Below, in pieces: positions 1 through 64,000 of a stretch of DNA of 64,000 nucleotides (its first letter is position 1; each line of letters begins with the position of its first letter). The position numbers were made by a program, and so were the translations under genes. This DNA comes from Eledone cirrhosa (taxonomy: Eukaryota), in NCBI GenBank assembly GCA_964016885.1, contig OZ024743.1, positions 349,122,001-349,186,000 of the forward strand, written 5' to 3'. The notes beneath the pieces were generated by a model that was not told the DNA's origin, ran no database searches, and was given only the letters and a program-made list of their open reading frames with translations.

Positions 1-706
1 TTGTACTTGTTGTATTGCAGAGCTTCCAAGAGGACTTTCACACTGTAGTAATCTTCCTTCAGGCAGACTGATTGAGCTAGGGGCAGTGTCGGGAACTTGT
101 TTCCATTGTGGGGAAGGAAAGCCTTCAAACTTGTGGTGGAGCTGTCTATAAATAGCCACCAGTCCTTGGGCCCAAACGGCACCCCAATAACGTCAAACAG
201 TCCAGGCTCGTCAGGGCAGAAGCAGAGGCGATCCCTAAGAGCGTAAAAGCCTGAAAAAGGTTCGTGTCGACTTCTCTGTCTTGTCACCTACACTTCCTCC
301 TTAACCAAGTTCCACTGCTTCATCCTGGAGACGAATGCTTAAAACACAACTTACCCTTTATTCAGGGTGCGAACATTCAGTATCAATAAATCTCTTTAAT
401 CCACTTTTTAACAATTTTATACTTTATTGCACTTTTATAATTTTCTTTAGGTATTACTCTTTATTTTATAATTTTAATTTAACCTGAAACATATATACAA
501 AAAATCATTTAGCATAAGCAAATTAAACTTACATACAGCGTAAAATTCAGCATACAAATAATTATAGTGAATAGCTTAGAATTTTTACAAACCCAAACTT
601 TTAACTGTTTAATAGCACTTTCTTTTTATTTATTTGGGACCTAAGCAACACAAAGAAGTGATTTCAAGCCAGGAACAGGGAAAAAAAATGTTTTTGTTAC
701 ACTGTG
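1..706 (-). mobile_element. Chapaev3-like (CMC superfamily) DNA transposon, 5' end with decayed transposase fragment; continues beyond window start
   Basis: Minus strand of ~1-335 reads SRMKQWNLVKEEV*VTRQRSRHEPFSGFYALRDRLCFC...KDWWLFIDSSTTSLKAFLPHNGNKFPTLPLAQSVCLKEDY, matching the WRLFIDSS..SLKAVLLHNGN motif I associate with Chapaev3. Terminus CACAGTGTAACAAAAA starts at 706, next to TAA (TWA-type target). Family assignment is from memory. Confidence 0.7.
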
Positions 707-800
707 TAATTAAAGATTCGCAGTTGATGCCTCAAGGCAAAATTTTCGAAGATATTACCACCTCGTCCTTATATTCTACTCATATGTATAAAATGGTCAT

Positions 801-848
<48 letters not shown>

Positions 849-921
849 TATATACATATACATACACATATATACACACACACATACACACAGACACACA
901 GACACACAGACACAGACACAG

Positions 922-954
<33 letters not shown>

Positions 955-1339
955 ATATGTGTGCGTGTGTGTGTGCGTAGTAAAGGATCGATTAGTTTAT
1001 AAATGCTGGTACAATACGTTAGAATATACGAAAAGCACATGATGGTAAATGAGTGAAAATAATACAAAGTAATGTTTTACCCAATGTATTTTAGTATATT
1101 ACAGGGCACAACCCTCATTTCAGATGTGAAGCTGAAACGTTTCAAGACAAAACAAACGAACAATTAAATTTTTTCTCCTCTAAATTGTCCTATGTTATTG
1201 AAAAATGTATACGCATGTCTGGGATTGATATAGTAAGCATTCCGTCTCCTGCGTTTCTGACTTATTATGTACATTTGGCATAAACCGTCTATGGAATTTT
1301 TTGGCTTCTTTCCAGTCTTCTTCACACTTTCCCCAGACA

Positions 1340-2400
1340 CGTAGACAACATACAACTTTGTTTCCGCCTATCCGGTCATCGACTTAATTACAGACATCAT
1401 CGTCTCTACCGACCTCAATTGTCTTGGGCTCACTGCTGCTGGCATACACGAAGTGCTCCCCATGGTCATGTGCAAAACCTTTTTCCTGTATGAGGCCTAC
1501 GTATACAAACATATCTCAGAACTTATGTTGGATTGATTCTCTTAGGCCTGCTAGCCATCACGTACATTGATTTATTGGAACACACAGCACTCACCACCTG
1601 CCGCTCTTCCTCTTTCTCCATGTACGTGGATGACAAGCTAATGCTCATTTCATCGCGTGAAGAAACCACCAAGATCTATATATTCGAAACCATTGACACG
1701 TGCATAAATTTGAGGTTGAACATCCAGACACCAATTGATGCCTCTCTATACTCAACTTTTCACTAAGAGTCACAGGGAAGGGATCCAAAGTTATAAAGGA
1801 AGGATGCCTGCAGAAACACATTTGTGCGCCATGACTCCGCCCTTCCCTACAGAGCCAAATTGGCCTATATACAGAATGACATCTCCCAGAATAAGATAAG
1901 CAAATATGCAGCAAGTGTAGCGAAAAACATACCAACACGGTGAAATTCCGAAGAATTCTTACTGAAAAGGTCTACCATACTTCTCTTACCAAACACCGAA
2001 ATGCCAAGGCAGTAGAACACAAGAGAACAAGGATGACACGTGCCCCTAAGGATAAAAATTGCTACCTAATGATGCCACATTTTAATGAGAAGACGATATC
2101 TGCCATCAGACAGACCATCCACAGGCAGAGACACTATATACGTCAGGCACACTCTGAACCTTCATTCAGAGATACCAATCCACATACAGCGAGATATGCA
2201 CACTTCCTAATTGTCCCATCAACAATCTATTTAGACACGTTGATTAAAAAGTAATACCCAGAGGATGTGACAATACGTAAGTGTAGACGAGAATACACCC
2301 AGAACTATGCTGCACCGCCACTCCCACTTCAGTTTCTCGTACCACAAAAACAACCCAAATAATTACATATTCATCGAAAAACGCCTTCATGAAGACTACC
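1340..2400 (+). pseudogene. Decayed PLE reverse transcriptase remnant
   Basis: ORF 1533-1766 LLAITYIDLLEH...SMYVDDKLMLISSREE resembles PLE RT motifs (LLANIYM..LE / YVDD). Flanking frames are broken and boundaries are approximate. Confidence 0.55.
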
Positions 2401-3659
2401 GCTATTACCACTAATACAATCACTCACCACAAATGCCACATTCAACATGAATATATCCACCCTTAACATTACAACCAACCCCTAACGGAACTACTACTAT
2501 TAGTAATTAGGTTTGTTCAATATCACCACTATAAACTCAATCACCACTACCACAACTACCACTGTCACGGGAAGCGTCAGGTGTGCGAGTAGGTATTAAC
2601 TTATGGTTTAAAGTTTGATTCCTTGTCTCAAATACATTTTCTTACTTTTGTTTTGAATTATAAGAATATCATACACACTACTTGGACATGTTTATAATCT
2701 GTAACCCATGCATACATGTTTGGCAATGTTTACGATAATTGCTTATGGGCAGTTTAATACGGGGCCTATGTTTTGTAAAACCTCAGTTTCTATGATCAAC
2801 GATGGGGTTCCAAGTTGCACTTTGGGGTTCCGGTTCTAGACTGGGATAGTTCAATGGAGTCACATTCAAAATCCAGTCTGGTCCCATTGTAAGATTTAGG
2901 CCTATTTGGTGGGGTTGCTTTTACATATGGCATTGGCTTATTACCAGATCTGAATGGGCCTGAACCCTATCAACATAAACCCCACTACCGACATCATCAC
3001 AGCTACGATCAGCTACGATCCACTACAATTTCAGCCGTCACACTTAACACAACTATTATAACCACGAATAGTACAACCATTGCTACTTCTGTTACTGTGA
3101 GCAGAAGCATATAGAACTACAACGAACATATCCCAAAAGACATCCAACCAAACGTATATCATTCTTTGGCTATTACTAATGCATCTAATGTCAAGACCTC
3201 CACCTCCCAATTGCTCAGCATATTCAACATTACTACCATATAACTGGACATTAAATAACTTTTTCACGCATACAGACACACATACATACACATAAGCCCA
3301 TATACACACACCCACACACACACACACGTTCTATTGTATCTCCTGCATAACATTTCATTGACTGTTTACCCTTACCACTTCTCTACATTAATTTATACTT
3401 CCTCCTCCTCTTTCCCCCCACCCCCTCATCCTCCCCCACCCCTACTATTTCTCTCTAACGGCGCTCATTCTTTATCCTCTCTATCCTCTCATACTTTCCA
3501 ACCAGAAACGAAACACTTTTATACTATTTTTTTCGTCTCTTTTCAAACTTACGCTTTCTCTCTCTATTTCTAAATTTATACACAAACATACATCTATATA
3601 CACACTTTACGCTCTATCCCTTCCCTCCTTGTCACACCATTCTTCTTTCCTCCCCCTCA

Positions 3660-3743
3660 TTCTTCTTCTTCTTCTTCTTCTTCTTCTTCTTCTTCTTCTT
3701 CTTCTTCTTCTTCTTCTTCTTCTTCTTCTTCTTCTTCTTCTTC
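3660..3743. repeat. (TTC)n microsatellite
   Basis: Direct reading; source of the poly-Leu ORF at 3629. Confidence 0.95.
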
Positions 3744-5413
3744 TCGTCTTTGGTTCCCTCCCTCACTCTCTTTCTATCATCCGCCTCCCTTTACAATCGC
3801 ATCTATTGCTACACACCCTTCTACAATGAAACCCACCAATGTCTCTTATAATTATTATTATTTGTTGTTTTTCTTCTTTCTTTTACATCTTTTCTTTTGC
3901 TGCAAGAAAATGATTAATGACAAAAGAAATTGATAGAGACGTGATCGTAAATATATTTCGATTTTAACGATTTCCCAAACAAGAACCAAGAACCAACCGT
4001 TTCGAAATTAATCATCGCGATTCTTCAGACTGTCTCCAGCACAGCAGCATTGTAAAGGTGTTCTGTTTTGAGGAATCAAGATTCCATTCAATGTGATGTG
4101 GGACGATGGGGTGAATTAGTTTGTCAAATCAGATATGAAATATATTTAAAGCCGCAAACTGCAGGCATTACAAGTAAAACTTCTTAGAATATATTTATTT
4201 ACCAAAAACGAGAGTAACGGAGTGGAATGTTTACTATGTCTGAGATGTATTGTATCATGAACAGGAAGTCGATATATTTCAAGTTTTCTTTTATTTTAGA
4301 ATATTTGTTAATCTTATATATGTTGTTATTTATAAATTCTTATGGAAATAATAATCAATGAAATGGCCAGTTTCTGACCGCGATGGCTAGTGTTGATTCA
4401 TCCATATTGACACATGTTCAGCAAATGCAATATTTCTCTATACATACATACATACATACATACATACATTCAAATATACATACTTGCTGGCTGTATATCG
4501 ATTTCGAGTAATGCCATCGCTTGATACTTAACCACGAACATCACGGACGTGGCTTTTTCGTCCTACTTGGGACTTGCCTAAAGTCATCAATGCCATGCAT
4601 CGCAAAACATGTCACAAATCAAGCGATGCCTGCGCTTCAAGCTTTTTTAAGTGAGGAAATACTTCACACAGGGCCAATCCTACTCTCTGAACATCGAATG
4701 CATGTGGCCAAAAAGAAAAACTGGTCTTCATCATTAGATGCAAAGAAAGTCACAGGTTTCATGTGACATTCTCCTAGAGAAATGAAGAAAACAAATTTTA
4801 AAAAATAATTGCCGTTCTTCTTTACATACATACATAAATAAATACACACATACACTCAAAAAGAGAAAGACTGAGAGAGTTGGATATTTAGATATATAAA
4901 ATAACAAGGGTTTCACATGATATTACATTTGACATGCGATTCAGTAAGCATATGAAGGCTTTCTGTTACGTAATCCTCAACGTATACAGCCATGGAGTAC
5001 TCGTCTCATCGGGAATCGTAATAAATATATATGCAGATACATGCCAAGTTGATTTTGAATTCAAAAAGTAATATTAATTGTTTAGCCACACCTTTGGACA
5101 ACTCCACGACTCCTCGAATGACCAAAGAGGGGGGTGATATATATATATATTTTTTTTTCTCAGAATTAACTCCCCGGAATTTTCTGTACTGATATGTTTT
5201 GCCGAGTGTTCTCCTTCGGGATCTATTTATCTAAATGGCCCTATCTATCTCTCTATCGATCTTCGGACTGCTATTGCAATCTTGGCTTTGATATTGTTAT
5301 TATTTTCTTGTCTGAAATAGATACGTTGGTAAATATATATGAATAGATAACAATCCATTGATTGTCAGACACGCAAACAGACAGATAGAAAGAAAGGTAG
5401 GTAAACAGATAGA

Positions 5414-5464
<51 letters not shown>

Positions 5465-5469
<5 letters not shown>

Positions 5470-5672
5470 AATGAATAGGACCCCGACGACTGAGCTCAAG
5501 CAGTTTCGAGGGCTAATTCTGGACTAAATTCTAGTCCAGAATTAGCCGTCGAAACGGCTTGAGCTCAGTTTCGGGGTCCTACTCGTTCCTATTACCCACT
5601 CTACTACCCTAAGTATTGAGTACTTTGGTGCGTTATGGTCCACCTGGTTCCTTACCACATCTCCTTTGTTAT
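5465..5672. repeat. Dispersed hairpin-headed repeat inserted in (TA)n; related copies at 38468-38640, 54810-54927 (no hairpin) and possibly 43310-43400
   Basis: 5465-5592 is an inverted repeat (ggaccccga..ctgagctcaagc..tttcga..gctaattctggacta / tagtccagaattagc..tcgaaac..gcttgagctcag..tcggggtcc). The tail acccac.ctact.cc.taagtat.gagtac..tggtgcgttatggtc is shared by three loci. Confidence 0.8.
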
Positions 5673-5784
5673 ATATATATGTACATATATGACGGCGATG
5701 AATTTTTTTTGCGACGTTTTTGATATGAAATCGTGTTATTATTTCTGGCAATATTATTACAATAATATGACCATCCCCAAGTAT

Positions 5785-5823
<39 letters not shown>

Positions 5824-6214
5824 GTGAGGGGCGAAGAAGGGGGATACAGAAAGAGAGTGAGAGAGAGCGAGAAAGAGAGAGATAGAGAAATAGAAAGATA
5901 CACATACGGAGAGATACAAACAGAGAGAAAGAGATTGACTAATAGAGAATTAGACAGATATGTAGTCAGACAGATAGAGATATAAGGTATTCATGTTTTA
6001 GAAGAACGAAGACAACTCTAATAAATGCAATAATAAAAAAAAGAAAAGGAAACAAAAGAAAACAAAATAGGGAAATATAGAGATAAAAGAGAAAAAGAAA
6101 GAAAAAGAACGGAAGTGGAGGGGATAGCAAGAACTCTGGTTCTGGTGTCGCAGAAGAGAAGGGAGGGGTGGAGGGGAAGGGTGATTAGACTTTGAGCCTA
6201 GGACAAGGGGAAAG

Positions 6215-7300
6215 AAGTTCTGCGCCACGAGGACAACCGAAAAAGCATTGTGGACAATGGCCAGTGACACCCGCTGCAACAGCCCTTCAAACTCACGGAG
6301 CTCCTTCCTCAGACGAGCGGCCGACGTTCCGATCTTGTGGAGGAGCTCAGCTGTACGGGGTAAAAGTAAACCTGAAGTCTCGACGGCGACAGGTGCGAAG
6401 AGAAAGCGGCCTGACAAACCTCGCGGTATTTGTTTATTTTACGTTCTTCTGCGATATATTTTACGTGGGCTACTATGCCGGGGTTTGTGGCCGAAGCGTC
6501 TAAGTTGGAGGCGGAGAATATGTCGCAGGTGGCGTCCCAAATGAGAGAATATTGCTCTTGCCCTCTTCGCGGTGTAGGCCTGCTGGCTCCAGTTGAGATG
6601 GAAAACCAGCTGCGTCCAGCCTCCTTCTCAGTATGTCGTTGAGAGTACTGTGTCGGGGGAACCAGCCTGTGCTCTGGTGGCGAGACAATGGGTGCAAGAT
6701 GAACTTGACAACAACCGCCCCGCTGCGGCATTTATGTGGCTCACACACAGGGAGACCAGGGCATTGTGCTACACCGAAGCACTCATCATCAAGTAGGGTG
6801 TCGCTTGATGAGGAGGGCACCGGATTGAGCCACGCGTAGCTGTTGAGCTGAGAAGTAGAGTGAAGGCAGATGAGGTGGTGTTGGTCCAAGCCAGACTTGA
6901 TCCACCTGACAGAAGAGGTGAAATTGATGTCGTCCCAGTTACGTTGGGCCGTAGTGTACTGGGGGATAGAGAGCCCTTCACCTGTTCAGTAGGCCAGAGC
7001 TTATTCCATCTCAGGGGCCATGTCAGATTCGACCGTCTCGCAGAGAACCTCGCTGACGAGCGCGCGACTGGAGGAGATAGAGGAGAAGTAGGCAGGTAAA
7101 TCTAGATCCGAACCTGATCGGACGTTAAGGCCACCGAACCTCGCTGAGAGTGTCACCGGCTGTCAGCCTCCACTGTCGAACCTGATATTGCAGATGAGTT
7201 CCGCACAGCGTTGAATGATGGCGTCAAGTTCCACGAGAGGATCTGCGTGAGGTTGTGAGTTGAGATGTCGCTGGTGTCAAGGTGTATCGGCCATTGCCTT
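6215..7300 (-). mobile_element. Decayed CRE-clade-like non-LTR retrotransposon, 3' part (zinc knuckle + restriction-like endonuclease)
   Basis: Frameshifted pieces: AWLNPVPSSSSDTLLDD, PHKCRSG, RHSTLNDILRRRLDAAGFPSQLEPAGL, LIWDATCDIFSASNL, AEERKINKY, FAPVAVETSG...LLQRVSLAIVHNA. These are typical of the CRE-like RLE C-terminus. Confidence 0.8.
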
Positions 7301-7474
7301 TCGCTTGGCTAACATATGTACGGAAGAGAGGGGATACTGGTATACATGGCGACTGCTAGTCTTCCACAAACAACCTTGCCTATTGTGCATCGAAGAGGAA
7401 CTCTCGAGCTTCAAATCCCATAGTTATTCGTGACCTAACGAGTTATTTACCCTTTTACCCTTTATATATATAAT

Positions 7475-7778
7475 AATATTAATTTGATTAAAATAACAGG
7501 ACGCCGGACTGGTAATTTTTTTTTTAAGTTTTATTGTTGGAAAAGGACTATATGTACTTCAATGACCTGGTTATCCAGGCGACATCATCAGATAGCATAA
7601 TTAGTTAAAAAATATATTTTCTCTGTTCATTGATTTACTAATAATGCAACCGAACCTTAAGATGTCGCCAGGCTCTTACGTAACCAGGACACTGAAGCAG
7701 GTATAGCCTTTTTTGAACAATACACTTTGAATGAATATTACCAGTCCGCCCATCTGTTATTTTAATCAAATTAATATT
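7475..7778. repeat. Diverged inverted pair of pLTR-like sequences with decayed hammerhead motifs
   Basis: Arms aatattaatttgattaaaataacag..cggactggtaat / attaccagtccg..ctgttattttaatcaaattaatatt. The inner portions carry CTGATGA-tgtcgcctgg..ccagg (minus) and CTTAAGA-tgtcgccagg..ccagg (plus). Confidence 0.6.
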
Positions 7779-7996
7779 TAACTCCGTCCCTGCAGCAGCC
7801 ACTGGAATCAACATGAACGATGGATGTGTTGCGTAACTTAGAGTTCTTTTCCTATTATTACTTCATGGTTATCTAAACGGTAAGACCTGTTCTATTCAGT
7901 GGAGAACCATAGAACATAAATGAATATATGTATATATATATATATATAGATAGATTTATAAATATACACGGGTGTGTATGATTGTGTATAGAAGAT

Positions 7997-8502
<506 letters not shown>

Positions 8503-9265
8503 GGACTGTAACTTTACGTTAATATGGGTTCAACAACTTGAGCACTCGATGCATTGGTCCGTTCTAGTAGAGTACTTGGTGATATAATATGCTCTTTTCA
8601 CATCATAAACAGAGTGGGAATTATAATAATAAGAAATAACGAGGTGTGAAAGTATCATCATTAAATGTATTGAGGTGAGAAACGCGTTTTGCGATTGATC
8701 AGCTCATGCTGTAATCTGTATCGATCGGGCCCGACTTAGTAATCAATAGCCCATCAGACTCATGGTTTCTTTAATGACAGGAGATACCCGCGTACAGCTT
8801 TAACTTACCATTTCTCATACACTTGGGATCTTTCGTTGCTCTTTGTTTAGATTGGATGTTTCCGAGGATAATATAGAGAAAAATAGGTAGCAGAAAGGAA
8901 GGGAGATAATAAAAGACAGAAAGGGAACCGGCCTGAGTGAGGAAAAGAAGAAAGAACAGCGGGATTAGACTAACGGTAAGGGGTGTGTGAGATGAGGTGT
9001 TGATCAATCTATCAGTGGACGGGTATAGAAGGGTTAAAGGGACAGGGGATAGTAGATGACGTGTAAGGAGTGATAGATAGGAATAGGATATAAGAATGAA
9101 TGGGAGGAAAGAAAAAGGAAGAAAGAAAAAGTGTGGAGAAAATAAGGAAAAGAAAAGGACGGAAGGGTAGAAAGTAGCAGGTAGAGGAAGGGGGATAATG
9201 CCACACATAATAAAGTGAAGGAAAATAGAACAAAAGAAATTCGTGAGTTAGAAGAGCTAACATTA

Positions 9266-9418
9266 AATAATTGTTTCTACTTTTGGCACGAGGCCAGCAA
9301 TTACCCAGTGCGTTACTGGTACTTTATTTTATCGACCCCGTAAGGATGAAAGGCAAAGTTAAACGCGACGGGATTTGACCTCATACGGTAAAGGGACGTA
9401 ACTATGTTGGAAAGCATT
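9266..9418 (-). mobile_element. tRNA-derived SINE, 5' truncated (further partial tail at 9456-9490)
   Basis: Same core (gcctttcatccttacggggtcgataaaataaagtaccag) and tail (gctggcc..gtgccaaaagtagaaacaattatt) as the 15.2 kb copies. Confidence 0.85.
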
Positions 9419-10433
9419 GAAAAACTGTGAAAACTATGAAAAAATAAATAAACAAATAATTGTTTCTACTTTAGGCACAAGGCCAGCAATGAGGTACAAA
9501 TGGAAATGTTAAATAATAAAAATGGACATAAATTATATGTATGATAATGAAAATAAAATGAATGAAAAGATAAACAGTAAAGAATAAATATGTCTGGGGC
9601 GTCGTCGATTGGGTTCAAAATCTCTTTGGAGTGGCAGGTTTCGTTTGAACTGTTTCCTGCTAAGGTCATTTAGTTAACCATAAGCCTGTTATATTAGATG
9701 TGTAAGACATATGTACAGGGAATGCCTGGTGTCCTCAGCCCTAGGCCCACCTCCTTACTCACCACAATCGACACGGATTTGGCTATACACAGTTTTGAGC
9801 CACGCAATCTGGAATGTCTCTTTCAACGAGTCTCCTTCACCATCTTCCGGTGAAACGCCTTCTCTATTGTGTCCACTGGGTCCGGGGGTGACCAACACGT
9901 GGGCCACGATTTGCTTATAATAGTGAGAGATGGGAAGAGCAAAAGAGACGGAGGTATTGAAAAAATGTACACAGTATAGAGTAGGCATACCTGTATGGTT
10001 TAGGAGTTCACTTCCCACCAACATTCTTTTATTTAATTTGATATATTTTCGCGTAGTTATTAAATTGTACTTGCGCCGTGTATTGTATCTGCATAGTTAG
10101 CCGAACACACGCGCAACCAGATATACAAATCACACATGTGTGTTGATGGGTTCCAGCACGGGCACAACACTCCTTATACACACATATAGGCATACGTGCA
10201 CATACTTACACAGACATGGATGCTCACATATGCACACATATATTATCTCCCCATGCATCGACTTCAGGTTAATCGTGGGGGAATAGCCACTACACGTGCT
10301 CTACCCTTGATGGTAGGGTCCGTACCCTAGATAGAACCCTAGATAGAACTCAATGTAATCCGATGGCGAGTAATCCAGTGAAATCCGTAGAAAAGTTCCG
10401 TGTTCCGCTGAGTTAATTCCTTACGTGTGTATA

Positions 10434-11222
10434 TCTGTATATATATAAAATTAACTGTGTGTGTGTGTGTCTGTGTGCCTGTGTATTACCTATAGTGGCC
10501 TATATCTTACGACCGATTTTCATGAAACTTTACAGGCTCATAGAGTAGTCATCGGGGAGTATTTTCTATATATCAGCGTATTGTTTTTTTTTTATTCGGG
10601 GGTCATTCTGCAGATAAAAATCGATAGAGTGGATCACCTTTTTTTATGTATCGAAAAATAAGATTTTTGGCTCCAGCTCCCACATTTTGCCATCGATTTC
10701 GTTCAAATTTTAAAGCAAAATAACATTTATCATTTCACATCCTGTAATCGCTTTATATTTTGCATTTGTTGTACAGTGACGGCGTAACAGCCGCTTAAAT
10801 ATTCAAAAATACCAATTTTAGACTAAAATTTTACTTTTTCGGCTCTAGCTCCCACATTAATCAAGCTACTTTGTTCAAATTTTACACTACGCTAGATCGG
10901 ATCATTTTACGTCTGAAAATTGCTTTACATTTTGCATTCTTTGTTCAGGAACGGCGTGGCAGCCGCTTAAATATTCAAAAATACCACCTTTTCGCTCAAA
11001 TTTTCGCCTTTTCGGCTCTAGCTCCCACCTTCTTCAACAGATTTCGTTCAAATTCGAAATATCCTTCCCCAGCATGCTCATCGTCAGTCCCCTGCGTTTC
11101 TGAGTGATAGAGGTCATCACCACCCTCCCCCACATGGCATGTGTGTGGCCATAGATGAGTCATCGAGATGATCGAAGGAGTTATTATTTTACCTACCCAG
11201 GCCACGCTGGGTACTGCTGCTA

Positions 11223-11223
<1 letters not shown>
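10434..11223 (+). mobile_element. Non-autonomous Helitron
   Basis: A|TCtgtatatatataaaatt 5' end. 3' hairpin tacccag-gccacg-ctgggta (11194-11213) followed by ctgctgCTAG|T. Internal ~170-bp duplications around ggct...gctcccac. Confidence 0.85.
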
Positions 11224-11264
<41 letters not shown>

Positions 11265-11401
11265 ACGATTTGTTAGTCCTTCATTACGTTCATTGATTGA
11301 TTGGTGCCGTGCTTTTCGCTATTGATCAACTCAAAGTTCGATCTGTATCGACCTGGATCGACTCTGGAATCAAAAGCTCGTCGGACCTCTGTTGTTGCAA
11401 T

Positions 11402-11452
<51 letters not shown>

Positions 11453-12575
11453 GGAGAGAGGGGGGAGAGAGAGAGAAGGAGAAAAAGAGATATTTAAACA
11501 ATATATAAAAAAAGAAATTCGTATATTATCAATATACGAATTTCTTTTTTATATATTGTTTAAATTTCTCTCTCTCTCTATCACTCTCTCTCTCACTCTC
11601 TCTCACTCTCTCTCACTCTATCTATCTATATATCTATCTATCTATCTCTGTCATTGCAACAACATAGGCCGCACGAGCTTTTATATTTTATATTTTATAT
11701 TTTGTATGAATGAATTAAACCTAATTATAGTATATATACATGGTGGGTTGTGTTGAAGTTATAATTGCGTGTAGACCCTTGCAGTGTTATGTACGTGAGC
11801 ATTGAGTGGTAAGCTAGACGTGTGGTGACTGTGCTATAGGGAGTTGGAAGGAAGAAAGAAGGTAAGAAAAAAGAAATAAAAGCAATCGTAGTTGGAACAA
11901 ACGTTCGTGATAAAACTCCTTGAATCGGTAAACGTGTTGTGTTTTATGTTTTGTAATTCGTTAGGATAACTTAAGATGAAAGGGGATGAAAAAGAAAACA
12001 ATGGAAAAGAATGAAGACGAATTATATAATTAAAATCACAATGAATGAAGGGTGGAATTATGATTAGGTGCGCCGCTAATGTTTACGAGCCTTTTTGCTG
12101 GGTTAGTAAGATTAGTAGCACTTTCAAATATAAAATCCTTCACCACAATCTATTCATTGTGGCGAATCCTTTACACGTAAAGGTTCTGTGGTTTCCAAAT
12201 TCCCAGGTTAATCCGATGGTTCCGGATTGGTACTTTTTTTTAATGAAACGTGTTTCCAATTTGCGGAAACGTGTAGTTGTTCGCGCATGCGCAGTTAATT
12301 CAAAATATATATAGTTCCTTATGCATGTTTTATTTGTGTTGGTCGTCGTTGCTACTGACCGTGCTATTTGTGGAGGCAATAATGATGCTTTTTCTGACCG
12401 GGCAACGCCGTAAGACAGGGCTGACGCCTTTTTCGTGGGTCTGTCAGGGGTATTATCTCAGCGTGCATTGTTATTCGCACTGAGACATGATCATTTAATG
12501 TTTATATATATATGTATATGTATGTATATATATTTATAATTATATATATATATATGTATATATAATACATATTTA

Positions 12576-12621
<46 letters not shown>

Positions 12622-13053
12622 TAATGTACATGTGTATATATATTTATACATCTCTGTTGTGTGTATGAATTTACACTAGAATAGAAAGAGATGACCATTT
12701 GATGACGCATCATTAAACTTGTCTCCTTAATAGCGTTTTAATGACCTATGTGACAAACCCTTAATATTGCCACAAATTTAAGACCACATAATTGATAGTA
12801 GTTTCAACATTTTCATCTTCATTTATTTTTACCTTCATTTTATTTCTTGTTCTAAATATGTCCATTAATTTCTATTAAACCTTTGCGTGAGATTTGGCAG
12901 CTTTCTTTAGTGTCTGGCAAACGATCAGGTGAATATTTCTTCAACCCCTATCACATCATGAAACCTTTAATTTCCGATAAATACAGTTATTCGTGACATT
13001 AACAACCCCACAAAATCACATCAACAAATGATGAATTAAATTTCACTGCAGCT

Positions 13054-13190
<137 letters not shown>

Positions 13191-14464
13191 TGTATATATA
13201 CAAATATGTGTGTATGTACAAATATACGTGTATATATACAAATTTGCGTGTGGTTGTGTGTGTGTGTCTGAGTATGTGTGTGTGTATATAACTATCAAGG
13301 TCAGTTAATACAACAGTGTCATACCTTTCGTTAGACTCGAGTTCCAACTCGTTCAAGCTGTGCTGACAAGAATGAACCGGAAAATGTTTATCCAAAAAGG
13401 AAATACAGAACAAGGGCAGATAATCTGAATGATCTATGAAGCCTGTTTGACCGAAAGATTCAAACAAACACTAAGTTAGCTCATATATGAGAGGGGGCTA
13501 AAAAAAACATAGAATAATAATGTTTATGGGAAACACTTCCAGTTCTTGAAAAGGTCCATAGAACCACGAGGACTTCGCGAGAAGTACGTGTTAAGAAGTA
13601 CGTGTGTTAAGTGTTTTATCATTATTGTGGAGATTATTCAATATCCACCATTTATCCTCATTGCATAATCTGCAAATTTTAAGCCCATTTGTATAAGGTC
13701 AAGATTTTTCTCGTAGCTTCCATTTGATGGATAATCTTATGTCTCTGAGCCATCATATACGGCAATTGTAAATTAAATTGTGCGAAACCAGAGGTGGTCT
13801 GAGAACTTAAGAGGGTAAAAGAAGCGATAAGTTCTTCTCGAATTCTAATACAATCTCTTTTGTAACTGATTTTTCGAGAAAACTTTAAATATATATATAT
13901 ATATGTATATATAATTGTCCACGTGTTATATCTCTCATACATATACTGGCCAAATGTTTATGTCGCAGGTAAATCTATAAGTCTAGTTTGTCTATGATCA
14001 TTCAAACAAGGCCAATGAAATTGAAAGATATAGATCAAATCGTATATGGGTCTTACTATTTGGATACACAATCTATTTCTCGCGTATTCTATCACTTACA
14101 AGAAAAATTGTACAACAAGTTTATTTAAAATCATATATCAATACAATGATAGTCCAAACATGGAAGGAGCAAGGTTTTTATTTATACGACACATTAGAAC
14201 GCATATTTCCATGCGGGATATTTTTGGTTTACGATCGTATAAATAAACTTTTACATGCCCTGCATAGATTTTATTTATAGCGAAATATCTCGCCACATAA
14301 ATATAGATGTTCACCCGGGTTGATTTAACTTGTATTTGACGTGAACAGAATTTATCGCATCATAACCCCCCCCCCCCCCCCCCCACCACCACCACCACCA
14401 CCACAGACACACACATATATATATATGTATGTCTGTGTATGTGTGTGTGAGTGTGAGTGTGCAC

Positions 14465-14539
<75 letters not shown>

Positions 14540-14613
14540 CGATCGCCGAAATGAAATCGAGGTAAACCACTTTCATTCTCCTTTATCAGACACACTGACA
14601 CAAATATATGTAG

Positions 14614-14724
<111 letters not shown>

Positions 14725-15212
14725 GGGCAAGTAGATAGATTTAGACGGGCAAGCCGACAGAAAGACAGGGTGATAGATAGATAAATAGATAGAGAGTGAG
14801 AGAGAGAGACAGAGAGAGAGAGAGAAAGAGAGCGAGAGAGATAGAGTAAGAGCGACTGAGACAGATAGAAAGAGAGAGAGTGTGTAGAGATATTTTGGTT
14901 TTAATATGACTACCATTTTGTCCCTGGATAAGGTAAACATGCTGGTATAAACAATCTCCAAACAATATAACTAAGTTGGTACCTCAAATAATATTTCATT
15001 CAAATTTCTAATTATTGCTCATATGCTAAAATGTTCCTTGTATCTAAAGTCAGTTGAAAAACATTAATTATTTGAGATTTCCCCTTGTAATTACAAGAGA
15101 ACCACACTCGCAAAGTGTGTTTTAAATCTAATAACAAATGTCAAGGGTGTTGACTTCAATAACATCAGCCAATGCAAATTTTTGGAAATCTAGATTTTGC
15201 AGTAAGGAGAGG

Positions 15213-15605
15213 AAATAATTGTTTCTACTTTTGGCACAAGGCCAGCAATTATCCCAGCGTAATACTGGTACTTTATTTTATCGACCCCGTAAGGATGAAA
15301 GGCAAAGTTAACCTCGGCGGTATTTGAACTCAGACCATAAAGGGTCGTAACTCTTTGCTGCAAAGCATGGCGTCAGACCCTCTACCGATACTGCCAATCC
15401 ACCACTAGTAAGGAGAGGAAATAATTGTTTCTACTTTTGGCACAAGGCCAGCAATTATCCCAGTGTATTACTGGTACTTTATTTTATCGACCCCGTAAGG
15501 ATGAAAGGCAAAGTTAACCTCGGCGGGATTTGAACTCAGACCGTAAAGGGACGTAACTGTACTGCAAAGCATGGCGTCCGACCCTCTAACGATACTGCCA
15601 ATCCA
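15213..15605 (-). mobile_element. Two tandem tRNA-derived SINE copies (period 206 bp)
   Basis: Minus strand shows A-box TGGCAGTATCGG, B-box GAGTTCAAAT.CC and central core GCCTTTCATCCTTACGGGGTCGATAAAATAAAGTACCAG (resembles the Meta-domain of MetaSINEs as I recall it). Confidence 0.88.
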
Positions 15606-16535
15606 AGGAAATAATGTTAATGCAACAGATGAAAGTCTCGACGGCGGGTAAGGGAAACTTACTATTAAGGCTCACCTTTGAAAAAATTATGTTACCATAA
15701 CTGATATCCTCTACGTGTGTGATTGTGTGTGTGTGTGTGGTGTGTGTGGGGTGGTTTATATTTGGCCGATAAAAATATGTGAAGATATGCTGCACAACTT
15801 CCACAAATTGCGAAAATTATGTGCCATATCACATTCATTTACGTGCCATTTTACACATGGTTAAATATTGAATGATACATCGGATAGTTAAACACAACAA
15901 TTCTCACGCGGGGGCATCTTGCTATGAGGTGAGTAATTTTAGCCAAGTGGGGGGACGAATCCAAACCGAGATAAAATATTGTACATCATGTATATCTCAA
16001 ATTATATACCAATATACCCAACTATTACGGTAATTATAAATTAACAGTTCACAAAAAAATGTTGCTTCAGAATAAATCCCATTTGGAACTAAACAGCAAT
16101 TCAGGTTAATAGAAGTTACTCCTGTTAATATAGTAATCAGATATAATAACAAAATTAATATATGACATGATACATAGGATTGCATGGAGGTGAATGTTGC
16201 CTGGGTTCTGAGAAACACTGATTTAGTCCATGATCAATAAAGAGAAGAGTGCGTCAAGGCTGTAACGCCTATTTTTAAAGTTTGCTTGATGCGAGCCTAA
16301 CTGAGACAGCAACAGAAACAATAGCGGTTTCAGCATCAGTAAGATCTTAACATATAATAATCATATAAGCAACCTAAACGGCAAACAATGAAAGAAGAAA
16401 TACTTTGAAACTTTGCATCTCCCATTGACGTAAAACGCAAAATCCTATACAATAAAAAAAAAGTACTCACGCGGATAATCATACCACACGTATACACCCA
16501 GCCTCGCCCCCACACATACACACATAAACATACAA

Positions 16536-16568
<33 letters not shown>

Positions 16569-16598
16569 CATATATATATGTGTGTCTGTTTTTGTATT

Positions 16599-16739
<141 letters not shown>

Positions 16740-17213
16740 ATATGTGTGTGTGTGTGTATACATATATGAAATCTGGTTCACTGGTTTCCAATGCAATAAA
16801 TTTGCTTCCACAATCATCACTATAGCTAATATGTGATGGGCGGGAAATTGTCCTACATACTTTATAATCAACAATTGGCACTAACTTAGCATTATGAAAA
16901 GAGTATTCATGCTGAGGGAGGAGACTTCTCGTATTATCTTTATTCTTCTTTATATCTCATTTGGTTTTTCGAGAAAAAAAAAAAAAAATTATTACACCCT
17001 TTATCTATCTATTTCTTCTGATTACATTATGATAACATTTATTTTGTAGTTTCCAGGGTATGTCGAACAAACAGAAAACGACAGACGTGGAGACGAAAAA
17101 GGAACTAAATGTATGAAAAATAAATAAAAAATAAAAAATAATTATAATTAAACAAAAATGCAAATAAGACACAGGTAGGGAGACAGAGAGAGAGAGCGAG
17201 AGAGAATAAAGGA

Positions 17214-17248
<35 letters not shown>

Positions 17249-17294
17249 TATGGAATACTGTTGACTTCTTGCGACAATGTTTTCTATACCTTTC

Positions 17295-17372
<78 letters not shown>

Positions 17373-17376
17373 GTAT

Positions 17377-17479
<103 letters not shown>

Positions 17480-18989
17480 TATATACATATATATATATAT
17501 ATGTATATACAGTAAGAGTGAGAAAGAAGGAGAGAGGGGAGAGACAGATGGAGAGAGGCAGGAGAGATAAAGACACAATTGAGCAATACCCATTGCTGCT
17601 ATTTTATGAAATAACAAGTGAATAACAAATGATTTTGTGCAGTAGATTGTTGCATCGGTGAGTGGGTGTGGTTAATAAATGAATGCAATACAAAAATTTA
17701 ATAGAAGGTACGAAATAGAGAAAACACAAGACTAGACCTCGATAAAAAAGCAAAAGAAGAGAAAGACGAGAGAAAAATTTCAAATAATAACGAACTGTAG
17801 ACACTGCAATGAGTGAACACATACGAGAAAGGAAAGAAAAAAGAGATTCAACATAAAATATATATACAAAATAAAAGCGTGTTTCAAGTTTCAAAATACA
17901 AACAAAGCAATAATGAAGGAGAGAAAATAATGATAAGAAAATAAAAATAAAAATGAAAAAATAAAATAGGAAGGGAAAAAAGAGAATGAAGAAATGTGAA
18001 AAAAAAAATTGAAAGAAATGGTGAATGTCTTTAATTTACAAACAAAATAGCATCAGAAAACAATTTTCTCACGGCAGTAATTTCTATAGAACAGAACGTA
18101 AAAATTACTAGAAGACATATCTCCGAGCAGCAGTCCCTTCCTCTGTAACGAGAAGCAAGTAAATAAGGTAGCGGGTAGTAAAGGGGTGGACAAAAAATTC
18201 AGAAAAGCGGTGGGCTGCTTTTAGGGTCGAGTAACAGGTAGAAATGTAGGGTGTCGTTTTGTAATAGGTTCAGTTGTTAACATTTTTTTTTTCTTCAATC
18301 GCTAAATAATGAAATGTTGCTTTATTGTACTGACAATTAGGTTTGTTATAGGGAAATTTTGAAAAAGAAAATATATGTCTATGCAGGTGTGTGTGTGTGT
18401 GTGTTTAGTGTGTAGGATTTCTGTAGTATAGATAAAACAGAAATAGCGTTCTGTGTTATGTACAGAGACTAATGTTATTATAAATAATTTCACAGCTGAG
18501 TTGGATGCTACATAAGGTTTCAAAGCCTTCCCTAGCTTAGGTCAAGGAGACAGTAAACATGACTTAGGACAGAGTAGTCTTTTAAACGGTAACTACCAAC
18601 CAACTGTGTTAAGATTATATATATATATCTAATATATTATATATTCTTTATGAATTCGGAAGTGTTGATTCAGCTCTGCCATTATATACTCATCAAAGGT
18701 CAGTTAATGAAATAAAACCAGCAGCAGAGTATGGTTACAACCCCCTTCTCAAACACCCTTACCTTACAACCTCACCATTTTCTGAGTGTATATATATGTG
18801 TGTGTGTGTGTGTTTGTGTGTGTGTGGGTGTGTGTGTGTGTGTATGTGTGTACGTGTGTGTGTGTGTGTGTGTGTATGTATGCTTTAATTCCTCCGGACT
18901 TTCATCATCATCAACACTCATTAACACCATACCCACACCCAAGACACATCCAAATCTCTCCTATATATAGCCACACCTTTCAATACAAC

Positions 18990-19480
18990 CTGATCTCAGT
19001 TTGACAATTGCTACAGACAGACGAATACGAGAAAGTTCTCCAACCCAAGTTAACCAGGAATCTTTAAAATTCTTCCCACCGTAGTTAACAAAGAACTTAT
19101 TGGATCTAACAACTCATAATATTATAATATTATAAAATTAAATCAAAATTGTTTTAACATTACAATTGAAGTCATTCTTTTCCTTTTTTTCAAATATATA
19201 TATATATATATAATATATATATAAATGAAAAGTATAGAAATTGTTGTAGCGAGAAGCTAACAGTATTCCATAACATATATGTGAGTATAGCGTCAAAATA
19301 GGAAAATAGTTAACATAAGATATAGGAAAAATAATTCAGACTCAATTCAAAAGGAATCAGGATATAGATTTATCCAACAGAATTTAGAGAAATCCAGGGA
19401 AAACCAAAAGAGCCTTAACTCATGATAAAACAAAGTCTAAAGTACTCAACCTTCAATTTGGGACAACTTCAAATGCTCTT
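18990..19480 (-). pseudogene. Very old CR1/Crack-like LINE 3' remnant
   Basis: Minus strand around 19250-19300 gives LYSHICYGILL, resembling the LYYSLIHSHLSYGILLW motif. Otherwise heavily decayed. Confidence 0.35.
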
Positions 19481-19745
19481 GAAAAGACTATTTCACGAAA
19501 ACTTTCAGTGGGGATGGTCACGGTTGGATTTCGTTCATCAGCAGAGCTCAACATGGTAACCAAGGTCTCACTGGTAATATGCCAAAAAGGGAATTTAGAA
19601 GCAGGCTAGTTTAACATCATGCGTGGTTATTAAAATAAACGCACATGTGGAAAAACAGGACTGGTGACGTTAGAATGCGACACATGTTTGTTTACATGAA
19701 ACAACTGTCAAAAACATTCCGAAAGAAAACTCTACAAAAGGAGTT

Positions 19746-19841
<96 letters not shown>

Positions 19842-20171
19842 GCGAAGGGTCCGTGCATGCGTTATAGAATCTTGAGTTGATCAATTGAGTCGGTTGAATC
19901 AAGCAGAATTTTGGCTATAGACACATAAAAAGTAAGACACACACACATACACAAACACGCAACAGCTTTGGGGCAAGCAGAATTTTGACTGCTTACTAAA
20001 TCGTAGAGACATAAAAAGATAACACCCACACACTAAACACGGCATTGACCGGGAGGCTCATTTAGAGCGAATTGGGGAAGGGGGTGTTAAGGCTGCACAG
20101 CCCCACTTTACGCCATGGCGATTGGACTGCATGCCCTGCTTTCCAGGTTACCCTTCGCCACAGATATATAA

Positions 20172-20198
<27 letters not shown>

Positions 20199-20202
<4 letters not shown>

Positions 20203-20740
20203 GCGTGTCAATAAAGTCTTTAGAATAGTAGACTGTGTGCCGTATATATCAGTAAATATACTTAATATCAGCTGGAATTTGAACTTTGTTGTACGTGTGT
20301 GATATTCTGTACGAATGCTGTCTTTTGTCACAGACCTATGCATAATTATTCTGCTGTCATTTTTGGCAGTTTATAATACCCGCTTCGAACTGCTCAGTTC
20401 ACGAAATATATTTTCCAGGGCAGAAGAGTGGCATTCAGACAATTCCTCTATAGTCCCGACTTAAATTTGTGTGATCGTTTGTGTGAAAGTTATTACGCCA
20501 ACATCTTTGAAAATTTGTGTTCGCTTCTTTAGAATAGGTAATAGACGAATCGTTGCGCTGTTTACAACAATTCCCGAAGGAACGGTTCCAGAAAGAGTTC
20601 AATGCTTTGCATAAGCACTGTAAAGATTCTATTGGATACAAAAGAGATTATATTTTGCAGAATAAATAAATTCTACTTTCAATATGTTGTGCATTTTCAC
20701 TTGAAGTGTTATTCTAAAGGCTTTATAACCACGCCAATTA
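20199..20740 (+). mobile_element. Mariner deletion derivative with transposase C-terminal remnant
   Basis: Imperfect TIRs (gcgtg..ataaag.ctttagaata at both ends). Internal frames give LYSPDLNLCDR and [35 protein letters not shown], mariner C-terminal motifs. Confidence 0.7.
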
Positions 20741-20747
20741 TATATGA

Positions 20748-20927
<180 letters not shown>

Positions 20928-21029
20928 TTAGTTTAGCGAGGTTTTTTATATGAAATCGTGTGTCGAAACAAATATTGTTATACTTGGGGAGGGTCATATT
21001 TGTGTAATATTGCCAGAATTAATAACAGA

Positions 21030-21773
21030 ACACACTCACTGTTTGGTTGGTTTTCGCTTCTCGCTGTCTTTTATATCTGCGATCTAACTTAATCGGTCCT
21101 CAATGTTGCCATTGACTGACCGACGGTCAAAAATAATACAGATACAATATAGACACAAACACATATATATAGTTTACATAATTTACATAAATCTTTCGTT
21201 GCACATCTGCAACATCGTCAGTGGTGTTATATTCATTGTTCCTCCTGTTGTGTTGTATGTCTACGCCATTTTTTTTTGTTCAGTCTGTCTATATATTTAT
21301 TTATTTATTTGCTTGTTTGTTTATCTTATTTTATTTTGTCTTCTTTGCGCATGCGTTTGCGTGTGTGTATAGTGTTACGTTTGCTGTGTGACTAGTGTGT
21401 ATAGTGTTGTGTCTGCTGGGTGACTAGTGTGTGTTTATGTGCTTGTTGTTATTGTGCTTGTGTATGTATTTATTTATCTTATTTTATTTTATTTTATTTA
21501 CTTATTTATACTTCTCTTAAGTCAGTGTTGTTTGTTTGGGTGTTGTTGTTGTTCCACTCATTCTTTCTGTTGTAGCTTTGGTCTTCTAATTTCTATTTCA
21601 CTGGCCTCTCTGATTTGCCTATCTGCTGGGTCATTCCTATGTTTAGATATTATTCTAATTTCTATGTTGTCTATGTTACCGTCATGTTGTTGTCTAGCAT
21701 GTTCGTATAGTACTGACCCGTGTTTTCGTCCTTTTAGTTCCCCCCAGTGTTGGTCTATCCTTTCACCTATGCT
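21030..21773 (-). mobile_element. 5'-truncated PLE 3' end: GIY-YIG C-terminal half plus 3' UTR with hammerhead-like motif
   Basis: Manual translation from 21773 downward: SIGERIDQHWGELKGRKHGSVLYEHARQQHDGNIDNIEIRIISKHRNDPADRQIREASEIEIRRPKL/NRKNEW (R..H, H...H, RQI.EA, N.K.EW motifs). Not in the ORF track. HHR-like CTGACGA-t-GTTGCA gatg TGCAAC-GAAA at ~21185-21227. Left boundary approximate. Confidence 0.75.
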
Positions 21774-22698
21774 ACAAGACTTGTTTCGCTTTGGTTGAAG
21801 CTCATCGAGGCCAACTACCCCACCTGTTTGCTGAGATCATTAATGTTATATTCTTATAGAAATCTAGTAAATAATCAGGAAACAGGTGGGCTAGTTGGCC
21901 TTGATAAGCTTCAACCAAAGCGAAACAAGTCTTGTCGGCTTATCTCCCCTGTTTGCTGAGATCAAAGTTAGTGAATTTGTTACTACTTTAAAACAATAGC
22001 TTACGGTCTTCAATATGCTTTTAATTAAGCATAAAGTGTATTGCAAAATACATTATATATACATCCATATATATATTGCTATTTTAGAGCTCCAATTCAA
22101 ATTTTTAATTTCTGTCTGACCAACAACCGCTCTGCATAATCAGCTCCTGATTATTTACTAGATTTTTATAAGAATATAACATCAATGATCTCAGCAAACA
22201 GGTGGGGTAGTTGGCCTTGATAAGCTTCAACCAAAGCGAAACAAGTCTTGTCGGCTTATCTCCCCTGTTTGCTGAGATCAAAGTGAGTGAATTTGTCACT
22301 ACTTTAAAACAATAGCTTACGGTCTTCAAAATGCTTTTAATTAAGCATAAAGTGTATTGCAAAATACATTATATATACATCCATATATATATTGCTATTT
22401 CAGAGCTCCAATTCTAATTTTTAATTTCTGCCTGACCAACAACCGCTCTGCATAATCAGCTCCTGATTATTTACTAGATTTCTATAAGAATATAACATCA
22501 ATGATCTCGGTAGATAGGAGGGGTAGTTGGCCTTGATAAGCTTCAACCAAAGCGAAACAAGACTTGTCGGCTTATCTCCCCTGTTTGCTGAGATCAAAGT
22601 AAGTGAATTTGTCACTTCTTTAAAACAATAGCTTACGGTCTTCAAAATGCGTTTAATTAAGCATAAAGTGTATTGCAAAATACATTATATATACATCC

Positions 22699-22705
<7 letters not shown>
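21774..22705 (+). repeat. 316-bp tandem array (~2.6 units, 21880-22705) preceded by an inverted partial unit (21774-21880); retrozyme-like or tandem pLTRs
   Basis: Core TTGATAA at 21901, 22217 and 22533 (exact 316-bp period). Duplicated spurious ORFs start 316 bp apart (22105 and 22421). Confidence 0.92.
22186..22280 (+). ncRNA. Type I hammerhead ribozyme with U3-A8 core and extended stem I (also at ~21880-21964 and 22502-22596)
   Basis: TGATCTCAGCAAACAGG...GGCC TTGATAA GCTT caacca AAGC GAAA CAAGTCTTG TC|GGCT...CCTGTTTGCTGAGATCA. 17-bp distal helix, 4-bp stem II, GUC site. Predicted cleavage after 21936, 22252 and 22568. Confidence 0.8.
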
Positions 22706-22766
<61 letters not shown>

Positions 22767-22863
22767 TTGAGGTTGGTAATGGCACATGGAATATATAAGA
22801 GACAGAATACTTTTTTGTGAAAAAACATAATTTTATAAGGTAAGGAAATAATAAAGGGTATAA

Positions 22864-22911
22864 AAAATGACCGGTTTCGATGGATCTGCAAAAACCATCT
22901 TTTCAAATGTT
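22864..22911 (-). ncRNA. Minimal pLTR hammerhead with U3-A8 core (mirror copy at 28230-28277, + strand)
   Basis: AACAT TTGAAAA GATGG-n11-CCATC GAAA CCGG TC|ATTTT. 5-bp stem II, palindromic ACCGGT stem III, GUC site; stem I weak (one mismatch). Confidence 0.65.
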
Positions 22912-23343
22912 GATTAATATTAAGAAAAATTAATAATACGAAGAGTTAAAATTTGAGACTTGAAACTTCAAGTATAAAATTCATTGTGGGATTTCATAGC
23001 AGTTTTCATCTAGGTAGCAACAACAGGTTGACTGCTGTGTCCCTTTCTGGTAGTGAATGAGAAGTTATTTGGGGTGTGGGTTATTTTATAAAGGTCAGAT
23101 TTAGCAATCACCAACTGGCCAGCTGCTGGTCAGTGAGGGGGTGGAAGCAATATACACACACATATCTTCCTGTGATGGGTAGGAGAGTGGAGCGTGATAG
23201 AAAGGGATTTAGTGCACTTACACCTATATATACACACATACCTTCATCCACACATACATACATATACATATACATATACACACATACATACACACACACA
23301 TATACATATACATACACACATACACACACACATATATACACAT

Positions 23344-23394
<51 letters not shown>

Positions 23395-23445
23395 TATATA
23401 TACATACACATACATCCAGATACACACATACATACACACATACAT

Positions 23446-23519
<74 letters not shown>

Positions 23520-24125
23520 CCCCACACATACATACACACACACACACATATATATATACATACACACATACAAACATACACACACACACACATATATATA
23601 CACACATACACACACATATATATACACACACACACACACGCATATATATATATATATACACACATACGCATACATCCAGATACCCACATACATACACACA
23701 CACACACACACGCACACACAATACATACATCCACATGCACACACATACACACACACACACACACATATACACATACATACACCCACACACAGAGAAATGG
23801 CCTTCAAATATATATATATATATATATACATACAGACACATATTTTTTCCATAATATAAGAAGTTGGGGCAGTGAAATTAAAATACAAGTCATTCTGATC
23901 ACATTGAGTTCTTCATGTAGATTGGGCCCCGCAACCGACAGTGGTGAATTCTGTGTGCGCATATATATATAGATATATGTGTGTGCACGTGCAGGGTTTA
24001 ACATGGATGTGTTGGTCACACAAAGGCATGGTCTGTCAATGAATAAACCTGATTCTACAGAATTGGTCTCTGGTCTTTAATAGTAGTGATTCCGTGCGTA
24101 TGTGTGTTTATATTTTATGACAATT

Positions 24126-26273
24126 CTATTGGGGTGATAACCCGTTTAGTTTTGGTTTAAATTTGTTAAGGAATAGATTTTCTTTGTTTATTCTTTGTTG
24201 TTGTGTGAACGAATCTGAGCACTTGTAGAAGGGGAAGATTTTAAAGTTGGGTAGTGTCATTCCTGCGCAGTTCGCAATATGGCTGCTCAAGGGGATTTTT
24301 CTTGTGTTAGCGTCCCGGATTTGTTGGCGCTGGATGGTCATTATTTTGCGTAATGAGGTGCCCGTCTGTCCTATGTAGTTGTGTTTGCACCCACCGCAAG
24401 TTATTGCGTAAATCAAGTTCTCCGAGTTGCAGGTGAAATTGTTTTTTACTGTAAATGTTTGGCCATCTTTGAATGTAAATGTTTGTCCTTCAGTGAGGTA
24501 GAGGCACGTTCCACAGTTTGTTCTACCACATTTGGTAACTGTAGGGTTGAGGATTGGTTTGGGTATATTTGGTCCAGTGAGAATGCGTTTAAGTGATTTG
24601 GGTTGTCTTTTACTTTTAAGGATCTTGTGTGTTTCAAGAATAGACTTCATTTTTACATCTTTAAGTAGGATGGGGAGGTTTTTGTGTAGGTGATCAAACA
24701 TTTCGGTATTTCTGGGGTTGAAAGTGGATACATATGGCAGGGTGTTGAGTGTGGTTTTCTGTTTCGGATTGTTAAGTTGATGGGGATTTAGGTGTTTTGC
24801 CCTGTCTATTCCATTGTTGATTATTTCAAGTGGAAAGGCTCTTAAGATAAGGGTGTCTTTTAGTTCCTTTAGTCTTTGCTCCCGTTTAGGTGGATCTGAT
24901 ACTATGGTACATATACGTTTGGCAAAATTGTAAGGAATGTTAAGTTTTGTATGTTTTGGGTGACTTGATGTGAAAAAGAGGTATTGCTTGGAATCTGTGG
25001 GTTTATAGAATATATCTGTATCTAATTTCCCGTCTATTACAGAGATGAGAATATCCAAGAAGGCTAATTCCTTAGGATTGGATTCCATTGTGAATTGTAT
25101 GTTATTATCGATGTTGTTTATCATATTTTTAAACGTAGTAAGTGAGTTCATGTCTTCTTGCCATAGGATAAAGCAGTCGTCTAGATATCTTTTCCAATTG
25201 GCTTTGAGGTGTGTGTGGAAAGAGTCTCCAAATAAGAGAAGGGACTGACTGTATATTTGTTGTTCATGGAATCCCATGACTAGGTTGGCATATGTGGGTG
25301 CTACTTTCGTGCCCATTGCCGTACCTGATACTTGTCTGTATGTTGAACCATTGAATGTGAAGTAGTTATTTTGTAGGATAAAGCGGAGTCCGTCAGTGAT
25401 AAAATCTGTGTTGATGCGTGTCGGTATTTCTGATGGGTGTGTGTTAAGCCAGTATTGGACTGCTGTTATTCCATAGTTGTGAGGTATGTTTGTGTAGAGG
25501 TTTATTACGTCAAAGGAGACAAGAATTGTATTTGCACTTACTGTTTTAGGGAGGTGTTTCAGCATGTCAAGGTCATCTCGTATGTAGCTCTGTATATGTT
25601 GTAGAAAGGGTTTCAGTAGGATGTCCAGAAAGTTACTAAGTCTGTGGGTTTCACATGTAGGGCCTGCTATAATTGGCCTGAGTTTTAGGTCTTCTGGTGG
25701 TGTTAGTTCAATGTAATTGTTGGTTGAGGTGTCACATGCATCGTTTATGGGTTTACATTTGTGAAGTTTCGGTAAGCCGTAAAAAGAGCTTGTATTGCAT
25801 TTGAAGTGGCTTATATAGTTAAACTCTTTTGTGGTTAAGCTGTTGCGGTATTTATTCAGTAAGGTCAAAAGGTTCCCCATTGTTTTGGTGTGTTTGTAGT
25901 TTTCTGTTTTTTCATAGTATGTGTTGTTTTCTAAAATGTTAAGTGCGAGGGTCCTATAGTAGTCCGTATTCATAATGACAACAGTACTGCCTTTATCGGC
26001 TTCTTTGATAGTTATCTCAGGGTTGTTTCTAAGTGTGAATAATTCTTCCCATTCGTGTGTAGATAGGTTTGATTTCGTGTGTTTATTTGTAATTTTTTCA
26101 TAGAGAAAGTTGGTGATGTGTTCGCAGTACGTGTCCAGTGCTTTATTTCTTCCCTTTTGTGGGCAGAAATTGCTTTTATTTCTAACCAGTGATTCGTCTT
26201 CAGTGTTGGTGTCGTTGTGGAAGAATTCCGTTAGTCGCAGCTTTCGGCAGTATTCCATGATGTCATCCTTCAT
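24126..26273 (-). CDS. PLE reverse transcriptase + GIY-YIG endonuclease (715 aa; frame is open upstream to ~26390)
   Basis: IKEADKGSTVVIMN, FYGLPKLHK, LRPIIAG, SFDVINLYTNIP, GTAMGTKVAPTYANL, WKRYLDD, YKPTD, C-x4-C-x2-C, NLIYAITCGGC..YIGQTG. The upstream extension reads KIINLSKTPLT..ILSKGLKFTPTP. Confidence 0.95.
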   Translation of the reverse strand: MKDDIMEYCRKLRLTEFFHNDTNTEDESLVRNKSNFCPQKGRNKALDTYCEHITNFLYEKITNKHTKSNLSTHEWEELFTLRNNPEITIKEADKGSTVVIMNTDYYRTLALNILENNTYYEKTENYKHTKTMGNLLTLLNKYRNSLTTKEFNYISHFKCNTSSFYGLPKLHKCKPINDACDTSTNNYIELTPPEDLKLRPIIAGPTCETHRLSNFLDILLKPFLQHIQSYIRDDLDMLKHLPKTVSANTILVSFDVINLYTNIPHNYGITAVQYWLNTHPSEIPTRINTDFITDGLRFILQNNYFTFNGSTYRQVSGTAMGTKVAPTYANLVMGFHEQQIYSQSLLLFGDSFHTHLKANWKRYLDDCFILWQEDMNSLTTFKNMINNIDNNIQFTMESNPKELAFLDILISVIDGKLDTDIFYKPTDSKQYLFFTSSHPKHTKLNIPYNFAKRICTIVSDPPKREQRLKELKDTLILRAFPLEIINNGIDRAKHLNPHQLNNPKQKTTLNTLPYVSTFNPRNTEMFDHLHKNLPILLKDVKMKSILETHKILKSKRQPKSLKRILTGPNIPKPILNPTVTKCGRTNCGTCLYLTEGQTFTFKDGQTFTVKNNFTCNSENLIYAITCGGCKHNYIGQTGTSLRKIMTIQRQQIRDANTRKIPLSSHIANCAGMTLPNFKIFPFYKCSDSFTQQQRINKENLFLNKFKPKLNGLSPQ

Positions 26274-26319
26274 TTCGGGGAAGTTTGGTTTACGTGGTGT
26301 AGGTGTAAATTTCAGGCCC

Positions 26320-27453
26320 TTACTTAAAATGTTGATTTGTGTGTTGGTTAGAGGTGTCTTTGAGAGGTTGATTATTTTTGGTTTCTCCTGAGGGGGGGGG
26401 GGGGCATCGAGTATCCTGGTATTTCAGGCTTTTCCCTATAAAAGGAATGTAGTTTTGTGTGTGATTATATTTTGTTGGTCTGTTGCGTGTGGGTCTGTAG
26501 CTTGTTGTTTCATGAGGGTGAATGTGATGGTGGGGGTGGTATGTGTTGTGGTCGTTGATGAGCAAGGGTTCTGTTGTTGGTTCATGTGGTCTGGGTGCGT
26601 TATTTCTGTGATACAGAGTGTTGAGGCTGGGGGGTTGTCTTTTGTTGGATTGAGGGTGATGTCTGGTGTGGTTGTGGGTAAGTTCTGTTGTGATTTCAAG
26701 TGGTCTGGGTGGATTTCTTCTGAGGAATGTGGTGTGTGTGTTGTGAGTTGGATCTATGTTATTTCGTCGTTGGTTTATGTAGGGGGCATTTCTACGGAAA
26801 CCTGTGTTGTGGTAGTTGGGTGTGTTTCTTTTGGTGTAGTTGGCCGTATTTGGTTTGTGTTGGTGGGGGATGTGCCTGTGGTTAGTGTGTGTTGGGTTTG
26901 GTGGTGTAAATGTGTCTGTTGTAGTTCTTGTTATGTTCAAATGCTTTATAAAGGGGTTACCTGTTTGGTGCGTCCTTTTAAAGTCTTCTTCATATTTGAG
27001 GAACCAGTTTTCGGATTTTTCCCACCGTTTAAGGGAAATAGTTTCTGCATTCTCGCAGTCCTGTTTCCACGATTTGATTAAATTTTGTAGGGTTGTTCCC
27101 TCGGCCTTTTTAGTGCATTCTTCCTCCATATTTTTATCAGTATCCTTATACTCTTGCTCGTTTGAGGTGGCCCTTAATTTTAGGAGTTCTATTTCCATGT
27201 TTATCCTGTTGAGTGACATTTGTTCACGGAGTTTTCTTTCTGGTTCAGGTTCGTTTGTAATATGTTTTATTTGGAATTTACGTGGTAAAACTATCGGTGT
27301 TGAGTTAATCCATTTTTGGTAAATTCCAGCTTTGTTGAGATTTTTTATCATATTCCAGAAAGTGAATTTTCTGGTTATTAGATGGTTTTTCCAGAGGTGT
27401 CCCATTTGGTTTTTGATATGGAGCAATGTCGTTTGTTCTGTGTTGGTATTCAT
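26320..27453 (-). CDS. N-terminal region / upstream ORF of the same PLE (helical, charged domain followed by H/T/N/P-rich linker)
   Basis: 377-aa open frame that overlaps the RT frame out of phase at a C13 run (26392-26404). The frame stays open upstream to the pLTR junction at ~27515, indicating 5' truncation. Confidence 0.75.
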   Translation of the reverse strand: MNTNTEQTTLLHIKNQMGHLWKNHLITRKFTFWNMIKNLNKAGIYQKWINSTPIVLPRKFQIKHITNEPEPERKLREQMSLNRINMEIELLKLRATSNEQEYKDTDKNMEEECTKKAEGTTLQNLIKSWKQDCENAETISLKRWEKSENWFLKYEEDFKRTHQTGNPFIKHLNITRTTTDTFTPPNPTHTNHRHIPHQHKPNTANYTKRNTPNYHNTGFRRNAPYINQRRNNIDPTHNTHTTFLRRNPPRPLEITTELTHNHTRHHPQSNKRQPPSLNTLYHRNNAPRPHEPTTEPLLINDHNTYHPHHHIHPHETTSYRPTRNRPTKYNHTQNYIPFIGKSLKYQDTRCPPPPSGETKNNQPLKDTSNQHTNQHFK

Positions 27454-27724
27454 AAGTTTTTCGATGGAGTTGCATACGTTTTGAACGTTTAAATAAATTT
27501 GGTTGTCAGTCGGTGATTATGGAAAAAATATATGTGTCTGTATGTATATATATATATATATATTTGAAGGCCATTTCTCTGTGTGTGGGTGTATGTATGT
27601 GTATATGTGTGTGTGTGTGTATGTGTGTGCATGTGGATGTATGTATTGTGTGTGCGTGTGTGTGTGTGTGTGTGTGTATGTGTGTATGTATGTGTGTATC
27701 TGGATGTATGTGTATGTATATATA

Positions 27725-27769
<45 letters not shown>

Positions 27770-27836
27770 ATGTGTATATATGTGTGTGTGTGTATGTGTG
27801 TATGTATATGTATATGTGTGTGTGTATGTATGTGTG

Positions 27837-27873
<37 letters not shown>

Positions 27874-28412
27874 GTATATGTATGTATGTGTGGATGAAGG
27901 TATGTGTGTATATATAGGTGTAAGTGCACTAAATCCCTTTCTATCACGCTCCACTCTCCTACCCATCACAGGAAGATATGTGTGTGTATATTGATTCCAT
28001 CCCCTCACTGACCAGCAGCTGGCCAGTTGGTGATTGCTAAATCTGACCTTTATAAAATAACCCACACCCCAAATAACTTCTCATTCACTACCAGAAAGGG
28101 ACACAGCAGTCAACCTGTTGTTGCTACCTAGATGAAAACTGCTATGGAATCCCACAATGAATTTTATACTTGAATTTTCAAGTCTCAAATTTTAACTCTT
28201 CGTATTATTAATTTTTCTTAATATTAATCAACATTTGAAAAGATGGCTTTTGCAGACCCATCGAAACCGGTCATTTTTTATACCCTTTATTATTTCCTTA
28301 CCTTATAAAATTATGTTTTTTCACAAAAAAGTATTCTGTCTCTTATATATTCCATGTGCCATACCAACCTCAATTTTCTCTATAACCTTCGTTTTGTGTA
28401 GAAAATTACACT

Positions 28413-28449
<37 letters not shown>

Positions 28450-28458
28450 TATATATAT

Positions 28459-29196
28459 ATGAGAATAAACGTGCTGCGTGCTTGCTAATGGGTTACATAT
28501 GAATAAAGTTAGTCCTTCATAAGTGATCTTCCAACCATCATTGGTATTTCATCGCTTTAAAGACCATATACCTCCTGTTGGTGCGAGCAACGGCTAAAAA
28601 AAGTCGTTGGGACACGTAAATAATGGACATACGAGAGTGTAAACAAACAAAGATGGTGAAGCAACGAAAAGTGAGGAAGAAAGAGTCAAGTCCCAAATTT
28701 CCATGAATATAAGTATAAGTTCGGTGAAATCGTGTACGAGAGAGAATAAAGACCATCAAACCTGGTTGGAATGTGCGCAAGGAAGGAATTCCGTACAGGT
28801 CTAACGGGAGGAAGAAGGAATCTAGTCTGTGAATTCGATGAACATAAGTTCTGTGACATCGTAGACGAGAGAGAGAAAAAAGCGAACCTGCCTGACCAAG
28901 GGTGCAAAAGAAAAGAATTACGCACAGGTCAAACGGGAAGAAGGAGGAGGAGGAGCGGTAGTAACAGAGAGTGAGTGAGTGAAGGGTGAGGAAGAGGCTA
29001 ACAGAGAGAGTGACTGTTAGAGAGAGTAAAGATACAGAGAAAGACGAAGTAGTAAGAACGACATAGACGGGTCATAGCGAGAGAAAAAATATGTGTAAAT
29101 ATGAGAATAAACGTGCTGCGTGGTTGCTAATGGGTTACATATGAATAAAGTTAGTCCTTCATCAGTGATCTTCCAACCATCATTGGTATTTCATCG

Positions 29197-29199
<3 letters not shown>
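28459..29199 (-). repeat. ~100-bp direct repeats (28459-28557, 29101-29199) flanking ~540 bp of non-coding purine-rich sequence; pLTR-like non-autonomous unit
   Basis: atgagaataaacgtgctgcgtg...atttcatcgctt occurs twice, 642 bp apart. The right copy contains gttagtccttcatcag, identical to half of the HHR at 38.9 kb. Flanked by (TA)n. Confidence 0.7.
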
Positions 29200-29244
<45 letters not shown>

Positions 29245-29251
<7 letters not shown>

Positions 29252-29678
29252 ACAGGGGGGAAGAAGAAAAAAATGGCTTCACTTGTGCTTTCAACAAATT
29301 TATTTTCTTCACAAACTCCAAAAAGAATTTTTTTTTTTTCCGGATTAGAAAAAATGTTCTTAAACATTTTTTTTTATAAATTAAGTTGTTGTTTGTTGGT
29401 TAGGTCTTAGGAGTTCTTGGTTAACGTAGGAGGTATTGTTTCGTTTTTAGAATGACCTTTCACGCTGAGGTGCGCTTATCAAACTGATGTGTATGTGGTG
29501 TGTTGTTCTATATATAGGGATTTAACATGTCTTGTGTGGTGGGGTTTTTTTTCTCCCCCTTTAATAAGTGTAGGGGTGTAGGTGTGTTGAAAAAATGTTA
29601 ATAGCAGTAATGAGTTGAGACAGTGAGTAGGGTTGGGTGGGGAGAAATGTATGTATATGTCTGCATGTGTCTGTATGT

Positions 29679-29760
<82 letters not shown>

Positions 29761-29767
29761 ATGCCTC

Positions 29768-29814
<47 letters not shown>

Positions 29815-30726
29815 TTGTGTGTGTATGCATTGATGTGTGAACGGATTTATATATACGGACATATGTATATGTGTGTGTGTATGTGTGCGTGTATGTGTGT
29901 ATGTGTGTATATGTATGCACATGTATGTATGTATGTATATATATACCCATGTGGAGGTATGAGTATATATTCGTGTGTGTACGTATGTGTATATGTGTTT
30001 TTATATGTGTCTCTATATGTTTTTATGTATGTATGTGGATGTATATGTACATGGGTGTGTGATTGATGGTGTGTGCCTATATATTCCTACATATGCCCGT
30101 GTGTGTATGTACGTGTATACACACATATATGTGTGTGTTGAACAAAGGACTAATTTTGGGATGGACGTAGAAAAATTATTCAGAAAAAAATAATTGTTTA
30201 CAAGCTTGGCAGGTGCGGTTTACCTATGACCATCTTCAATACAAAGGAATACTAAATGCTTTTTCCCCTGAATAAAGGAATTTTTCGAGAATGACCGGGG
30301 CAGGCCGCACTTGCTACATTTCTCCCCACCCAACCCTACTAACTGCCTCAACTCATTACTGCTATTAACATTTTTCAACACACCTACACCCCTACACTTA
30401 TTAAAGGTGGAGAAAAAACCCCCCACCACACCACAGACATGTTAAATCCCTATATATAGAACAACACACCACATACACATCAGTTTGATAAGCGCACCTC
30501 AGCGTGAAAGGTCTTTCTAAAAACGAAACAATACCTCCTACGTTAACCAAGAACTCCTAAGACCTAACCAACAACCAACAACTTAATTTATAAAAAAAAA
30601 TGTTTAAGAAAATGTTTTCTAATCCGGAAAAAAAAAAAAAAATTATTTTTGGATTTTGTGAAGAAAATAAATTTGTTGAAAGCACAAGTGAAGCCATTTT
30701 TTTCTTCTTCCCCCCTGTCTTAATAT
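29245..30726. mobile_element. PLE 3' remnant with ~405-bp inverted pLTRs (29245-29651 and 30315-30726)
   Basis: The arms are reverse complements. Each has TTGATAA GCGC acctca GCGT GAAA GGTC (plus copy at 30485-30513). The spacer holds a microsatellite and a possible decayed GIY-YIG tail (30140-30315). Confidence 0.75.
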
Positions 30727-30756
30727 ACCTAACTGTACCAAGGATTACACACATTT

Positions 30757-30800
<44 letters not shown>

Positions 30801-30930
30801 GTGAGGTTTTTTTTACAACATGAAAAATAACCGAGGTGTCTCACACGAGTGAAAGTATAAAGGAAAAAAGATGAAATCGAAAATGCAACTGGAGTCTTAT
30901 TTTTTTTTAAATATAAATATTTATTTGGTT

Positions 30931-30968
30931 CTTTTACCGGTTTCGCAGTTCTTCTGTTTTTCAAAAGT
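30931..30968 (-). ncRNA. Minimal hammerhead-like motif, U3-A8 core
   Basis: CTT TTGAAAA A-CAG aagaa CTG-C GAAA CCGG TA|AAAG. Palindromic stem III; stems I and II imperfect. Confidence 0.5.
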
Positions 30969-31199
30969 AGAGTTGAGATGGAGGGTCTGTGGTTTCTATC
31001 ACATATATATATATTTATATATATAGTTGTTATATAGTAAGGTGCATTATTGGTTGATAAATAAATTTATGTTAGCATATTAAGTTCCCCATGCTTTTGT
31101 ATATCTCCAAATCCATTCAAGGGAACAGCTAGATGATGTAAAACGGAGTATAAGTATCACAATGAAAATCCGAAGGCAAGGTAAAATTCCAATCATTTA

Positions 31200-32828
31200 A
31201 TCACGACACATATTTCAATAAGAGATAGATCGATTGTGAAGCTATGATCGATTATCACTGATCTCATCAGGTGAAAATGAATTGTCTTCAAATTCTTGAC
31301 ATGAGGGAGAAAAATAACGATGTTCTCTCACAGAAATGATTCCCTCATATGAAGACACACCAGTCAGAGACACGGCGACTGCTATGAACATCAGTTGAGG
31401 TCATAAAAGTTGTAAGATTTCTATTGCTGCAAAAGACGCTGGACATCAATCAAATCTGTAGGGATATAGTCGGTCACTGTTAATGTGAGTGGGTACACAC
31501 ACACTCCAGACCCACATACACCGGCTCGAGGTCAGAGAAAAAGATATATACATATATATACACACATCAACACAGTATCAAACCTGTAGAATTATAGAAG
31601 GTCACAGTTAGTGAGTTATAGAAGGTCACAGTACCCATTTCCTTAAGACATTGAGCTCCCACAATTACGATGTGTCACGTTCCTACCGACTGAACACTAC
31701 ACTAGGTTTTGATCCGTGATCATCTAACCATGGAGGACCCACTGTTACGGATTGAACAATAATACTTACACACTATTAATGGGCCTACACACATCCTCTG
31801 GATTTTACTATCCTTTGTTTTTTACTTCACCTTCTGTGTTGGATAACACACCTCCACCATTCAAACAACTATCTTAAAAACTCATTTGCCCATATGACGG
31901 GAAATCGCACTTACTGACGTATTTACCCAATACCCAACCCTACACCGTGCCCCTTCCTGGCCTACATTGCGGTTGCTTGCACGCACGGATTTGGTGTATC
32001 GGATTCTCAATGGGACAGCGGTACATACTGAGTTCGATATGAGCTGATTGCTTGCTCTTCGCATGGATGTGTATATACCCAGACATACACTTTTTTGGAC
32101 GATTCGGATGTGTATATACCATAACATACACTTCAAGATATGGATGTTACAATTCAATATATACACGTATAGTAGAACACTGAACTTACTTGCTTATGTG
32201 TGTGTGTGTGTATGGGTCGTTGGTTAACCCAATATTTCCAATTTACATCGTCAAATTGAGATTTGATCAATGTAGCATCTGTTGTTTTGTGAACTAACTT
32301 TCGGTGAATGCTGTGTTGGTTCATTCTTATATTTGTTTTCTTATATTTGTTTTTTTCTCTGATATCGCTTCAGTGTGTGTGAGAGTGTGTGTGTGTACCC
32401 ACCCACACTAACTATGACCTTCTATAATTCTACAGGTTTGATACTGCGTTGATGTGTGTATATACATGTATATATTTTTTTCTTTGACCTCGAGCCGGTG
32501 TATGTGGGTCTGGAGTGTGTGTGTACCGGGTCTGGAGTGTGTGTGTACCCACTCACATTAACTGTGACCGACTATATCCCTACAGATTTGATTGATGTCC
32601 AGCGCCTTTTGCAGCAATAGAAATCTGACAACTTTTATGACCTCAACTGAAATTAATAGCAGTCGCCGTGTCTCTGACTGGTGTGTCTTCATATGAGGGA
32701 ATGAATTCTATGAGAGAACATCGTCATTTTTCTCCCTCATGTCAAGAATTTGAAGGTAATTCATTTTCACCTGATGAGATCAGTGATAATTGATCATAAC
32801 TTCACAATCGATATATCTCTTATTGGAA
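31200..32828. mobile_element. PLE remnant with ~400-bp inverted repeats (31214-31612 and 32405-32828)
   Basis: The arms are reverse complements. Minus strand of the left arm: TCAC CTGATGA-n47-GAAA TATGTG TC|GTGA. The spacer has a weak GIY-YIG-like remnant near 32100-32165. Confidence 0.7.
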
Positions 32829-33109
32829 CAAAATGTTAACAAACGGAAAATATTCCCATAATCAAAATATATACTTTATTATATATATTTCAAAGGTACT
32901 GTGTTGTTTCAGTAAGTTTTCATCAGACAAAATATATAATTTGATATATGACATACCATAATGGAATTGAATAATCAAGACAGTAGCTGTATATCAAATC
33001 ATATATTTTGTCTGTTGAAAACGTACTGAAACAACACGGTACCTTTGAAATATATATAATAAAGTATATATTTTGATTATGCGAATATTTTTCATTTGTT
33101 AACATTTTG
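32829..33109. repeat. ~120-bp-arm inverted repeat with decayed hammerhead cores
   Basis: caaaatgttaacaaa...ttgatata / tatatcaa...tttgttaacattttg. CTGATGA..ctGAAAcaac on the left arm (minus) and CTGTTGA..ctGAAAcaac on the right arm. Confidence 0.8.
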
Positions 33110-33256
33110 AATAATATTAAAAACTCCAGGAAAAATACTGCTGAGTGCTTCTAATCTATTGTAAAATTGTATTCGTTGAGTAATCAACGAACCATACTAA
33201 TCTTTGGTATTATATATATATATATATGCATTTATATATTCATTTATATATATGCA

Positions 33257-33293
<37 letters not shown>

Positions 33294-33308
33294 GCATATA
33301 TATATATA

Positions 33309-33345
<37 letters not shown>

Positions 33346-33399
33346 CTAGGGCGGGTAAAATTCCCGAGCTCCATGGTTGAGTTCTCTTCAGCAGTCTCT

Positions 33400-34095
33400 G
33401 TCCCTCATTATCGCTGCCATGTCCTGCATCTCCAACAGACCATTGTCTGTCCTTAGTGCATCAACATACGTTAACCTTGGTCTTACTCTTCCAGTGTGTC
33501 CATGTAGGGGCTCCCACAAGAGCACTGGGTGCAATGACAACTCTGGATGTCGGTGAGCAGTCCTGCTAACCTCAGTCTCCTATGTGTCACATTTGAGCTG
33601 ACGTTTGGGAGGCTCCCATACAGCTCTGAGTTTTTCAACCTCAGTGTATACTGATTAATGTTCAGAGCCATCCTCAACATTCTTGTGTAGCACCCATCCA
33701 CCATTTGAGTGGGTTTCCTGGTCAGTGTCCAAGTCTCAGACCCGTACAGCAGCACAGACCCCACTACAGCAATTGAGAGGCGGATTGTCCGGTCTTTACG
33801 AAGGACCGACTTCCACACCGATCTCAAGCTGTGACACGCCGCCCACGCTTTGCTCTTCCTCTCAACAACATCATGTTCCGTATTCCCAATCTTTCCTCTC
33901 AAATACAGGAAGTCCTCAACCAACGGCGACATAGTTTTGGTGACAAATACAGTGAAGGAGGCAGAGGATTTGATGCAGCAGGTTGAGACTGTGTCGATGA
34001 GTGTGGAGCTGAGAATGAATGAGACTAAAACAAAATATCTGGTAGAGATTGTTGACAAGCCAGAGGGGATCACTAATGTAGGCGGGGAGCCGCTA
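33400..34095 (-). mobile_element. RTE-like LINE 3' fragment with 5' inversion
   Basis: Minus: LVEDFLYL..KAWAACHSLRSVWKS..SVLLYGSETWTLT..DGCYTRMLR..RRLRLAG. Plus 33925-34095: DIVLVTNTVKEAEDLMQQVETVSMSVELRMNETKTKYL..GGEPL, which is the immediately upstream RT segment. Confidence 0.85.
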
Positions 34096-34101
34096 ATATA
34101 T

Positions 34102-34134
<33 letters not shown>

Positions 34135-34199
34135 AGACTAAAATCCAAAGCGGGCCCAATAAGGATAAATATATATCAAATATATAAGAACCGTAGAGC

Positions 34200-34354
34200 A
34201 AATATTTATTAAAATATCAGATTAAAGTTTAAGCAAAGAATCGCTGCTTTCACCCTTAACGGGATCTTCTGAAACTCCCGTTAAGGGTGACAGCAACGAT
34301 CTCGTTAAGGGTGAAAGCAGCGATTCTTTGCTTAGACTTTAATCTGTTATTTTA

Positions 34355-34362
<8 letters not shown>
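34200..34362. repeat. Short foldback with hammerhead remnants
   Basis: atatttattaaaata.cagattaaagt.taagcaaagaatcgctgctttcacccttaacg is mirrored at 34303-34362. Minus-strand motif CAGAAGA TCCC gttaa GGGT GAAA GCAGC. Confidence 0.75.
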
Positions 34363-34417
<55 letters not shown>

Positions 34418-34754
34418 TATATGTATACATATAAAAAAATCTCTTTATTTTAGAAATGAGCAGGCAGGGGCGAAACAATTGGAGGGGCATCATAGTACTA
34501 CAGATGTTGTCATATTTTCGGTGAGACTAAAGTTGTAGTATACTGACCCTGCATTCTCAGTACACTGAGCCTCTAGAGACACGTACTAGACTGAAAAATT
34601 CAATAAAGAATGTCGGTCTGGGTGATTGATTTTCCAAATGTTCGATCACCCTAAATTCTTACTTCTTGACATGGTTGTGAATTCCGCAGACACTATTGGG
34701 AATTCGGAATACTCTGCATTATGCAATGTAACAAAGCTGTCTCTCTCAAATACA

Positions 34755-34795
<41 letters not shown>

Positions 34796-34916
34796 AAAAA
34801 AATATATATATATACAAAAATATATATATATATATATATATAAATATACAAAAAAAAACAAGATAACGTAGGACAGAACAAAGGAGAGGCACAAAAAACA
34901 AAGAAAAGAATCCCCA

Positions 34917-34959
34917 GTCACTGAAGAGGTCACAGAATGTGTGACGAAAGAACTTTGAC
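34917..34959 (+). ncRNA. Minimal type I hammerhead ribozyme (solo)
   Basis: GTCA CTGAAGA G-GTCACA gaatg TGTGAC GAAA GAAC TT|TGAC: stem I GTCA/TGAC, canonical core, 6-bp stem II, CUU site. Confidence 0.75.
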
Positions 34960-35129
34960 AATATATAAACAACCATCTGGTTGTGGAACCAACCAACCAA
35001 CCGGAAATTTATAAATTCCTAAATTTATAAATTTATTATAATAAATTGAAGTTAAAGCGTATGGTGCGTGTGTTTCTTATTGGCAACATGACCCTCCCAA
35101 AGTATAACAATATATATATATAATAGATA

Positions 35130-35241
<112 letters not shown>

Positions 35242-35246
35242 AGTAC

Positions 35247-35366
<120 letters not shown>

Positions 35367-36802
35367 GTGTGTGTGTGTGTATAACTATGTGAGTGTTTCT
35401 TTGTAAATTGTAAATTGTGGCACTCCCAACAAGCGTAATCATTGTTCTTCCAGCTTCGAATACTCATATTCCATGATTACATGTCATAACACATATTTGC
35501 ACGTCTTTGAGTGTTTACTCTTCAGACATGTTGAGCATGTGGCCAAGACAGAGGAGCCCTCATTGTTTCATCATTGTTGATGAGGCTGTGTATTTGCGTG
35601 TGATACATCTTTGGTCATAGATTTACACAACGTCGACTGAAATCTGGTTAATGAACAACAAGAATAAATCCGCCCAGTAGTAAGCCAGAGCAATGCTCAT
35701 TGCCTAATTTACTTCTTTAATGTAGGAACTAAATCGTATTTAACAAAATGACTTATCCACCACTATGTGGGTTACCTTAGAAAATGTTTCAAAGTAAAGC
35801 ATTATTAACGTCACATTTCTGTTATCAACAAATGATGACAAACATGCAGCATTAATTATGTCAACTACAACGCAGATTCATCTATAACTAATACCATTAA
35901 CCACAACAACTATCACACTACACTAGCAATATTTAGAAACCCATCATATCAACAAACACCAAATATATTACCTGCAGTGCTACAACATATACAAACGTCA
36001 CTGTAATAATAGATACCTGCCGCAATGTTTATCTACTACTACTACTACTACAACAAAAACACCAACAACCTTCCCAATTTCCAATTTCCACCCCCACCGT
36101 ATCACAAACTCCAATATGAATACTTTCAAGAACTCATCCTTCTAGCTCCACCACTGCATCCATCGCCGAGCATAGCATCAAAACCTACCATTTCCCCCAC
36201 CTCAAATCAATTCTTTAGCACCTTCATTGATCGCTACAAAACACTATCATTAAGACGGACACACATCATCTACGATCTAACGAGGTCAACCATTTACTGC
36301 TAACTCAATCACAGCGCCATCATATCAACTGTTCATCATTGATGGCTATGACAACCGGAAGGCATCATTTTAAGAAATGCAACGACACCAGATAATTTCT
36401 TTAATTCCATCTACCTTATTCACATATATTTTTGTATTCTTTCTTTCACGAGAGATGCAGTTCTCCATGCTCCCCACATACGCAGCATTTTCTCAATTCT
36501 GTATTGTTGCTGATTGAATAGTTGTTATTTTTTTTATATATATTTTTTGTTATTGTTTGTGGTGGAATTTGTCATGGCTTTGTTAATGACTGTTATGCTG
36601 CCTTGCTGTTGTCGTTTTTGTTATTGTTGTTTTAATTTCAAATCAATCAGATCAGAAAGACCTCTTATGAACGGTACTTCAAAAATAGCCTTACCTAATT
36701 TATACATCCTCATTTATTTTTTTTTTTTTTTTTTTAGCATTTTAAGAGACCAGATGAATGCTTCATTCTGGTTCGATTCCTTTTTATTATTGTTTACCAG
36801 AG

Positions 36803-37345
36803 AGTGTTGGATTGGCAGTATTGTAGGGTGTCGGACAATATTCTCCATGAGTTCAAATCCGCTCGAGATTAGCTTTACCTTTCATTCTTACGGGGTCGAG
36901 AAAAAAAAGTACTAGTCATGCATTGAGGTCGAGATAATCGACTTTTCCCCTCTCACAATATTGCTGGCCTTGTATCTAAATCAGAAACCATCATTGTTTA
37001 ACACAGGGTGATGTATTGGCAGTATCGGTAGAGAGTTAGCAGCAGTTCTCAGTTCAAATGCGGCCGAGTTTAGGTTTGCCTGCCATCCTTTCGGGCGTCG
37101 ATAAAATGCACTGGAGTCGATTTAATACACTTCCCCTCCCCAAATCTTTGGTATTTTGCCTAAATCAGAAACCATTAATATTTAATAAAAGAGAGGTGGA
37201 TTTCTAGTATCGGGAGAACGTTGGACGAAACGCTTTCGATGACCTAAGTTCAAATCCCCCCGACTTTTCATCTTTACGGGGTCGATGAAATAAAGTCGCT
37301 GTAAGAGGCTGGGGTAGATTTAATCGGCTTTTCCTTTCGCCTTAA
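36803..37345 (+). mobile_element. Three adjacent diverged SINE copies (same family as 15.2 kb)
   Basis: Repeated ttggcagtat..gt, gttcaaat and cggggtcga motifs at ~36803-36990, 37010-37175 and 37195-37345. Confidence 0.75.
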
Positions 37346-38637
37346 GAGCATTTCTGTCTCTACTACTGTGTATATTTTGTGTTTAAGATACGATATTCCT
37401 AATTACCCGATGACATATTTTTAAAGCAAATTTAAGTATCGATGTAGAGCCTCACATATTTTGTTACGGTGTAGTAGCTATTTATGTTTTTTGATTAACA
37501 GATATAATTCTTACGCGTTGGGATCCCTTGAATTTACTTAAATAATTTCAAGCTAAGTTACTTCCCAAACGTACAATCCCCATAATTTAGAATACCGACG
37601 CGTACCTCTGCTAGTAGGAAATAAGTTTTATATGTTACATAGTATATATGTATGTTCTTAACATAGAACATATGTATGAGTAGCCCACATGACATAACTT
37701 TGAATTTTACCTATTCATTGTTGAGGTTCGCGTGATATAAAATGAGACATATATCTAAATTATCATGTCCTTAATGTAAATGTCATTATCACGAAGACTT
37801 TAGCTAATTGTTTGCCATTCTAATCACTGAAGCGTGAATGTTCCTGCAACTATTCTTTACGGTCCAACACTACTTACACTAATGAAGTCCACAGAACACT
37901 GAAGACATTCCAACATCTTTGATTGTAGCATATATACTTCATCCTGCGTGTCTAGGTAGGTGTACGTATTAGTGTGTGTATGTGGTTGGGGTGCCAGCGA
38001 ATGTATGTGTATGTGTATGTGAGAGTGTATTTGAATAAATGTTATAGGGAGTGAATTCAAGAAAGTAACACATCGAGAGAGAGTGAGAGTGAGAGAGAAA
38101 GAGACAGAGGGACATAGAGAGAGAGAGAGAGACAGAGACACAGAGAGCGAGAGAGAGAGAGGGGGAACTGTAAGAATTATTGTAAAAGGCGCTTTTGGGG
38201 GAGCTGTATATAATTATGTTCGGTCAATTGCTTCAGAAAAATCACTCATTTGGGTCATTTGTCAATAGTAGTGGAAAGTTAAATAAAAATATATTACATG
38301 CAATACTTTAATATAATTCGAAAGTAGAGAGATGTGTGTTTATATATATTATATATATGTATATATATATATATGAATTTATGGAGGGTGTGTATACATG
38401 CTTGATTGTGTATGTTTATGTGTGTATGTGTGTGCATTTATTATATATATATTTATGTATATATATATAGGAAAATGTTTAACTCCGACGGCAGAGCTCA
38501 AGCCGTTTCAACGGCTAGTCGAAACGGGTTGAGCTCTGCCGTCGGGTTTAAGCATTTTCCTATTACCCACCCTACTACCGTAAGTATTGAGTACTCTGGT
38601 GCGTTATGGTCTAGCTGGTTCCTTACCACACCTCCGT

Positions 38638-41830
<3,193 letters not shown>

Positions 41831-43066
41831 ATATATATAGGTAAATAATTGTGGCGTATGGAAACAGAAGGAAGGACGTTTCGGATCATCATCTCTATAA
41901 AAGTAGAGTAATAAACGGAAAGAATAAGAAATAAGAGATGGAAAGATAGCAAGATTCTGGGAAAATGTAGTTTAAATGTCAACAACATTTTAAATGTGTG
42001 TGTATGTATATATATATATATATATATAAAAATATACGTTCTGTACTGAAAATGCGAAGATTAAATGAAAGTTCTGTATGAGCGTAACATGAATTATGCA
42101 AATGTATGTTAATAAATTTTCATGGCCACTAAAATATTATTAAATCTGTCAATAAGTTTAGATATTTACTTACTAGAATGTGTAATATAATGTGCACTAA
42201 CCTGAAAATTGAACTTATGATCAAGAGGAAGACTTGGGAATCTAACCATAGGTTGTCCTGACTAGGCTATTATTCCACACGATATTTATGAAATTACATT
42301 TAAGAGATTTAAACATAAGTTTTATTCATCATAGCCATATTGTAATTATTTTTAAAAATACCGAAATTTCTCCATTTATATTTTTCAAAATTAATCAGTT
42401 CATACAATATCCTGTGCATATAGTAAACAAATATAAAGTACATAAAATTTGAGCAAACAAAAATATCAAGACAAAAAACAAGCACTGGTGTTGACACGAT
42501 CGACTAAATCCCTTGAATACGGTACTACAGTATGGCCGCAATCTAGTGACTGAAACCATTAAAAGAAGAAAAAAAACGAATATCTGGCAAAATAAATGTG
42601 ATTGTTGCTTGAGAAAATATCATAAATTTCCATGTGTGTCTAAACTGCATTGAAAGGTTTCTGAACTTAAATTATAGTCTCACTAAATATATCACAGGAA
42701 TAAATAGGCGGAGGTGGACCCGTAATGGGAGATGGAGCTCACAGGACAATGTGTGTTTGTATGTGTGTTATGTGTGAGAAGGTGGGGGAGAAAGTGTGAT
42801 AAGAGATAAATGTCATTCGACCTATTTAGATAAATCGAGAAATAACATTTTTTATTTTCTTTCTAAAAAAAAATTCATCAAATCATTTATCGTTGCAACG
42901 GAAAAAAATCTGAATAATTGAATACGGAATAAATCTTCAGCGTATGTACATATGTATGCATGGATGTATGTATCGTTGTATGTATGTATGTATGTACGTA
43001 TGTATGTATAAATGAATGAATGCATGCATATATCCAAATAAATGAACACACACACACATACACACC

Positions 43067-43120
<54 letters not shown>

Positions 43121-43129
43121 GAGAGAGAG

Positions 43130-43181
<52 letters not shown>

Positions 43182-43718
43182 TGAGAGAAAGAAGGAGAGA
43201 GAGAGAGATGAATAGATAGATAGATCATGAATTTTTCACTTTTATACTAGTAAGACCATTATTCAGTAAAGTACTTAATACTTGGTATAGGGCAGTGTAA
43301 ATATATTAGAGGCTCTGAGACCGAGGCTGAGCACCAGCCGTTTTGACAACAAATTCCAGATTCTGGAATTTGTGTCGAAACGGGAATAGCTCATTGGGGA
43401 GCAGAATATCAATAATAATTAATAGGGAACGAATAATCACTATTGCATTATATTCAATTGCATATTACATATGTATACGATGCAATGTTGTTTCTTCGTT
43501 CTCTATTTAACATAATTATTATCATTTTATATATATAATAGCCGTTTTGGAAACCTCAACAATGGAGATGGGTAAAACTCCGAGTAAAAAAATCAGGTGG
43601 TATTGAGAAAGCGAGATGTAAGAGGAAGCGAAGAAAGGGACGCAGAGAGCAGAAAATAACTTAGGAAAAATGTAATAAATAACACGAGATAGAGTTACTC
43701 TGGAAGTGAATTAATAGT

Positions 43719-43754
43719 CCCTATATTTCGGATTTCACATCCATCACCAGTGGG
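43719..43754 (-). ncRNA. Decayed hammerhead-like motif
   Basis: CCCA CTGGTGA T-GGAT gtgaa ATCC GAAA TA TA GGG. A6 is changed to G and stem I is imperfect. Confidence 0.4.
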
Positions 43755-46055
43755 TTTTCTGAGGGGAAAGAGTTGTGTCAGAAAAGGACAACACGTGCCC
43801 TTCGTTGGTTACCGTATGTTACCAATGTAAACAACGCACACATTTTCAAAGATATGTCATACACACATACACACATATTTTGAAATAATTGTTATACACA
43901 CACATATATATATATAAATATATATGTGTGTGTGTGTGAGTGTGCTTCTGTACGCGTATGTGCGTTTGTGTGTTTGTGTGTTTGCGTGTATTACACAAAT
44001 ATTTTAATTAAAAATGGTATTATAAATTTGTAACCATTCTCTTTCTCGTCATATTAAATTGGATATATTGAAATTTCAACAAGAAATAAAAGGCGCAACT
44101 CTGTGAAAAGGAAGAGAAAGGAATTGAACAGAATTCTAACTAAGTTATATATATATTTGGTATTTTGCGAATGATTGATTCCTGGCCAAAATTTTCGCAT
44201 GATTTGTACTTTTATTTTCGGCAGATTGTTAGTTGCCTTCCATCTCTCTAAATCACTACACCGCATATTTCTTTATGTATCTCCTCTCCTCTGCATGCTT
44301 CTGTGATACTATCATTTCATAGATGTATCACTATTAGGTATTGTTTTCTGTCGACATCAGTCGACGTTAGACCCATGGAACAAATAAGATGTTTTAAAAT
44401 TTAATTGTTTACTGTATAATATAACTTGGGATCGTTTAAGTGAAACTTTTTACTATTTCTTAATATTGCATATTTGCGTTGCTGGGTTTCCTACATATGA
44501 CTAGTTAACACATGCTTATATATTGTGTCTAGATGAGTTTGTTTGTAGACTTCAGAAGATAGTTGATCATGACAGCAACTTTTTCGTGTACTCTACTAAT
44601 TGTAACTCCAATAATATTTCAATATTATAATGGATTGAATAACACCGTGTAAACATATTATTGAACAATTATGTCAACAAGCAATAGATGTGTAATATGG
44701 AGAAATATATCTTATTTCATAAACGATCAATACATTTTATATCTTTCTGACATGTTAAAAGTAAAGACATATGTAAAATATATTAATGTAAGATAAGCTT
44801 TTCTTTAAGTATTTGGTATTATAATGGTAACTCAATACGTTGCGTAGACGCTTAATCAGATTTCTGCTGGCCTTTGCTATTTAACTCTTGGAAAGCAATG
44901 ATCGAGCAATTCGTTCCAGCTTTGATCATCATAACAGTTTGTATATCAGAGACTAGATTATCTAATGTATTCTTTCATTTAAAATACAGTTGGTGTTAGA
45001 CGATTTATACGGAGGTTCGGCAATTATTTTAAGCAGATCAATTTACCACGGAGAGTCACGATCACTGTATTCTGGTTTATCCCTGTTGTGATAACAAGAT
45101 GCCGTGCATATATGACTTATCATGTATAAACACAGTAGATAGTTACAAATATCATACAATGGAACGTCTGTACAATATGAGAGGCATGTGTACAGCTGAA
45201 ATGGCCACAGTTGTGTAGCTTAAGGCAGAAAGTGAGAGCCTCGTTTATATATATCTATCATTGTCACAAGGCCACGTTTTTTCGGGGAGTGTACAGATAA
45301 TTGAATCAACTCTATTAGTTCACTGCTGCTTTTTTATCGACCATGACAGAGGAAAATAAAAATGCAATTGGAAATCATAATGCAAAGAGGTAAAACTCAA
45401 AGCAACTGGGCTTTTTACACAGGTAATCAATTTAATTATATACATTATTGTGTAAAATAACTAAATCGAAATCTATTTGTACCGAGAGAGAGAGGGAGAG
45501 AGAGAAAGAGAAAGAGAGAGAGAGAGAGAGGGGGGTAGAAAGAGAGAGAGAGAATAATTAAATATCCAACAGGGGAAAATGTAACCGGTCATGCAACATT
45601 GCAGATGTAAGCAACCGAATTTCTCAAATAGCGCTGAATCGTCTTTAAAATGCCAGGAAACAGTAGAAATTCGGATATTGTCGTCTAAATAAGCTACATC
45701 TGAATAAATAATGTTGTGTATGTTAGGAAAACATTTACTCATAAGTCTGCCAAATCAGCTTTCCAAAAACAACGGTGGAGTTTATAATATATATTTATGA
45801 AATACAATTATATATTATATATTAACAATGAATGAAGACACATCCACTGACACACATAACACACACACACACACATCATGTGTGCAAAGACACTCACATA
45901 CTCGGACACAAGCATTCACACTCGGTGAAACACTCACACATATATGTGTGTATGTATGTTTGTTTTTATTATCTCCTTGCCCTGAAATGTATTCATATAA
46001 TTTTGTAATCGTATGATATTCGTCAAAGAACTGAACTGGAATGGTTTCTCAGGGT

Positions 46056-46162
<107 letters not shown>

Positions 46163-46171
46163 TAGAGAGAT

Positions 46172-46251
<80 letters not shown>

Positions 46252-46990
46252 GAGAGAGAGAGAGAGTAGCAATATATATTCCTATATATGAATTCCATCA
46301 TAGTTTTATGTAAGAATCATGTAACGTTATATTACGGCTGTGAAATTTAGTCGTCCAATTTCTAAAATATTTCACCTTCAATTAATCGCATTTCAACGTG
46401 TATGACTCATATGAATGATCAAATCTAGTTAAAGTTTAGTTTTCTATACTGTGCATGATGCAGGTTTTTTTTACTCCCACAGGATTTCTATACATACAAA
46501 TATAATTTTGGAACGAAATATTTTTTGTTTAAGTTACACTTGACACGATAAATGGAAGAAAATATAATATCGAGAAATGTTTGAAATCAAAATATAATCG
46601 TACGAAATATCATGAATTTTTAACATAATTCTACATTAAGTTGTATAAGAATAATTTCATAGTGGCGATAACACGAAATGTTTAATTAAGATATAGAATG
46701 AAATATAAATTTGACCATGAGACAATTACATAAAAGACTATATAGTAATATAAATGAACATTTCTGTCTGGAATATAAATATATATTTCTATTTTCGTAT
46801 ACAACGTCACGATATTTTCAATGGACTCATACAATTTTTAACTATGACTCAACCGTCGTTTTGTTTGATTTGTATAACGGAGTAAAGTTAAAGGGGAGTA
46901 AAGTGAATTTGAACCTCATCAGGATATAAAGACTCGTTTTTTTCGGAGGATGGGTGCGATTTACCTTCTCGTGAAATTGATATGTAAATC

Positions 46991-46991
<1 letters not shown>

Positions 46992-47021
<30 letters not shown>

Positions 47022-47058
47022 CTTCTTCTTCTTCTTCTTCTTCTTCTTCTTCTTCTTC
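46992..47058. repeat. (TTC)n microsatellite
   Basis: Direct reading; source of the poly-Glu ORF. Confidence 0.95.
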
Positions 47059-47059
47059 T

Positions 47060-48985
47060 ACACATACACATAAACCTTCGTTACTGAACAGCGCTCCTAT
47101 CCTCGATTGGGCGCTCTTACTCTCACCCTCACAGGGAGCTCCCTGCGGCACATGTGCCACAATGAACAGAAGAACGAGAAGCCTGAACTGTTCAGCGTGT
47201 GACAGTGTCCATTACCTCTGTCGTGTCGGGTTGAAACACTGTGATCGGACGCGTTCTGAACGTGGAGATGCAGCAGCTACTTCTTCTCCTCGACTAAGCA
47301 GATGCCTGTCCGTCACCCAACCCTTCTAGTCAACATCGCTCCGCTCAGACGACACCGCAAAATTCCCCTCATCATCCTGAAAGCAGACCGGTTGCCATTG
47401 ACCGAGGAATTCGCGGCCTCGATCTGCAAATCCCTGCACTCCAATCGAAACAGTGATTGGGAGCGATTTGTTTATTTCGCTCCACTCACCTTCAGCCGCC
47501 CCAAATCTGTTTACATACAAAGCAGCTTGACAACAGTGGCACTGGTCAAAGCCAACAACTCGAACTCCAGGCATATGCCAATACCCAGTGTGTTTGAGCA
47601 GGCCTCATACCACACAATCATGTGTTCGCTATCCTCCAGCCTTGATGACAGTTCATAGCGTTTACGAACGTGCCGAGGGTGATATCTCGGTTACTGTCAG
47701 AGTAGTCGCCTCTGAAGACACCGTCCTCTAACCTAACAAGTAGCTGCTGGCTACCCTCCGGCGCAAAAATGTGGGGCCATTTGCTGAACTCAGTGAGCCA
47801 TAGAGTCATTTGAGGTCAAACCAATCTACGTGGCTCCGAGTTCTTTCTGGGGTTTTTCTCTTCTAGCAACAGTGAAGGCACCGATGGCATCAAACCGGGC
47901 TACCTCAATGACTTGGTGTCTCCCATCACTGCTGAAGCCATGTGCCGCCTGCTGAGTGCCATTGCGACCTTTCACCAGCATGTTCATTCACGATGCCCTG
48001 GATAATTATTCCCGAGGCATCACCTTTGCTGACCACCTCTCCGCTCAAGCAGTCCAGCGCAGGTATCTGTTGGGCCCCTTCTCTTTGCTCTAGGACTGTA
48101 CAGCGTTGATCAGAGAAGCACAGCTCCTTCCAACGTCTAGTATCTAGACAATACGACGATAGATGGGTCTTCAGAGATTGTCTGTCAGAATACCAATCAG
48201 TGGTGCGCGCTTTGGTAAAGATCGGCCTCGAAATCAACTCGTCCAAGTCGGAGTTCGTGCTTGTCAATTACGACGAAGATGTCATCGCGTTCTCTTCTAT
48301 TTCAGACATACGATCATCACTCTATTAGGTGCAGGTGTCCTTATACTCTGTTGCTAGTCCTCCCACCTGTAATTCGCTCTACCATCAAGTTCATACTACG
48401 CCAGTTACACACCCAAACGAATAGACTGATTCCCACCCAGCTTTATCTCGCAAATGCCACTGCGGGACATCTGTTTTCGATCTCCGCCCACTGTGATGCC
48501 GTTACAGTACAAGCCGCCTGCTTTACCATGCTGCTCTAAACGAGATCATAAAGCATGGTCTGGACGGCGCAGGCTTACCTTCGTAGCTTGAACCAGTTAA
48601 GCTTGACCAGGAGGACGGAATGGGCTAGACGGCATGACAATCTGCCCGTTCCGTTCGAGTAGGCCCCTCATCTGGGATGCTACCTGATGTGACACTTTCC
48701 CTAATGGCAACCAGGAGCGTTCGGCTACCTGTCCAGCCACTTCTTCCTGACAGGCCGAAGAGGGCAAACTGTCCAGGTATCGGCCTCTCTTTCATACCTT
48801 TGCCTTTAGCAGTGGAGACTTCAAGCGTTCTTGGCTCCCGGGCCACACCCCTGCTCACTTCTATTTGCGCGGAGTTGACTACCCACAGATGCAAGCCCCG
48901 AGATGTGGATGTGGCTGTTCTAGCGCGTCCCCTTCATATTCTCCAGGGCAATGAGGCGGAGGGTAAGTTAATTGGAGATGGATGA
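47060..48985 (+). mobile_element. Decayed, internally deleted CRE-clade-like RLE retrotransposon
   Basis: GC-rich island. Pieces include GTDGIKPGYLNDLVS, HAALNEIIKHGLDGAGLPS*LEP, LIWDAT and FIPLPLAVETSSVLG...ILQGNEA, homologous to the 6.2-7.3 kb element. Confidence 0.7.
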
Positions 48986-50146
48986 TAGTCATTCGGACGT
49001 CGCTCTTATAAACACCCCCACAAATAGACAAAATGTATGTATATAGCCGAAAACATACAACATATTCCAAATTTTATCATTTATGAAAAATGTGTCTGAA
49101 TAACCTTTCTGTATATATAATTATTCTGGGTGCTATCGTGTAACGCGTGTCTGCAACTCAATATAAATACACACTAAAATGAATAGAACTATGACCACAA
49201 AGATGTATAGTGATATACGAGAAACTTCAGTATAAAAAGACCTATGTATAATTGAAATATGTAACACTGGGTTATATATCCATTCAATGTATATCAAAGA
49301 ATTATGTATACAATGTTAGATACACAGTATGGGAAAATCTTACAGTGTGATGCGTCAAGCAAAACACCACAAAGGTGTGTATAAGTCTCGACTTCGTTAG
49401 ACAGTAATAAGAAAGAAAGGATGAGAGAAAGAATGGAAGAAAGAAAGAAGAAAAATACAGGATATATAATTCAGTTAGGTGTTGCATTGTCAGGTAGGGT
49501 TTATTTGTCAGCTATAGATAATAGAGATGCTGTTATTGATGTGTATGGTGACCGTGATGTCAGCATCTATGGCGGTAACTTCTGGGAGGGCATGTAAGAA
49601 GAGAGAATAAAAGGGGGCGGTTTAGGGCCTTCGTATTTCATTCGTTTATCTAAAGTTGAATGAAAAATAAACAAAGTAAATTAACAAAGAGAGGAAAAGG
49701 AAAAATTCAAAATAAATCCCTATTTTCCTCTAGTTTCTTTTCAAGAGAATTCTTTGAAAATTGACACCCGGAAATAGTCGATACAACTAAATAACCAGAA
49801 AGGCAAAAATAAAATAAAACATTGAATATACATAAATAAGGCAAAAATAAACTAAAACATTGAATATACATAAATAAAATAAAACATTGAATCTATTTAA
49901 ATCTAAAAAAAAAACACACAATCAGAGCAAAGAGAACATTATGACAATGAATAGCGTTGAGATCAGAAATAATAAAATAATAAAAAAAAAAGCCAAAACC
50001 AAAGAACAAGGATAGCAGTAACAATAAAAATAACAAAACTACCATATTAGTAGTTTTTATGTTGAGGTTGTAACTTCTATCCACCCTTATACTTAGGTAA
50101 GGTTTCAATTCCTTTCTCATCTATTTTCACCAGAAGAAAACATATA

Positions 50147-50330
50147 TAATAGTTTCTACTTTTGGCACAAGGCCAGGAATTATTCCAGTACATTACTGGT
50201 ACTTTATTTTATCGACGGCGTAAGGATGAAAGACAAAGTCAACCTAGACGGGATTTGAACGCAGACCGTAAGGGGCCGTAACTCGGTGCTGCAAATCATG
50301 GTGTCTGACCCTCTACCAATACTGCCAATG
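50147..50330 (-). mobile_element. tRNA-derived SINE (further old copy at ~51897-52040)
   Basis: Near full-length match to the 15.2 kb copies. Confidence 0.85.
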
Positions 50331-50350
50331 CACCGAAAACATATAATAGA

Positions 50351-50481
50351 AATATACATGCATACATACATAGATATATACATGCATACATACATAGATA
50401 TATACATGCATACATACATAGATATATACATGCATACATACATAGATATATACATGCATACATACATAGATATATACATGC
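50351..50481. repeat. 24-bp tandem repeat (atatacatgcatacatacatagat) x ~5.5
   Basis: Direct reading; gives the periodic IYMHTYID ORF. Confidence 0.9.
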
Positions 50482-52378
50482 AAACATGGTGGCTGCCAAC
50501 TCGTTTTCGAGTACGGCCACTACTTTATATCCATGTAGCAGAACCCTTACCGATGCGCTGAACGAGTGTGACTTTTTAGTCCAGCCAGCGACTTGAAAAC
50601 TCTGGTACAAACACTACACTTGTGACAATTATTGACACATAGTGCTGGGCCCATGGTACCATGTGACGACAAGTGTAGAGAGATCTCCAGATATAAAGCA
50701 ATGCCTGTGCCGTGAAGCTTTTATAGTGAGCAAAGGCACTGCACAGAGCCAGTCCCACTCTCTTAACCAAGATGATATTTACCAAAAAGAAGAACAAGTC
50801 AACATCATTGGATACCATTAGGGTTACAGGTGTTATATCAGAGTTTTCCTTCTCCTAGAATTCTGCCTTGACAAAGGCTAAAGGGTCATCTCTCCCAGTG
50901 ATTTTGGATGGCCATTGACTCTTAAGAGCTCCTTTGCCCTTTTACATGCAAACATACATGCAAACATACATGCATACATACATACAACATACATACACAC
51001 AAGTGCCTACACGCACACTGATATATATATGTATTCATATAGGTATGTATGTATGCATGTATGTATGTACGCATCTGTGTCTATTATCTATAATGATTGT
51101 TATAAGAAAATATATATTCTAAAAAACACTAAAAATACTAAAATATTATAATTTTTAAAAATTAGATTTATTGAATTTTAGCACATTTAAAGATATTTAT
51201 TTGAAAACCTCACTTAATCTTGATTATAGAAATATGCAAAATATCATCTAGATGACTTCGATTGAAGAGAATGAATGGTTGGGTCAGTAGCGTGTATGCG
51301 ATATGGACAAAGACTGAGGTGTCATTAACCTCGCATGGCTTAACTGAATGAGAGTGTAAGTTTTAAGTCCCATAATACTAACTGACTCCAAAAGACAATA
51401 CTGATGATAATGTGTTGTATCCATCGACGCTTGAAGATTGTATATTGTTCAGCTTTAGTAGTTAATTAAAAAATTGTTTCTTACTCATATTACTCATAAA
51501 AGTGTGTTAATAGATGTTGCAGGACACGACGAATACTTTTTAGAGCTTCTTACATTTGACAATTGGTTGCTGGGGATTTTGATATTGCACCTTCTTGATC
51601 TAAAGCATACTCTGGGATAAGATTCCCATCAGATAAAGCCGAAAGTCAATCGCATTAATCCTTCTGAGTGGAAGAGTTTCAAATTTACCCTTGTCATGTA
51701 CAGGAAACAATTGTTTTAGTAAATCATTTGGGGCTGTATCAAGAATTACATATGTAATAAGCTTTAATTTCAATGAGTTTGTCATTGATTTAGGAAATGT
51801 TTCCTTTTAAAATCAAGACCAGCAGCTCTGCGCTGAATAATTTTCAGCAACTCAACGTATTACGATATATTAAAGTTTCTTAATTATTTCTACGATAATA
51901 ATTGTTTCTGATTTAGACACAAGACAAACAATTTTCAGCGGAAAAATCCAATTAAATCGACCGCAATGCGTTACTAGTACTTTATCTTGCCTACCCCGTG
52001 AGTATGAAAAGCAAAGTTAAACTCAGAGAGATTTGAAATCGTATTTGTGCAATAATAATGAAATATGTTTTAATAATGAAATACAGCCGATGTATTTCAA
52101 TAGGAAACAGTGTATTTGGCTAACTCGTAGATACCATTAAGAAACAAACATACAAACGTTTCTTCTCTAACTCACTCACGCACGATCTTAAAGATGGCTG
52201 GTAAAGTAAAAGAAATATGACGTCAATAATTATCTGAATTACAAATGCAGTTTACTGGAAGATTTTGACATAAATATCCGTAAATTTGACTCTAATATAC
52301 ATGTTGGGATATATACATTACCAGTAACACTACGCCGGGATTCATTATAGAGGCATATAAAAGCATATAGAATATGTT

Positions 52379-52456
<78 letters not shown>

Positions 52457-52626
52457 TACACAAAAATCAAAACGATGTTCAAAACATTTTATTGCTGACA
52501 TTCGTTTCTTCCAAACTTTCGGTTGCATTCATCGGAGCACAAGCAAAGTTTGGACATATAATTAACTTCCTATTCAACTGAATATATAGATATATGGATA
52601 TTAATGTTATCAACAGTTTCATACTT

Positions 52627-52742
52627 ACAGAGTGGAATGGAAGTGACAGAGATTACAAGACAATTGTATAATAATTAAAGAGGCACAAAGTGGAATGCAA
52701 GTGACAGATATTACAAGAGAATAGTATAATAATTAAAGAGGC
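52627..52742. repeat. 58-bp tandem duplication
   Basis: aca.agtggaatg.aagtgacaga.attacaaga.aat.gtataataattaaagaggc occurs twice. Confidence 0.85.
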
Positions 52743-53337
52743 ATTAATGCAGAATTTTACTCGTAAAACGAGGACATTAGCAGTACATATTCAAGCGTAT
52801 AGAGAGTGCAAATGCGTTAGGCATATACAAGACAGCTAGTTAGGAAACAAGCAATGGTACTAGGCATACATAATTACTGTATGGCAAAGGTATCACAGAA
52901 AATGACACAGGTTTACAATCATATCAACAGACAAAGATATTTGTTTATTAAAATTATGGATGGATGTAGTGTGATAATTGTTTCTGTAATGTTCAAATGT
53001 GCATGCGTTGAGAGTATTAATACTATTGTTTTCTTTTCCTTTGGTTATATTTTATTTAAGTGAATGTTTATAATTAATTACAGCTATGGATTACATATTG
53101 GTCCTATTATACTGTTATCCAGGGTTCGAGTTGTTCTGGAGTGATTCTTCTAACGGTTTAATTTCCGTAACATAGTTTTGATTATTGTGTAATTTATATT
53201 CCTGCTTGTAAAACATATGATGCTGATGCATTTACATTGAGTTATTTTTCTTACTGGTAATAAGGTAGTAATGAATTACTGACCTTTCCTGTTTATAGTT
53301 GTATATAGTGTATATATAACTATAAATAATATTATTA

Positions 53338-53412
<75 letters not shown>

Positions 53413-53822
53413 AAGGAAACGACAAAACAGAGATATAAAAAGTCTTATTAGCTACATGTTTTATATAGAAAAGGGAAAGAAAGATCAACATGTCGGGCTT
53501 TAACACTTCTTCGGGAGTACAAAACTAGAGATAAGATCACATAGGATAAATACATAAAATAAAAGGTAATCCGTAGTGAAAAAAAAAACGAAAATAATGA
53601 GAGTAAACAAGACAAACCGTTAGGTAGTCTTGGTAACGATTTTGGAAGGCAAATTGAAATGTGTTAAAAAGTGTCGATATTAAGTTTCAGTGTGTTTATT
53701 TAAATATATATATATATATTTTGTATCGATCGTGTTGTTATATCTGTTTACCTTTTACATATATATATATATGTGTGTGTGCGTGCGTGTGTGTGTGTGT
53801 GTGCGTGTGTGTGTATGTGTGT

Positions 53823-53889
<67 letters not shown>

Positions 53890-54295
53890 GTATGCTTTGT
53901 TCATTTCTAATTTAGATACAAGGCCACCAAATTTGGGGAAAGGGCAAAGTTCATCATTGCTTCAAAAGAGATTAAAGAAACTAAAACAGCTGATAGTTAA
54001 ATTATTGTGAACATAAATTCGAATAGAACTAAATTTTTGTGTCATAATTTGATCACCGGCAACGTTACGTAATTAATCAACAACAGTTCACCTTGATGTC
54101 AGGATAAATATGAATGAAAAGTAGTTTACGGACACGCAAAAAAAGGTTTGTTCAATAGTAGTATCCACATGTGATAGAGTTGCTAAAAAAGGATTTTACA
54201 AATAAATAAATCCTAGTATACCTTATTTAATATTTCCCCTATCTATACATATGTATACGTGGAACTATGTATGCATGTATATATATATATATATA

Positions 54296-54808
<513 letters not shown>

Positions 54809-54924
54809 CATATGAGCTAAGCCATCGGTGTCATGACTCTTTTCCTACAACCCACTCTACTCCCATAAGTATCGAGTACGCTGGTGCGTTATGGTCCACC
54901 TGGTGTCTTACCATACCATATTTG

Positions 54925-55032
<108 letters not shown>

Positions 55033-55083
55033 GTATATATATATATATAATATATATATATATATATAACAATATATATATAT

Positions 55084-55139
<56 letters not shown>

Positions 55140-55572
55140 CAATATATAAGACTTTTTCTCTATTTGCTAAACCTTGATTTTATATGTTCTGGCTCGTTAA
55201 CTTATTAAGCTGCATAGAACCATATTGGCATACGGTTGGATAATACTTTTATTCCTATGTGTATTTTTTACACGTAGGAACACATACTTTATTATTATTA
55301 ATCTCCCCTAAGATAGAGATAACATTTTGGTCGTTTGAACTGCTTCTAGTGGCAGGACATTGACCTGTCCACCCTTGCCTTCTGTCTTTACACACGGCAC
55401 TAGACAGAATTGGTCCCTTCCTCATTCACTCTCATCTGGGAACAGTGTTCTATGGCGCCAGTTTGTGATTTGAACTCGGGAATTTTGCTCTACGGTTCTT
55501 ATATATTTGATATATATATGTATCCTTATCGAGTCCTCTTTGGATTTTAGTCTTCGAATTTATTATTATTAC

Positions 55573-55660
<88 letters not shown>

Positions 55661-55664
55661 TATA

Positions 55665-58600
55665 CTAGCTGAACTACCCGGTGATGCCCGGGTATTTTAT
55701 GAGTGTTACAATATAGTTGGCACACATTACAAAATATTTTACCATTCAAATATGATTGCTGCATTTTAACCAAAGTAGGAATTATAGCATAATATTTATT
55801 GCCGTTTGGTCAAAGTAAATCATCTAGATAAAAATATTAGTTTTTTCCAGTGGTGATTTTTTGAATAGCCTAGTACAGTCACCATATATAATGCTTTAAT
55901 CATAGAGGAATCATTAGGTATGTTGTCAGTGAAAAGGGCATGACCAAAAAAAATACATTTAGAATTTTTTTATTTATCCTTTCTTTCTTTTTCTTTTTTT
56001 TTTTGCATGTAAAGACTATTTTAAAAACCATAAATAACATAAGCAAGTGTATTTAAATTTGTACACTGTAGCTTTCACCAACCTATGCCTCTATGGCAGT
56101 AGAATCTTGTTTGATGGAGATTTGTTTTCTATTTCTATTAGCTATACCAACAGTTATAGTGGCTCTTATGACATACATAGATACATACACAAACATGTAT
56201 GTGTGTAAGACAGTTGTTTGTGATTTGAAATGGATTTTGCTAATATTTCTAATAGATGGAGTTATCACATAGAACCATTCATTTTTGCTTCATACATATA
56301 TACATACCTGAGAAAGGAAGGTGGGATTTGAAGGATATTTGGCTGCTATTTCTACCCAACAAAGTCCTCACTTATACTACTTTATATAGGAGAGGTACCC
56401 GGGAATGCCTGCATATTCTTCAAAAGGAACACCATGCAGTAAATTTGCGGATTCAGAATTCCTTGGAAACTTCATGACTAAGGTTATTAGGATCTGTGTG
56501 TATTGTCATTGAATAAGGAATTACGACACTGCTCATTACAAAGCCTCTGGATAAACAACATTCTTGGTTTTGCCTTGTGGTGCCACAATGAAGAGACAAT
56601 CAGGGTTCCCAACCCTTGTTGTGCCAACATAGATTTGACCATGTGAAAAGACAGGATCTGCGAGATTCAACCCAACGACTTTCAATGATTGCCCTTGAGA
56701 TTTATTAATGATCATGGCAAAACTGAGCCTTATCGGAAATTGAAGTCTTTGAAATTCAAATGGCAAATCAGTTGGCTTCAGAGGTATTCTAGGAATGAAA
56801 CAATTGTCACCAGCAAATTTTCCTGACATGATTGCAGCTTCTAGAACATCGGACATCATATGTTTGATGATGAGTCTTGTGCCATTACAAAATATTGGAG
56901 GATCCAGATTGCGAAGTAGCATAACCGATGCTCCAAGCTTCTGTATCATGTCCTGTGGAGGAATTCCCGCTTGTTCAAGACTGTTCAAAAATGCAGTTTG
57001 ATAGTTTACCACCTGGTCTTCAGAAGTGATTGTTTGAACTGATTTGTAGCATATTTTCTCTCCCGGTAACATCTCCAGCAGCCTTCTGTTGATTTCTTTC
57101 ACAGCAACATTTTTAGGTGCTAAGATTGTTCGTTCACAGATCCATTTCGGATCATATTGTCTGGTCTAAATGTTTGGAAACATTCTGGCAATCAGTTCTT
57201 GTTCTGTGTCAATGATATGGCCAAATGACAACTGAATATGGTAATTGGAGTCCTTTTCAGAAGTCCATTTCCCAATTTAAGTAGTTGGATGGCAAACTCA
57301 CCGACACCTTCATCACCAGTTAAGTGCACTCGCATGTTGGTTGTAAGGCTCAGTAGATAAAAGTGGGGCCATAAATAGGATGTTTTCAGACAGGTATTGA
57401 CCTGATCATCTCGAATCTTTCGAAGAATTACAGGCAGAGTTTGTCTGAAATCACGAGCAAGAACCATTGTCACTCCTCCCATTATGCAACTATTTTCTCT
57501 CAGATCCCTTATCGTCCGGTCCAAAGCTTCAATTTCTCCTTTATAGCTCATAGTAACTTCATCCTAAATTATCATATTGCATGTTTGCAGAAGCTTGCCC
57601 CTGGGTGAGTTCTTCTTGATGTTGCAAAAAGATTGTTCATGCTGTGTGAGATCTATGGACAGCTTAAACATGGAGTGTGCAGTTCTTCCTCCATCCAGAA
57701 GTGTTGCTGCAATGCCACTTGAAGCCACAGCAAGGGCAATATGTTGCTTGTGGCGAACTGTTGCAAGCAGGAGGTTTATAAGGAGTGCCAGCAGGAGCAT
57801 CGATCAAGAAAAGTCCTCCACTGTCATTTTGAATGTTTTCGACGATATTGTGGTAGGCGTATTTCTGGTCATCCATCAATCGAGGTTCATTTTCATCCTC
57901 AAACTTACGCAATGCTTGAATATCGTAGTTATTCTCATAAAAAAGTATTGTACTACCTCCATTTCTTCATCTGGCTCTGGCATCTCGCAGTTAGCTAATG
58001 TGCTATTTATTGCCTGAACTCGATGGGACAGGTCACAGACAGCTTGACTGTAAATCCTGGGGGTATATTCCATATACATATTGCCATGATGTCTTCGGGC
58101 TAGATGTAGATAGTCGTCCGACATATTGTTTTTGTACTCTGGCCAGTGTAGATGAGCTTCATCAATTCCACATGCTATGAGCATAATAGCAAATAATTGT
58201 CTTATTTGACTGACTACTTGAGTGATTGCTGCTTCTTCTAGTCACTTCTTCCAGTGTCCATTGTGATGCAGGAGTCCATGCTGTTTACATGATTCTTGGT
58301 ATGTTGCGCACTCCCTTCCTCTGACGCACCTAAGAAACTCAAAATTTGAGGATCTTAGGTGCTTCAGAGGTGCTCAAATGACGTTGGTCCTGGAAAAGTA
58401 GTAGCCGTAAATAATGCAGGAGTAGCCGTAATAAAAACATTCTGTTGTTGGGATTGACATTGTAAACATGCCCAATAATATCACTTGACTTGACTTCATG
58501 ACCTTCCACTAAATGACCCTGCTTTCTTTGATTCCAAGTCTTGCAATTGGTCCAGGTATAGTATGTTGGTACTTCAGCATATAGAAGGATCGAGCAAATT

Positions 58601-59593
58601 CATCATTCTGGCAGAGTTTAAAGAAAGCAGTTAGTGTAGTAACATGTGATGCTTGTGCCAACTGATGAGCAGTGATCTCAGTTAAGCACACTCTGCCATT
58701 TTCCAGATGGACTCCCTCCATTTTTTCATCCCCCCCCCCCCTATAGCACACACATATGTGTGTATAAACGCGGACACACGTTAGGTAAAAAATCCCTCCA
58801 ATCACCCCCCTCTCTCCTGGCTCTTTATTTTTTTTTCTCTCTCCCATCTTTTCTCTTTTCTTATTGTCTTTCTCTCCCCATCAGCCTCACTCCCTTTCTC
58901 GTTCTCATCTCCTCTCTTTCTCTCTCTCATCCTCTACAAAATAACGAACAAAAAATAAATAAAATATAAATAACATTGGAAGAGTTAAGAAGTGTGTAAA
59001 AATAATAATTAAATAAAAGTTAACAGGCTGGAAGCTTTCCCTCTCTCTCTTTCATCGTCTTTCTCTCTCATCCCCTTACTCTCTTTCTTTCTCTCTCACA
59101 TCCCCTTATTCTCTCTCTCTCCCATCTTCCACTCTCTCTCTCTTTCCCTCTCATCCCTTACTCTCTTTCTTTCTCTCTCATATCCCTTTACTCTCTCTCT
59201 CCCATCTCCCACTCTCTCTCTCTTTCTCTCTCATCCCTTATTCTCTTTCTTTCTCTCTCACATCCCCTTACTCTCTCTCTCCCATCCACTCACTCTCTCC
59301 CTCTTTCTCTCTCATCCCCTTACTCTCTCTCCCATCTCCCACTCTCTCTCTGTCTCTCTCATCCCCTTACTCTCTCTCTTTCTCTCTCCCATCCCTCACT
59401 CTCTTATCTACAGACTGGAGAACTTACAAAAACAAAATGGATTATCTCTTTTGATGTTCATTAGAAAATAAGATAAATTGAATTCCGAGTGTATAGTGAA
59501 TATGTACATATAATTTTGAGGAGTTTGGTCCGGTAGTTTGCTACTTCTAGGCGGACACACAGAATCGTAAACTTGCATTTATATAGATATAGA
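55665..59593 (-). mobile_element. Internally deleted Helitron (Rep domain not detected, helicase pseudogenised)
   Basis: Minus-strand 3' end tacccgg-gcatca-ccgggta gttcagCTAG|T at 55665. 5' end TCTATATCTATATAAATG at 59593. CT-rich minisatellite at ~59040-59400. Confidence 0.85.
56536..58720 (-). pseudogene. Helitron RepHel PIF1-family helicase, frameshifted
   Basis: VHLENG..TTLTAFFKLCQ, FLIDAPAGT, ALAVASSGIAATLLDGGRTAHSMFKL, DFRQTLPVI, MLLRNLDP..CNGTRL, RLQFPIRLSFAMIINKSQGQSL, FSHGQIYV, TKNVVYPEAL. Confidence 0.93.
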
Positions 59594-59630
59594 CTAGCAG
59601 AAAACCACTCGATGGGCGGTTTTCTGCTAG

Positions 59631-60284
59631 TCTATATATCTAAAACAGAGAATGTCTGTCTGTCTGTATGTCTGTCAGCTCACTAAAACTTGAGAACCAC
59701 CCAACCGATTGTTTTCAAACTTTACACATGTAATACTTAGGGTCTTGTCAGTGTTTCGAGCAAAAAATATTTCAAATTTTCAATGCTCTAGGGACCGCAT
59801 TAGGCGATTTAGCGATCTCTCTCTATAAGTCTTAGTCTTTCTTTTTAGATAGATACATAGATATAACGTTGCGCCCTTATAATATATGTCTGTATGTCTG
59901 CTGTCTGCATTACGTCATTATGACGCGATCAGTGTGTGTGTGTATATATATGTATCGTAATGCAGACAGCAAGACATATAGCTTTCCATCCCCTCTTCCA
60001 GCGTCTCTCTCTCTCCCGCTATCCCCCCTCTTGTAGTCTGTGTCTTTCTTTCACTCTCACTCTCTCTCTACGCGTGCGCAAAAAACATTCGCACGCGCAC
60101 ACGTGTTTTAGCGTCTATTCACTCTCTCCCTCTCTCCCTCCCGCTATCCCCCTCTCGTAGTCTGTCTCTTTCTTTCACTCTCACTCTCTCTCTACGCGTG
60201 CGCAAAAAACATTCGCACGCGCGCACGTGTTTCCACTGTCGGACAGACAGACAGAGAAATTGCTGGTTATATATTATAAGGAGA
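59631..60284. mobile_element. Cluster of Helitron-like 5' ends / MITE-like units
   Basis: TCTATATATCTAAAA+(GTCT)n at 59631 with an inverted counterpart ending at ~59861. CCTTATAATATAT at 59875 is mirrored at 60269-60281. ~95-bp direct repeat at 60013 and 60138. Confidence 0.55.
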
Positions 60285-60444
60285 TATGTTTCTTTATTTA
60301 TAGATAAATATATATGTACATATAAAAATTCATGAATGAATCATAAAGTAATTTATCATCGTATAATGTATAATTTTTTTATCAAATATCTACCTTTCTA
60401 TATATCTACACTCATACGTATGCTTACATAAACATACACCTATG

Positions 60445-63400
60445 TTGACACCTGCCGTAGCGCAGTAAATCGCTTCGACTTCCGCCACCGTTCCAAACGG
60501 AATAACATCTCTCGGGGCGAACTCCTCGCACTCCGCTCCCTTCGTAGCCGGGATGACATCGTCATCAAACCGGCGGATAAGGGAGGCGCCGTGGTAGCGT
60601 GGCTCGCTGACCTCTACACGGCTGAAGCCCTCAGGCAGCTCCGTAACCCCCTCTTCTAACGCCCTCTACCCTCTGACCCCCACACCCCTCTACCAACAAC
60701 AAGTTTCCTCCACCATCAAACACCTGTCTCCTCCTCCATCTCCCCACCGCTTTCCACCTCACCGTCCGCACCGTCCGCACCCCTACTCCACAAACCTGAC
60801 AACCCCGGCCGCCCCATCGTCTTTGCTTGCAACTGCCCCACTGAACTCATCGCCGCCTTTCTTGACTCCATCCCCGCCCCCTCGTCACCACACTCCCCTC
60901 TCACATCTCCGACACCAACCACGCCCTTTGCATGTTCGACTCCTTCACTTTCGCACACGGCCCACATCCCCATCCTCTTCACCCTAGATATCCAGTCCCT
61001 CTATACTATCATCCCCCACGCCGACGGCCTTCGTGCCCTCCGGCATTACCTCGACCTTAGCCCCTCACCCATCCCTCCACCTCCACCCTCCTTCGCCACG
61101 CGGAGCTGGTCCACACTCTGAACTGCTTCTACTTCTCGGGTGACTTTACCAACAGGCCCTGGGGTAGCCATGGGCACAAGAATGGGCCCAAACTATGCCA
61201 ACCTTTTCGTTGGCCACGTTGAGACCCGAATATTTGCCCAGTACACCGGCCCCACGCCCGAACTATACGGTCGTTACATCGACGACTGTATTTGGGCCAC
61301 GACCCTCACCCGAGAACAGCTCGACTCCTTTCTCTCCTACTTCTGCTCCTTCCACCCCTCCCTCCACTTCGCCACCTCTATCTCCACCACCCATGTCCAC
61401 TTCTTAGACATCTCCATCGACCGCTCCCTCGTCACCTCCGCCTTCTTCAAACCCACCTACTCCCACTCCTACCTCGACTCACCCTACACACACTAAAAAC
61501 TCTACTCCCAACTCCTCCGGATCCACCGCCTCTGAAGCCGAGATGCTGACTTTGAGTCCCAAGACCTTTCCCTAGTCAGCCATTTCATCCGGCGAGATTA
61601 CCCCCCTCCTTTGTCCACACCGCCCTCACTCGCGCCCGTGTTGTCCACCGCTCCACCGCCGTCACCCCACGCCACCGCACACCCACCTACCGTCTCCCCT
61701 TCCCAATCACCTACCACCCCTCTACCCTACCCCTCCACCGCACCATCCCCCACCTCTTCCGACGCCTCCCGTCCGACCCCTCCAGTCCGACCCCTCCACT
61801 TCCCCCATATTCCTTTCCCCACCGCTCCCCTCCTTCAAACGCGCACGTAATCTCCACACCCTCATCCTCCACAGCTCCCTACCCCCCAATCCACGCTCTT
61901 CTTCCCCACCCGGTTCACTTCCCTGCTCCAGGCCCCGTTGCCACACCTGCCCCCACATCACCAACACCACCACATTCCATGCTCCCAACGGCCACTCTCT
62001 CTCTGTCCGGCACGCCTTCCGCTGCACCTCCACCAACCTAGTCTATGGACTTCTGAAATCTACGTCGGACAGACTGAACGTCACCTGGCGGACTATTTCA
62101 CGGAACATCTCCGGCATATTCGCCTAAGTGGGAGTTCCCCGATCACCCGCCACTTTCGCTCTCCTGGACATTCCCCCCACCACCTCACAGTCTGTAGCCT
62201 TCTCCAATGCCATGGAACACCCGCCACCCGCCTCACCGTCGAACAACGCACCATCTTCACCCTCCAGACCCACACCCCCCGGCCTGAACTCCCCACACCT
62301 ATTCCTTTAGCCTTCGACCGCCCACCCGATCCACCCTTTCCCCACTAACACCTCTAACACGCCCCCTCCCTCCTTGGCCCATCTCACAACTAACTATACT
62401 AACATCCCCACCCCTCCCCCTAACACGCACACACACACCTTAACATATATACATGCACGCACACTATCCACACACCCTACTACCACCACTAATCCTCACC
62501 CACACATCCACTGCGACCACCCCACAACTAACATCACTAACCTCCCCCCGACCCCACGCACACGAACACACACCATCACACCCACACCTATGTAAACCAC
62601 ACACTCCACACACCCAACCACCACTAACCCCCACTTACACACCCGCTTTCCACCCTTTCCCCACCACATGTAATACTAACACCCACTAACACCCCCTTTA
62701 CCACACACCAACTCATCCAAACACGCACACACACACCAGTACACTACACTCCCTCCTCCGTCCCCAACACTTCTTCTCTTCCTCTCTCTCTCTCTCTCCC
62801 TCTCCCCGCTCCTCCCACACCCCTTCACGCACATACATCTCTCTAACACCTCTACTAATATACACCCCATCACCCCACTTCACCACCTTCCTCATCCACC
62901 TTCACACCTACCCATCCTCTCCCTTGTCCACCGCACCTTCGCACACACACACACACACAGTCCTCACCTCACTCCACCTGTCATCGCTCTACTGTTATCT
63001 CTTCATCCCGCTCTACTGCTATATCTACACCCTGTCTTGACCCTCTGACCACTTCCTGTTGCGCGCGCACCCCACTTCCCTCTACTTCCTACCACCACCA
63101 ACATTGGATTCTACCCCTTCGTTCATCTCTCCAACCATCCATTCCATATCCTGAAAAATATCCAGCACCTCTCCACACATCTGACGGAAATACCTCAGGA
63201 CCTTACCCACGAACATACACTCACACATTTCTTTTCGCACCACGCCACCCACATCCACACCACATATAAACACAAACACACACGTGCGTACCCCCACATA
63301 TACACAACCTCCGGAATCCACACGCCACCTACCCCACCCCTGAGCCTTCTTCTTCCACACGCACGCACACACACTCACATACACCTACACACATACACAA

Positions 63401-63717
63401 ACACCACCTTCAGCCTTCCTCGCTTCCACCCCCCGCCTCCCTCTCCCAATTCCAACCGGCACCACCCGTACACGCCTCACAACCTTCCACCACTTGTCCA
63501 ACTTATTGTTTATTCTTATGTTTATTTTTATTTGTTCTCCTTCCCCCTTTTTTCTAAATGTATTTCCACACACCCTCTGAACTCTCCTCCTAATCGATTT
63601 ACTCCCGAAGGAAGGCTTATGCCGACCCCCCCCCCCACGCACACACACACACTCTCAAAACCGTGAACCTAATAAACCTTTATTTGTCTGCCTCTCTTTT
63701 TTTCCCGTATAAATTTG

Positions 63718-63720
<3 letters not shown>
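60445..63720 (+). mobile_element. Decayed Neptune-type PLE (related to the 38.8-41.8 kb copy) with long C-rich 3' UTR
   Basis: DDIVIKPADKGGAVV, HKPDNPGRPIV, VAMGTRMGPNYANLFVG, YGRYIDDC, FKPTYSHSYL, CSRPRCHTC, IYVGQTERHLADYFTEHLRHIR. AATAAA near 63671 before (TA)n. Confidence 0.88.
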
Positions 63721-63805
<85 letters not shown>

Positions 63806-63904
63806 GTATAGAGATTTCGTATTTCTAAAGAAATACGGTTTTAGGAAGCCGTAGCTATGCAAACACCGGGGGGGGGGGCGGTCTAGCAGAAGCAAGGGGA
63901 CAAC

Positions 63905-63944
63905 CGTCTATGCATTTCAGGCTTGACTGGCCTTCGTCAGGACG
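63905..63944 (-). ncRNA. Minimal type I hammerhead ribozyme
   Basis: CGTC CTGACGA AGGC cagtcaa GCCT GAAA TGCA TA|GACG: all three stems intact, ATGCAT palindromic stem III, AUA site. Probably the pLTR of an element continuing past the window end. Confidence 0.8.
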
Positions 63945-64000
63945 TTCCCTCCCACTGCTTGTTACTGCTGGACTTGAAAACAGTCGAGAATATATGGTTT

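Follow-up and report, generated by a model that had tools for sequence, protein, structure and literature searches.

The locus described here lies in a 64,000-nucleotide stretch of the Eledone cirrhosa assembly (the window) and is a composite of a fragment of a Penelope-like element (PLE) and a non-coding tandem repeat, set between two TA-rich tracts. On the left is a (TA)n tract (20739..20924), the left target of the composite insertion; genome-wide, the ends of both the repeat and the PLE abut (TA)n. Next comes a 3′ fragment of ~848 nt (20928..21775, minus strand) of a PLE family that we call famA, which is 97.4% identical to copies L140 and L134 and comprises the C-terminal GIY-YIG part and the 3′ UTR/pLTR up to the long (tailed) end of famA. 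Within it, at 21188..21224 on the minus strand, famA carries a minimal hammerhead-like motif of its own (CUGACGA, stem II, GAAA), which was recognized by eye, has no Rfam match, and differs from that of the repeat. The repeat has a unit of 316 bp, numbered such that q1 is window position 22115 and the predicted ribozyme cut falls after q138. Two arms of it meet head to head: an inverted fragment of 107 nt (q31–q137, haplotype C; 21774..21880, minus strand) and a forward arm of 2.6 units (21875..22708, plus strand) that reaches the short end of the unit (q278) at 22708. The arms overlap by TCAG (21875..21878) at their 5′-5′ join. Predicted hammerhead cuts in the forward arm fall after 21936, 22252, and 22568, and its units 1 and 2 are of haplotype C and unit 3 of haplotype B, with the switch between about 22285 and 22509. 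A (TA)n(GA)n tract (22709..22763) forms the right target.

A previous sequence-only reading of the window drew attention to the left junction, and its description is confirmed in the assembly: a minus-strand unit copy ending ...GAAACAAGTCTTGT at 21774, 1 nt short of the predicted cut (C17), runs directly into the PLE. The GIY-YIG frame that it proposed holds in part. SIGERIDQHW...RQIREA...RPKL is a frame, open only to 21558, and NRKNEW, which had been assigned to it, belongs to another frame because the window copy of famA has one extra base near 21572. At the position of the join native famA reads ...GAGACAGCTCGT|AGCATAGG (YIGETARS), so the GT at 21774..21775 (minus strand; q136–137 of the unit) fits either partner. 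The inverted fragment matches Rfam HH9 in part (21773–21806, E = 0.056), and its core, UCGAUGA versus UUGAUAA, carries two private changes (21803–21807) that are found in 1 of 189 cores.

Both partners are repeats with high copy numbers, and the join could in principle be an assembly chimera of the two, which we regard as very improbable. Four public runs, available as contigs only and with both partners present, leave the junction unbridged (0/4), a result that says nothing on its absence; the run records are short collapsed contigs, perhaps from other individuals or species. Against a chimera, the private changes of the inverted fragment are missing from the adjacent array, the composite has proper TA-flanked ends, and like chimeras are present at 12 other loci. 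Compared with window 21450–22200, runs X1, X4, X5, and X6, labeled as three organisms from three studies, hold near-identical famA and unit sequence together, and three of them show a tandem (or circular) unit join.

Judged by its sequence, the unit is a new non-LTR retrozyme. It is non-coding and tandemly arranged, with arms of up to about nine units in the sampled loci and longer arrays in existence, and each unit has one predicted type I hammerhead with the core UUGAUAA/GAAA/GUC, a stem III of 4 bp, and the U3-A8 core variant, which is reported in the available text of PMC4209133. Rfam HH9 matches all three cores at 22.3–27 bits (best E = 0.0005), below the gathering score of 52, and a search at the gathering threshold gave no Rfam match in the window. 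The hammerhead region is predicted to fold into a long hairpin (z = −8.2), and the minimum-energy fold has stems I and II without stem III. Stem III covaries: among the commonest types, ACAA/TTGT is present in 131 and 103 cores and ACAT/ATGT, with the GTC loop, in 39. In a collinear sister repeat of 310 bp, the canonical CUGAAGA occupies the position of the unit core. We consider the hammerhead plausible, and its cleavage is a prediction. The family is large: exhaustive patterns for exact unit cores gave 588 in total of one pattern, and the pattern of a partly separate subfamily gave 469 matches. Unit arrays run through the predicted cut and are for the most part homogeneous, as a circular RNA or a homogeneous multimer would give; the public sequencing runs listed for these sequences included no RNA run. 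Apart from the usual short, dispersed insertions, the unit forms long satellite-like arrays at about 207.687–207.695 Mb on contig C2 and about 293.635–293.642 Mb on contig C1, which are possible source loci.

The sequence-only reading proposed that a reverse transcriptase left famA RNA and jumped onto the 3′ end of a self-cleaved unit RNA. Such a jump would go to a linear RNA, with GU as a clamp and the terminal C unpaired. In its favor, the join lies 1 nt from the predicted cut, and the hammerhead is plausible on the HH9 match (E = 0.0005) and the covariation of stem III. However, clustering of 3′ junctions at the GUC site, whose absence that reading itself had named as refuting, was not found, with 1 of 588 cores and 0 of 249 arm ends there. 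Among the 588 exact cores, 573 continue normally, 12 have another base at C17, and 3 have another base just after it; these 15 deviating cores comprise 13 substitutions, one short internal deletion, and the window copy, which alone exits into foreign DNA. A pattern for a variant-core subfamily, with other core variants outside it, gave two matches, both substitutions, and no break at the cut (0/2). None of the 249 arm 3′ ends in 144 other loci lies at q137–138, and six other joins of a unit 3′ end to a PLE are at q36, 79, 129, 248, 278, and about 311–316, none of them at the cut. Arm 5′ ends are flat along the unit (2/249 in q136–142 in the same 144 loci), with no pile-up at the cut; in an exhaustive pattern for arms starting there, 3 of 25 matches begin at q139, close to the one or two estimated under even spread. 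L006 has an in-arm haplotype switch away from the cut, like the right arm in the window, and mappable in-arm switches lie outside q132–171 in 2 of 2 cases. C17 itself is missing at the join. A given stretch of 3 nt would receive one of the 28 irregular ends with a probability of about 0.26. The window junction near the cut is thus a one-off, likely due to chance, and not a footprint of the cut site. As a general mechanism the jump onto cleaved ends is largely refuted, and at this locus it is quite unlikely. A switch between PLE RNA and unit RNA, the other part of the proposed template jump, stands as the likeliest origin of the join.

Unit insertions do have preferred ends, at two fixed sites. 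The 144 other loci consist of 40 consecutive loci on contig C1 (the first 40 in a list of 42 clusters), 24 from an identity-ranked list, and 80 more, of which 47 are new haplotype-B loci genome-wide and 33 are from C1–C2. Their 249 unit 3′ ends divide into 106 short ends (q273–280), 115 long ends (q301–315), and 28 others, the two sites being about 26–33 nt apart, and (TA)n starts 192 of 242 unit 3′ flanks. The loci hold 97 head-to-head arm pairs. When both ends are canonical, 72 of 77 pairs combine a short with a long end, 4 are long+long, and 1 is short+short (p about 1e-16 versus 50%). Short and long ends are also present in famA, where 15 of 16 two-armed copies among 63 famA loci combine one of each, with tails of about 44–58 nt in famA and about 57 nt in a sister family, famB, versus 26–33 nt in the unit. 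A "tail at one end" of PLE insertions is described in the available parts of PMC8557442 (Fig. 2 legend) and PMC3846280, and the unit ends match this published signature. Because most sampled unit insertions carry Penelope-type ends, Penelope enzymes likely spread the unit, and the suggestion of the sequence-only reading that PLE machinery mobilizes it is likely right on these family-wide short+long pairs. The paired-end signature cannot name the family because it is PLE-wide: a Neptune-type element in the window also has unequal ends, as judged by eye.

The two arms agree in haplotype at 23 of 27 loci versus 29% by chance, and the divergence of units is lowest within an arm (1.8%), slightly higher between arms (2.2%), and highest between loci (3.0%). 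Shared arm haplotypes and low divergence fit a single RNA species, either a circle or a homogeneous multimer, as the template of both arms. At q268, terminal units have TA-like changes, which suggests annealing of the short end to the target. Related retrozyme families are present at L127:3750–4935, L007, L101, L197, and L285 (74–80% over q170–304), and the related 310-bp retrozyme with the canonical CUGAAGA core has the same two-armed short+long ends. The stretch best conserved among related retrozymes lies before the start sites and is a candidate enzyme-binding signal.

Fusions of the unit to PLEs are not confined to the window. PLE sequence reading sense outward is joined to the unit at 12 of the 144 other loci, and a direct antisense join is present at one (L008). 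Partners were identified from blast comparisons with three references and from inspection of long frames, an approach that may overlook fusions to other UTRs. The partner is famA at L122 (on both arms), famB at L077, L123, L237, and L255, a Hydra-type element at L210, L224, L235, and L256, a Neptune-type element at L101 and L203, and an unplaced PLE at L110. DKT at L224 and CxCX5C at L210 match the Hydra definition in the available text of PMC8557442, and L235 and L256 were grouped with them at 30–47% protein identity; a Poseidon-like reading of these four loci was replaced, as the motifs fit the Hydra definition. Two further expectations of the sequence-only reading fail here. The junctions of unit copies do not adjoin one PLE family, and the fusion does not name the mobilizing family, as partners at other loci span several PLE lineages. 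From the famA side, 1 of 83 loci has a reverse join to a unit tail (L278). Some flanks of unit loci presumably belong to RTE/CR1. What looked like homology of the unit to the famB 5′ region at L101 is really a related retrozyme inserted at the end of famB. At L122:3536–5003, where famA lies on both unit arms, famA sequences also meet tail to tail in a palindrome at the short end, which looks like the homing of a second copy into the first.

The family famA is abundant and recently active. It is an element of 4,147 bp that occurs as full tandems, partial tandems, and inverted arms, with at least 4,136 copies of one 29-mer. An intact single ORF of 1,113 aa (L152:4570–7908, plus strand) has the order RT, CX4CX2C linker, and GIY-YIG with CCHH. 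It includes a long Asn-rich N-terminal segment and a DKS motif, and a long insert separates RT motifs A and B. The Asn-rich segment recalls the N-rich inserts described for rotifer Penelope ORFs in the available text of PMC3846280. Pfam gave a weak RVT_1 match to the famA protein (E = 0.004), GIY-YIG was not found by Pfam in the four proteins searched, and ESM Atlas neighbors of the famA protein carry GIY-YIG, HTH_animal, and RVT. By the definitions in PMC8557442 (linker, CCHH), and not from a tree, famA appears Neptune/Nematis-like. As far as the available text of that paper describes EN+ PLEs of the Neptune/Nematis type, famA resembles them in its single ORF, C-terminal GIY-YIG, tandem and partial-tandem copies, inverted 5′ arms, tail at one end, (TA)n target, and hammerhead-like pLTR motif, but differs in having DKS for DKG, the long insert between RT motifs A and B, and the Asn-rich N terminus. 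Its ORF is about 21% identical to that of the Neptune-type element in the window.

The unit is distinct from the pLTR of famA, as the sequence-only reading supposed. At loci picked by the famA 5′ UTR, full famA copies follow famA's own 3′ end, and the unit is missing from 20 of 20 such loci and from 4 longer stretches. Local alignment of the unit with the famA pLTR does not rise above shuffles, TA runs aside. Because the unit is absent upstream of famA and does not align above shuffles, it is not the native 5′ pLTR of famA. Two ideas about the famA side of the join were rejected. A truncation hot spot at the junction base, suggested by three other copies in the first 30 loci, came to 71 pattern matches versus 4,136, and among 30 matches inspected two were true truncations, the rest being point or indel variants. 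Trans-cleavage of famA RNA at GUA by the unit ribozyme would lack pairing in stem I (by eye), and there is no hot spot.

We favor, with moderate confidence, an origin of the locus in one two-ended insertion by a PLE enzyme into (TA)n, with a template switch in each arm, that of the left arm falling at GT. Directly visible are TA on both sides, the famA long end, the unit short end, the GT and TCAG overlaps, and the haplotype change in the right arm; the enzymatic steps would likely have been carried out by PLE machinery. The GIY-YIG nuclease would nick both strands of the (TA)n target, and one strand would prime at the short start site and the other 26–58 nt further 3′. The left arm would start on famA RNA and switch through the 2-nt GT microhomology to retrozyme RNA, independent of ribozyme cleavage, and the right arm would start on retrozyme RNA. 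Because reverse transcription would pass through the cut site, the template would be either circular or an uncleaved multimer. The two cDNAs would then join head to head, with the inversion near 21878 as an ordinary 5′-5′ join with TCAG overlap. The sequence-only reading had the inversion then produce the multimer, with a circular template being rolled round. However, the array ends at 22708 in a primed end of its own, and head-to-head joins like this inversion are usual for the unit (97 pairs in the 144 loci). Nor did the window array roll round one circle, because in the right arm haplotype B (unit 3) gives way to haplotype C between q171 and q79, at a distance from the cut.

A deletion between neighboring insertions would give the same sequence, which counts against the single-event model. 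In that case a famA copy, with a two-armed unit insertion later placed beside it, would have been joined to the unit by a deletion at GT and at the loose likeness between the hammerhead GAAAC..GU and the GET.R codons; imperfect likeness of unit and famA reaches about 14 nt upstream of the join. Opportunity for this is ample, as famA is very abundant and has the same (TA)n target, PLE ends often lie <500 nt from unit arrays, and famA or famB ends often lie beyond the TA tract beside them (e.g., L115, L124, L189, L231, and L234). Microhomology-mediated deletions in PLEs are reported in the available text of PMC3846280. However, most PLE ends facing the TA tract are 3′ ends, so deletion would be expected to yield mostly antisense joins, whereas 12 sense joins and 1 antisense join are seen. 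Moreover, the outer ends of the composite, famA long on the left and unit short on the right, obey the short+long rule across two elements, an outcome with even odds under deletion. We consider an origin by deletion unlikely, though less so than the jump onto a cleaved end. Also counting against a single event are the fusions that break the short+long rule (L123, short+short; L237, long+long), a unit tail shorter than those of famA and famB, and L124, at which the head-to-head partner is a non-PLE LINE-like RT. Some PLE partners look decayed (L210 and L235, with broken frames, L210 also holding a further insert), which suggests that the partners pre-existed.

On this view the unit is a non-LTR retrozyme that is likely mobilized in trans by TA-targeting PLEs, with famA and its sister famB as leading, not proven, candidate mobilizers. 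We tentatively extend the single-event insertion to a wider scheme, which is a serious possibility: TA-targeting PLEs would mobilize animal retrozyme circles by priming both strands at two fixed RNA sites, rolling from each, and hopping between co-localized retrozyme and PLE RNAs of several clades, and the ribozyme cut would have no part in integration.

Metazoan non-LTR retrozymes are non-coding tandem units of 170–400 nt with one type I hammerhead each that coexist with PLEs (available text of PMC7229834 and bioRxiv 10.64898/2026.07.22.740005). PLEs were proposed as candidate retrozyme mobilizers in PMC7229834; the available text of bioRxiv 10.64898/2026.07.22.740005 adds PLE co-occurrence and pLTR likeness, with PLE matches in 21 of 57 Xenopus families, and leaves the mechanism open. 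The unit shares with these retrozymes its unit size, hammerhead type, and coexistence with PLEs but is mostly dispersed, two-armed, and TA-targeted, with fixed paired ends and direct PLE fusions, features that the available text of those reports does not describe. Unlike those 21 Xenopus families, it does not resemble the pLTRs of famA, famB, or the Neptune-type element in the window. Head-to-head inversions and fused RNAs are familiar from L1, in which twin priming of both strands gives the inversion and template switching can fuse two RNAs in one insertion. Unlike the products of L1 twin priming, unit arms start at fixed sites, and each can span several units; the unit also has no poly(A), and its target-site duplication is hidden in TA.

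A closer parallel is PAc Poseidon, for which, according to the available text of PMC11167929, reverse transcription starts at two internal sites, both strands are extended, and hammerhead cleavage is not needed. The unit is like PAc in having two proposed start sites that define a tail, probable two-strand extension, AT-rich targets, and no ends at the cut. By the same account, the PAc start site is not homologous to the target and PAc acts in cis, whereas the short end of the unit consists of a TA run and the unit apparently moves in trans. A literature search, with supplements and most subscription papers outside its scope, returned no description of retrozyme insertion ends or PLE fusions.

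The prior case for PLEs as the enzymes that spread animal non-LTR retrozymes consists, in the text available, of co-occurrence and pLTR likeness. The unit, with no detectable pLTR likeness, still has PLE-specific paired ends and physical PLE fusions, and it provides genomic evidence for the hypothesized PLE mobilization of retrozymes. The hypothesis now amounts to a defined assay, with start sites at q278 and q304–309, a (TA)n target, and an intact ORF. If PLEs do mobilize circles, this genome offers a direct insertion-level record together with an intact enzyme (famA). The strict short+long pairing, with arms usually of one haplotype, also bears on how PLEs make inverted, tailed insertions. 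The junction that prompted the analysis carries little weight compared with this family-wide footprint.

Other elements lie nearby in the window. The Neptune-type PLE (22764–28415) is a separate insertion into the (TA)n(GA)n tract that lies to the right of the unit array; its arms are inverted (22779–23855 and 27516–28362), its ends differ by about 40 nt, and its ORF is split by a frameshift into 398 aa and 765 aa. An inverted-repeat element has arms of 231 nt (93%) at 29328–29558 and 30409–30639, and a 206-bp two-copy SINE-like repeat lies at 15201–15605.
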